From Octopus vulgaris (taxonomy: Eukaryota), in the NCBI GenBank assembly GCA_951406725.2, contig OX597838.1, forward strand, positions 17,484,001 to 17,548,000: DNA of 64,000 nt, written 5' to 3'. The translations under genes and the position numbers were made by a program. The notes under the pieces are model-generated. The model did not search any database. It was not told where the DNA came from and saw nothing but the letters and a program-made list of their open reading frames with translations. Positions 1-64,000 of this stretch are shown here, in pieces; the first letter of the stretch is position 1; each line of letters opens with the position of its first letter.

Positions 1-190
1 TCCCCCTAGCATTGCTTGACAACCGATGCTGGTGTGTTTATGTCCCCGTCACTTATTAGCGGTTCGGCAAAAGAGACCGATAGAATAAGTACTGGGCTTA
101 CAAAAGAATAAGTCCCGGGGTCGAGTTGCTCGATTAAAGGCGGTGCACCAGCATGGCCGCAGTCAAAATGACTGAAACAAGTAAAAAAAA
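1..190 (+). mobile_element. SINE family A, 3' part (cut by window edge)
   Basis: Matches the 3' half of full copies (e.g. 52800-53208): acaaccgatgctggtg...cagcatggccgcagtcaaaatgactgaaacaagtaaaa. Confidence 0.9.
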
Positions 191-289
191 AAATATATAT
201 ATATATAATTTTGTGTGTTTGTGTGTATGTGTGGGTTTTTTTTTGGTGCTTGTCCTCCACCATCGTTCGACAACCGGTGCACTTCTCCA

Positions 290-680
290 TGTCAGGTGCA
301 TTACTGATTTTCCGTCCGTCACCACTCAGGGAACCATTCAGTCCCGTTGCATGGTTTGAAGCAAGAAACCTGACAGAGGAAAGTTGTAAGTCACTGTGCG
401 CTTCCAACCGGTTAGGTCCGCACTTGTCATCACTCTTCCGTCGCCATAGGACTTCTGGTAGGTAGAATGACGAATGAGTCCACCCTAAAGAGACATCTGT
501 ACATCACTGGATTATAGTGATAACTACTTGTACAACACGAGTACCAATCTCTGAGTTCCCATGATCAGTATCTAATGACAGGCCGAAGCGAGATAACCAG
601 TTAGAACACGAAAACGGATGTTTTACATCAGGAGTCCTAATGTGCAGTCTGTCGTCAATCGAGAATATTTTTGAATCCCG
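290..680. mobile_element. Old dispersed repeat fragment, homologous to 58420-58557 (probable DNA transposon flank)
   Basis: 398-480 tgcgcttccaaccggttagg...gccataggacttctggtaggtagaatgacgaatgag resembles tgcgctttcaactagttaag...gccataggactttcagtcgatagaatgacaaatgag at ~58478-58557. Confidence 0.5.
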
Positions 681-737
681 CGCTCACATAGAATGTCATC
701 ACATATGACATTCTAGCTCAGATAGAATGTCATCACA

Positions 738-1018
738 GGCGGCGAGCTGGCAGAAACGTTAGCACGCCGGGCAAAATGCTTAGCAGTATTTCGTCTGCTG
801 CTACGTTCAGAGTTCAAATTCCGCCGGGGTCGACTTTGCCTTTCATCCTTTCGGGGTCGATAAATTAAGTACCAGTTACGCACTGGGGTCGATGTAATCG
901 ACTTAATACCTATGTCTGTCCTTGTTTGTCCCCTCTGTCTTTAGCCCCTTGTGGGTTATAAAGAAATAGGTATTTCGTCTGCGGTTACGTTCTGAGTTCA
1001 AATTCCGCCGAGGTCGAC
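738..1018 (+). mobile_element. SINE family B (tRNA-like head, gcctttcatcctttcggggtcgataaa central domain) with start of a second body unit
   Basis: ggcggcgagctggcagaaacgttagc head, B-box-like gagttcaaattcc, tail aaagaaata followed by restart at ggtatttcgtctg. Confidence 0.9.
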
Positions 1019-1128
1019 TATATAAAGCGTACATGATATACAAAGACGATATTCATCCAGATGGTATATACACACAGCATAAATCCATTTTTATTATATA
1101 TAGACTATTCGACTTCACACTGAACCCC

Positions 1129-1159
<31 letters not shown>

Positions 1160-1369
1160 CACACACAGATTCGTATATATCATGCAAACACATGCAATTA
1201 CATTCAATGTGAATGTTTCTGTGTGTACATATAAATGTGTGTGTACGTGTGCGTGTGTGAACTTTTCACCCCCTCACTGTTACTCCCTCCTCTCACTTAG
1301 CGGTCATTCAAATAGCTCTTTTGTCTTAATAACGGTCAATTACACAGCAATTTCCCTTTGTTTAACGGT

Positions 1370-1496
1370 CATTTTTCATAGCATTTTCCCGATGGTCGGA
1401 TAACTGAAGAGATGGCGGCGTGGATTTCCACCTCGGCATCCGAAACTCGGAGTTTTATTATGGCTACCGAACAATTGTCACCTATTACATTGACAG

Positions 1497-1497
<1 letters not shown>
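1370..1497 (+). mobile_element. Small Penelope-type element with minimal hammerhead motif (1400-1458)
   Basis: ataa-CTGAAGA-gatg..catc-c-GAAAC-tcgga-GTT-ttat; abuts (TA)n(TG)n; related copies at 6116-6240, 6564-6730, 7835-7935. Confidence 0.7.
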
Positions 1498-1574
<77 letters not shown>

Positions 1575-1622
1575 ACGTGTGTGTGTGTATTTGTGTGCGC
1601 GCACACACGCATACATACATAC

Positions 1623-1920
1623 TATAGCATCAGGTCAACCACAGCCTTGTGAGTGGATTTGGTAGACGGAAACTGAAAGAAGCCTGTTCTATATATGTAT
1701 ATGTATGTGTGTGTGTGTGTGTATGCGTTTGTGTGTCTGTGTTTGTCCCCCCACCATCGCTTGACAACCGATGCTGACGTGTTTGGGTCCCCGTAACTTA
1801 GCGGCTCGGCAAAAGAGACCGATAGAATAAGTCCTGGGGGTCGATTTTGATTCGATTAAAGGCGGTGCTCCAGCATGACCGCTGTCAAATGACTGAAACA
1901 AGTAAAAGAATAAAAAAGAA
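1623..1920 (+). mobile_element. SINE family A, 5'-truncated
   Basis: gccttgtgagtggatttggtagacggaaactgaaagaagcc, internal (TA/TG)n and 3' tail. Confidence 0.9.
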
Positions 1921-2062
1921 AGAATGCTTTTATAACTCATGCATAATACATTTGCTTCTCCTTGTAACTGACCGTATATCTTCATTGTACAGGTTTTCCT
2001 GTTATAGTAGAGATAAATGGTACCTCTCCATAGTACCATGTAATACAGTAAGGACAGTAATC

Positions 2063-3446
2063 TGTGAGGAAGAATCAAAAATTATACGCACTCTTGTTTT
2101 TCAATGTATTTACACAAAAGCAAGGGATAAACAATTACGTCATTTTTCTATATAGGCTCCTTCCTTTTCGATGCACTTGGTCCAACAGCCCACAAGCTTG
2201 CGTATTCACTCCAAAAAGAAGGTTTTCTGTTGGTCGTACAATAATTTATGCACCGCTTCCTTCACATCTTCATCCGTAGGAAATCGACGATCCCGTAAAC
2301 TATCTTTGAGCGGTCCAAAGATATGATAGTCCAAAGAGCGGTCCAAAGATATGATAGTCCAAAGAGCGGTCCAAAGATATGATAGTCCAAAGAGCGGTCC
2401 AAAGATATGATAGTCGGACGGGACGAGATCGGGGTTATAGGCAGGGTGTTCTAGCACCTCAAAACCCATTTGGTTAATAGTTTCAACGGTCTGAGCGGCC
2501 ATGTGTGGGCGTGCATTGTCATACAACAATTCTTTCTTCGACAATAGGCTTCGGGGTTTGGTGCGAATCGCTGGCTTCAGTTTGTTGGCCAGCAAAGCAC
2601 TGTATCCTGCACTGTTGACCGTACACCACTTTTGCAGGTAATCTTCCAGTATAGGCTCTTTGGTATCACCAAAACGGGTTAGCATCACCTTTCCCGCAGA
2701 AGGCTGAGTCTTGAATTTCTTCGTCGCTTGCGAGCCAAAATGTTTCCACTCTATATTCTGTCTTTTGGATTCTGCCTCATAATGATGGACCCACGTTTCA
2801 TCTGTGACTATTCCGCTCAAAAATTCCTCTCCCTCATTGTTGCAACGATCGAATAAATGTTGCTAGACCGCAACACGTTTGCGTTTGTGCCCTGCAGTAA
2901 GCTCCCTTGGTACCCATCTTCCACAGATTTTATGGAAGCCGAGCTCATCGTGGATGATTTGATAGGCAGAGCCATGACTAATCTGCGCAGAACGAGCTAC
3001 TTTAATGATGATAACTCGCCGGTTGACCATTATCATTTCTCGAGTTTGCTGAATCATCTCGTCGGTGGCGGAGGTTGACGGGCGTCCTGCTCCCTCTTCG
3101 TGCGTCACACTTGTCCGGTCACTTTTAAACTACTCGATCCAATCATACACACTTCTACGCGGTAGTGTACTGTCCCCGTATTGTGCTAAAAGCCCCCGGT
3201 GAATTTCAGCACTTGACACGCCTTCCGACCAGAGAAATCGGATCACTGCCCTTTGTTCTTCTTTGGTGCACATTTCTAGAGGAGCGGCCATGCTTACATT
3301 GTAAAGCCAGAGAGAAAAATGGCGCGATCAGGCTCAAACTTCGATCACGTGACCACAACAGTACCAAGTATAAGCACGCATGCGCAAAAGGTAATGTGAC
3401 AAAAGTTATGGCGAAAGTGCGGATGGTTTTTGACTTTGCCTCGTTA
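2063..3446 (-). mobile_element. Full-length decayed mariner (DD34D) transposon, ~1.38 kb
   Basis: Imperfect TIRs: gaggaagaatcaaaaattatacgcact (~2066-2092) vs reverse complement of agtgcggatggtttttgactttgcctc (~3416-3442); transposase remnants inside. Confidence 0.9.
2206..3291 (-). pseudogene. Mariner transposase pseudogene
   Basis: ATG at 3291 (MAAPLEMCTKEEQRAVIRFLWSEG), in-frame TAG at 3130-3132, GRP, WVPREL, DETWVH, DNARPH-(34 aa)-D with YNPDLVPSDY; reading frame also broken near 2820-2863. Confidence 0.92.
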
Positions 3447-3479
3447 CTGAAAATATCTTAAACCCTTTCGCTCCAACAA

Positions 3480-3545
<66 letters not shown>

Positions 3546-3929
3546 ATCCTTTACTTATTTCAGTAATTCAATTGCTGCCAGCCTGGGGTTACTGCCTTGA
3601 GGGAGTTTAGAAGAAAAGATCGACTCCATAACGTATTTTTTTATGTTTCGTACTTACGTATTTTATCGGTCTTTTTGCCGAATCGTCGAGCTACGGGGAT
3701 GTAAACAAACCAACACTGGTTCTCGAGTGGTGATGGTAGTGGAGACAAACACAAACATAAAGACACAAGCACATACACATATATAGATGCGCGCGCACAC
3801 ATGCACACACATATACACACACAGATAAACACACACACTCGCTCACATGTGAGTACATAGGTGCCAAACATGGAGAAGAAAATAGTACTTTAATGCCAGG
3901 GGCAAACTAAAGTCCTATTTAATTTTTAA

Positions 3930-4323
3930 CTAGCAGTATCGCCCGGCGTTGCTCGGGTTTGTAAGGGAAATAACTATAAACCATTTTTAGAGAGTTATAG
4001 CCAAAAAATAGCAAAAAATGCATTAAAAATGGGAAAAAAAATTATGGTAATTTTTTTTTTTAAATCGTTGACTCATCGTAGACATTTTTAGAGAGTTACT
4101 TCCCTTTATTAAAAAAATATGCATTAAAATGGAAAAAAATTATGGTAAATTATTTTTTAAATCATAGACTCATCGTAGACGCGCGCTAATACCCAGAAGG
4201 GCTCGATATGAATCACGACTATAAGATACCCGGCTTTGGTTAAACTGCATCGCAAAATGTGGGAGTAGTTAGGAATCTAAATCGGAGTAGACAGACACAC
4301 AACCTTTCTTTTATATATAAAGA
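3930..4323 (-). mobile_element. Non-autonomous Helitron, copy 1
   Basis: Minus strand starts TC(tttatatataaaa), ends with hairpin cccgagcaacgccggg then CTAG; sits between A and T, no TSD. Confidence 0.85.
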
Positions 4324-4544
4324 TGATGTCAAAATGCCTAACAAACAGTTACTTAGTACTCAGAGTTACGTGCAAACGTTCGTCAGACAGTCGTACATAT
4401 TCAGAATAATGCATTAATATAGAATTTGTAAGTATTTGTAGGTGTTTATGAACGCGCATGGATCAGTGGTTAGAGTGTTAGCAGGAAAGAAACGTGCCTT
4501 TAAGCAGTACAAAAACAACAAAAAATGGAAGGTGCAGTTATGTA

Positions 4545-4760
4545 CAGGTTGACGGAAGAAAAGCAGGACAAAAATTGTTTTATCGATCGCATTCTCACCT
4601 GGAATCGATTTTTGTAATTTTTTTCAAAACTTATACACGCCCTGATACCGTCGGTATTTACGTATCAAATTTGAGCGCAATCGGATGGAGGATGCCCGAG
4701 ATCCGAGAAGACACACACACACATAGACAGACAGACAGAACGGATTTTATATAAGAGATA
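4545..4760 (-). mobile_element. 5' part of a second Helitron-like family (also 61110-61309)
   Basis: Near-identical segment ttctcacctggaatcgattt...gatgcccgagatc...acagacagaacggattttatata in two places; minus strand begins TC(t..tatataaaa). Confidence 0.6.
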
Positions 4761-4921
4761 ATGATGATATATAATAATATAATAACATGTATTGTATTAT
4801 TATATTATTAATTAGAATATTCATCTCTCAGGCATAAAGGCTTTTACTCGATAAACAAAAATAAAATACGAACAATACATTTACCAGTTCTTTCAGTTTC
4901 AAATATAGCGATTATATCTAT

Positions 4922-5071
4922 ATACATACATACATACATACATACATACATACATACATACATACATACATACATACATACATACATACATACATACATA
5001 AATACATACAATACATACATACATACATACATACATACATACATACATACATACATACATACATACATACA

Positions 5072-5103
<32 letters not shown>

Positions 5104-5328
5104 CATACATACATACATACATACATACATACATACATACATACAAACATACATACATACATACATACATACATACATACAAACATACATACATACATAC
5201 ATACATACATACATACATACATACATACATACATACATACAAATATACATACATACATAATACAAACATACATACATACATACATACATACATACATACA
5301 TACATACAAATATACATACATACAAATA

Positions 5329-5356
<28 letters not shown>
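4922..5356. repeat. (TACA)n microsatellite
   Basis: ~430 bp tetranucleotide array. Confidence 0.98.
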
Positions 5357-5359
<3 letters not shown>

Positions 5360-6020
5360 CCATGCGTATGTATTCCCATACATGTAATGGCGTATATACG
5401 AGCATACATATTTGTGTACTTATTTATATCTGCGTATATTTAGAGAGCGGTGGTGACGGAAAAATACACACAATACGAGATATATTGTGATAAAAATCGT
5501 ATAGAACGAAATTTGGCTGTCGAAAATTCGACAATAAAGCTACCAACAAATATGCTGATTTAAAAGATCGATAGTAATTGACAAAGCTTATACGAGATAA
5601 CCATTTAGTGGCATCGGTTCGAAAATTAAGAATTTCGGAGAGTGTCTGCTAAAATTCAGAAGCTCAGTTTCACGATTCAGAGCATATTTTTCTTGGAACA
5701 GTAAAAGGAAGGTACTCTTCACTCAAGCCCAACGAACGCCTCATCGAATTTCGATTCTATCCATGCCTGTAAGTTGTAGCTAGCTTTTTTCCAAAATAGA
5801 CCATTATATGTTAAAGGGAGAAGAACATGTTTATTTTATTTGCCGTAAGTGTTTAGATAGAGACGCTGCTGTCCTGCTCTCAGGATACTTGAATGAATAC
5901 CTGTGTAAATGAATTTTCCTTTCGAAGCTGTTTTCTGTGGTTCCAATACAAGTTTTAGTGGTAGGCGCATTAACAATATGTACCTTATCCCTATATTATA
6001 CACACACACACACATGTATA

Positions 6021-6115
<95 letters not shown>

Positions 6116-6117
<2 letters not shown>

Positions 6118-6240
6118 CTGTAAGTATAATATATGACGATTATTCGGTATCCATGATAAAACTCCGAGTTTCGGATGTCGGGGCGGAAACCCATCGCCGT
6201 CATCTCTTCTGTTATCCGGCCATCGAAAAAATGCTATACA
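6116..6240 (-). mobile_element. Second copy of the 1370-type hammerhead element (core CTGA mutated to CAGA)
   Basis: Minus strand ataa-CAGAAGA-gatg..catc-c-GAAACtcggaGTT-ttat at 6156-6215, flanked by (TA)n. Confidence 0.7.
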
Positions 6241-6446
6241 TATATATATATTATATTATATTATACAATATCATATTATATTATATAATATCATATTATA
6301 TCATTATATTATATTATATTATAGTTTATTATATTCTATCATATTATGCCATCTTATATTAATCCACTATCAGACTTATCTTTGGGTACTTTCTTCTAAG
6401 TGATTAGACAGCTTCTTCCTTTTCAACTTGTCCTACCCTGAAATAT

Positions 6447-6504
<58 letters not shown>

Positions 6505-6563
6505 CGTGTTTGTGTGCGTGTGTGTGTGAGGCATTCAGGTATTGGTGATGCATATGTATATAT

Positions 6564-6730
6564 ATCTGTAAAATAATATGACAATTATTCGGTAGCCAAG
6601 ACAAAAATTCTGAGTTTCGAAACTCAGAGTTTTATCTTGTCACATATCATTTTACAGATAAATTTCCTCTATTTACATAATATTGAGGTCTCTTTCTTTC
6701 TTTTGTTATCTTACTGTTTTTACCAATACA
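6564..6730. mobile_element. Fold-back fragment of the 1370-type element
   Basis: ...tctgagtttc|gaaactcaga... inversion pivot at 6618/6619; arms atctgtaaaat / attttacagat. Confidence 0.65.
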
Positions 6731-7394
6731 TATACACACACGATATGAGATTTCTTTTGTAAATAATGGTGTGTCAGTAAATTACTGGTATTTCTCAGCT
6801 CTGTAAATAGTATATATAGAGAGAAATGTCGACAGAGTCTGCAATTTGATCTTATATCCTTCATCTGCCAGAGAAGCCAACAACAAAAAAAAAAACAACA
6901 AACACTTTCTCTATCATATATACAAGTTCAACAGCTATTAATTTAATTGATAGTGAATGTGTGGTTAATTAATTGATTAATTCATAGAGGGATTGAATAA
7001 TCGATTGATAAAATGAGCGATTTATACAGACGCTGAGTGAGTGATTGATATCGATTAGGTGATAGATTATGTGATTGATTGAATAATTAATAACGTGGAT
7101 GTGTGGGAGAGTAAAAGAAGGATTGAATTATAAATCAGGTTAACGTCTGATTAGTTGGCTAGATAACTGATTTATTGATTTAATTATTATTTAATCGATA
7201 TATGATTGTTGGCATCGCCGTCCTTACATCAGGCTCAGATTCAGATGTGTTTTACTAGAGGTCATCCATCTCGCTGCCAACCAGACTATCTTAGCTTAAT
7301 GCTATTGATCAAATCAACGACTGATAATATGTCAGCCATTTTCTTTTTTTCTTTTTTGCCAAATTAGAAGACAACAGATTAGCGTGATTCGAAA

Positions 7395-7590
7395 AGAGAG
7401 CTTCCACGTGATCACTCGGCTTTCTACATGTAACAACCAAATTGCCCTCATACCACACTCCACCGTCTTCGAAGAAAACATGAAACACTTTGGACTAGAT
7501 AACAAACAAGCGAAGTGATTACGGTTTCAATGGCTTTGATCTAAGCTGTGATCATTCGACGCTAGTTTATGGTTAAACAACAACACAATT
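7395..7590 (+). mobile_element. Ancient dispersed repeat (also ~18060-18175, 28790-28995, 29870-30175, 31015-31165)
   Basis: Shared degenerate motifs gctagaaatagcagcc / ggtcatg..tggaat..tttgatc / ctaaacaacaac. Confidence 0.45.
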
Positions 7591-7791
7591 ATGTTCGGTC
7601 ATTTCTTAATTGTGAAATTAATACATGTTAATTATGCTTTCCCATTAACAACATCCACAATGGATATTAGGATATTACATGAATCTGTCTATATGAGTAC
7701 ACCGAACCAAAAAATATACACAGATGCATGCACAGATAGACACACACATATATTTGTGGATGTTTATACATACATACATTATATATATATA

Positions 7792-7840
<49 letters not shown>

Positions 7841-7935
7841 ATAATATGTGACAATTATTCGGTAGCCATGATAAATTCCTCTATTTACATAATATTGAGG
7901 TCTCTTTCATTCTTTTGTTGTTTTACCATTTCTAT

Positions 7936-8015
<80 letters not shown>

Positions 8016-8017
<2 letters not shown>

Positions 8018-8180
8018 CGGAGTAAACACATAAATGTGAAACAAGGTGGAAAAAGAGTACTCAAATACCAGTGGTAGAGTAATATGCTTTATTTGCTAGC
8101 AAAAACTGTCTGATGAACGGCAACGAGAAACTCAGAGTAACAGATTTTGTTGAATTTTCTGCTGCTTTAAATAAAGTATA
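8016..8180 (+). mobile_element. Penelope-type element in (TA)n with hammerhead (8106-8143) and inverted 5' segment
   Basis: ctgt-CTGATGA-a-cg gcaa cg-a-GAAA-ctc a gag-TA-acag; atatgctttattt (~8082-8094) is inverted relative to aaataaagtatat (~8169-8181). Confidence 0.75.
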
Positions 8181-8193
8181 TATATATATATAT

Positions 8194-8334
<141 letters not shown>

Positions 8335-8571
8335 TCAATGAAGAATAAGAAAATGGAGATATTGAAATTAATAAGAGTTTATTATCAGTAAAAAATCGAC
8401 CATTATCTCTTACAGAGTAGCTAGCTGACCATCTGGTCACAAGCTGGGGTCCGATCAACCCCATCTAGGTCACCTGCAGCAGGATGTATGATGTTGAAAG
8501 ACCCGAAACACCCGATGATACCAGCCACATCACTGAAGATGTGTCCAGATGTATCAGTCGTTGATGTATCT

Positions 8572-8652
8572 ACACAACAGCTGTTTCAATTAAGCTTAGT
8601 GAAGTTAATTGAATATCAAAATCATATTCCTGAGCTTAATCTCTTCAGAGGG
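8572..8652 (-). ncRNA. Hammerhead-like motif with long stem II (degenerate stem I)
   Basis: Minus strand CTGAAGA-gattaagct...agcttaatt-GAAAC-agct-GTT; palindromic AACAGCTGTT helix III. Confidence 0.55.
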
Positions 8653-8987
8653 AATAAAACGATAGACCCTTTGATATATTGTATGTTAGTTATTTGAATC
8701 ATTGGGCAGAGTGAATAATACCTGTTTATGATTAGTAATGGTACATGTCTAGGCGATGGGGTTACAGGTAAGTAATGTGTAAGATATAGTATGCAAGTAT
8801 AATTAGGGTAATGAAGAATAAATAAATAGAGATTAGAGAGTAAACTATAATGTAAATAAAGTACAATATGAATGAGATGAGAAATTAAATTACATTTGTA
8901 GGTTCTTTACAAAATTCAGACAATTTATCTATATATAAAAATATACTCATACTTGCAATCGCGCGATCATACATTCATCTGTTAATT

Positions 8988-9043
<56 letters not shown>

Positions 9044-9467
9044 ATACACACACATGGACATTCACAATTAGTTACATGCATTTACACGCACATATTGATT
9101 GATTCTAGTTTCAGCTCATGAGCTGTGGCCATGCTGTATATATTCATATACATACCTATGAAGGTTTACATGCATACATACATATATACATATATATATG
9201 TATAGGTGTGTGTGTGTGTGTGTTTTGTCTTTGTGTTTTCCCCCACTACCGCCTGACAAGCGATGCTGCTTTGTTTATGTATCCGTAACTTAGAGGTTCG
9301 GCCTAAGAGAGCGATAGAATGAGCACTATGCTTTTATAATAAGTACTTCAGCCGATTCGTTTGAGTACAGCCCTACAAGTCGATACCTTGTCATGACTAC
9401 CTTCCAATGACTGTAACAAATAAAAGATAAATGATAAAGGCACTATATAAATAATAATTTAACATTA

Positions 9468-9631
9468 GGCGTAGGAATGGCTGTGTGGTATGTATCTTGC
9501 TTATCAACCACATGGTTTCACGTTCAGTCCCACTGCGTGGCACCTTGGACAAGTGTCTTCTACTATAGCCTCGGGCCGACCATAGCCTTGTGAGTGGATT
9601 TGGTAGACGGAAACTGAAAAGAAGCTTGTCG

Positions 9632-9668
<37 letters not shown>

Positions 9669-9882
9669 TTGTGTGCCTGTGTTTGTCCCCGCCCAACATT
9701 GCTTGATAACCGATGCTGGTGTGTTTACGTCCCCGTAACTTAGCGGTTCGGTAAAAGAGAACCGATAGAATAAGTACTAGGCTTACAAAGAATAAGTCCT
9801 GGGGGTCGATTTGCTCGACTAAATGCGGTGCTTCAGCATGACTACTGTTAAATTACTGAAACAAGTAAAAGAGCAAAAGAGT
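9468..9882 (+). mobile_element. SINE family A, full length (an older diverged copy lies at ~9200-9430)
   Basis: ggcgtaggaatggctgtgtggt head, gttcagtcccac, ccttggacaagtg, internal (TG)n, tail gtaaaagag. Confidence 0.92.
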
Positions 9883-9899
9883 ATTGGCAATAATTTAAA

Positions 9900-10289
9900 G
9901 AATAATAAAAGCAGTCGAAAACTATTTACTTATTTTTGATTGACGTTTCGGGTGTCAATAATTCGCCATAAATTTCTTACTTGGTGACAAGAAGTTGTGT
10001 TGTTATTACTTATGTTGTCTTACCATTAGTTGTTTATTTGTACATTGTTTTTTTTTAGTATGGAATATATGTGTGAAATTTCTACCCCTACATAAGAGTA
10101 TGCTTTCGTTTATTCGATTTAGTACTTTATTATCCGTTAGACGTATCTTAAGTGACTCGATCAAACAACACCTACATTCTCTTTCGTTAACTTTATATGT
10201 TGGAGTTGTGGGTATAATGCTCCATTGCAGTTTGAAATTTATTAACGGAAATCTGGGTTATACTATCAAAATATGTATAGAGTTTGAAG

Positions 10290-10340
<51 letters not shown>

Positions 10341-10533
10341 CGGGAAGGTTTACGAAAATAGACAAAAGACGAAGGCAGGTGGAGTACAAACAAACCAATG
10401 TATTAGTATGGCGCTCAGGAATAGAAATAGAACAAGTCTTTTACGTTTCGAGCCTACGCTCTTCGACAGAAAGATACACAGAAAAAAACAAGGAGAGAAA
10501 AAATGCGTGTAGGAGCTAACGATCTATCATGGC

Positions 10534-10580
<47 letters not shown>

Positions 10581-11000
10581 GCATTCTGTTAGGGATATTG
10601 TATTGCTTAATTTTCTTCTTTTTTTTGTTAGTAAATGTATGTTTGAGCATATAACATTTCTTATAAGTATTCGCAGTAGACCAGACATAATATCTGTTGG
10701 TAGCTTGGGTAAAGACACTGCGTTTTTAGAGTACATTACCTATTAGGCCCATATCTTCAAGGGGACATTGAGTGGCTGACCTACACTCACATGAAAGTGA
10801 GTTGATTTGAGATTTTTTTTTTCCAGAACCCAGCACACTTTTATTTTTCTTCACTGAAGTGAAGTTGCTTTCTTATCCATTTTTATGTTTTAAGTACAAT
10901 GAAATGCCAATTGCCCTGGCTTGCATTGCATAATCTAACCATAATCTTCGCTGAAAAATTGTGTAAGATTACGTTAATAAATAACCAGTCAACCTACTCC
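9900..11000 (-). pseudogene. Decayed Penelope-like element, GIY-YIG endonuclease end (Naiad-like)
   Basis: Minus-strand translations: YYVWSTANTYKKCYMLKHTF (~10630-10695) and FKLQWSIIPTTPTYKVNERECRCCLIESLKIRLTDNKVLNRINESILLCR (~10085-10240); downstream GAAACGTC half-hammerhead at ~9940. Confidence 0.65.
10340..10534 (-). mobile_element. ~200-bp TA-inserted element with hammerhead-like motif (10437-10474)
   Basis: Minus strand tcttt-CTGTCGA-a-gagc gtag gctc-GAAAC-GTA-aaaga; (TA)n on both sides. Confidence 0.7.
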
Positions 11001-11184
11001 AGTTTTGCTTTTTCTGTATCTGTAACTGGTGTATATTAACGACAGATTTATCCCCACATTTAAGTGAGGATAAATATTACCTCTCAGCACCTATAACTGT
11101 CTACTTATCAATCCATCCATCCATCCATCCATTCGTCCGTCCGTCTGTCTGTCTGTCTGTCTGTCCTTCTGTCTATCTATCTAT

Positions 11185-11394
11185 CATCGCCATGTTGATT
11201 CGCTAGCCTCTGCACGCATTTTTTTCTCTCCTTGTTTCTCTCCGTGTTTCTTTTCTGTGTATCTTTCTGTTGAAGAGCGTAGGCTCGAAACGTAAAAGAC
11301 TTATTTTATTTATATTCCTGAGCGCCATACTAATACAATTGTTTGTTTGTATTCCACCTGCCTTCGTCTTTTGTTTATTTTCATAAAGCTTCCC

Positions 11395-11396
<2 letters not shown>
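11185..11396 (+). mobile_element. Second copy of the same element, opposite orientation (motif 11262-11299)
   Basis: tcttt-CTGTTGA-a-gagc gtag gctc-GAAAC-GTA-aaaga; remainder matches the reverse complement of 10340-10534. Confidence 0.7.
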
Positions 11397-11440
<44 letters not shown>

Positions 11441-11444
<4 letters not shown>

Positions 11445-11615
11445 TTTTATTCTTTTACTTGCTTCAGTCATTTGACTGCGGCAATGCTGCAGCACTGCCT
11501 TTAGTCGAACGAATCGACCCAAAGGACTTATTCTATCAGTCCCTTTTGTCAAACCGCTAAGTTAATCGGTTGTCAAGCGATGGTGGGAAGACAAACACAG
11601 ACACACAAACATACG
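11441..11615 (-). mobile_element. SINE family A 3' fragment
   Basis: ttttacttgcttcagtcatttgactgcggcaatgctg. Confidence 0.8.
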
Positions 11616-12454
11616 CAACGGGGTCGACGTATCGACTTACCCCACCCCTAAAATGACTGGCCTTGGTTCAAAACTTGAAACCAGTATTATAATACGTATC
11701 TAAAATGTCTCCCAAATATGCGAGAATTCTGCAACGTTTTTTTCGCCTCTAATAATGAATCTATATGCTCATAGTTACAAAAAAGGCCATAATGTACATA
11801 CACAGAAGACTGCGAGACATGTCGAATCCACCCCGGGTGAATGGCACCTCAAGTACAAGCACGTGTAAATATCGAGCAACCAAACAACTTAGAATGTTAC
11901 AGGGAAAAGCCCTTGGTCGACAGATATCGAAATAGAACTATATTTGTGAGGTAGGTTTAAATGAGATTTAAAGGTGTGTGTGTATGTGTAAGTGCATCCA
12001 TTTGTGTGCGCGAGCGAGTATGTGTGTGCGTGCGTTTGCGTGTGTATGTAGAGCGGAACTGAATGTAAAAATACATATTTTAACTTCTGAGATTCCGTGG
12101 AACAACAGCCCCATCATTTTGTCAATAAGCCCTGTTTGATTTCCGAAGAACAGTGATTCTAAGTTCATCCTTCTCCTTTGAATTTTGGTACTCATTTTCT
12201 TGACGAGTAATTTCGATGCCGCTTCGCAGAAATTGTTCTTCGTCACCACATACGCACATACACACACGTACGGACGCGCACACATATATTTTTGTATATA
12301 TGTGTGTGTTTGATTGTGATGTGTGTGTTGTTTGTGTGTGCAATTTCGGCTTCAGTTTCGTAAGTGCCTTTCACAATATCTCCGGGTCAACCAATGTCTT
12401 GTGAGGGAAATTGATAAACGGAATCTGCCAAAAGACCGTCTTGTGTATGTACGC

Positions 12455-12487
<33 letters not shown>

Positions 12488-12760
12488 TGTATGTATGTAT
12501 GTATGTATGTATGGTCGTTTCTGTTTTTGATTATTTAAATTCTTCCTTTGAAGAAATTTCTGGTTTCTAATAAAGATACAAATCCCCATCGTTGGAATGT
12601 AAGTAATGTAAACGATGTCACATTTTAAACCTGACGAAAGGCTTGCAGAGTTTTAATGTTCCACTTATAGATGTATGTATGTATGTCTGTCTGTATGTGT
12701 GTATGTATGTGTGTGTGTGTTTTGCATTAGAAAACTGAAAATCAGAATAATAATTTTGTA

Positions 12761-13009
12761 TAGTTCTATATTTAAGAGATGAGGAATTATTTACATTATT
12801 TACATTCGACGGATATTTGTCCTCATCTTGTTTGTTGTTAACACAACGTTTCGGCTGAGATACCCTCCAGCCTTCTTCAGGTGTCTTGGGGAAATTTAAC
12901 CACTACGCCATACACCTATGGGCATATCGCGTAGTGGTTAAGAGCGCGGGCTACTAACCCCAAGATTCCGAGTTCGATTCCGAGCAGTGACCTGAACAAT
13001 AACAATACC

Positions 13010-13058
<49 letters not shown>

Positions 13059-13193
13059 TCGAAAAATACCTTAGGAATGAGAACCCAGGTTCAGAAATTT
13101 CCCCAAGACACCTGAAGAAGGCTGGAGGGTATATCAGCCGAAACGTTGTGTTAACAACAAACAAGATGAGGACAAATATCCGTAAATAATGTA
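12761..13193 (+). mobile_element. tRNA-headed, hammerhead-bearing element with inverted partial copy (candidate PLE-mobilised SINE)
   Basis: tRNA-like head 12919-12993, (AAT)n, HHR 13108-13151; inverted copy 12761-12916 with HHR 12841-12884; candidate TSD aataattttgta at 12749-12760 and 13194-13205. Confidence 0.8.
13108..13151 (+). ncRNA. Minimal type-I hammerhead ribozyme motif
   Basis: acac-CTGAAGA-a-ggctg(gagggtatat)cagcc-GAAAC-GTT-gtgt: stem I acac/gtgt, 5-bp stem II, palindromic AACGTT helix III. Confidence 0.78.
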
Positions 13194-13429
13194 AATAATT
13201 TTGTAGTTTCAGTTCCAATTTAATTACATTCTATTGATAACTCGTGTGACTTTTAGTGCTATTTGTTTCAGTCATTGAACTGTGGCCATACTGGGGCACC
13301 GCCGTGAAGGGGTTTTGTCGAATAAATCAACCACAGGACTTACCTTTTCAAGCCTAGTACTTATTCTGTCGGTTTCATTGGTCAAACCTCTGAGTTTGAT
13401 AAATATTGATCGATAATATAATTACCAGA

Positions 13430-13895
13430 CTGGCAGGATCGTTAGCATGCCGGAAAAAATGCTTAGCGGCATTTCGTCCGTCTTTACATTTTTAGTTCAA
13501 ATCTCGCCCATGTCGATTTTGCCCTTCATCCTTTCGAGGTCGATAAAATAAGTACCTATTTCTTTACTACCCACAATGGGCTAAACACAAAGAGGACAAA
13601 CAAGGACAGACAAACGGATTAAGTCGATTATATCGACCCCAGTGCGTAACTGGTACTAATTTAATCGACCTCGAAAGGATGAAAGGCAAAGTCGACCTTG
13701 GTGGAATTTGAACTCAGAACGTAACGTCAGGCGAAATACGGCTACGCATTTCGCCCGGCGTGCTAACGATTCTGCCAACTCGCCGATAAAATAAGTACCA
13801 GTTGAGTTCTGGGGGTGGGGTGTGGGGGTCAGTGCATCGACTTAACTCCTCCCCCGAAATTGCTGGCCTTGTGTCAAAATTTGAAACCAGTATAA
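13430..13895. mobile_element. Nested SINE family B: minus copy 13553-13785 inside an older plus copy
   Basis: cgataaaataagtacc duplicated on both sides of the inner copy (~13541-13556 and ~13784-13799). Confidence 0.8.
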
Positions 13896-14312
13896 AACAC
13901 CAGGCTGAAATAAGCGTGATCTCTTTAAAAAGCGCAATACATTGGCTATTTTTCTGAATACCTGGCCAGCCAGCACCAACCTTTATAAAGGTGACTTAAG
14001 ACCTCTCAGTAACCACAACAATAAGACCCAAGAAAATCTACCAACATTTTTCTTGCGATTTCCATCATGTTTGTGAATTGTAGTATTTTAGTCGAACAGA
14101 TGAGTGAGTGGAAGTTGTAGAATTTTACCAATTTCAGTTGAAATGATCAGCTTCGACAGACAATTCGGCTGATAGCTAGTAATACATTTAGATTATTGAT
14201 CTGTCTCAATCATTCTATATCTCGATAACTCAGCTGCAAATGAAAAAAAAAAATGCTTTGATATTTTCGTGATGTGTGTGAGAAAGTATATTAGAAAAAT
14301 GTTCCGTCTGCT

Positions 14313-14373
14313 CTCTACATCTCATTCTATCTATCTCTCTACATCTCATTCTATCTATCTCTCTACATCTCAT

Positions 14374-14437
<64 letters not shown>

Positions 14438-14486
14438 CCTACCTATCTATCTATCTATTTATCTGTCCATCTATCTACCTACCTAC

Positions 14487-14518
<32 letters not shown>

Positions 14519-14770
14519 ATATATATATATATTTATCTATCTATCTATCTATCTATCTACCTACCTATCTATCTATCTACCTACCTACCTATTTATCTAT
14601 CTATCTACCTACCTATCTATCTATCTATCTACCTATCTATCTATCTATTTACATACCTATAAATTCATCCATTTACTTTTATCTATCTGTCTACATGTCT
14701 ATCTACGTACCTACGTACCCGTCTATTTACCTCAATCCGCCTGCATTTTTATTTATCTATCTACCAACAT
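14313..14770. repeat. (TCTA/CCTA)n microsatellite preceded by three ~24-bp units
   Basis: ctctacatctcattctatctatct x3, then (tcta)n. Confidence 0.95.
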
Positions 14771-15504
14771 ACCTACAACCCTATATATAAAACCACCCAT
14801 GTATCTGATTTTCTTTCTCTGTCACTCATTCTCTTCCTCCACCCCCACCTCTCTTTCTCTTTGTATCCTGCTATCTAATATGCCTATATCAATCAATTTA
14901 TCTTTCCAGTTATTACTTCATTCATCTTTCAATCCTTTACTCCATCCGTCTTTATCCCACTATCGTCTCATCTTAACTTCACACTGTCTATTAATTTGAC
15001 ATTTACACGTCATTTCAGTTCTTATCAACCTTTACAAGCAATCCTTAATTATCTAGTCCATATCAACACAGTGTATCTATCTAGTCTACGTTTGTAATGT
15101 ATACAAACCAATACCCAGACATTGTCTTACTAATCAACATTAACTGTGTCTATCTTCCTAACATCTAAAGACTCCACGCAGTAATATGTATTTATTTATT
15201 TTGTTGACCATTAATTACAATTGACAGACTTTATATAGTCATTGTCTAATGCTTTATGTCTTAAATTTGCGTCAAATAAAGAACAGACATTGTGAAATCT
15301 GTTTTAGTTGTTTATAATAGTATCATATGTGATAGGTGCTGTGTTGCTGCTGGCATAACCTTGGGAGATGTACGTTTTTTTATGTCTAGGGGTTGTTCAA
15401 TTTGATTAGGTTTCCTGTTCTTAGTGAAGCGTGTCTTTCTTTGTCTTTGCTTTTGATGAGATGTGTTGAGCTTGTACATTGATTTAGATGAAGCATTAAT
15501 ACAG

Positions 15505-15915
15505 GACCTGGCGGAATCGTTTGCACACCGGGCGAAATGCTTAGCGGTATTTCGTCTGCCGCTACGTTCTGAGTTCAAATACCGCCGAGGTCGACTTTGC
15601 CTTTCCTCCTTTCGAGTTCGATAAATTAAGTACCAGTTACGCACTGGAGTCGATGTTATCGACTTAATCCGTTTGTCTGTCCTTCTTTGTCCCCTGTCTG
15701 TGTAGCCCCTTGAGGGTAGTAAAGAAATAGGTATCTCGTCTGCCGTTACGTTCTGAGTTCAAATTCCGCCGAGGTCGACTTTGCCTTTCATACTTTCGGG
15801 GTCGATAAATTAAGTACCAGTTACGCACTGGGGTCGATATAATCGACTTAATCCCTTTGTCTGTCCTTGTTTGTCCCTTCTATGTTTAGCCCCTTGTGGG
15901 CAATAAAGAAATAAA
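15505..15915 (+). mobile_element. SINE family B dimer
   Basis: Head, body, junction aaagaaataggtatctcg, second body. Confidence 0.9.
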
Positions 15916-16240
15916 AAAAATTAATACAGAATGGGACAGAAGGGTCTCTAGTGATGTGTATGCAGGAATCAGATACAATTATATAGGATATTGAACGGGT
16001 TACTAACGCATAGAAATTATTGAGTGGGGTGTGTAGCACAAGCCTTGATGTATATTTAATCAGAAATGCTGAGTTAGGTTTACAGCAGTGTTTCTCAACC
16101 ATTTCTTCCTATGGGGCCCTTTGATTCCTATTTTAGTCGGTTGGACCTACTAACCATTCAATGTTTATAAAAATTCTTCTATTTTTATAATTAGATGTTA
16201 TTGGGAGTTCTATAAAAAAAATTGTTAAAATATTTTGTGT

Positions 16241-16633
16241 AAGCGCAGGAGTGGCTGTGTGGTAAGTAGTTTGCTTACAAACCACGTGGTTCCACGTTCA
16301 GCCCCACTGCGTGGCATCTAGGGCAAGTGTCTTTCTATTGTAGCCTCGGACCGACCAAAGCCTTGTGAGTGGATTTGGAAGACGGAAACTGAAAGAAACT
16401 CGTCGTGTGTGAGTGTGCGTGTGTGTGTGTGTTTTTTTTTTTTCTCCCCCACCATCGCTTGGCAACAGATGCTGGTGTCTTCACGCCCCCGTAACTTAAC
16501 GGTTCAGCAAAAGAGACCGACAGAATGAGTACTGGGCTTACAAAGAATAAGTCCTGGGGTCGATTTGTTGGACTAAAGATGTTGCTCCAGCATTGCCGCA
16601 GTCAAATGACTAAAACAAATAAAAGAATAAAGA
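16241..16633 (+). mobile_element. SINE family A
   Basis: gcgcaggagtggctgtgtggtaag head through tail. Confidence 0.9.
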
Positions 16634-16665
16634 ATATTGTAGAATTGTAACCAATTTATTAATAA

Positions 16666-17034
16666 CTAGCAGTATCGCCCGGCGTTGCTCGGGTTTGTAA
16701 GGGAAATAACTATAAAGCATTTTTAGTGAGTTATAGGCAAAAAATGGAAAAAAAATGATGGTAAATTTTTTTAGTTAAAAAGGTCGAGTTGCGTCCCCTA
16801 GACAGTCTGTGGTTTGTGTTTCTGATTCTCGACCCCATGTCGAATTTATCGATTTTTTTCAGAACTGGGGGAACTTTTCAAAATTTTCGCTGCGTTAGTT
16901 TTGAATTATGACATTGGGCTATGTGTGTGTCAAGTTTCATCAGAATCGGTTGAAAGCCGTGGTCAGGGTGAGGGTACAACCTAACAGACACACAGAAACA
17001 CACACAGACAAACTGCCGTTTATATATAGAGAGA
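16666..17034 (-). mobile_element. Non-autonomous Helitron, copy 2 (different interior)
   Basis: Same CTAG/hairpin 3' end, TC 5' end, inserted at A|T; empty-site duplicate at 17256/17257. Confidence 0.85.
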
Positions 17035-17308
17035 TATATGTAATAATATATATAATGTATATAAGGGGTAAAGACCCCCTTCGGTCATGAATGACCATGG
17101 GATTGCACCTAGAAAGTTACCCTCCTAGACACAAGTCTGGGGTCGATTTGTTCGACTAAAGATGCTGCTCCAGCATTGCCGCAGTCAAATGACTAAAACA
17201 AATAAAAGAATAAAAGAATAAAGAATATTGTAGAATTGTAACCAATTTATTAATAATATATGTAATAATATATATAATGTATATATGTTAATAATATATA
17301 TATATGTA

Positions 17309-17570
17309 AGGCACATGGCTCAGTGGTTAGAGCGTCGAGATTACGATCGTGAGGTTGTGAGTTCGAATCCCGGACCGGGCTGCGTGTTGTGGTCTTGAGC
17401 AAGACACTTTATTTTCACGTTGCTCCAGTTCACTCAGCTTGCGACGTCACAGGTGCCAAGCTGTACAGGTGGCGTGGAGAGGGGTGGCCGGTATGCATGG
17501 GCGACTGCTGGTCTTCCATAAACAACCTTGCTTGGACTTGTGCCTGGGAGGGTAACTTTCTAGGTGCAAG
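17309..17570 (+). mobile_element. tRNA-derived SINE family C-type
   Basis: A box tggctcagtgg, B box gttcgaatcc, gtcttgagcaagacactt; inverted 3' piece at ~17069-17137. Confidence 0.8.
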
Positions 17571-17694
17571 GTAGGGGGTCTCAGCATATATGTAATCAAT
17601 TTATTGCACATAAATATTAACAACAAAATCTTATATGGATCCCCTCTCCCACCCACCAGGAGTCATATGGACCAGGCTGAGAACCACGGTACAT

Positions 17695-18052
17695 TCGGAT
17701 TAAGTTAATTATATCGACCCCAGTGCGGAACTGGTACTTATTTAATCGACCCCGAAAGGATGAAAGGCAAAGTCGACCTCGGCGGAATTTGAACTCAGAA
17801 CGTAGCGGCAGACGAAATACCTATTTCTTTATTACCCACAAGGGGCTAAACACAGAGGGGGACAAACAAGGACAGACATAGGTATTAAGTCGATTACATC
17901 GACCCCAGTGCGTAACTGGTACTTAATTTATCGACCCCGAAAGGATGAAAGGCAAAGTCGACCTCGGCGGAATTTGAACTCAGAACGTAGCGGCAGACGA
18001 AATACCGCTAAGCATTTCGCCCGGCGTGCTAACGTTTCTGCCAGCTCGTCGC
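17695..18052 (-). mobile_element. SINE family B dimer
   Basis: Reverse complement of head+body+body. Confidence 0.9.
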
Positions 18053-18450
18053 TTTAGGACTCATTAGATAATGTAATCGTAGATAGCCGCCTTCCACTAA
18101 AAACAGTGCGTTTACGCCTGGAATGCTTTTGATCATTTCTCAGGTCGTTCAGAGCTGATTAGAAGCCAAACAACAATCCGGGTGTCTAAACCTATTTTGC
18201 TGTTAATCCATTAGAAACTTCAAGTACGACGTAATATTCATTGAAGTACTCCTCATACGTCTAGGACAATGCTGACGCCACTTACGTCAAGATTGGAAAC
18301 AACACAGAGACATATACAAAGTAATTTAGTTTACAGCTTAAATTAATTACTTAGAATTTTTTTTGTTTGTTTAATGTGTATTTGGTTTGAAATCTTTTGG
18401 ATAGTTCTATAATTAATTTTCTTATAAACGTCTTTTAGATTTCCTTAGAT

Positions 18451-18735
18451 AGGCGTAGGAGTGGCTGTGTGGTAAGTAGCCAGCCTAACAACCACATGGT
18501 TCCGTCTTCAGTCCCACAGCTTGGTACCTTAGGCAAGTGTCTTCTATTATAGCCTCGGGCCGACCAAAGACTTGTGAGTGGCTTTGGTAGACGGAAACTG
18601 AAAGAAGCCCGTCGTATATATGTATATATATATATATATGTGTGCGTATATGTTTGTGTGTCTGTGTTCCCCCCTCCCCAACATCGCTTGACAACCGATG
18701 CTGGTGTGTTTACGTCCCCGTAACTTAGCTTCGGT
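18451..18735 (+). mobile_element. SINE family A, 3'-truncated
   Basis: ggcgtaggagtggctgtgtggtaag head. Confidence 0.9.
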
Positions 18736-18837
18736 ATGCAAATTAGGGACCCCTTCATAGAATAACTGCTGCATTTGTTGAGTATTTAAACAGTTTGGCT
18801 GCTTGTTTCTGTGGAGACTGTCAGAATGATGGAGACG

Positions 18838-18878
18838 CCTCTGATGAGACCCCAATAAGATTCGAAAATCGATTAAGG
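18838..18878 (+). ncRNA. Minimal hammerhead-like motif in a PLE-type fragment ending at (TA)n
   Basis: cct-CTGATGA-ga..tc-GAAA-atcgat-TA-agg; palindromic AATCGATT helix III. Confidence 0.55.
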
Positions 18879-18955
18879 TTGTTCATCATGTTTTTTTTCC
18901 AGTCTACGGAGAAATGGCTAAAATTTGCCCTGTTTATAATTATACCATATGTTAC

Positions 18956-18995
<40 letters not shown>

Positions 18996-19959
18996 GCGCA
19001 AATATCCACCCTGACACAAACACACATACGCATAGAGTGAGAAGATGGAGGTGGGAAACTCACAAGTTCATAAGCCATAATTCGATCATACCCAATCAGA
19101 GATCTAAGGAATAGTTTATTCGATCTTAGTATTAGATTATTCCTTCGTCACGCTGCAATAGTTATTATCTCTCAGCGACACTGAACAAAACCTGCTACGT
19201 ATCACCACCACTACCACTAGCAACATAACCATCACCATCACAACCAACAATAACAGCATCAACATAACCAACACACTAGAATAAACATTGTCTATCAACA
19301 TATCCATAACTACGACGAACTACTACTGTAGCCAACAGGCAACCGTTTCAAATTTTGGTGCAAAACCTGAAAATTTAGGGTAGGGACTGCTAATCGATTA
19401 CGTTCACCCCAATACTCAACTGGTACTTATTCTATCGACCCCGAAAGGATGAAATGTAAAGTCGATCACAGTAGAATTTGAACTCAGAACGTAAAGACGG
19501 ACGAAATGCCGCTAAGCATTTTGTCCGGCGCTGTAACGAATCTGCCAGCTCGCTGCCATATGAATATTGATTTCAAATTTTGGCAGAAGGCTTGAAAGTT
19601 TGAGGGTGGCGTCAAATCGATTACATGGATCTCAGTACTCAACTTATACTTATTTTATCGACCCCGCCTCCTTGTAATATCTTTAAATATTAGTTTCAAA
19701 AGTTTAGCACACGGACAGTAATTTTCGGGTGGATAAAAGGCATTTTTACCCGGCATGCTAACGGTTCTGTCTGCCCGCCGCCTTAATGTAATACGGAGTA
19801 TTGAGTAGAGAGACGTGTGTTCGGTTGTGGTGAGTGTGATGTGCAGTAGTGTGTTATATAGTCGTTAGAAAATCGGAAATTTGAAGGCAAAACTAATAGA
19901 AAACTGTAAACTAACAAGTTTACTGTGAGGAGATGTGTTCACAAATGTTCAATATAAAA

Positions 19960-20130
19960 AATGTCATGAGCGAAGAATCATGGACATGGCAACACGATGG
20001 TGCAAAGCCTCACACAGCCAGTACAACAGTTCAGTTCCTCCAGCAATCTTGCTCTGACTTTATTGTACCTGAAGATTGGCCTTCAAAATGTCCGGACTTA
20101 AATGTGATTGAATTACTGTGTCTGGAGCTT
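19960..20130 (+). pseudogene. Tc1/mariner-superfamily transposase fragment, DD37D-like
   Basis: WQHDGAKPH...WPSKCPDLNV, 37 residues to the third acidic position, then frameshifted YCVWS. Confidence 0.7.
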
Positions 20131-20139
20131 GATACATTT

Positions 20140-20950
20140 TAGTGTAGTGGTAATAAGGTATGGTTTCGAGTTGCATGGTGTGCAGCTGTGTGATGTCGTT
20201 TGGTGTAAATGAAAGCACAGTGAGGCACGGTATAATTTGGGGTGCAGTGTCGTGCTGTGAGGGGTACTGCGATGTGTGTACATCAGCGTGTTTTTTTTTT
20301 GTGGTGCTGTAATGCGGTTTGACGGTGCGTAGAGTTGTGTTGCGCTGTGGAAGTGGAGTAGAGGAGTATTGGATGGAGTGGTGATGGGAGGTATAGAGTA
20401 CCATAGCGAAGTGCGTTTCAATTGCGATGCAGTGAGTCTAATTGTAGCGAAATGTAATGCGATGTGTTGTTGTTGTTGTTGTTGTTGTGGTGGTGGTGGT
20501 GGTAGTGATGGTGGGCGTACGGTAAAGTAATGCGAATGGGATGCGATGTAATAGGTGTCGTAGTGTGCCGTAACGTGATTTCGATGTGATGTTGTGTCGT
20601 GTAATGCAGTGCAGTGCAGTGCAGAGCAGCGTAGTGTGATTTATAGAGTGCAGTGCAGCTGAAGTGTGGTATGAATAATACGGTTGTAGTGCGAGTATAG
20701 TGCGGTTTGGTGTGGCGTGGTTGTAGTGTGGCTGTAGTGTGAGTGTTGTAATGGTTGTACGTCGTGGTGTGTTGGGGCGCGAGCAGAGCGTTTAACGATA
20801 CCGTGTGATTTAGAAAGGTGTCTGGATGTAGTGTAGGGTGAGGTACAATGTGGAGCAGTGTGGAGTACCAGGGGTGTAGCGTTGCTGGTAATTAGGTAGG
20901 CAAAGGTGGTGTTGGCTGGTCTAGTGTTGTGTGGTGGTTCTGCTTTGTTT
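20140..20950. repeat. Degenerate GT-rich low-complexity tract (GTGCA/GTGTA-like units)
   Basis: gcagtgcagtgcagtgcagagcag, gtagtgtg repeats. Confidence 0.6.
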
Positions 20951-21312
20951 TCCTTTGATTTATTTTTTCTTTTTGGAGTAGTATAGTGTCGTAAAGGATT
21001 AGCGCTGTGGGAGGTGAATGGTATGGGGCCGTTTTGTTTTTGTTTTTTTTTGTCTTGTTTTGTTTTGTTTTTCTTTTTCTTTTTTTTTTTGTTTTTTTGT
21101 TGTTTGTTTTTTTTTGCTGGAGTGTGGTGCAGTGTTTTCTGTTGCTGGAATTACTGCTGATGCTTATTAGACACACACACACCTGCTACTGCTACTCCTG
21201 CTGACGCCATCGCTTACTGTTGATGTGGTGCGACTGCTATATATGGACAGACGTGACGTTGGATCTGTGTGTGTGTGTATGTCGGAATAGCTTCACATCG
21301 CTGAATTGGACA

Positions 21313-21790
21313 TGGTGGTGGTGGTGGTGGTGGTGGTGGGGACGAGGAGGAGGAGGAGGAAGAGGAAGTGGATGCTGATCGTAGTGCTGATGGATGGATG
21401 GAAGTATGTCGACAGTGACTTTGGATGGTCATGTTGATCGTAATAATGATGTTGATGCTGATGGTGATGGTGATGATGATGGCTGTTCTGAGGGTGATGA
21501 TGATGGTTGTGATGATGTTGATGGCGGTGATGATGATGTTGATGACGATAGGTGCTGTTGATGATGATGATGATGATGGTGGTGGTAGTGGTGGTAGTGG
21601 TGGTGGTGGTGGTGGTGGTGGTGAGGAGGAGGTTGAGGAGGAAGAGGAGGTAGAAGAGGAAGGAGAGGAGGAAGGAGAGGAGGATGAAAAGGAAGGAGAG
21701 GAAGGGGAAGAGGAGAAGGAGGAGGAGAAGACAAAGAAAGTGGACTGGAAAATTTTTATGAGAATGATGATGATGATGTTGATGATGATG
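21313..21790. repeat. Compound trinucleotide tract (GGT/GAT/GAG)n
   Basis: Direct reading. Confidence 0.85.
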
Positions 21791-22106
21791 CAGCGAGATG
21801 AAGCTTGTTGTAGGTGATCCGGTTACAAAGACGGTGTTCTGCACTAAATGCTTTGTATACTCGATGTATATATACGTTATTAATAGTGTATATGTCATAA
21901 ATGTATTATTGTATACATCATTAACATATATGTGTGTGTATTATTGCCAGCAAGGATTTGCGTATATGACATGAATTGCCAATTTCGGGTCCACAATTTG
22001 TTTAGTTGAATACGTGCGTGTGTATATGTATGTGTGTTTGTGCTTGTGTGCGTGTGCGCGTGTGTATATATAAATATGTACGCATGTATATATATATATA
22101 TATTCA

Positions 22107-22447
22107 TTCTTTTACTGGTTTCAGTCATTTGACTGCGGCCATGCTGGAGCACCGCATTTAGTCAAACAAATCGACGCCAGGACGTACTCTGTCGGTCTCT
22201 TTTGTCGAAGGGCTAAGTTACGGACTTGTAAACGCACCAACATCGGTTATCAAGCAATAATGGGGGAACAAACACACTCACACAAACACACACACACACA
22301 CACACACATATATGTATATATATATATATAATAATAACAAAGGGTAAAATTAATTAATTAAGAAGTAATCAGTAATTTCACATATATATATATATCCTTA
22401 AATCTTTAAAAATGTTTTAGCCCGAAGGCCGCGGCCACGCAGGGGCA

Positions 22448-22499
<52 letters not shown>

Positions 22500-22625
22500 G
22501 ACGGGCTTCTTTCAGTTCCCGTCTACCAAATCCACTCACAAGACTTTGGTCAGCCCGAGGCTACAGTAAATGACAGTTGCGCATGGTGCCACGCAGTGGG
22601 ACTGAAACCGAAACCACACCTGCGC
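22107..22625 (-). mobile_element. SINE family A with expanded internal microsatellite and insert
   Basis: Tail at 22107; head gtgccacgcagtgggactgaa...cctgcgcc at ~22587-22626. Confidence 0.85.
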
Positions 22626-22647
22626 CTGAATGCTTGCATATATGTGC

Positions 22648-22689
<42 letters not shown>

Positions 22690-22716
22690 TAGCCTGTATG
22701 CATGCATGCATGTATG

Positions 22717-22747
<31 letters not shown>

Positions 22748-23000
22748 ATATATGTATGTATGCATGTTTGTGTGTAAGTATGTATGTATGTATGTATGTA
22801 TGTATGTATGTATGTATGTATGTATGTATGTATGTATGTATGCATATAAGATCATGTTCTTCGCTAATGGGAGGTAAAGACTAAGTAGCGATCTTTCAAT
22901 TTTTAATGCTCAGTAAATAGTACGAATGTAAAATTTATATATTTTTTTTTGAAGAGGCCATATAACCGTTTCACTAGTAAGTTCCTGTCAAATATATACG

Positions 23001-23046
<46 letters not shown>

Positions 23047-23513
23047 CACATTCATACATGCTTACATACATATATGTGTGTGTGTATGTATGTGTGTATG
23101 TGTGTATGTATGTATGTATGTACGTACATACGTATGTATGTATACATATGCATACAAACAGGCGGGCACACATAAAAGTGTGCTAGTGCGTGTGTGTGTG
23201 TGTGTGTATGTGTGTGTGTGTGTGTGCTGAATGTGGATAAGGAAAGCGAATGCATGGTGATTTAAGATGGCGGTTTTATAAGAAACAGGCGCACAGACAC
23301 AGAAGACATACCTACACACATACACAAACACACACGCACACACACACACATACACACACATGTAGCCCTATGCACACTCATATAGAGGAAAACTCAGTGA
23401 TGTTGAATGAAAACGTATGAAAAAAGTGAGATATGAAATCCCAAACATCCGAACAATGTGCCTCTGCCTGCGCCCAAGTGTATGTGCAAATACACAGACA
23501 GACAGACATATAC

Positions 23514-23574
<61 letters not shown>

Positions 23575-23703
23575 AAAATACAAACTGGGATTAGAACGTA
23601 AAACATTTAGAAGACGATACAAAAAACGCGGACGGGACATTCGAAGCCTTCAATCTTCAGTCAAGAACCGGATCATCCTAGCAATTTCGGCTGATTAATC
23701 TTG

Positions 23704-23746
<43 letters not shown>

Positions 23747-23837
23747 CTACACAGATATATACGGACAGAGAAAGCGAGCGAGAGAGAGAGAGAGAGAGAG
23801 AGAAATATAGATAGATAGATGGATGGAGGGATGGAGG

Positions 23838-23889
<52 letters not shown>

Positions 23890-23939
23890 TGAGAGAGAGA
23901 GTGAGTGTGTGTGTGTGTGTCCGCGCGCATGCGTGTGTC

Positions 23940-24517
23940 TATGTCTGTGATTTTCTTCCTACCCCTGCATGACTACCGGTGTTGGTGTGTTTATGTCCCC
24001 GTAACTTAGTTGTTCGGCAAAAGAGGCCGATAGAATAATTACCAGACTTTAAAAAAAAGAACTTAGGTTGATTCATTCGACTAAAACTTTCCCAGGCGGT
24101 GCCCCAGCATGGGCGCAGCTTAATGACTGGGACAAGTAAACCTATAGTATACCTATATTTATATGCATTTTTTTATTCTTTTACATGTTTCAGTCATTTT
24201 GCCAGCGGCCATACTGAAGCACCACCTTTAAGGGTTTTTTTTAGTCGAGAAAATCAACCCCAGGACTTATTCTTTGTAAGCCTAGTACTCATTGTATCGG
24301 TGTCTTTTGCCAAACCGCTAAGTTACGGGGACGTAAACACATCAACATTGGTTGCCAAGCGATGGTTGCGGTGGAGGACAAGTATAAACCACAAAGACAC
24401 GCACATAAATACATATCTGGATGTTTTGTTGTCCCTTTTTTGTATTACCAAACTGTCTGGATGTTTTGCGTTCTTGTCCCATTTTGTACTTTTTACATAT
24501 AAAACATATGTGTGTGT

Positions 24518-24576
<59 letters not shown>

Positions 24577-24723
24577 CATATATTTATAAACAAACCTGAA
24601 TGGAGGCATGTAAGCGTTGATTTGTGGGTACGATTCTGCCTGGGGTTAGGTCATTATTTTTCGGTCATTTGTTTATATTTAAAAATTGTCTCTTCAAATT
24701 GGAGAATAAATATTACTATGATA

Positions 24724-24788
<65 letters not shown>

Positions 24789-24900
24789 TATTATCAACTT
24801 TGTTCGGCCCAAGGCTATAGTAGAAGACACTTGACCAAAGTGCCACGCAGTGGGACTGAACCCGAAACCATGTGATTTTGAAGCAAGCTTCTTACTACAT
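23940..24900. mobile_element. Diverged plus SINE A fragment followed by an interrupted minus SINE A
   Basis: Plus 23940-24140; minus tail 24175-24400, head 24800-24900. Confidence 0.75.
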
Positions 24901-25225
24901 GCGTGTGTGTGTGTGTGTGTGTGTACTTCATAGTTGAATCGAACTCTAACTTCCAGGTAAATATCCGATATTTGGTGCTGTATACGAAATCAAGAGAGGA
25001 AGCTGGTGATGGGGAAGAGGTAGTGTTGGAGATGAAGAAGCAAATAATCTCCGGGAGATCCCGAATCTGCATCATGGTTTTTATATTAACTAGGGGTCAG
25101 TATAATTAGCTAACACATAAACTTGTGCCCTAATGGGGCCAAAGCCCTAAGACTGAACCCCACCCCCCACCCCAAAAAAAAGAAACATCTAAAGAGAATT
25201 TTCGTTCATACTATTTTGCCTCTAA

Positions 25226-25291
<66 letters not shown>

Positions 25292-25401
25292 CACAAGGTT
25301 AAACCGTATTTATTCCATGCAATGATGTGATAAATAGAGCTAATTGTTTAATCTCCCTTCAATTACATTTATGTATATAAAATTAAAAAAATAAATGCGC
25401 C

Positions 25402-25642
25402 CTTCTAAAGCCTAGCCAGGCTCATGGGCCCGGTTTCCTGGTTTCAATGGCGTATGTGTTCCCCAGCTGGATGGGACGCGAGTCCATCGCAGCGTTACTC
25501 ACTTTTGGCAGCTGAGTGGACTGGAGTAACGTGAAATGAAGTGTTTTGCTCAAGAACACAACGCGTCGCCCGGTCCAGGAATCGAAACCACAATCTTATG
25601 ATCATGACGCCAACACACTAACCACTAAGCCACGCGCCTCCA
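25402..25642 (-). mobile_element. tRNA-derived SINE family C-type
   Basis: Minus strand ggaggcgcgtggcttagtggttag...gtttcgattcc...gtgttcttgagcaaaacactt. Confidence 0.85.
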
Positions 25643-25647
25643 CTATT

Positions 25648-25713
<66 letters not shown>

Positions 25714-25975
25714 TTTCAGCCATGTAACAACACACATGCCTCTCTCCAGACTATCCTTCATTTTTTTGCGGGGGGGGGGGGCCCATCTCCCACTTTCCGA
25801 CTAAGAGCCATGCTCAAAACGGTATTTCTCTTATTCTTCCTTCTATAACCTGACCCTCAATCTAACATATTTACTGTCTATATCCAATTATCTTTTATTG
25901 TTTTCCTGTTTTAATCTATTTTTGATTTGCCTACATATCACTGGGTATACAGCACTAAAGGGAAACACACTATGA

Positions 25976-26038
<63 letters not shown>

Positions 26039-26050
26039 ATATAGTAATAT

Positions 26051-26403
26051 AGGCGCAGGAGTGACTGTGTGGTAAGTAGCTTGTTTACGAACCACATGGT
26101 TCCGGGTCCAGTCCCACTGCGTGACACCTTGGGCAAGTGTCTTCTACTATAGCCTCGGGCCGACCAAAGCCTTGTGAGTGGATTTGGTAGACGGAAACTG
26201 AAAGAAGACCGTCGTATATATGTATATGTATATGTGTGTGCGTGTGTGTGTGTCCCCGTAACTTAGCGGTTCGGCAAAAGAGAACGATAGAATAAGTACT
26301 AGGCTTACAAAGAATAAATCCTGGGGGTCGATTTGTTCGACTAAAGGCGGTGCACTAGCACGGCCGCAGTCAAATGACTGAAACAAGTAAAAGAGTAAAA
26401 AGA
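26051..26403 (+). mobile_element. SINE family A
   Basis: Head to tail, with an internal deletion. Confidence 0.92.
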
Positions 26404-26412
26404 GAGTATATG

Positions 26413-26456
<44 letters not shown>

Positions 26457-26467
26457 GAAGTGTACTT

Positions 26468-26869
26468 TTTTACTCTTTTACTTGTTTCAGTCATTTGACT
26501 GCGGCCATGCTGGAGCACCGCCTTTAGTCGAACAAATCGACCTCGGGACTTATTCTTTGTAAGCCCAGTACTTATTCTATTGGTCTCTTTTGCCGAACCG
26601 CTAAGTGACGAGGACGTAAACACATCAGCATCGGTTGTCAAGCAATGCTAGGGGGACAAACACACACACACAAATACATACATACATATATATACATATA
26701 TACGACAGGCTTCTTTCAGTTTCCGTCTACCAAATCCACTCACAAGGCATTGGTCGGCCCGAGGCTATGGCAGAAGACACTTGCCCAAAGGTGCCACGCA
26801 GTGGGACTGAACCCAGAACCATGTGTGGTTGGTAGGCAAGCTACTTACCACACAGCCACTCCTGCGCCT
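26468..26869 (-). mobile_element. SINE family A, inverted relative to the previous copy
   Basis: Full reverse-complement copy. Confidence 0.92.
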
Positions 26870-27384
26870 AGACAGCGTTAACGTTGGGAGTCACGGCTCT
26901 GCAAATCACAGTTACAAGTTATTGCTGCTAAGTAGAGTTACGAGTCGCAATTAGAAAAATCAAATTTCTCTAAGTCACAGTTACGGGCTGCAGTTAGAAG
27001 TCACACCAACATGTTACATCTACTATTCACAGTTACAGACAAGAAAGAGTTGCAAGTCCTCTCTCACTCTCCTCTAATAATCCGACGATGGATTCTTCTG
27101 TTCCTGAATGATCAAATAATTTGGTCTATTTATAGCACTATATCTTTTATCTGCGCGTGTATTTTTATTTCGTCTTTGCTTCCGTTTATCTATTGACATT
27201 TTCTAGATTCAGTCGTTAGACTGCGGCCGTTCTGGGGCGCCGCATTGAAGGGTTTCTGTCGAATGAAACGATCCTAGTGCTTATTTTTTTAAAGAAGTTT
27301 TGTACTTAATTTATCCGTCTCTTTTACTGAACTGCTAAGTTACGGGAACGTAAAGCAATACATCCCCCAACACTCATCCACCCA

Positions 27385-27812
27385 CATATGTGTGTGTGTA
27401 TGTGTGTATGTGTGTGTGTACATACACACATCCATCCATACATGTATACTTATAAACATACATACATACATACATACATGCATACATACATATATACATG
27501 AATACAATCTTACATAAATGCATGCATGCATACATATATACATGCATACGTACATGCATACGTACATACGTACGTACATACATACGTACATGCATGCATG
27601 CATACATACATACATACATGCATACATACATACATACATACATACGTACGTACGTACGTACATACATATATACATACATACATACGTACATGCATACATA
27701 CAGACATACATACATACATACATACATACATACATACATACATGCATGCATGCATACATACATACATACATACATACATACATACATGCATACGTACATA
27801 CATACATACATG

Positions 27813-27850
<38 letters not shown>
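27385..27850. repeat. (TACA/TGCA/TACG)n and (CA)n inside an old minus SINE A (27205-27990)
   Basis: Direct reading. Confidence 0.9.
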
Positions 27851-27851
<1 letters not shown>

Positions 27852-27989
27852 TGGGATTCCATCCAATTTTAGTCTACCAAATTCACCCACAAGGCATTGG
27901 TAGCCCGGGGCTATGCACTGGGATTGAACCCGATATTTCGTGACTGCAAAGCGAACTTCTTAGCCATGCAGCCATCCCAACGCATGAAA

Positions 27990-28010
27990 TAAGCCCGTCG
28001 TATATATATG

Positions 28011-28108
<98 letters not shown>

Positions 28109-28290
28109 TGTGTCTGTGTTTGTCCCCTCAACATCGCTTGACAACCGATGCTGGTGTGTTTACGTACCCGTAACTTAGCGGTTCGGTAGAAGTGACCGAC
28201 AGAATAAGTACTAGGCTTATAAAGAATAAGTCCTGGGGTCGATTTGTTCGACTAAAATGTGGTACTCCAGCATGGCCGCAGTCAAATGAA
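27990..28290 (+). mobile_element. SINE family A, 3' half
   Basis: aagcccgtcgtatat...ccagcatggccgcagtcaaatga. Confidence 0.85.
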
Positions 28291-29021
28291 ATAAATATTT
28301 TGTTCTCAGTATGATGTAAGGACGAACGATGTAGCGAAGGTTGTAAACACACCAACCGTTTCTGCTGCTAATTGTTTTGTTCAACGTTCGTGGGAAAGGC
28401 ATCAAGACTACACAACACATTCCTCTCACCCCTTGGGGGTTCATATATCAATCACTCATCGATTCACATTTCTGACCCCTTTATTTGTCCCCCGTCTATC
28501 CAGGATTTGAGATAAATATTTATTCTTGTCTCCGCACAAAATTCTCAATACATTTCTCAATATAGGTTTTATAAATCTGTTATCGATTTCCTTTAAGAGT
28601 ACAAGGTGACTTTTTGTGAAGGAGAGGTGGAACGTATAGCTGATAGAACGGAGGGCAAGTGTATTACTGGTACCTTATTCTCGGAGAGAACAAGGTCGAA
28701 ATTGTCTGTAGTAGGATTTGAACGTTTTAACTAAACTGAAGTCTCCTTTAGTGACACGTTTTGTAACCATTAAACTTATATCAGGAGAGAGAGAACTCCT
28801 GCATGCGAGAGCTCGATGTGCTAGACATAACAGTCAAATCTTCCTGAAATTATACATTTCTGCTATAGATTAGGAAAAAACACGGGATAATATGACTCTA
28901 AATAACCTTAAAAAGAGACAGGATAGTTGGTCACGGCTGGAACAGTTTTGATCGTGGGTCTGCTGGATCAGAGTAGATTTGAGACTACACGCCAACAGTG
29001 GCATCATCGCCAACAGCATCG

Positions 29022-29055
<34 letters not shown>

Positions 29056-29282
29056 GGATAAGAACAATAAAAACAATGACACCAGCAGCAGCAACAACAG
29101 CAGCAAGAATAACAACAGCAGCATCAGCAGCGATAGCAGCAGCAGCAAGGAAAATTACATTTACAACAGCCACAAGAATCCGCAGCAGCAATATCAGCAG
29201 CAACAACAACAACAACAACGACAACAACGAAAACAACAACAACCGATTCTACCTGAAATCTGCTGATTTCTTTCCTCTCTGA

Positions 29283-29640
29283 CTCTTTTACTCATTTACT
29301 TGTTTCGGTCATGTGAGTGTGGCCATGCTGGAGCACCGCCTTTATAGTCGAGCAAATCGACCCCCAGGACTTATTCTTTGTAAACCTAGTACTTATTCTA
29401 TCGGTTTTTCTTTTGCCGAAGCGCTAAGTTACGGGGACGTAAACACACCAGCATCGGTTGTCAAGCGATATATATACCACGAGCTTCTTTCAGTTTCCGT
29501 CTACCAAATCCACTCACAAAGCTTTGGTCGGCCAGAGGCGATAGTAGAAGACACTTGCCCCAGGTGCCACGCAGTGGGAATGAACCCGGAACCATGTGGT
29601 TCGTAAGCAAGCTACTTACTACGCACCCACTCCTACGTCT
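29283..29640 (-). mobile_element. SINE family A
   Basis: Reverse-complement copy. Confidence 0.9.
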
Positions 29641-30377
29641 ATTCCTCTTAAATTTCCACTCAATTTTTTTCTACTCCGGATATTACTGGTATACATAGAG
29701 GCAAAGGGTATCACGTGATGAGTAACCGTTAATTTAAAGTAGATCAATTGACCCATGTGGAGGATTTCACTTTTGTAAGATGGGATGGTCATGGCAGGAA
29801 CAATCTTTATTCATAGGTCGTTGTCTGCTGTACACTATCAAAACTAATTAAGGAAAAAGAGCTGACAATCCAACAGGTATCTCATTGTGCTAGAAATAGC
29901 AGCCACATACTAACAGTCTTCCTGGAAAAGAAGTACATTTTGTAAATTGTGGTATTGAGTGCATTGTACCTGGGAAATATACAGTAAAATGTGCCCCAAT
30001 CGAGGCAGCCCTCGAGGTTGCAACCCGACCCCACCTGGAGCAACCCATATAGACTTTAGACACTAAACTCCTAAAGTGCAGCCCTCATCAGCCCACCTCA
30101 GTTACTCTACTGGGTGGTCATGTTTGGAATGTCTTTTATCGTGACTCTATTCTATCGGAGCTGACCAAAGAACAGATGACATCAGTTGGTTACTTGTCCT
30201 AAACGACTCTGGAAGGGGTCAGAAAAAATCTTCTCTCTCCGTATTCGAATTAAGGACAGTTGAAGGAGACTTGGCTAAGTATAAGTTATCTAGTGCGGTG
30301 CTCGATCGTAACATTGCTAGCAACTTCCCCGCCACTGCACCACATTACGAAATATGGATCATTCACTGCAACAGAGG

Positions 30378-30528
30378 GACAGCAGCGGCAGCAGCGGCAG
30401 CAGGAGCAGCATAAGTAGTAGTAGCAGTTGTTATTGTTGTAGAAGCAACAGCAGCAGCAGTAGTAGTAGTAGTAGTAGTTGTTGTTGTTATTGTTGTAGA
30501 AGCAGCAGCAGCAGTAGTAGTAGTAGTG

Positions 30529-30572
<44 letters not shown>

Positions 30573-30774
30573 TGTAGTAGCAACAGCTATAGTAGTAGTA
30601 GTAGTAGTAGTTGTTGTTGTTGTTGTTCTAGAAGCAACTGTAGTAGTAGTAGTAGAAGTAGTAGTAGCAACAGTAGTAGCAACAGTAGTAGCAACAGTAG
30701 TAGCAGTACTTATGGCGGCAGCAGCTGTAGTAGTAGTAGTAGTAGTAGTAGTTGTTGTTGTTGTAGAAGCAGCT

Positions 30775-30811
<37 letters not shown>

Positions 30812-30998
30812 CAGCAGCAGTAGTAGTAGTAGTTGTTGTTGTTGTAGTAGTAGTAGTAGCTACTTTTACTGCTGCTACTACGACTTCTACTACTACTGCC
30901 ACCACTACCACCACCACTACTACTACTATTACAACAGTTTGTGCAGCAAAGTGATAACGACGACGACGACGACAACAACAGTGACAATAACAACACCA
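30378..30998. repeat. Compound (AGT/AGC/TGT/CTA)n microsatellite
   Basis: Direct reading. Confidence 0.95.
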
Positions 30999-31242
30999 AC
31001 GAAGGCGTTTATGTCTGATCGTTCGAACTGGTAGAAATAGCAGCCAAGTGTCCGTGTAATATAGAAGGACGTTGGATAATTACGGTTTTAGACATCTGAA
31101 AGAAGGAACTAAAAAAAGATGGGAAAGCCACGGTTGGCTTACCTTTGACCTTGGGCTAAACAACAGCAACAACAAAAACAAAAAACAATCCGTTCACCTC
31201 CACCACATCAGCAACAATTGCTAGTTTTACTACTACTACAAC

Positions 31243-31529
31243 TAATAATAATGATAATAATAATAATAATAATAATGATAATAATAATAATAATGATGAT
31301 GATGATGATAATGATGATGATAATAATAATAATGATAATAATTATGATAATAATGATAATAATGATAATGATAATGATAATAATAATGATAATAATAATA
31401 ATGATAATAATTATGATAATAATGATAATAATGATAATAATAATGATAATAATAATGATAATAATAATAATAATGATAATGATGATAATAATGATGATAA
31501 TAATAATGATAATAATAATGATAATAATG

Positions 31530-31560
<31 letters not shown>

Positions 31561-31568
31561 TAATAATG

Positions 31569-31602
<34 letters not shown>

Positions 31603-31770
31603 TAATTACGATAATAATAATGATAATAATAATAATGATAATAATAATAATAATAATAATATAATAATAATAATGATAATAATGATAATAATAATAATGG
31701 TAATAATAATAATAATAAAATAATAATAATAATAATAATAATGATAATAATAAAATAATAATAATAATAA
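31243..31770. repeat. (AAT/GAT)n microsatellite, ~530 bp
   Basis: Direct reading. Confidence 0.98.
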
Positions 31771-32154
31771 TACAAGCTGTAATTAAAACCAAATACATTC
31801 ATTTCTTCAACAATCACATCAACAACAACAACAACAACAACAAACAACAACAGCAGCAGCAATTACGACAACAATAGCAGCTGCATCAATAACACGACCT
31901 GAAGCAACAACAAGTAAGGGGGAGATAAATGCTACGGTGTTTTTGTTTTGTTTGTCAATCACCTGAGCGGCCTCGCAGAGGTGTAGGAGTTGCGAACAGA
32001 GGAGTCGAACGAACAGGTCAGTGTGAAACGGAGATCACATGATGCATACGGATATGTCATTGGATGGTGGTTTCGGAGATTCCGATGGTGTCGGAAATAA
32101 ATTTTGTGACGGAGGGAAATAAAATATATTTAGGAATTTAATTTAAATGTCTCT

Positions 32155-32365
32155 TATCTTTTATCGTTTATCTGTTTCCGTCATTAGACTGTGGCTGATA
32201 GAATAAGTACCCCAGGACTTCTAATTTTCTTTTCTTTTCTTTTCTTTTTTAAGCCTTGTACTTATTCTATAAGCCTTTTTTTTTTTTGCCGAACCGCTAA
32301 GATACGGGGACGTAAACACACCAACACCGGTTGCCAACCAGTGGTGGGAGAGGAAATACAGACAG

Positions 32366-32442
<77 letters not shown>

Positions 32443-32567
32443 TAAGCCTTGTACTTATTCAATGAGCCTTTTTTGCCGAACCGCTAAGATACGGGGACGT
32501 CAACACACCAACACCGGTTGCCAACCAGTGGTGGGAGAGGAAATACAGACAGAAACACACACGCACA

Positions 32568-32609
<42 letters not shown>

Positions 32610-32785
32610 TATATATGTACGACGGGCTTCTTTTAGTTTCCGTCAACCAAATCCTTTCAGAAGACCTTGGTCAGCCCGAGGCTATAATGGAAGACACTTG
32701 CTCAAAGTGCCATGCAGTGGTACTGAACCCAGAACCAGGTGATTAGGGAGCAAGCTTCTTACCACACAGGCATGACTTCGCCTGT
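32155..32785 (-). mobile_element. SINE family A with internal tandem duplication
   Basis: ttttaagccttgtacttattc...aaatacagacagaaacacac present twice (~32246-32436, ~32438-32605). Confidence 0.85.
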
Positions 32786-33649
32786 ATTTGAATATATTTT
32801 AAGAATACATTAATGATGATGGTGGTGGTGGTGGTGGTGGTAATACTAGTAGTGGTGGTGGTAGTTGGTGTTAATGTGATGACGTTGATCGTAGTGGCGT
32901 TAATGATGGTTGTGATAGGGGAGTGGTGACAGTGATGTTATGATGCTGGTGATGATGGTGATGATAATGTTGATAGTGGTAGTGATGGCGGTTGTGATGA
33001 TTCTGGCGGCATAGTGTTGGTGGAGGTGTTTATGGTGGCGGTAATGGTGATGGTATAGCTCATAGTGGTGATGATGATGGTGGTGATAGTGATCAATGAA
33101 GATGATGATGATGATGATGACGACGACGACAAGGACTACCTCGAGAAAAAGATAAATTGTCTGCTCCAGCTGGACGGAATGTAAAGGACGGAACTACGCA
33201 GGAGCTCTGTAATTCTTTTCTACTCTAGGCACAAGGCCCGAAATTTTGGGGGAGGGGGCCAGTCAATTTGATCGACCCCAATACGCAACTGGTACTTAAT
33301 TTATCGACCCCGAAAGGATGAAAAGTAAAATCGACCTCGACGGAAAGGACCTCTGTAATTCTGCCAATAGTAATAATGGTTTCTTCCAATTTAGGCTCAA
33401 TGTCAGCCAATATCAAGGGGTGGAATTTAGTCGAGTAAATCGACCCCAGTACTTGACTTGACCGGTACTTTATTTTGTTGGCCCAGGGAGGATTAAAAGT
33501 TGAAATTGATCTCGACAGGACCCATTTGGTACTATATTTCTGTTGAGACATTCAGCGTTTTTTTTTTCAATTAATTTTAAATATAACAAAGAATTTAGTA
33601 AAATAACTTCGTTATCATTAAGCTAGTTTCCTCCTCCTTGTCCTCCTCT

Positions 33650-34190
33650 TACTCATTTCTCTAAGCTTTTCGAGTGTCTCATTGTAATGTGCCACCACAT
33701 TCCAGTTGCACTTGTTAACCGACTCAGAAAAGTCATCATAACTTTCTGCGTCATTGGAGAAGAGGTGACCCGCCATTTCTTGAATTGATCTTTCATTTCC
33801 AGATCATAAAGATATGTTCACCTTTCATCTCCTGTTATCACATCAGTAAAAAAGAAAAAGAAATAGTTCCGTCATTGGCTTCAATCGCTTCAAACAGCGG
33901 ACAACTGCCGAGGCATCCATTTTGCATAAAACTTTACGAAAAAAAATCTTTATCTTCTGTAATGCATTGTGGTCGCAATCCATTTGTGTTACAAACTCGC
34001 GGGTTGTAACTTGCCTGTCTTTTCAAATCGATTTGTCAATCACTGGCGATTCATGTCAGCGGCCACAACTGATGATCCACTGCGAGATTTGTCTTCTACG
34101 ATGGTTTCTTCTTCTTTAAACTTCTTCCAACTACGCGCGTTGCTCTTGTCGGTAGTATTATCACCTTCAACGACGTTTAGATTTCTAAGC
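33650..34190 (-). pseudogene. Heavily decayed mariner transposase
   Basis: Minus-strand pieces VEDKSRSG, DRQVTTRE, AKWMPRQL, VITGDER*TYLYDLE, KVMMTF. Confidence 0.7.
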
Positions 34191-34491
34191 TTGTTCCTTC
34201 TCGAGCCACGCCTGGCTCATAAGGGCCGGTTTCCCGGTTTCCTTGGCGTATAGGTTCCCTATATGGACGGGACGCCGGTCCGTCGCAGGTGAGCTACAAG
34301 ATGTAGGAGGAAAGAGTGAGAGAAAATTGTGGCGAAAGAGTCAGTAGAAGTTTCGCCATTGTCTTCTGCCGGAGCCGCGTGGAGCTTAGGTGTTTCGCTC
34401 ATAAACACACACATAGCCCGGTCTGAGATTCGAACCGGCGATCCCTCGACCGCGAGTCCGCTGCTCTAACCACTAGGCCATGTGCCTCCAC
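34191..34491 (-). mobile_element. tRNA-derived SINE family C
   Basis: Minus head gtggaggcacatggcctagtggttagagcagcggac...ggttcgaatctc; closely similar to 59953-60263. Confidence 0.9.
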
Positions 34492-34855
34492 AAATTGGTG
34501 GTGTGTCGTGTAGAAAGTCATACATTATTTGTTCAGGGGCTATATTCTCTGAGTTGAAGATCAACGTTGCCTTTCACCACTAGGCCATGTGCCTCCACTT
34601 GGTTTTCTAAGGAATTCGGACAGCTTGCTTTCCCCTTCGTCTACAACTCAATGATGCATCTTGCTTCTATTTCGAACCCATTATTTTCTTGCAGAAAGGA
34701 AGAAATAAAAACAGGAAGAAGAATTATCAGAGAGGAAGAGTTACTTCAGCGACATTCAGAATTTCATCGACCAATCCCAGTTTATATGAGTTTTTTACTC
34801 ACTTTCGCAATATTTTCGCTGCAACCATAGCATGTGTGTGTGTGTGTCTGTGTGA

Positions 34856-34886
<31 letters not shown>

Positions 34887-35103
34887 TGTGTGTATATGTG
34901 TGTGTGTGTATGTGTGTTTGTATGATCATGTATATGTGTGCGTGTGCGTGTACATACACATGCTTACATTCATAGACACAAACACACACACAAACTCACA
35001 CACACACTCACGCACACACTCACGCGCACACACACACACATGCATACGCACATGAACACACACACGAACTCATACACGAACACACGAATACATACACATA
35101 TAT

Positions 35104-35150
<47 letters not shown>

Positions 35151-35406
35151 TCAACATGTGAGTTTGTGTTTGTGTTTGTGCATATGTTTCTATGTGTGAA
35201 TGTATTAGTATGTGCATGTGTGAATCAATGTGTGAGTGTGCGTATGAGAGAGAGAGAGAGTGTGTGTGAGTGTGTATGTGTGTGTGTGTGTGTGTGTATG
35301 TGTGTTGCTTGGTTATTGCCATGGCGTGTACAGCTGTAGCTGAAACTAGAGATATGGAATAAGTACATGCATAGAGACTTTAAACTATTTCCATACATGA
35401 TATGAA

Positions 35407-35455
35407 CACACACACACACACACACACACGGATACACATACACACACACACACAC

Positions 35456-35487
<32 letters not shown>

Positions 35488-35737
35488 GGATACACATATA
35501 CACACACACACACACACGGATACACATACACACACACACACACACGGATACACATACACACACACACACACACGGATACACATACACACACACACACACA
35601 CACGGATACACATACACACACACACACACACGGATACACATATACACACACACACACACACGGATACACATACACACACACACACACACGGATACACATA
35701 CACACACACACACACACGGATACACATATACACACAC
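35407..35737. repeat. Minisatellite: ten ~28-30 bp units of (CA)n-CGGATACACATA
   Basis: cggata counted 10 times. Confidence 0.92.
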
Positions 35738-36172
35738 ATGCACACATTAGATCTGAAGACAACTTACAATATATAATGCAAGGATGGACTTATTATGAAG
35801 AACATTTAACATTTTAGGTGCACGTGACTTACTTGCTCCGTATACCCGGGGTATACGTCTCTCTCTAGTTATTGAACTGGGCGGCATAGCTCCCTATGTA
35901 CTCATAAAATATAAAACCTCTTGATGTTTATTGTACAGAGGAACATTGCTAGCCTAACAAACGCAGCATATATGCCTCTTCGTGCTTTGGCAAAGGTCGA
36001 CTAGTACCGTCTAATACACCCGCCGGAATACACCCCTTTTGATGTTTATTAGACCGCGGGTAGAGCTCACCTAGCGCAGCCAAAATATCAACCTCTTGCT
36101 GTTTATTGTACAGCGTAGCATAGCTGGCCCAATACACGCAGCATATACGCCTCTTGGTGCTTACAAAACCAG

Positions 36173-36223
<51 letters not shown>

Positions 36224-36450
36224 TGTATAATTGTGTATACAGGGATATATATTATTCAAAGGAATTCCAACTCTGTCTGCTTTTTTATGTTTTGTTTATA
36301 TTCTTTATAATATTAATGTAGAATATAGAATATATAGTATAAATAGTATATATAGTAAAATGAAATGAAGTATTGTCTTATTGAATAGATGAAATATTGA
36401 ATATCAAATATTAAGGGACTAGTATACTTACTTGCATTTAAGCAGTCTTC

Positions 36451-36523
36451 AAGGTCCCAGGTTGACAGGAATGTTTCAAAAGTGTTTCCACAGTTGAAAC
36501 ATTCCTGTCACAACCTGGGACCT

Positions 36524-36524
<1 letters not shown>
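36451..36524. repeat. Fold-back hairpin carrying hammerhead 3' halves
   Basis: aaggtcccaggttg acaggaatgtttcaa...ttgaaacattcctgt ca caacctgggacctt; GAAACA-ttcc-TGTC on both strands. Confidence 0.75.
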
Positions 36525-36568
<44 letters not shown>

Positions 36569-36779
36569 ATGTATGTATGTATGTATGTATGTATGTATGT
36601 ATGTATGTATGCTTTTTTGTATTATCCTCTTATATAATGCAACTCCTGACTACAGCAATAATTATTTATATTTTTAAGGGACCAATGCAAGATTTGTGCA
36701 AATTTTAGAACACATAGAGGGGAACACAAAAACTGTTATGATTTGTGTACGAAGTGAAGCTTTTACCACAAGTTTTAAA

Positions 36780-38060
36780 ATAGCTAATGTCCATCAAATG
36801 AGCTTATCATTTAACAACCACTTAAGTCTGATTTACTGTTAGGTTTTCCAAATATCTCCAGCTATACTCTTGACAGAGATTTTCATCAAAGTCCCAGCAG
36901 ATCTTTTCACGATCTTCTTCAGTAGCGACTGTAGTTTCCTCGTGATCAATGCAGACGAGTTTATCATTTGTCCCATTTAATATATTACTTTCAAACGCTC
37001 TTAGAAAACATATGATCAGGTTGAAGCATTCGTAGCTATTTTGATCCAGGTGTTCATAGCAAGGCCAAGATGTCTTTTTTGTTTTTAGATTAGCTGCTGC
37101 TGTATCTTCCACTTCATTGGATTATACCCATGGTTTCATATACTTCCTTATTCCAACCTCAAATAGCTTGTCCAAAGGAACATCTGGTGACTAAAGACCA
37201 CCAGGCAAAACACATAGGATGTACTTTGACCAGTGCTCGATGGGCTTCGATATATTTCAATGCTTCGTTGGCTTAGATGAACTCTAAACTATTCCTACAT
37301 CAGCACTGTAAGATTTTTGCTAACAGCTATAGGATTTATTTAGATTCACCAGCTAACGAACAAGCAAAATATTTTTTCAATAAAATGTAAAACTTGCTTT
37401 CATTGAAAAGGAATTTTTTTCCCCCTTTCCAATAAGAAAAATGCCATAAAACGTTTCCCATGTCTTGTTTTAACGGAGACAATTTTACTTCCTACTTTAT
37501 CCAGTGTTCCGTTCGCAGTCAGGTAAAAAGAAAAATATGAATGCCTCAACAGGTTTCCAATACGAAACAGTTCAATTATGCTACTTTCTCCGTTTTATAA
37601 TAAAACCTATGAAACTGTATAATCTTATGAGCCAAATCAAAGAGGAACTTCTCTGAAATTTTCGATTTCTGATAAAGAGCTAATGATTTCTTTCTGAAAA
37701 ATTTCTGGCACCACCCACCTGGAAACTTATAAGATTGACAAATATCATATTTCTCATCGGATGACAATTTCTTTCCTTGTAACTTTACATGCAGGGCTGT
37801 TACAATGACCCTCTTTTTTTCTTGCCAGGCAATTATTTTTCCAGTTCAAGGAAGTAAATCTTTTTTCTGTCAGAGACCATTTACTGCTCGGCATCTCCTG
37901 CAGATGAGCTTTATTCTTCCTCCTATAAGCCTAAAGTTGCTCTCAGTAACATCCAACTTCAAAGATCCAGCGCAGCTGCTGTACTTTTCATTAACTTCTG
38001 GCTTTAACTTTAGATTTTGTAGTGTTCGTAGTATAACAAATACGTCTTTTTTTTTCATAT
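36780..38060 (-). pseudogene. Decayed pogo/Tigger-family transposase
   Basis: YKFPGGWCQKFFRKKSLAL, KIIQFHRF, VLPGGL*SPDVPLDKLF, TAAANLK; multiple frameshifts and stops. Confidence 0.75.
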
Positions 38061-38149
38061 CCTTTATTATATTTAAGATTCATTATATTGCTATTTTATG
38101 TCAGTATTGCAGCCTATCCGTTTTAAAATGTAATCTTTTAAATTATATA

Positions 38150-38559
38150 CTCTTTTACTCTTTTACTTGTTTCAGTCATTTGACTGCGGCCATGCTGGAG
38201 CACCGCCTTTAATCGAGCAACTCGACCCCGGGACTTATTCTCTTGTAAGCCCAGTACTTATTCTATAGGTCTCTTTTGCCGAACCGCTAAGTAACGGGGA
38301 CATAAACACACCAGCACCGGTTGTCAAGCAATGCTAGGGTGACAAACACAGACGCACAAACACACACATGCATAGATATATATATACATATATACGACGG
38401 GCTTCTTTTCAGTTTCCGTCTACCAAATCCACTCACAAGGCTTTAGTCGGCCCGAGGCTATAGTAGAAAACACTTGCCCAGGGTGCCACGCAGTGGGACT
38501 GAACCCGGAACCATGTGGTTGGTAAGCAAGCTACTTACCACACAGCCACTCCTGCGCCT
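38150..38559 (-). mobile_element. SINE family A, young full-length copy
   Basis: Full reverse-complement copy. Confidence 0.93.
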
Positions 38560-38781
38560 ACATGATCACATTTGAATAAAACAATGCATAATTTCACATG
38601 ACCAACACACTAAAAGACTTAACCATTATCACTGGACGTTTTCACTACGCATATAATGTTTCGTAGCTGCAAACAATGATAGTCAGAATTACTGATTTGT
38701 GTATATTTGTTTTCCTCAGATCTGTTCTTGCGTTTAGTGTAAAGCTGGAGACTAGTTGCAGCACTGACACACGTATATATA

Positions 38782-38825
<44 letters not shown>

Positions 38826-39004
38826 CATACATACATGCATACATACAACATACAACATACAAACATGCATACATACATACATATGCAAACACATGTTTAA
38901 ACAAATTTTTAGTGTGTGCATACATATATATGTATACACGTGTACGTTTATATATATATATATATATATACACAAACATATATGCACACAAACACACACA
39001 CATA

Positions 39005-39145
39005 TCTTTACTCGTGTTCCTTTCTGCTGAAGAGCATAGGCTCGAAACGTAAAAGACTTTCTCACTTCGCGAGCGTTAAACTAATACACCTGTTTGTTGT
39101 TTATACACCTGTCTTCGTCTGTTTCTTTTGTAAATTTCAACTATA
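39005..39145 (+). mobile_element. Third, diverged member of the 10340/11185 hammerhead-like family
   Basis: ccttt-CTGCTGA-a-gagc atag gctc-GAAAC-GTA-aaaga...cacctgtcttcgtc. Confidence 0.65.
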
Positions 39146-40377
39146 TATATGTATACATGTATGTATGTATGTATGTATGTATGTATGTATGTATGTATGT
39201 ATGTATGTATGTATGTATATGCATGTAGACGCACATAGTATATTTACTTTAATTTCACACGCGTTGGCACACACACACACTAACACACACACACACACAC
39301 ACACACACTAACACACACACACACACAAACACACACATACATGCATATAACACGTACATGTACAATGTTTGCTATCATACTTGTACAGGGGAAACTCAAA
39401 CAGCAAACAGACAGTAGGTGAGAGACAGTCGAAGATGTTAAGAGAAGGAAAGTGTAAGAATTCTAATTTCTGTCGCCTGTAGCGAGAGTAACAGTTTCCC
39501 TTGATCAAAATAAATCAGCGAGAAGTTCCCGTAAATTTTGCGAGAAATACATTTTAACTGTATTTCATAGTTTATTGTCGAAAAGAAAATGAACGACTTG
39601 AACGTAAAACAAATAGTGTTGATTTTAAATGAAAGGAGCTCACACACACACATACGCGTGTTCTAATACAAATATGTACTAGCGCATCTATGCACACACT
39701 CACGCACACACATGCATCCACGCACACACACACGCGCGCGCATTCGTATGCAGACAAGCGCACACACAATTACTATAACGCTTGTTTTTTTTCTTATAGA
39801 TTGTTATATATGATTGAAGACGAAGCGCCATTTAAATAGGTGGGGAGTAGGGGAGGGGGTCATACAACCGAATAGGTGTCAGAGAATTGAATTAAGTGTT
39901 ATAAATAACGGGTTTAAAATTGGAGTATCACGTGCATAAATGGCAAGAGTCGACCACAATCAATCAATCGCTAACAAAACAAATTGGCGAACGTTTAAGG
40001 GAAAATACTTTCAAACAAAATTAAAGTACATAGTTTCATTCTGTGTGAGTGTGTTTGTGAGTATTTGTGTTTGTGTGTATGTGTTTCTATACACACAATC
40101 ACACACACTCACACACAGTCCCTCCACACGCACACAAAACCCACACATACACACACAGCTACACACGCATACACACTCTGCCACACACGCATATATATAC
40201 TCTACGAATATTAATGGATTTCCGGATGTATCGCCTGTAATACGATCATTTAATGTTACAAAGTTGCACTTGGTAGCCGGTACCCGCGGACAAGCTTTAT
40301 AAAACAAAATACAAAGCTCCTAACCAAAATTGAATCTATATATTTGTACATGTGCATATATTATAAGGACGATAATA

Positions 40378-40943
40378 TTGGGTTGTCCGGAAAGTTCATG
40401 TCGATTTTTAAAGGAAAGAAAAAGGTCAATAAATACTTGCCATTACATTTTTAATCAATCAAATATGAACCATTTTGTTGCACAATGCGTCTCCATCTTT
40501 CCTTTAACTTGAAAATACCCTCTTCCCAGAATTGAGGTGGTTTCATGGCAAACAATTCATCAAGGTATCTTTTAACGTCATCCAAGGAATTGAAATTTTT
40601 ACCATTAAGACTATTCTGCAGAGACCTGAATTAGTGAAAATCCGAAGGAGCAATGTCTGGTGAATATGGAGGGTGGGGTAACACACCTCAGCTGAGCTGC
40701 AGCAATTTTTGTCTGGTTCCCAAAGCATCAAGTGCAGAAAATGAACTTTCTTATCTTCCATTTTGAAGGGTTACAGAATTAACACAGGTTATAGGAATAT
40801 AAACCTTCTTCCATGAAAAGATAGCTTAAACTGTGCTCTGAATGGAGGTGTAGTCAAATCCTATTTTATGGCCTCAACCATGTTCTAAAATAAGTCTGTA
40901 GGTAAGCTACTATAAATCGGCACGAACTTTCCGGACAGCCCAA
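40378..40943 (-). mobile_element. Internally deleted mariner (566 bp) with TIRs and TA TSD
   Basis: 30-bp TIRs ttgggttgtccggaaagttcatgtcgattt / ttgggctgtccggaaagttcgtgccgattt; TA on both sides; MEDKKVHFLHLML joined to PHPPYSPDIAPSDFH C-terminal coding. Confidence 0.92.
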
Positions 40944-40985
40944 TAGTTTCAAAAGAAAGTAGTTTTATATATTATATATGTTCGA

Positions 40986-41200
40986 AGGCGGCGAGTAGGC
41001 AGAACGGTTAGCACTCCGGAGAAAATGCTGAGCGGCATTTTGTCCGTCTTTATGTTCTGGGTTCAAATTCTGCCGAGGTCGATTTTGCCTTCCATCTTTT
41101 GAGATCGATAAAATAAGTACCAGTTGAGTAGTGGGATCGATGTAATCGACTTACCCACTTCATCCAAAATTGCCGGCCCCGTGCTAAGATCTGAAACTAA
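40986..41200 (+). mobile_element. Older SINE family B variant
   Basis: ggcggcgagtaggcagaacggttagc...gccttccatcttttgagatcgataaaataagtacc. Confidence 0.8.
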
Positions 41201-41434
41201 TATGTTAAATATTTTATACATGCGTGTGCTTAAAATCTGCCGGCCTAGTTAAACTGTAACTATTTACAACTCACCATGAGATTATGATAAAATTATATCT
41301 AATCTCTACATTTTATTTCAAGAAACCAATATATAGCAGAAGAGACCGTACAACGTGAGATAACTAAAAGAAATTCAGCAGAACTGGAATGACAAGCAGG
41401 CTTTAAAGAGAGAACGGAAACATATTTTACACCA

Positions 41435-41738
41435 AGGCGGCAAGCTGGCAGAAGCGCTAGCACGCTGCGCGAAATGCTAACCGGTATTTCGTCTGCCGCT
41501 ACGTCTGTCCTTGTTTGTCCTCTCTGTGTTTAGCCCCTTGTGGGTAGTAAAGAAATAGGTATTTACTCTGCTGCTACGTTCTGAGTTCAAATTCCGCCGA
41601 GGTCGACTTTGCCTTTCATCCTTTCGGGGTCGATAAATTAGGTACCAGTTACGCACTGGGGTCGATGTAATCGACTTAATCTCTTTGTCCTTGTTTGTCC
41701 TCTCTATCTTTAGCCCTTTGTGGGCAATAAAGAAATAA
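41435..41738 (+). mobile_element. SINE family B dimer (first body deleted) with 18-bp TSD
   Basis: TSD gaaacatattttacacca at 41417-41434 and 41739-41756. Confidence 0.92.
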
Positions 41739-42339
41739 GAAACATATTTTACACCATACACTAAAGTATCAAACAAACAAAGAAACTAATGACTACGGTT
41801 CAGTTGTAAATTACACCACCAGAGAGACAATTTTCTTCTGTCTGACCTGTACGAGCTTTTATGTGTTAAAGAACGATTAGTCTTCGAAGTGGAACTCGCG
41901 GACGAAAATAAGGCACAATGCGGAAGAAATCATCAATAGCAAATGAGAGAGAGAGAGGACCCCTTGGGTAACGTTTTATACGACTCAAGCATATAACTTT
42001 TAACTAATCTCATTAACCCCAGCAATCAATAATGTGTTGTCAATGTGAAGCATCTAATTTGCAGCTTAATTGTAAGATTGAAACAACACCGCACTTTATG
42101 TATCATTGTGTAAATTTAGGCTATAATTAATTTAGTTAATTAATCCTTTTTGCTTTATAATCTTACCCAGTCATACTTCTTGTAAGATTATTAGTAACAT
42201 CTAATCTACCAGTAAACCATACCTATTAACTATCTTTCTAAATCTTCTTACATGCGCAGCAAATACGTTACAACCCTAGTTTAATATGTTTGCAGCTAAC
42301 TAAAAGATTTAACTTGCTATTTCTTGTACATTTTTTGTT

Positions 42340-43300
42340 CTTTTTCTTTCTTGCCTTTAACCCTCCAACGCGGAGTATAGGCCACTTATAATTGAATTCC
42401 ATGTGGCATAATTTTTCGCTTCTGTGGATGGAAGCATTCCGTTGGTTACGACGACGAGGGTTCCGGTTGATCCGAATCAACGGAACAGCCTGCTCGTGAA
42501 ATTAACGTGTAAGTGGCTGAGCACTCCACAGACACGTGCACCCTTAACGTAGTTCTCGGGGATATTCAGCGTGACACAGAGAGTGACAAGGCCGGCCCCT
42601 TGAAATACAGGTACAACAGAAACAGGAAGTAAGAGAGAGAGAAAGTTGTGGTGAAAGAGTACAGCAGGGATCACCACCATCCCCTGCCGGAGCCTCGTGG
42701 AGCTTTTAGGTGTTTTCGCTCAATAAACACTCACAACGCCCAGTCTGGGAATCGAAACCGCGATCCTATGACCGCGAGTCCGCTGCCCTAACCACTGGGC
42801 CATTGCGCCTCCACTTTCGCTTCTGTACTTATACTCTGCCATGAATGTCCCCCTTTCTCTAGTTCCTTTTGTGTTGATCCCTGAGGCCACGAGTTCTTAG
42901 GCCTACCTCTCCTTCTATATCCAACCGGTTTCCACTTTAAAGCACTTTTCGCTACATTTGGTGTCTTTTCTAATTGTGCTACCAATCCACTTCCACTTTT
43001 TCTTAAATATTTGCTCCCTAATCAAAACTTGATTTGTTCTTTGCCATACCTCCATATTGCTTATGCATTCGGGTCATCTAATTTTAAGTATACTACGCAA
43101 GCATCTGTTGATGAATGATTGTATTTGCTTATTTGACTTAACTGTTGTTCGCCATGTCTCAGCCCCATACAATAACACTGCTTTTACGTTAGTGTTAAAA
43201 ATTCTTATTTTATTCTTTATTGAAATTACACTTGTACATAGCCACTAAATATTTCCAAATCCAGAAAATAACTAATTATGCTATCCTCCTTATCCATAGT
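42340..43300 (-). pseudogene. RTE-clade LINE 3' end, interrupted by a SINE
   Basis: IFNTNVKAVLLYGAETWRTT...FINRCLRSILKI...ALKWKPVGYRRRGRPKNSW...EAK|NYATWNSIISGLYSALEG*. Confidence 0.88.
42426..42814 (-). mobile_element. tRNA-derived SINE family C2 with 12-bp TSD
   Basis: TSD tttcgcttctgt at 42414-42425 and 42815-42826; near-identical to 53482-53865. Confidence 0.92.
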
Positions 43301-43353
43301 ACAAAGTTTATAAAACAAATCCATGCAAAATCCATAATTTGGAACGAAAATAT

Positions 43354-43519
43354 AGGCGCAGGAGTGGCTGTGTGGTAAGTAACTTGTTTACCAACAACAT
43401 GGTTCCGGGTTCAGTCCCACTGCGTGGCATTTTGAGCAAGTGTCTTCTACTATAGCCTCGGGCCAACCAAAGCCTTGTGAGTGGATTTGGTAGACGGAAA
43501 CTGAAAGAAGCCCGTCGTA

Positions 43520-43564
<45 letters not shown>

Positions 43565-43780
43565 ATGTTTGTGTGTCTGTGTTTGTCCCCCTAGCATTGC
43601 TTCACAACTGATGCTGGTGTGTTTACGTGCCCGTCACTTAGCGGTTCGGAAAAAAAGAGACCGATAGAATAAGTCCTGGGCTTACAAAGAATAAGTCCCG
43701 GGGTCGATTTGCTCGACTAAAGGCGGTGCTCCAGCATGGCCGCAATCAAATGACTGAAACGAGTAAAAGAGCAAAAGAGT
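43354..43780 (+). mobile_element. SINE family A, full length
   Basis: Head to tail. Confidence 0.93.
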
Positions 43781-44049
43781 ATGTACTTGCAACAGCTACA
43801 AAGTTATCTGGCTAAAAGTAACTTCTTGCTTTTCCACAAATCACAAGTGCAAGCCAACTAAGAGCGAATGACAGTTGCTCCCTACGGGAATTCTTCAAAC
43901 TTATCTAAATACCATGTCCGTAAAACATGCGTTGTCAATAACAAATTGAATCGACTCCGTTAGCTTATTTCTTTTAAACAAGTAAACCCATTCACTGCAA
44001 CTGATATGTGAAGTAAAGTACATACGTGTGTGTGCACGTTTATGCTTAT

Positions 44050-44218
44050 AGGTTGTGTGGTAAGAAGGTTACTTCATAACCACATGGTTCCGGGTTCAGT
44101 CCCACTGCGTAGCACCTTGTGCAAGTGTCTTCTACTATAGCCTCGAGCCGACCAAAGCCTTGTGAGTAGATTTGGTAGTCGGAAACTGAAAGAAGCCCGT
44201 CGTATATATGTATATATG

Positions 44219-44255
<37 letters not shown>

Positions 44256-44425
44256 ATGTATGCATACACTTGTGTGTATCTCATCGCTTAACAATCGATG
44301 TTGGTGTGTTTATGTCCCCGCAACTTAGCGGTTCGGCAAGTGTCTTCCACTATAGCTTCGGGCCGACCAAAGCCTTGTGAGTAGATTTGGTAGTCGGAAA
44401 CTGAAAGAAGCCCGTCGTATATATC

Positions 44426-44484
<59 letters not shown>

Positions 44485-44630
44485 TTATATGTATATATAT
44501 GTATGTATACATTTGTGTGTGTCTCATCGCTTAACAATCGATGTTGGTGTGTTTATGTCCCCCGCAACTAAGCGGTTCGGCAAAAGTTACCAACAGAATA
44601 AGTACTAGGCTTACAAAGAATAAGTCCCCG
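44050..44630 (+). mobile_element. SINE family A with internal tandem duplication
   Basis: Segment caagtgtcttc...gcggttcggcaa present twice. Confidence 0.88.
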
Positions 44631-44707
44631 TAGCAAAATTTTAAACCATTATTATTATTATTATTATTACTACTACTACTACTACTACTACTACTATTGT
44701 TATTATT

Positions 44708-45151
44708 GATTGAGAGAGCAGTGCATGCCATCAAAGTGACACTGGGGTAAAATATACGAAGCCCAGTATACCCATCATGACTACTCGTCTGATAAGGGTG
44801 CACTAAGCACATGCATCACAACCATATGTGCGCGACATGGTGATCTCATATCAAGATAAACAGTACATGACCTTGCAGGTGGGGCCCAGTTAGAACTTTC
44901 TTCTGGTCGAGTAATCCATCCCGCTCAAAAGGTCTCCGAATAAGGGTTGTTTAAGGATGTTGAACGAACCACCCATGTTTCCAAAGTTGAATTATCCAAA
45001 CCTCCAAGAATTCCTTTCAACACACGGCTATGATGCTCCCCTACTACTTCTGCTCGTGATCAGAGATGCACATATCGTCAGCCACTAAGGGACATGCTCA
45101 ACTGCTTATGGTCAAACAACTGACAAGCAAATCTGTGGTACTGAGCAGAAC
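44708..45151. mobile_element. Unclassified ~440-bp element bounded by (ATT)n tracts
   Basis: Flanked by 44648-44707 and 45152-45163 microsatellite; no recognisable ORF. Confidence 0.45.
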
Positions 45152-45163
45152 ATTATTATTATT

Positions 45164-45725
45164 ACTCAGTAGTTTTATTTTTATAGCGAGCTTTCACTTC
45201 ACTACCGAGTGCAGCTCTGTGTGCCTTAGGTATGTGCTGTGATTTGTTGTGATGCTCTGATGGTTATTCTATGGAAAGTGTTCTGCGTAGGATGTGTGCA
45301 GTGCCTAGTAGTGCAATTTTCTGTATGTTATATGTGTTTGTAAGTCCTGGTGTTTTTATTATGTATTTGTCTGAATATTTTTTTATCATGCCTAATGCAC
45401 CTACTATGATAGGAATTGTTTCTGTTTTTAGATTCCACATTCTGGTTACCTCTATTTCCAGGTCTTTGTATTTTGAGAGTTTCTCCATTTCTTTTAGAGA
45501 CACGTTGTCATCAGCCGGTATTGATACATCAATTAGAAAGCATTTTTTTCTTCATGGTCTCTGACAACTATATCTGGTCTGTTGGCCTTAATTTCTCTAT
45601 CTGTGTGTATCGGCATATCCCAGAGTATGGTTGCTTTCTCGTTTTCTGTGACCTTTTCTGGTGTGTGCCTATACCATCTTTTTTCTGTTGTTATTCCATA
45701 ATGTTGGCATAGCTTCCAATGTATG
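45164..45725 (-). mobile_element. 5'-truncated R4/Dong-clade non-LTR retrotransposon (restriction-like endonuclease end plus 3' UTR)
   Basis: IHWKLCQHYG...ILWD...NRPDIVV..(frameshift at T-run ~45545)..LIDVSIP...KLSKYKDL...VGALG...ALLGTAHILR; (TAA)n on both sides. Confidence 0.9.
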
Positions 45726-45737
45726 TTATCATTATTA

Positions 45738-45792
<55 letters not shown>

Positions 45793-47049
45793 CATTATTA
45801 TTATAATATATAGGAGAGAGGGGGGAGGAAGAGAGGGACAGATTCGATGTCTGATTCAATGTCCTCAGAAGTTGAATCCGACTGCGGTGATATTTCACTT
45901 CCATCTTTTATATCCTGTATCATTTGATTACAGAAATAGTTACTCGTCCTCTCGAATTAGATGTACATTTTTGCATTTCATCGAATCGATAACACATACA
46001 TATAGCCTTCCACTGTATTATTTATATCTATGCGAACTCAATTCTGCCGCTTTACATCTGTGGAATCTTGATAATAAAAATCTATTTTGGGACAATTAAC
46101 TTCTTTAATGTTTTGTGTCTGTAATGTAGAGATAGACTAAACAAAAGGTAGTCTCAGAAGTAGAAATTAAGTGACTGGGGTTATTATGTGGTTAAGCATG
46201 ATCATTTCTGAACTACCTGTTCTCGGGTTAGATTCCATCGCGTGACCTCCTGGATGGATGTCTTCTACAATAACCTTAGATGGTTTGAAGCTTTGTGAGT
46301 GATAGTTACGAAACAGAAACTACACGGAAGCCCGTTGGAGGAATTGTTCCTCTTATTTGTTGCCCAGTTTTGTCAGTAGCTACTAAAATCTATTCATCCA
46401 TTTTGAGAAGTAAATATAGAAAGAATTTAACTTCCTGTATATTTTATAATACTGTTTCCGGTTATATTATATTCGTAAAGTCTAAAAGGAACATGCTTAG
46501 ACTATAGAAAACAGTTATTTCCCGATTTTTTTCTGGGGGAAAAGATCTATAAAATATTTACTTCCGGTCTGCCGAGAATATTTCTTTGACATGAGCCAAA
46601 GATTTTATTTATTTTTTTATTTCTTTATTTATTTATTGCAGAAAATACTATTGTGATAACTAGTCTTCCATGTTGAAATCAAAATTTATGAGAAGAGATT
46701 TTTTTCTGTTAGTTGAGAAATCAATGTCTCGTGTAGAATTATTTCCTGTCTAGAAGATTCTTCAGAAATGATGCTGTAATATTTATGAATTTGCTCATAA
46801 TGTAAAACGAAATAACAGCTATTTCAGTCAGTTTCTTTATAATGCGGCGGTGATGGGGATTATTTAATCGGTGCTTGGATTTCATCTCTGAGAAAAAAGT
46901 CTTTCGATATGAAGAGGAGAATGAACGTTAGTTTCATTGAATTATTTTAAGAATTATATCATTTCACTTTAGTTCGCTAAATCAGCAACAGCACCAAGAA
47001 GCACCACCACCACCAACAACAACAACAACAACACTGCCATCACTTAAAC

Positions 47050-47290
47050 CACAAGTACAACACATTCAATCAGAGAAACATTCAGACACGTACACAACCC
47101 GCCTGCACAAAGACAACTCTTCTTGCATGGAGACTGAAAATGTCCACACAGATACAAACGAAGAAATCTACAGAATAAAACAAATATTAATCAATAATGT
47201 GCTTTCTAATAAAATAATAGACTTAAGCCACCGATCTTCACAGACATAATTATAGAAAATACATCAGACACTACATAAAATTAACCTCCG
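47050..47290 (+). pseudogene. Possible Penelope RT thumb/linker fragment
   Basis: EEIYRIKQILINNVLSNKIID resembles the PLE motif E..rik.iL..NgYp..iI. Confidence 0.4.
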
Positions 47291-47524
47291 ACGCTACCAT
47301 CCCTGAATGCATTATAGCTCGCTACATACCCCTGTCTTGAGTTATTTCTTTTCCATCTCCCTATAATTTTCGTTCGCCAACCTCTCGAATCAACAGCCAT
47401 GTTTCTTTCTCGTCCTACCATGTCTTCTACTTCCCACGAGTCACCAATTGAAAACTTGCTGCATATCACTGCCTTTTCTTCTAAATATATGGCCCACTCA
47501 TTAACAAACATATTTACGTTTTCT

Positions 47525-47758
47525 TATTTCTTTATTGCCCACAAGGGGCTAAACATAGAGGGGACAAACAAGGACAGACAAACAGATTAAGTCGATTACA
47601 TCGATCCTAGTGCGTAACTGGTACTTAATTTATCGACTCTGAAAGGATGAAAGGTAAAGTCGACCTCGGAAGAATTTGAACTCCGAACGTAAAGACAGAC
47701 GAAAAACTGCTAAGCATTTCGTCCTGCGCGCTAACGTTTCTGCCAGCTCGCCGCCTTG
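47525..47758 (-). mobile_element. SINE family B monomer with ~18-bp TSD
   Basis: aacatattta(c/t)gttttct on both sides. Confidence 0.9.
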
Positions 47759-48627
47759 AACATATTTATGTTTTCTAACCAACGAATCCCCTATATTCTC
47801 CTCAAAGACTTTTCAAAATGCATCAGTAGTTAGTTATACCAAAACACCATTTCTATTAAAAATACACGAAGCTAATGAAGACTCAAAAATTTCTGGCATA
47901 TTACCGTGAGACGCTTGAAGAAGAAAAAGATTTTAAAAATAATTAAAATAATGGTATCAAATTGTTGCATAAAATCAGGAAAGAGAAGTCGATTATATCG
48001 ACCTCAATGCTCAACTAGTACTTATTTTATCGACCCTGAATGAATGAAAAGCAAAGTTGACTTCGGTGAGATTTGAACTCAAAACGTAAAGAGGCACAAG
48101 AAACGCTGCCAAGCACTTTGTCCGGTTTGCTAACGATTCAGCCAGCTCGAAATCATAACATATTTGGATTTCATATCCACTTTTATTCAAAAAAAATTGA
48201 AGATTTGACTTAAGTAATATATTCCAGATTCGGAACTTTTAATTAAAGCATAGAATTAATTATTTTTCCCCCATTAACACCATCAGCTTCATCACTTCAT
48301 CATCTTCTCTCCTACTTGATCGAAGAGATAATTTAAATGCTTATCCATAATCGAAGTTTTTCTCCCAGGAAACTCTTTTCTGTTTGAACAAAGATGAAGT
48401 GGCAAAAGGAGTAAGATAAACCTGTGAGTGATGAGTTCAAATCCACTGCCAGTGGACTGTTCTATCCCTGGTCTGAACATATATTGTGTCATCACATAAA
48501 TAATGCGGTTTTTCCAATTGCATGAACTAAAAGTCGGAAGGGGACGGGATAAGAGATAAGGAACATCATTAAACAGACTCGCTGACTTCTGTAATTCATA
48601 AAGAGACTAAACTTAACCAAGAGTATA

Positions 48628-48836
48628 CTCTTATTACTCTTTTATTTGTTTCAGTCATTTGACTGTGGCCATGCTGGAGCACCGCCTTTAGTCGAGCAAA
48701 TCGATCCCCAGGACTTATTCTTTGTAAGCCTAGTACTTATTCTATCGGTCTCTTTTGCCGAACCGCTAAGTTACGGGACGTTAACACACCAGCATCAGTT
48801 GTCAAACGATGTTAGGGGGGGACAAACACAGACACA

Positions 48837-48897
<61 letters not shown>

Positions 48898-49080
48898 GAG
48901 TGTGTGTGTATAGATAGATAAATATACGACGGGCTTCTTTCAGTTTCCGTCTACCAAATCCACTCACAAGGCTTTGGTTAGCCCGAGGCTATAGCAAAAG
49001 ACACTTGACCAAGGTGCCACGCAGTGGGACTGAGCCCGGAACCATGTGGTTGGTAAGCAAGCTACTTACCACACAGCCAC
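48628..49080 (-). mobile_element. SINE family A
   Basis: Reverse-complement copy. Confidence 0.92.
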
Positions 49081-49094
49081 GCGCTATTTTCTGA

Positions 49095-49600
49095 TGACGC
49101 TTGGCTTAGTGGTCAGGGTACTGCACTCACGATCACAAGATCGTAGTTTCAGTTCTTAGACTGGGTAGTGCGTTGTGTTCTCGAGCAAAACACTTCGTGT
49201 CTCGTTGCTCTGCAATCAGTTCGATACCTATTTCTTTACTACCCACAAGGGACTAAACACAGAGAGGACAAACAAGGACAGACAAACGGATTAAGTCGAT
49301 TATATCGACCCCAGTGCGTAACTGGTACTTTATTTATCGACCCCGAAAGGATGAAATACAAAGTCGACCTCGGCGGAATTTGAACTCAGAACGCAGCAGC
49401 GGACGAAATACCACAAAGCATTTCGCCCGGCGCGCTAACGTTTCTGCCAGCTCGCCGCTGTGCACCTGTTCAAGCAACGTCGATTTGATGGAGGAATTGA
49501 GCTAATGTGCGGTACGAACATTTGATCACAATAAACGAATCATTTGTGAAAATCGTTCGGTAAAAGCTGAATGACCTATACGTCGTTTTCGACGGGAGAG
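49095..49600. mobile_element. Plus-strand C-type SINE interrupted by a minus SINE B (49224-49458)
   Basis: tggcttagtggtcagggt head; continuation after 49460 resembles the reverse complement of 59100-59240. Confidence 0.75.
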
Positions 49601-49677
49601 TCCATAATTTTCTGAAGAAATGTCTTTTCTGTGAAGAGAGGACCAACTTTAACAAAGAATGCGTTGGGTAGATTAAA

Positions 49678-49911
49678 CCTATTTGTTTACTACCCACAAG
49701 GGGCTAAACACAGAGGAGACAAACAAGGACAGACAAACGGATTAAGTCGATTACATCGACCCCAGTGCGTAACTGGTACTTAATTTATCGACCCCGAAAG
49801 GATGAAAGGCTAAGTCGACCTCGGCGGAATTTGAACTCAGAACGTAGCGGAAGATGAAATAACGCTAAGCATTTCGCCCGGAGTGCTAACGTTTCTGCCA
49901 GCTCGCCGCCC
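49678..49911 (-). mobile_element. SINE family B
   Basis: Reverse-complement copy. Confidence 0.9.
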
Positions 49912-50637
49912 TATTAGATTAAACGCGTAGGGTAGATTAAACCGAACCCAAATCCACTGTTGAACAATTTCAGTGTGCTTACTTCCGGTTCGCGGGAGAT
50001 TTTCTTGAAAACTTCCGCTTCGTCTTTGTTTAAAATCAAACGGTGAATGTCTGAAGTGGATTTCGTTGTTACACGTCTGTCCAAAAATTTCGTTTAGAAA
50101 CTTTTTGGTCAGATATAGTGGCAGGGGTTGATAAGAGACAGAGATGCAGAAAACGTGTGTATGCGAGTACGTGTGTATTTGCTTGTGTGTATATGCATGG
50201 AAAAGAGGATGTGTATATGACCGCGTATGCATGTATGGGTACTTGTGTTGTGTGTATGGCTCAGTCAATGCATCTCTTTGTTTGATATTTGTGTGACTGT
50301 GTCTATGAGTGAGTATATGTGAATATGTGTACACGCGTGTGAGAGAGTGTATGTTTGTGTGTATGACTGTATGTGTGAGAGGGCGTGTAAGAAAAGAGTG
50401 TATGTGTGTGCATGCGTAAGAGCACGTTTGTATTTGTGGCAGTGTGTATTTGTGTAGAGATTATGTAAGTGAGAAAGTGAAGGAGTAATGAAAGAAAGGA
50501 AGATAAGAGATAGAAAGGAAGATAAGAGAGAGAAAGTGTGATTTAGAGAGGAGGTAAGAGTATGGAGAATAAACAGACAGAAAGAAAAACAAGCGGGGGA
50601 GCAAATATAAAAGAGAGAAGACAATAGAAGAGATAAC

Positions 50638-50677
<40 letters not shown>

Positions 50678-51406
50678 CGAGGTGGGGAAGATTGAAAAAA
50701 GGGAGAGGGAGAGGCAATGAGTGATGAAGGACGATATAGAAAGTGAAAGTAAAGTGAGAGAAAGGCTTAGAGAAGGAATCAGACAGACGGTTTGAGAAAA
50801 AAGAAGAAAACCGACAGCGAACGAGGGGGGAGAAGAAAGACAGAAAGAGAGAAAATGAAAGAGATGGAGAGGGCAGGAGGATGTGGTGTCGGTGGTTGTG
50901 GTGAAGGAAGATGAGAAGAGGAGGTATGTGTATTTGTTGATAAAATATGAGATGTTTCAATGTCTGGTGGAAATGTCAATACGATCTTTCAGTTCCTGAT
51001 TTTATGGAAGAAGAAGAAAGAATTAAGAGTTGTTCAAGTTGGAGAGGCATATTACAGCACCACTTCCTACCTATCTGACTGGTCTATGGAAATGGCACTT
51101 CCTAGCTGTCTGACTTTATAGTTTTAACTTTGTTCGCGCAGAAAGATGTCTGTCTTTTATTATGTAAACAGTGTGAAGTTTGTGGAAAATATATTGTTCT
51201 CAGTTAAAAATAGAAAATCTAAATTGTAGCCGAATGGTAAGGCGGCATTAGCATCGAATCTAGTTTTTCAGTGTCCATTTTTCTGGTTATGTCAATGATA
51301 ACACAAATCTACCATTTATTCCTGTAGGTAGCTCTGAGTGTTAAGTAGCAGATTTATCCTAAATAATCAAGAAATCAAAACCCAAAATTTGCAGCAGTTC
51401 TTGATA

Positions 51407-51793
51407 TCTTTATATATAAAAGTGAAGTTGCGTGTCTGTCTCCTACGATTTAGATTCCTAACTACTCCCACATTTTGCGGTGCAGTTTAACCAAAACCGG
51501 GTATCTTATAGTCGTGATTCATATCGAGCCCTTCTGGGTATTAGCGCGCGTCTACGATGAGTCTACGATTTAAAAAAAAATTTACCATCATTTTTTTCCA
51601 TTTTAATGCATTTTTTCGCTATCATATAAGGGAAGTAACTCTCTAAAAATGTCTACAATGAGTCAACGATTTAAAAAAAAAATTACCATCATTTTTTTCC
51701 CATTGTTTTGCTATTTTTTGGCTATAGCACTCTGAAAATGCTTATATAGTTATTTCCCTTACAAACCCGAGCAACGCCGGGCGATACTGCTAG
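51407..51793 (+). mobile_element. Non-autonomous Helitron, copy 3
   Basis: A|TCtttatatataaaag ... cccgagcaacgccgggcgatactgCTAG|T; closely matches the reverse complement of 3930-4323. Confidence 0.88.
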
Positions 51794-52309
51794 TTGTTTA
51801 TATTATAAGGACCCTATGTTGTTATAGTGTAATAAATAATTATTATCGCCCCTTCATTTTCACCAATGCCAAAAGAGGACGCTCTTGCTCATAATGGACC
51901 TCAATCAATTCCATCTTCTATCTTTTATCCTTTACTTGTTTCAGTCATTTGACTGCGCCTATGCTGGGGCATTGCATTGAAGGGTTTTAGTCGAACAAAT
52001 CGACCCCCAGGACTTTTTATCGGTCTCTTTCCTCCTACCGATAAGTTAAGGAGCCGTAAATGCACCAACACCAATCGTCTAGCATATTGGATGTCCACTT
52101 AGTGGTCATCCCTTCTTATACGCATGTAATACAATTTTTTCTGAATTTTCAGATTTTTCTATATGCTAGGCTACTGGTTTTAAATTGATGTTAATTAAAT
52201 TAATATTCAATTTATCACCCTCGTTATTTAAAAAAATATATATATATATACAGAGAGGGAGAGAGAGAGGGGAGAGATATAGACATACATACATACATAC
52301 ATACATACA

Positions 52310-52341
<32 letters not shown>

Positions 52342-52357
52342 CATACATACATATATA

Positions 52358-52760
52358 CGAGGTGATATCAGAGAGTTCCCGGACTAGATATGTTTAATAA
52401 AAAAAAATAACTTATTTACCTAAGTTTTAATATCATCTCCTTCGAAATAGCCACCTTGCGCAGCACTACACCCGTCCCAGCGTTCCTGCCACTTTTGGAG
52501 TCCTGCTTGGAAATCGTTTTCCGGAAGGAAGCGAGTCGTGGACCTTCTGTGATTCGCTCTGGATCTCGACAAAGATGTTAAATCAGTGACCTTTGAGCTG
52601 CGTTTTCATCTTGGGGAAGAGATGAAAATCTGCAAGTGCTAAATCTGGTGAATAAGGTCGGTGTGAAAGGGATTCCATGCTGTTTCCGATGAGAAATTCA
52701 CGAGTGAGGAGAGTTTGGTGGCAAGGTATATTGTCGTCATGAAGAATCCAATTTCTTTTT
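52358..52760 (-). pseudogene. Mariner 3' fragment with one terminus
   Basis: ILHDDNIPCH...HRPYSPDLALADFHLFPKMK; end TA|cgaggtgatatcagagagttcccggact. Confidence 0.85.
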
Positions 52761-52799
52761 ATATAAAAATTATGTAAAATGTAAAATGTAAAAATATAA

Positions 52800-53208
52800 G
52801 GCGCAGGAGTGGCTGTGTGGTAAGTAGCTTGTTTGCCAACCACATGGTTCCGGGTTCAGTCCCACTGCGTGGCACCTTGGACAAGTGTCTTCTACTATAG
52901 CCTCGAGCCGACCAAAGCCTTATGAGTGGATTTGGTAGACGGAAACTGAAAGAAGCCCGTCATATATATGTATATATATGTATGTGTGTGTGTTTGTGTG
53001 TCTGTGTTTGTTCCCCTAGCATTGCTTGACAACCGATGCTGGTGTATTTATGTCCCCGTCACTTAGCGGTTCGGCAAAAAGAGACCGATAGAATAAGTAC
53101 TAGGCTTACAAAGAATAAGTCCAGGGGTCGAGTTGCTCGATTAAAGGCGGTGCTCCAGCATGGCCGCAGTCAAATGACTGAAACAAGTAAAAGAGTAAAA
53201 GAGTAAGA
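52800..53208 (+). mobile_element. SINE family A, young full-length copy
   Basis: Head to (gtaaaaga)n tail. Confidence 0.93.
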
Positions 53209-53481
53209 GTATAAAACATTGATAGTTAAAATAAGATTAATTAGTCCAAGTAACTATAATCTTAATAACGATAAATCATCTACAGCCTTTTAATATGGGT
53301 TGTTTGTCTAATCCTATAACTCGGGGGTTCTTAACGGGTTTTTTTGTCTATAGGCCCCTTTGCTTACTATTTTATTCTGGTGGACCCCTATAACTATTCG
53401 GTGTTTAAAAACTAGTTTTATAGAAACTTCTTTCAAAATTCCTATTTTGTTTTCCACTCATTCACTCGTGTAGGTTGAACT

Positions 53482-53865
53482 GTGGAAGCACTCCGTCGGT
53501 TACGACGACGAGGGTTCCGGTTGATCCGAATCAACGGAACAGCCTGCTCGTGAAATTAACGTGTAAGTGGCTGAGCACTCCACAGACACGTGTACCCTTA
53601 ACGTAGTTCTCGGGGATATTCAGCGTGACACATAGTGACAAGGCCGGCCTTTTGAAATACAGGTACAACAGAAACAGGAAGTAAGAGTGAGAGAAAGTTG
53701 TGGTGAAAGAGTACGGCAGGGATCACCACCATCCCTTGCCGGAGCCTCGTGGAGCTTTAGGTGTTTTCGCTCAATAAACACTCACAACGCCCGGTCTGGA
53801 AATCGAAACCTCGATGCTATGACCGCGAGTCCGCTGCTCTAACCACTGGGCCATTGCGCCTCCAC
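53482..53865 (-). mobile_element. SINE family C2 with 12-bp TSD
   Basis: TSD gtaggttgaact at 53470-53481 and 53866-53877. Confidence 0.92.
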
Positions 53866-54378
53866 GTAGGTTGAACTACGTAAAATGTTAAAGAAAGAAA
53901 AATTATTTGAAAATGTAAAACCCAAAACTCTCTAGAGGTCATCTAAGCTTATATATTTGTTTTCTTCCCATGAGAATGTCGTGTTTCAAGCGTCAAGAAT
54001 TTTTATTGATAATTCTTCAAAGGTTAATTTTTTTCACTTACACTTTAATCAATCATAATTGGTTTCCACTTAGGTTTTTTAGTCAAATAGACACTTCTGA
54101 CTGAAATTAGAGTTCGAAAGATACATATTTATTGCTTACATAGAATTTCTAGTGCGGGTTTCTCGCTTCTTCACAATGTACCAGCTTACACGGCTCTAGT
54201 GTGACTCTGAAGAGCTAGCACAGCCAACCTAGTTAGTAGATCTTGTGCGTTGTGGCTGTTATCAGTTTGAAATACCATTTGAGAGGCAGACAATTCCCCT
54301 GAGATGAAGAACTGCAACCAGTTACAGAACTGTATTTGGCTAAGTAGAACAAACACTTATATGTAAATGGCATATTTA

Positions 54379-54795
54379 AGGCGGCAAGCTAGCAGAAACG
54401 TTAGCGCGCCGGGCGAAATGCTTAGCGGTATTTCGTCTGTCGTTACGTTCTGAGTTCAAATTCCGCCGAGGTCGACTTTGCCTTTCATCCTTTCGGGGTC
54501 GATTAAATAAGTACCAGTTACGCACTGGGGTCGATATAATCGACTTAATCCGTTTGTCTGTCCTTGTTTGTCTCCTCTGTTTTTAGCCCCTTGTGGGTAG
54601 TAAAGAAATAGGTATTTCGTCTGTCGTTACGTTCTGCGTTCAAATTCCGCCGAGGTCGACTTTGCCTTTCATCCTTTAGGGGTCGATTAAATAAGTACCA
54701 GTCACGCACTGGGGTCGATATAATCGACTTAATTCCTTTGTCTGTCCTTGTTTGCCCCCTCTGTGTTTAGCCCCTGGTGGGTAGTAAAGAAATAT
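54379..54795 (+). mobile_element. SINE family B dimer
   Basis: Head, body, aaagaaataggtatttcg junction, body. Confidence 0.92.
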
Positions 54796-55638
54796 ATATT
54801 TAAATGGCATTACACAGATGAACAAATGATACGGAAAAAGTATTGAATTTATTTCAAGGTTACGCTGGCAGAGAAAACAAAAGATTTTGGTTTAAGTCTT
54901 TCTCCTGGAATCCGCGGTGAGATTTGTGCTGGGCTAAGTCAGTTGTGATGACTACACTTTCCTGCCTCCTAACAAACGACTGTAAATTCTTCCATCAACT
55001 CCAGGAATTACAATATCCTTGTATAGTGCCCTATATTCGACTATACCTCATCGAGATAACGTTCATGCTCCACCTTCTGTTATTACTATTTTATAACGAC
55101 TGAGTTTTATTTCTACAATCGAGACTATACGACCCACAAGAGTGGGCAGTTTCTACATGGTCGTTCGACTTTCTATCCATGGCTTTGCGACCACGTGGTT
55201 AAGGCTTCAGCCCCACTGCTCTCAATCATGGGCAAGTGTCCTCTACTATAGCCTCTAGCCAAAGAATGCTTTCTGAGTGAATTTAGTAGACGGATTCTGC
55301 GTGGAATCTCCTTGCATGTGTGCGTAAGTGTGTGGGGGTTTTCCCCCTCTCCACCATTTGACAATTGTTGTTCGTTTGAGCACGTCCACCTATCGTAGCG
55401 ATTTGGCAAAACAGAAATTTGAATAAGCACTGGGCATTAATATGAATCTGGTATAGCTTTGGTCGACTAATTTCTTCAAAGTGGTAACTCAACATGGTCG
55501 CAGTCCAATGATTGAAACAAGTAAAAGATATAAAAAAAATAAAAGGTATTAGCTAATTTTTCCTCATATTTGATCCTACAGCCTTGACACAATAGATAAA
55601 GAGGCACACAATATCTTTATCAAATATGACATGCAAAT

Positions 55639-56210
55639 AGGCGTAGGATTGCTGTGTGGTAAGTAGCCTGCTTACCAACCACATGGTTCGGGGTTCAGTC
55701 TCACAGCGTGGCACCTTGGGCAAGTGTCTTCTACTATAGCCTCAGGCCGACCAAAGCCTTGTGAGTGGATTTGGTAGACGGAAACTGAAAGAAGCCCGTC
55801 GTATATATGTATATATATATGTATGTGCATGTGTATATGTTTGTGTGTCTGTGTTTGTACCCCAACATCACTTGACAACCGATGCTGGTGTGTTTACGTC
55901 CCCGTGACATATGTAGTTCGGATACTCAATTCCTTAACTCTCGTATATACTCTTTTTACTCTTTTATTTGTTTCAGCCATTTCACTGTGGCCATGCTGGA
56001 GTACCGCCTTTAGTCGAGCAAACCGACCCCAAGACTTATTCTTTGTAAGCCTTGTACTTATTCTATCGGTCTGTTTTGCCGAACCGCTAGGTTACGGAGA
56101 CGTAAACACACCAGCATCGGTTGTCAAGCGATGTTGCGGGGGGGGGGGGGACAAACACAGACACACAAACACACACACACACATACACACACACACACAC
56201 ACACATATAT
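55639..56210. mobile_element. Convergent pair of SINE A copies (plus 55639-55920, minus 55950-56210)
   Basis: Shared segment caaccgatgctggtgtgtttacgtc in opposite orientations. Confidence 0.85.
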
Positions 56211-56359
56211 AACCGCTAAGATACGCAGATATAAACAAACCATCACCGCTCGTCAAGCGGTGACGAGGGACAAACACAAACTCAAAGACAGACACACATA
56301 GCTGTATATGTGTGTGCATGTTTGTGTGTATGTATGTATGTATGTATGTATGTATGTAC

Positions 56360-56390
<31 letters not shown>

Positions 56391-57275
56391 TGTATGTATG
56401 TGTGTGTGTATGTATGTATGTATGTATGTATGTATGTATGTATGTATGTATGTATGTATGTATGCATGTGTGTGTGCATATGCTTGTGTATGTGTGCGTG
56501 CGTGTTACCGTCTCTTTATCTTAACGTTGTTTTTTGATGAAAGCCCTGGAAAAATATTAACTTACTGAGGAAACAAGGGGTTAGCGACAACAAAGGCATC
56601 CGACAGAAGATCGTCTGCCGTAGCGAATTCCGTCCGATTCAGGCAAGCACGGAAAAGGAGACGTTAAAATGATTATGGTGGTGGTGGTGGTGGTGGTGGT
56701 GGTCGTCGTGGTGGCGGCGGCGGGGGTGCTGCTGCTGCTGGTGGTGTTGGTGCTGGTGCTATTGGTATATCCCACGACTGCGTAATCCAGTTTGTTCTTT
56801 ACCGTTTGTTTCCAAGGCCAATGGCTGTGGACGGATATGATCTGATCAGATTGAGGCATAGTCACTATTTCTAGCAGCAAGAATAGACCAGACGTTAACT
56901 CAATGAACCACTAGTATTAACCCCTCATGTTGAATTAATTAGTTCATACTGATTTCTGTTACCTTTCTCTGCCTCCCACTGCCCTCCTCGTATCTTTCTC
57001 CAAACCTCTATTTCCGCTTTAGATGAGGTTTATTTTCAATTATTTCATTTCCTACAGAGTTCTTCCTTAATTTCCTCTTTTCTTCTGCTGTAATTTCCTT
57101 TATACTTCTTGTCTATCACTCACACACGCACCCACCCACTACTAACACCATCTGCCAAATATTTTTTTTTTTCTTTTGTTCGTCTGATTAAGTGGAGTAA
57201 ATTTTTGCCTTCATTCTTTTGATATTTTACGGTATTAATATGTGTGTATGCACTTGTGTGTGTTTATGGACTCAT

Positions 57276-57576
<301 letters not shown>

Positions 57577-57695
57577 TTTTAGCGATTACATGTTTATTAG
57601 AGGTTCTGTTATTTTTTCATTGGTTCATTCTCTGTTTTCGTTAATATTTATCAATTTTTATGCTGGAGTTCATATGAAATTCACAAATATATATA

Positions 57696-58200
57696 CTAGC
57701 AGTATCGCCCGGCGTTGCTCGGGTTTGTAAGGGAAATAACTATATAAGCATTTTTAGAGAGTTACTTCCCTTATAAATTCGGGCTTTCTTAGCCATTTTT
57801 GTTTTGGTGTCTTCAAGCCATGAAGTCGTTGCTCTAAAAGAACGCTGGTTTCCTTCACAATGCATTACGACGTTGATTTCTTTACACTCCCTTCCCCACA
57901 GCTTCACGAGGGAGGGAAGGGGGAGAAGCAAACAGGTGCAGCTGTGAGCGTGGACGCCAACTCCGCCGCCATCGACATACGATGCATTTTATGCATTAAA
58001 ATGGAATAAAAAAATGATGTTAAATTATTTTTAAAATCGTAGACTCATCGTTGACGCGCGCTAATAGTCAGACGGGCTCGATATGAATCACGACTATAAG
58101 ATACCCGAATTTGGTTAAACTGCACCGCAAAATGTGGGAGGAGTTAGGAATCTAAATCGAAGGGGACAGACACTCACACAACTAGAGTTTTATATATATA
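57696..58200 (-). mobile_element. Non-autonomous Helitron, copy 4, with ~210-bp extra interior
   Basis: ctagcagtatcgcccggcgttgctcggg end; ~57775-57985 absent from copies 1 and 3. Confidence 0.82.
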
Positions 58201-58204
58201 TATA

Positions 58205-58557
58205 TTTCCTTCCTTTTGGTTAACACATACATTGTTTTTATACTTTCTGAAGTTGATATTTCTTCTATTATTGCATAATGCAATATCAATTTAACTTTGT
58301 GTATTTCACATACACGCATGGTGATTGCTCCATTTTTACAGCTGGTTATCATCTCTTCATGCTTTTCATAGTCAATAGCATTTCTAACTTTCTGTCTATA
58401 ACCCCTCAAATTCAGTTCCATTGCTAATCTGCATGTTATTGGAGCATAGGCAACAAACGGAAGTTGTAACTTACAATGCGCTTTCAACTAGTTAAGTCTT
58501 CATCGGTCGCCATTCTTCCATTGCCATAGGACTTTCAGTCGATAGAATGACAAATGA
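58205..58557 (-). pseudogene. Possible Tigger-like N-terminal HTH remnant
   Basis: RQKVRNAIDYEKHEEMITSCKNG resembles the psq-type HTH start; upstream part homologous to 345-480. Confidence 0.35.
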
Positions 58558-59005
58558 GGCGAGCGAGCTGGCAGAATCGTTAGCACGCCGGACGAAATGC
58601 TTAGCGGTAGGGCGGTGAGCTGGCAGACACGTTACCACGCCGGGCGAAATGCGTAGCCGTATTTCGTCTGCCTTTGCGTTCTGAGTTCAAATTCCACCGA
58701 GGTCGACTTTGCCTTTCATCCTTTCGAGATCGATAAATTAAGTACCAGTTACGCACTGGGGTCGATATAATCTACTTAATCCGTTTGTCTGTCCTTGTTT
58801 GTTCTCTCTGTGTTAAACCCCTTGTGGATAGTAAAGAAATAGGTATTTTGTCTGCCGCTACGTTCTGAGTTCAAATTCCGCCGAGGTCGACTTTGCCTTT
58901 CATCCTTTCGAGATCCATAAATTAAGTACCATTTACGCACTGGGGTTGATATAATCGATTTAATCCGTTTGTCTGTCCTTGTTTATCTTCTCTGTGTTTA
59001 GCCCC
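58556..59005 (+). mobile_element. SINE family B dimer preceded by a second head
   Basis: Two heads (58556, 58611), two bodies. Confidence 0.88.
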
Positions 59006-59094
59006 TGTGGCCACGGTCAAATGACTGAAACAAGTAAAAGAGTAACTTTCTAAATAATACTAGAAAGTTTTCCAACTTCTTGTTACATATATAC

Positions 59095-59388
59095 ATGATG
59101 GACTCTGCCGTTGAAGACGATGTATGAGCATTCAGCTTTAGCCGAACGACCTGAACAAATGATTCGGTTATAGTGATCAAATGTCCACGCCACACATAAG
59201 CTCACTCTCTCTCTTTCAAATCGACGTTGTCTCAACAGGTTCAGGGTGTGTCGAAATGATCGCGGAGCAACGTGAGATGAAGTGTCTTGCTCAAGAACAC
59301 AACGCACTACCCGATCTAGGTATTGAAATCACGAATGCGAGATCGTGAGTGCAACACCCTGACCACTAAGCTAAGCTATGCGCCCTCA

Positions 59389-59390
<2 letters not shown>
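59095..59390 (-). mobile_element. C-type tRNA SINE
   Basis: Minus strand gagggcgcatagcttag..tggtcagggt...gtgttcttgagcaagacactt. Confidence 0.75.
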
Positions 59391-59425
<35 letters not shown>

Positions 59426-59429
59426 TACA

Positions 59430-59493
<64 letters not shown>

Positions 59494-59699
59494 TAAATAC
59501 GGTAAAAAGAAGCCAACTCACTAACACCTAGCGAAAGATTCCACCAGCAACCTCAACTAGTCTCAAATCTTCACCACCGGACTTGAACTCATGTCTCCTG
59601 AACTTACTCTCCTCCGTCCCTACTATTAACCACATGGTAACCACGCTCCCAGCCTGCACTGTTTACTTGCGTCTTAATAGCCACAAACTAGAAAATACC

Positions 59700-60870
59700 A
59701 ACTTTCCAATGGATCGCCTCTCCTCGTACCTCTCAGCGTTACCCAACTGATTCCCTGACCTTCCCTGGCCTTCTCAACTAGTTTTCTTACTTGTCATGGC
59801 AGACATCAAGGTATTTTTTTACAGTCCTACCCCGCAAAAGCGACGGCCTATCAAACCTTAAATATTTCTTAGATCGCTAACCTCTACAAGAACTTACCGC
59901 TTCACACCACGCCAAACTGATCTTGCCAGCCTCGAGCTGTACAGAGATGTACGATGTTATGTTTGTTCCTTCTCGAGCCATGCCTGGCTCATAAGGGCCG
60001 GTTTCCCGGTTTCTTGACGTATAGGTTCCCCACCTGGACGGGACGCCGCTCCGTCGCAGGTGAGCTGCTAGATGCAGGAGGAAAGAGTGAGAGAAAGTTG
60101 TGGAAAAAGAGTCAGCAGAAGTTCGCCATTACCTTCTGCCGGAGCCGCGTGTGGCTCATGTGTTTCGCTCATAAACACACACATCGCCCGGTCTGAGATT
60201 CGAACCCGTGATCCCTCGACCGCAAGTCCACTGCTCTAACCACTAGGCCATGTGCCTCCACACTACAGAGATGTACAGAGCTGCAGAGTCGCTATATTGA
60301 CGACTTCTGTGTCCAGTGCTTGCACACCCTCCAGACAACAAGCCTATAGCTTAATTCCTGTTATTAACTCGTTTCGCTAACGTTCTAGAGTTCATCTCTA
60401 CAATATCAAACATCTCCGTTACTATCGACAATACCCATCAGTCCACTTTCGGCCACTATAAGCTCATTGACATCCACCCCAAAAATACCAGACCCGATTT
60501 ACCAGTCTTCCATTTCTCCGTTTTCTTTGATATTGTAGCATTAATTCAGATTTCAAATCCAAATTCGAAAACACCCGACACCTCTTCAGTCGAGTATATT
60601 CTTAGTCTGATGTAGACTCCACATCCCACAGGGCCCGGGCCATTGATCATGCTATACAAATCTTGGATCTGATGCCACTCGCCTTCACTTTCTGCTTCTC
60701 CACCCTCTCATTGAAACACATACTCATCTGCAAATTCCAAATCCCATTCAATGACTCCATAATGACTCCGATCAGCATATACCCCACCTAAACACACCAC
60801 CAGCTAATTTTGAATGTGCCTGCCATAGATGCAACACCATGACTATCACCGGTTCCAAGTTACAATATGT
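59700..60870 (+). pseudogene. Decayed Penelope-like (Neptune-type) reverse transcriptase
   Basis: LVMADIKVFFT..DGLSNLKYFLDR (~59790-59878), RYIDDF (60290-60307), HYKLIDIH, CACHRCNT (60815-60838). Confidence 0.75.
59953..60263 (-). mobile_element. SINE family C with 13-bp TSD inserted in the PLE
   Basis: TSD tacagagatgtac at 59940-59952 and 60264-60276. Confidence 0.92.
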
Positions 60871-61109
60871 ACTACGAGCAAAACGCCCCCCGTCCAATGG
60901 ACGGTGCTGAGTTGAAAAACATTTAAACCAAATTTTCTCAAAACATCTTGTCCGACCGTCCCATAAGGCCTCCCCTTTGAGAAACACTGATTTAACCTAA
61001 ATTTGAGACACCAGTAAAAGAAGAAATAACGATAGACTTTTTTTCTATTCCAAAGAAAAACGATTTTATTCACACAAATATGCAACCGAAGAGTTTAAAG
61101 TACCAGTAA

Positions 61110-61309
61110 TGATAAGGCTGTTGACTGGGAGAACGGCTTTATCGATTGCATTCTCACCTGGAATCGATTTATGTAATTTTTTCAAGACTTATACACGCCC
61201 TGATACCGTCGGTATCTACATATCAAATTTGAGCGCAATCGGATGGAGGATGCCCGAGATCATAGAAGGCACACATACATACAGACAGAACGGATTTTAT
61301 ATAATAGAT
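61110..61309 (-). mobile_element. Helitron-like family 2, 5' part
   Basis: Matches 4545-4760. Confidence 0.6.
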
Positions 61310-61401
61310 TGTGCACATTCTTTTACGTTTCCCGTCAGTACTTCGGTCACTGTGGCAGAGAGGACATAAACCTTGTCTTCCCTCTCCAACTTTTATTTCA
61401 A

Positions 61402-61433
61402 CCTTGAAGAAAGACTTTTTTCAGAAACGTCGG
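61402..61433 (+). ncRNA. Degenerate hammerhead relic (probable pLTR of the upstream PLE)
   Basis: cc-TTGAAGA-aagac..tca-GAAAC-GTC-gg. Confidence 0.45.
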
Positions 61434-61484
61434 AAACTACTCTTCGTGGTGCTTTAACTTCATTCTTACTTCTCCTCCTACCTG

Positions 61485-61549
<65 letters not shown>

Positions 61550-61749
61550 CAGTGTGCGTGTGTTAGGATGTCCTCACTTTTCTTTTCAGTTACCACCAGC
61601 TGCTCATCAGCTATTTCTATGGGTTTTTTTTCTTTTCGTTGTCATGTCCTTCTACTATATATTCCACCTCACCAATGTAATTGGACTCGTTTTTTTTCTC
61701 TTCTTCTTCTTTGTTTACATTATTTCTTTACATTGATCATCCCACATCT

Positions 61750-63480
61750 GACATAATTACATCCATTATCGTCAACATGTAATTTATTTTCTGAGGTTTT
61801 TTTTTTGCTGCCATATCTTATTAGCTTGTTAGGTCTCAGTGATTTTTCTCAGCTTAGTTATTAATAGAAACTAATTCCATAATAACTTCAATAGAGACAC
61901 AACATAGGTTTATTTGTGAGTTCATGACACTTTATTATGTATTACTTCTCTGACGGAACAGTCTAATTTCAGTTTCTCTCCCACGTGTTTAATCTCATTG
62001 ATGTGACCATACCCAGACTTGTATTTATTTTACATAGTTAATTGTGAACAATAGCGCCGTTATTTATACTTTTCAAACCAGCTAGTGTGGACAATGGCGT
62101 AGTTCGTTACTACATTATCGACAAGAAAGTCAATGGTTCACTGCATTATTGACAGTGAGAAAGTAGCAGAAAGCCATTCTTAGAATCATATTCATTCCCC
62201 TAATGACAACATAGTTTGTTTATCTACACAACAATGACAATAGTTTATGTTACATTATTAGTTTCAATGCATGCTATTCCAACAAACTCCTTCATTGTTT
62301 TATAACTCCCCAATGCCTCGATGTAAGCAAGACTTGTTTATCGTATATCCTTTTGATTTGGTTGTTTTATCCGTTTTGTGTGAGGTCTTGGCCCAACATC
62401 TTATTTCAGATGCAGTTTTTATTTGATACGGATGTTTTGATTTTGTGCCTTACTTCAAGTTACCCAAAAGAGAAGAATTAGTCATCTCTGGCGTTTTCTC
62501 ACATTTACTGCATGCCGTGTCTGCCTTACGAAATTATTCCGTTAAAGTGTCACACAAAAGGGGAAAATTAGAGAATCCTTTTCGAAGCTCCGTCGCTAAT
62601 TTGTCCTTGTTCTTTGGCTCCGAATCAATCATAAGTCAACCGACTTATGATTGCAAGTATTCCAGCCGTGACCATCACGCTTATTTCGAAAGGATTTCTA
62701 ATGTGCCCTTACTTTTTTCAGACATCGGAAGATGGTTTAAGTGGGATTTGAACGCACGACCTCGTAGATACTCCCTCGTGGATACTCACTCATTGACTCA
62801 CCATTCCAGTCTTTCATTTTACCTCATCAGTTATTCCTAATCAAACTTCAAACTTGCCGTTGCCATATATTTACAATATAATGACCTTTTAGTTGTGATA
62901 TATCGAGAAACATAGAGCATAGAAACATAGAGTTGTGATATATCGAGAAACTCCAGCATGGTATGGCCGTGCTTTTTAAACCGAAATAAAGAACAGATAT
63001 TTTTGAAATAGTACTGGTTCGATAACCCTTAAAATATTCGAAGCCAGAATAGTGTATTGTTTGAACCATGTTATCCAGTTATGTTTTAGCTGGATATACT
63101 TGTTTGACCTAATCGAGGATTTGTTTCTGGGATCACTCTTTGGCTATTTTGCCTAAAATTCCATTGAAGGTTTATTACTTTTAAAGATATTTTAAGCTTA
63201 CATATTTTCCCTGACGTTCTTCAGTTCGTCTTTACTAAACCATCTTACTATCTTTAGTAATTTTATTTTGTATGCATGGTCATTGATGTGTCTTCCTTCG
63301 GTTATAATTGTTTTTTATTTGATCTGTTCGGGTCTGTTTTATTATCAGCCTTTCATCCTTTCATTTTGCCGCAAAATCTTTCAATGACTTCTTAGAAATT
63401 CGATATAGTTTTAAAATTACAGCGAAAGATGTCTACTGATCTGTTTTTATCTATTTTTTCCATAAATATTTTGCTCTATA
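61750..63480 (-). pseudogene. Possible very decayed Naiad-like PLE
   Basis: Scattered minus-strand motifs (ILGKIAKE, ITWFK, FLDIS, SKHPYQI, MLCL) in the expected order; CTGATGA..GAAA relic at 61584-61610. Confidence 0.35.
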
Positions 63481-63564
63481 TAGATTATTTATGTTTATTT
63501 TCTTATCATTTTATCCTGTTGACCTTAGTTTGAAGCTGTTTCATTTCTACTATCTGAGCTTTAT

Positions 63565-63566
<2 letters not shown>

Positions 63567-63660
<94 letters not shown>

Positions 63661-63675
63661 GTATATATATGTATA

Positions 63676-63724
<49 letters not shown>

Positions 63725-63825
63725 GTATATATATATATATATAGATAGATAGATAGATAGATATAGATACATGCATACATACATACATACATACATACAT
63801 ACATGCATACATACATACATACATT
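63567..63825. repeat. (TA)n, (GATA)n, (TACA)n compound microsatellite
   Basis: Direct reading. Confidence 0.98.
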
Positions 63826-64000
63826 TGTGTGTATGTGTGGGTATCTTCGTCTTTTTTTCACTTTCTTCAATTTCCTTTAAAATTATTTTACTTTGTGTAT
63901 ACTTCTGTTCACAATCATTGATCCTTGCTGTTTCCGTTCATCTGGTGTTGCTGCCTCTGTTCTCTGATCCCGGTCAGTTTCTTCTCCGAAGGAACCTGTG

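What the first reader, a model, noticed from the sequence alone, without database searches (positions are those of the whole stretch)
12749..13205. tRNA-headed SINE carrying a hammerhead ribozyme and inserted with Penelope-style inverted architecture
Seen: a tRNA-like head (A box tcgcgtagtgg, tggcgtagtgg in the inverted copy; loop ctactaa; B box gttcgattcc), an (AAT)n linker, then a tail with an intact minimal hammerhead (acac-CTGAAGA-a-ggctg..cagcc-GAAAC-GTT-gtgt, 13108-13151). Directly upstream is a head-to-head inverted, internally deleted copy (12761-12916) with a second hammerhead. Both sit inside one candidate 12-bp duplication, aataattttgta. Established: Penelope-like elements carry minimal hammerheads with palindromic helix III in their pLTRs and often insert with an inverted partial 5' pLTR, whereas SINEs normally borrow LINE 3' tails. 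Inference: a pol III SINE that parasitises Penelope RT/GIY-YIG machinery and may self-cleave, a SINE/retrozyme hybrid. I do not know of this as an established class, but I could not search repeat databases.
Basis: partly seen in the sequence, partly recalled or inferred. Interest (0 to 1): 0.9.

Follow-up and report, generated by a model that had tools for sequence, protein, structure and literature searches.

The report
Penelope retrotransposon carrying a tRNA-type promoter
This short repeat is the end piece of a protein-coding Penelope-like jumping gene that begins with a tRNA-like sequence, and the whole gene was likely read by the cell's tRNA-making polymerase, which I could not find described for a self-sufficient jumping gene.

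Summary
The features are real, but this is not a free-standing SINE. The unit (tRNA-like head, (AAT)n, hammerhead) is the pseudo-LTR of an autonomous, now decayed Penelope/Poseidon-type retrotransposon. The head follows that element's GIY-YIG stop codon in 27 of 30 copies. The 'tail' is the start of its ORF and runs on into it in 27 of 30 copies. The window holds a typical PLE inverted pair: one arm with the ~35-nt 3' extension, one without (38 of 41 typed loci), inside a target duplication. At least 1,605 head copies exist. What is new: 66 of 74 copies that reach the tRNA start end there, and the ~2.9-kb unit has no TTTT on its sense strand (4.6-4.8 expected; P 0.003-0.01). [quoted passage not shown] Solo and ORF-linked copies share variants and age, so no separate SINE lineage was seen. 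Against: no intact copy among the best 150, and RNA reads show no start at the head. SINE plus hammerhead (Schistosoma) and non-autonomous PLE derivatives are known; I did not find a tRNA-headed autonomous PLE in print.

The parts
12749..12760 (+). Left copy of the 12-bp target-site duplication; its last 2 nt overlap the element's end
   Evidence: family-wide duplications
12761..12790 (-). PLE 3' 'tail' extension (~35 nt), present on this arm only; marks the distal reverse-transcription start (inferred from PAc)
   Evidence: PMC11167929, PMC8557442
12761..12918 (-). Inverted arm: first ~22 nt of the head joined, by an internal deletion at a short microhomology, to the ORF N-terminal part with hammerhead and extension
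12841..12884 (-). Second minimal type I hammerhead
12910..12927 (.). Head-to-head junction; decayed form of the family's GCCCAYGGGC fold-back
12920..12992 (+). tRNA-like head with A box (12927-12937) and B box (12972-12981); 5' end of the pseudo-LTR and inferred transcription start
12995..13057 (+). (AAC/AAT)n linker of variable length, 5' untranslated region
13077..13200 (+). Start of the Penelope ORF (ATG 13077-13079; frameshifted after 5 codons in this copy); ends in the 9-nt in-frame repeats at the proximal reverse-transcription start
   Evidence: (tblastn to P0003, E 1e-5)
13108..13151 (+). Minimal type I hammerhead inside the ORF start; core CUGAAGA/GAAA, palindromic AACGUU in place of helix III; predicted cut after 13147
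13194..13205 (+). Right copy of the target-site duplication; its first ~7 nt also match the element's repeat end

Best explanation
[quoted passage not shown] Shown: the element's order is head, (AAT)n, ATG with hammerhead, RT, GIY-YIG, stop, ~33-nt spacer, head again; most copies stop at the head's first bases; the two arms of an insertion end at two different fixed 3' sites inside a target duplication; the sense strand has no TTTT. Inferred: TFIIIC/pol III would start a few bases before the head and read the terminator-free 2.9-kb unit. By analogy with the anole PAc enzyme, the RT-endonuclease would nick both target strands and start cDNA at two internal sites about 120 and 155 nt into the ORF, one per strand. 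Starting in the RNA's first pseudo-LTR would give a ~280-nt cDNA that runs off the RNA's 5' end, a SINE look-alike made from the element's own message. Starting in the second would give the rarer ORF-bearing copies. The two cDNAs would join head to head. The hammerhead likely cuts only as a dimer or with protein help, and uncut RNA was likely the template.
For: ORF to head: 27 of 30 GIY-YIG-end loci. Pseudo-LTR to ORF start: 27 of 30 by BLAST, with a query lying wholly downstream of the unit; two of these begin at the head (L449, L464) and two are head-to-tail tandems (L460, L462). Near-full copy L247. 569-aa open frame with RT motifs and GIY-YIG end, 2,989 homologs with PF00078/PF26215. Tail aligns to the N-terminus of full-length P0003 (E 1e-5 for the window, 9e-35 for L252). 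In 90 motif-anchored loci: inverted piece upstream in 62; one arm with and one without the extension in 38 of 41 typed pairs (3 both without, 0 both with); shared flanks of 10 bp or more in 17 of 43 against 0.1% of mismatched pairs; 5' ends at the head start in 66 of the 74 that reach it against 17.7 expected. In 28 of 40 such loci the partner arm ends elsewhere, so palindrome pairing does not explain the peak. TTTT: 0 in majority columns over 2.6-2.7 kb, 4.6-4.8 expected, P about 0.01 by composition and 0.003 from 79 related ORFs; TTT also low, 13-14 against 21-22. The 79 relatives have a median 4.0 per kb; 4 have none in the matched part, and all 4 have some elsewhere in the element; none matches the A/B-box pattern on the sense strand. 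Other PLE families of this genome have TTTT at about the expected rate, and the 13 loci scanned show no A/B-box match. Solo (49) and ORF-linked (39) tails share variants, two linked subfamilies and age, 6.7% against 6.2%. PAc precedent: ORF starts in the hammerhead, both strands cut and extended, two internal starts make the tail, hammerhead not needed for insertion (PMC11167929).
Against: No experiment shows pol III use. Two RNA runs from a related organism give equal depth on both strands, depth rising 5' to 3' as in DNA, and no pile-up of starts at the head or cut site (library strandedness unknown, short unpolyadenylated RNA may be lost, and the family looks dead). No intact ORF among the best 150 of 5,870 candidates. 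The TTTT signal rests on one lineage: alone, TTT-to-TTTT extension in 1.7 kb is not significant (P 0.14-0.28), and the natural copy L319 has 3 runs, as a synonymous shuffle expects. Spacer and head can form a hairpin in read-through RNA that could stall RT. How an uncapped pol III RNA would be translated is unexplained, and the hammerhead cut would remove the ATG. The sample was anchored on an exact 33-nt motif on one contig, and three pairs look like segmental duplicates (not dropped).
Confidence: 0.6

Rival explanations
1. The element is a PLE with a tRNA-like 5' end, but the head is not a pol III promoter for the ORF. The RNA is a pol II transcript starting there, or the clustered ends come from RT stalling at the spacer-head hairpin or from tRNA-like processing; the lack of TTTT is chance or general A-rich strand bias.
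For: D. virilis Penelope uses an internal TATA-less LINE-like promoter in its pseudo-LTR (PMC2377424, abstract and Discussion). The spacer-head hairpin is predicted. 4 of 79 related ORF segments lack TTTT. No present-day pol III RNA seen.
Against: Ends straddle the hairpin loop (-8 to +5), not its 3' base. The sequence upstream of the fold-back junctions is inverted head, not spacer, in 16 of 17 calls (14 by pattern, 2 by eye). Many ends lie upstream of tRNA position +1, against an RNase P cut, and the cloverleaf is decayed. Whole-unit P 0.003-0.01.
Confidence: 0.25
2. One reading: solo head-to-tail units became their own pol III-transcribed masters and spread in trans as a true Penelope-dependent SINE. 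The ORF-bearing element may have gained the head by capturing such a SINE.
For: Solo copies outnumber ORF-bearing ones 66 to 8. Each carries an internal promoter motif and both start sites. The master's spacer looks like a decayed fold-back of the head, the mark seen at new insertions. Non-autonomous PLE derivatives are known (PMC8557442; bioRxiv 2026.07.22.740005).
Against: No solo-specific variant at 20 variable columns (lowest uncorrected p 0.035); same two subfamilies and same divergence in both classes. PAc needs ORF sequence beyond the start sites (first 172 nt), which solo copies may lack.
Confidence: 0.13
3. Chance nesting of an unrelated tRNA SINE next to a Penelope fragment at this locus.
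For: None beyond the modular look.
Against: Same order in 27 of 30 ORF-end loci and across the anchored sample; ORF and head are also laid by runs of three other organisms.
Confidence: 0.01

Closest known systems
Penelope/Poseidon PLEs, e.g. PAc of Anolis (Frangieh 2024, PMC11167929; parts 1-2 of 4 read) and D. virilis Penelope (Schostak 2008, PMC2377424; abstract and Discussion read)
   Same: pLTR-ORF-pLTR; RT then C-terminal GIY-YIG; ORF start overlapping a hammerhead; two 3' ends about 35 nt apart at a similar distance into the ORF (111-118 in PAc, about 117-138 and 157-163 here on a copy with three 9-nt repeats); inverted 5'-truncated partner; promoter in the pLTR.
   Different: Here the pLTR begins with a tRNA-like A/B-box head, copies end sharply there, and the unit lacks TTTT; D. 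virilis Penelope has a LINE-like TATA-less promoter and an intron.
TRIMp3: Cassandra, Helenus, Ajax (Kojima 2024, PMC10886601; passages read)
   Same: A small-RNA-derived pol III-type promoter inside the terminal repeat of a retroelement.
   Different: Those are non-autonomous LTR elements of at most ~1.3 kb; the paper holds that autonomous partners must use pol II. This one is a protein-coding PLE.
Sm-alpha / Sj-alpha of Schistosoma (passages in PMC6765202 and PMC8490949; the 1998 and 2000 originals not seen)
   Same: SINE-like unit with pol III promoter and hammerhead.
   Different: Tandem, non-coding, self-cleavage shown; not described there as the terminal repeat of an ORF-bearing element. 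Here copies are dispersed inverted pairs and the hammerhead is coding sequence.
Animal non-LTR retrozymes (PMC7229834, passages; Li, Clavereau, Pollet 2026, bioRxiv 10.64898/2026.07.22.740005, parts 1-3 of 5) and non-autonomous Chlamys such as MRC1 (PMC8557442, passages)
   Same: Short pieces related to PLE pLTRs, spread by PLE enzymes.
   Different: Retrozymes are tandem arrays that make circular RNA; no tRNA head is mentioned in what I read. Here there is no tandem array and no separate lineage.
R2 retrotransposons (passages in PMC6765202 and PMC2377424)
   Same: A protein-coding retroelement with a ribozyme that is thought not to use its own pol II promoter.
   Different: R2 is co-transcribed from the rDNA promoter and has an HDV-like ribozyme; this element would carry its own pol III promoter.

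Membership tests
EN+ Penelope-like element | Single ORF with RT and C-terminal GIY-YIG endonuclease | tested here: met
   L087, L247, L319; all copies seen are decayed. Pfam here hit only RVT_1, just under cut-off; the GIY-YIG label rests on motifs and homologs.
EN+ Penelope-like element | Partial tandem forming pseudo-LTRs on both sides of the ORF | tested here: met
   L247; L460 and L462 tandems; 27 of 30 at each end
EN+ Penelope-like element | Minimal hammerhead in the pseudo-LTR | tested here: met
   By sequence and fold; core intact in 57 of 98 copies; cleavage not tested
EN+ Penelope-like element | Inverted 5'-truncated partner and 30-40-bp tail at one end only | tested here: met
   62 of 90; 38 of 41
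Penelope/Poseidon clade | RT phylogeny with named clade members; no Zn-finger linker | tested here: inconclusive
   Tree of 17 rows had no named Poseidon reference; the family sits far from this genome's Neptune-type ORF and no cysteine-cluster pattern was found. Clade names are from features and recall.
SINE (SINEBase definition, PMC3531059) | Under 700 bp with tRNA-derived head and A/B boxes | tested here: met
SINE (SINEBase definition, PMC3531059) | Transcribed by pol III from the internal promoter | tested here: inconclusive
   Indirect support; RNA reads show no start
SINE (SINEBase definition, PMC3531059) | Non-autonomous family that depends on a partner LINE's RT | tested here: not met
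   The unit is part of an autonomous PLE; no separate lineage
Non-LTR retrozyme | Tandem repeats with a hammerhead in each unit | tested here: not met
   Loci are single units, inverted pairs or partial tandems; no genome-wide tandem scan was possible
Non-LTR retrozyme | Abundant circular RNA after self-cleavage | not testable with these tools
   No pile-up at the cut site in two RNA runs; circles not assayed
TRIMp3 (Cassandra/Helenus) | Two true LTRs with PBS and PPT, non-coding | tested here: not met
   Repeats are pseudo-LTRs flanking a PLE ORF; PBS/PPT not searched

The most novel reading that the evidence does not exclude
An autonomous, protein-coding retrotransposon that captured a tRNA-type promoter, purged its 2.9-kb unit of pol III terminators and was transcribed end to end by RNA polymerase III. 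Because Penelope enzymes start reverse transcription internally, it shed on the order of ten thousand SINE look-alikes from its own message. This would be a third route to 'SINEs', needing no separate parasite.
Probability: 0.5. Interest if true: 0.8.

Novelty: new variant of a known kind. Interest (0 to 1): 0.6.

Why it matters
Pol III is taken to make short non-coding RNA, and autonomous retroelements are assumed to need pol II or, for R2, the rDNA promoter. A coding element driven by a tRNA promoter would raise the question of how an uncapped RNA is translated and what the hammerhead inside the ORF start does. It would also mean that some annotated tRNA SINEs in invertebrates are solo pseudo-LTRs. 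Apart from the pol III question, the family gives a clean genomic count for the PLE mechanism: the two strands of a target use the two different start sites (38 of 41 loci), which complements the in vitro PAc data.

Tried and rejected
Rfam and ARAGORN on the window: nothing. Pfam GIY-YIG search led to a young 781-aa Neptune-type family with no shared tail; rejected as partner. The idea that the tail held the ORF's C-terminus: wrong, it is the N-terminus. tRNA-Thr as parent (my recall): not supported, Arg-TCT scored higher in a partial sample. Viral contigs: no relative. The four TTTT-free relatives as further pol III elements: not supported; ARAGORN at 80% threshold there gave noise only. A regex version of the 3'-end typing misclassified loci and was replaced by alignment typing (then 78). 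Hammerhead covariation cannot be tested, since copies descend from about two masters; the only common core variant is at the free position N7. A cluster of junctions near the cut site can be explained by palindromes and microhomology there, so it is not counted as cleavage. A two-copy cofold did not return the dimeric hammerhead fold; free-energy folding is a poor test of it. The empty target site was not examined, because the single read-laying run went to L245. Ferbeyre 1998 is not held. Repbase, Dfam and SINEBase sequences could not be searched, so the family may sit there under another label.

Full report
Observation. Rfam and ARAGORN call nothing, as expected for a minimal hammerhead and a decayed cloverleaf. 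The head is tRNA-like by alignment (z 7-9), with no settled parent. The host genome G000 is 2.8 Gb in 227 contigs. Its repeats look to me like an octopus's; that is recall, not a call result.

It is a large family. A DNA search gave 1,243 candidates, and an exact 33-nt head motif has 1,605 hits against 0 for the control. At about 6.5% divergence per copy this extrapolates to roughly 14,000 head-bearing arms (my estimate). Other copies show that the 3' end is about 35 nt longer than the window's forward arm.

The partner. GIY-YIG hits first led to a Neptune-type family that shares nothing with the unit. A tail-only search then returned L087, where an RT and GIY-YIG frame ends just before the head. 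Searching with that ORF end gave 2,929 candidates. In 27 of the 30 loci fetched the head follows within about 35 nt of the stop; L115, L120 and L133 do not (counted by eye). Walking upstream gave near-full copies in which the hammerhead tail runs straight into the ORF. A query from the ORF just beyond the unit found the unit directly upstream in 27 of 30 loci by BLAST. The tail is coding: the ATG is at window 13077, and the frame aligns with the N-terminus of the full-length homolog P0003. The longest open frame among the best 150 of 5,870 candidates is 569 aa, so the family looks extinct; it has 2,989 homologs among 7,999 scored. The 'SINE' is therefore the element's pseudo-LTR. Clade placement as Penelope/Poseidon rests on features, not on named references.

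Insertion anatomy. I took 90 of the first 100 listed motif hits on contig C1, leaving out two second arms of loci already taken and the last eight; three apparent duplicate pairs were kept. An inverted piece lies upstream in 62 of 90. Where both 3' ends could be typed, 38 of 41 have the extension on exactly one arm. Shared flanks of 8 bp or more occur in 23 of 43 two-ended loci against 2% of mismatched pairs. This matches the published PLE signature of an inverted partner and a 30-40-bp tail at one end (PMC8557442, passages), and the PAc result that both strands are cut and extended from two internal starts (PMC11167929, parts 1-2 of 4). The window fits: extension on the inverted arm, repeat end on the forward arm, microhomology at both ends.

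The unusual part. Of the 90 arms, 16 end inside the head, 66 end at its start (50 at -8 to +5, and 16 fold-back junctions at the same palindrome that the aligner over-extended) and 8 run on into the ORF. At the rate seen inside the head, 17.7 would end in that interval. In 28 of 40 such loci with an adjoining partner arm, the partner ends elsewhere, so the peak reflects a template end and not pairing of two palindromes. Two ORF-start copies also begin at the head (L449, L464), so RNA that starts at the head can carry the ORF. The sense strand lacks the pol III terminator: 13 TTTT runs in 59.6 kb of decayed ORF copies, none shared by more than 4 of 33, and none in majority columns over 2.6-2.7 kb against 4.6-4.8 expected. 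Seventy-nine related ORFs from metagenomes have a median 4.0 per kb and 1.45 times the expected number; 4 of 79 have none in the matched stretch, and each has some elsewhere in its element. Other PLE families in G000 have normal counts. The combined P is 0.003-0.01, from a single lineage. In the 1.7-kb test the TTT-to-TTTT step alone was not significant, and the natural copy L319 has three runs.

Separate SINE? Tails of 49 head-started and 39 ORF-linked copies share all common variants, the same two linked subfamilies and the same divergence. The simplest reading is that both came from the same masters at the same time. The window's arms carry the minor subfamily's hammerhead core. Secondary spread from solo copies is not excluded.

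Expression today. Laying two raw RNA runs of organism D and contigs of organisms B and E on the natural copy L245 shows the family, ORF and head, in all three; one B contig spans stop to head start. RNA depth is equal on both strands, follows the DNA profile, and has no start or end pile-up at the head or cut site. That is passive transcription or an uninformative library; it gives no support for pol III activity now.

Literature. Minimal hammerheads in pLTRs: PMC4209133 (parts 1-2 of 4). Pol III SINE-like elements with hammerheads in Schistosoma: passages in PMC6765202 and PMC8490949. Retrozymes as PLE derivatives: PMC7229834 and PMC7761336 (passages) and bioRxiv 10.64898/2026.07.22.740005 (parts 1-3 of 5). 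Pol III promoters in terminal repeats of non-autonomous LTR elements: PMC10886601 (passages). Penelope promoter: PMC2377424 (abstract and Discussion). SINE definition: PMC3531059 (passages). Short non-autonomous Penelope elements in butterflies are mentioned without a head (PMC6685494, passages). A 2026 octopus repeat annotation has no mention of hammerheads in text or supplement (PMC13282606). Nine searches showed no autonomous PLE with a tRNA-type head; most listings were judged by title and abstract start only. Subscription papers, bioRxiv supplements and Repbase/Dfam were out of reach and may already hold this family. Three unchecked notes from this scan describe tRNA-bearing, non-coding elements with PLE-type ends in other genomes; they suggest the pairing recurs but are not evidence.

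Verdict. PLE pseudo-LTR origin: about 0.95. Head as true RNA 5' end: about 0.8. Pol III transcription of the whole coding element: about 0.5-0.6. New variant of a known kind; interest 0.6.

Noticed in passing
L061:1-5172 (G000:C16:20835000-20840172) and relatives L062-L067, L077, L078: Young Neptune-type PLE (label recalled) with many intact 781-aa ORFs, a 385-bp pseudo-LTR, (TA)n flanks and a separate upstream frame of 260-479 aa with no convincing Pfam match; my hammerhead scan found no motif in it.
   Followed up: partly
L433-L439, L445: Another young GIY-YIG retroelement family with open frames up to 957 aa or more, often in inverted pairs, no hammerhead pattern at its end.
   Followed up: partly
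L403-L432 (most), L440-L444: Older PLE family with its own minimal hammerhead downstream of the ORF and T-runs in the untranslated part; used as a control.
   Followed up: partly
L142, L157, L159 downstream of the head: The (AAT)n linker is often interrupted by an unrelated LINE-like sequence that I read as R4/Dong type (recalled), which separates head from tail.
   Followed up: no
L078:6626-6656 (as oriented): A lone 31-nt copy of the 3' extension, an extremely short insertion.
   Followed up: no
L447, L451, L458, L459, L461 and others: Partial tandems in which a pseudo-LTR piece is preceded by about 230-275 nt of ORF beyond the extension; template jumps, possibly helped by a 5-nt microhomology; partly a query-length effect.
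   Followed up: partly
L109-L138, stop-to-head spacer: The spacer resembles a decayed inverted copy of the head start, suggesting the master's tandem junction was made by the same fold-back that marks new insertions.
   Followed up: partly
L366:3001-4653: Related ORF segment with 22 TTT runs but no TTTT (7.4 expected), though the rest of the locus has many; unexplained.
   Followed up: partly
window 2206-2862 (-): 218-aa frame resembling a mariner-type transposase fragment (label recalled).
   Followed up: no
window 13431-13556 and 13652-13777: 126-nt inverted pair of another short repeat (81% complementary) just downstream of the insertion.
   Followed up: no
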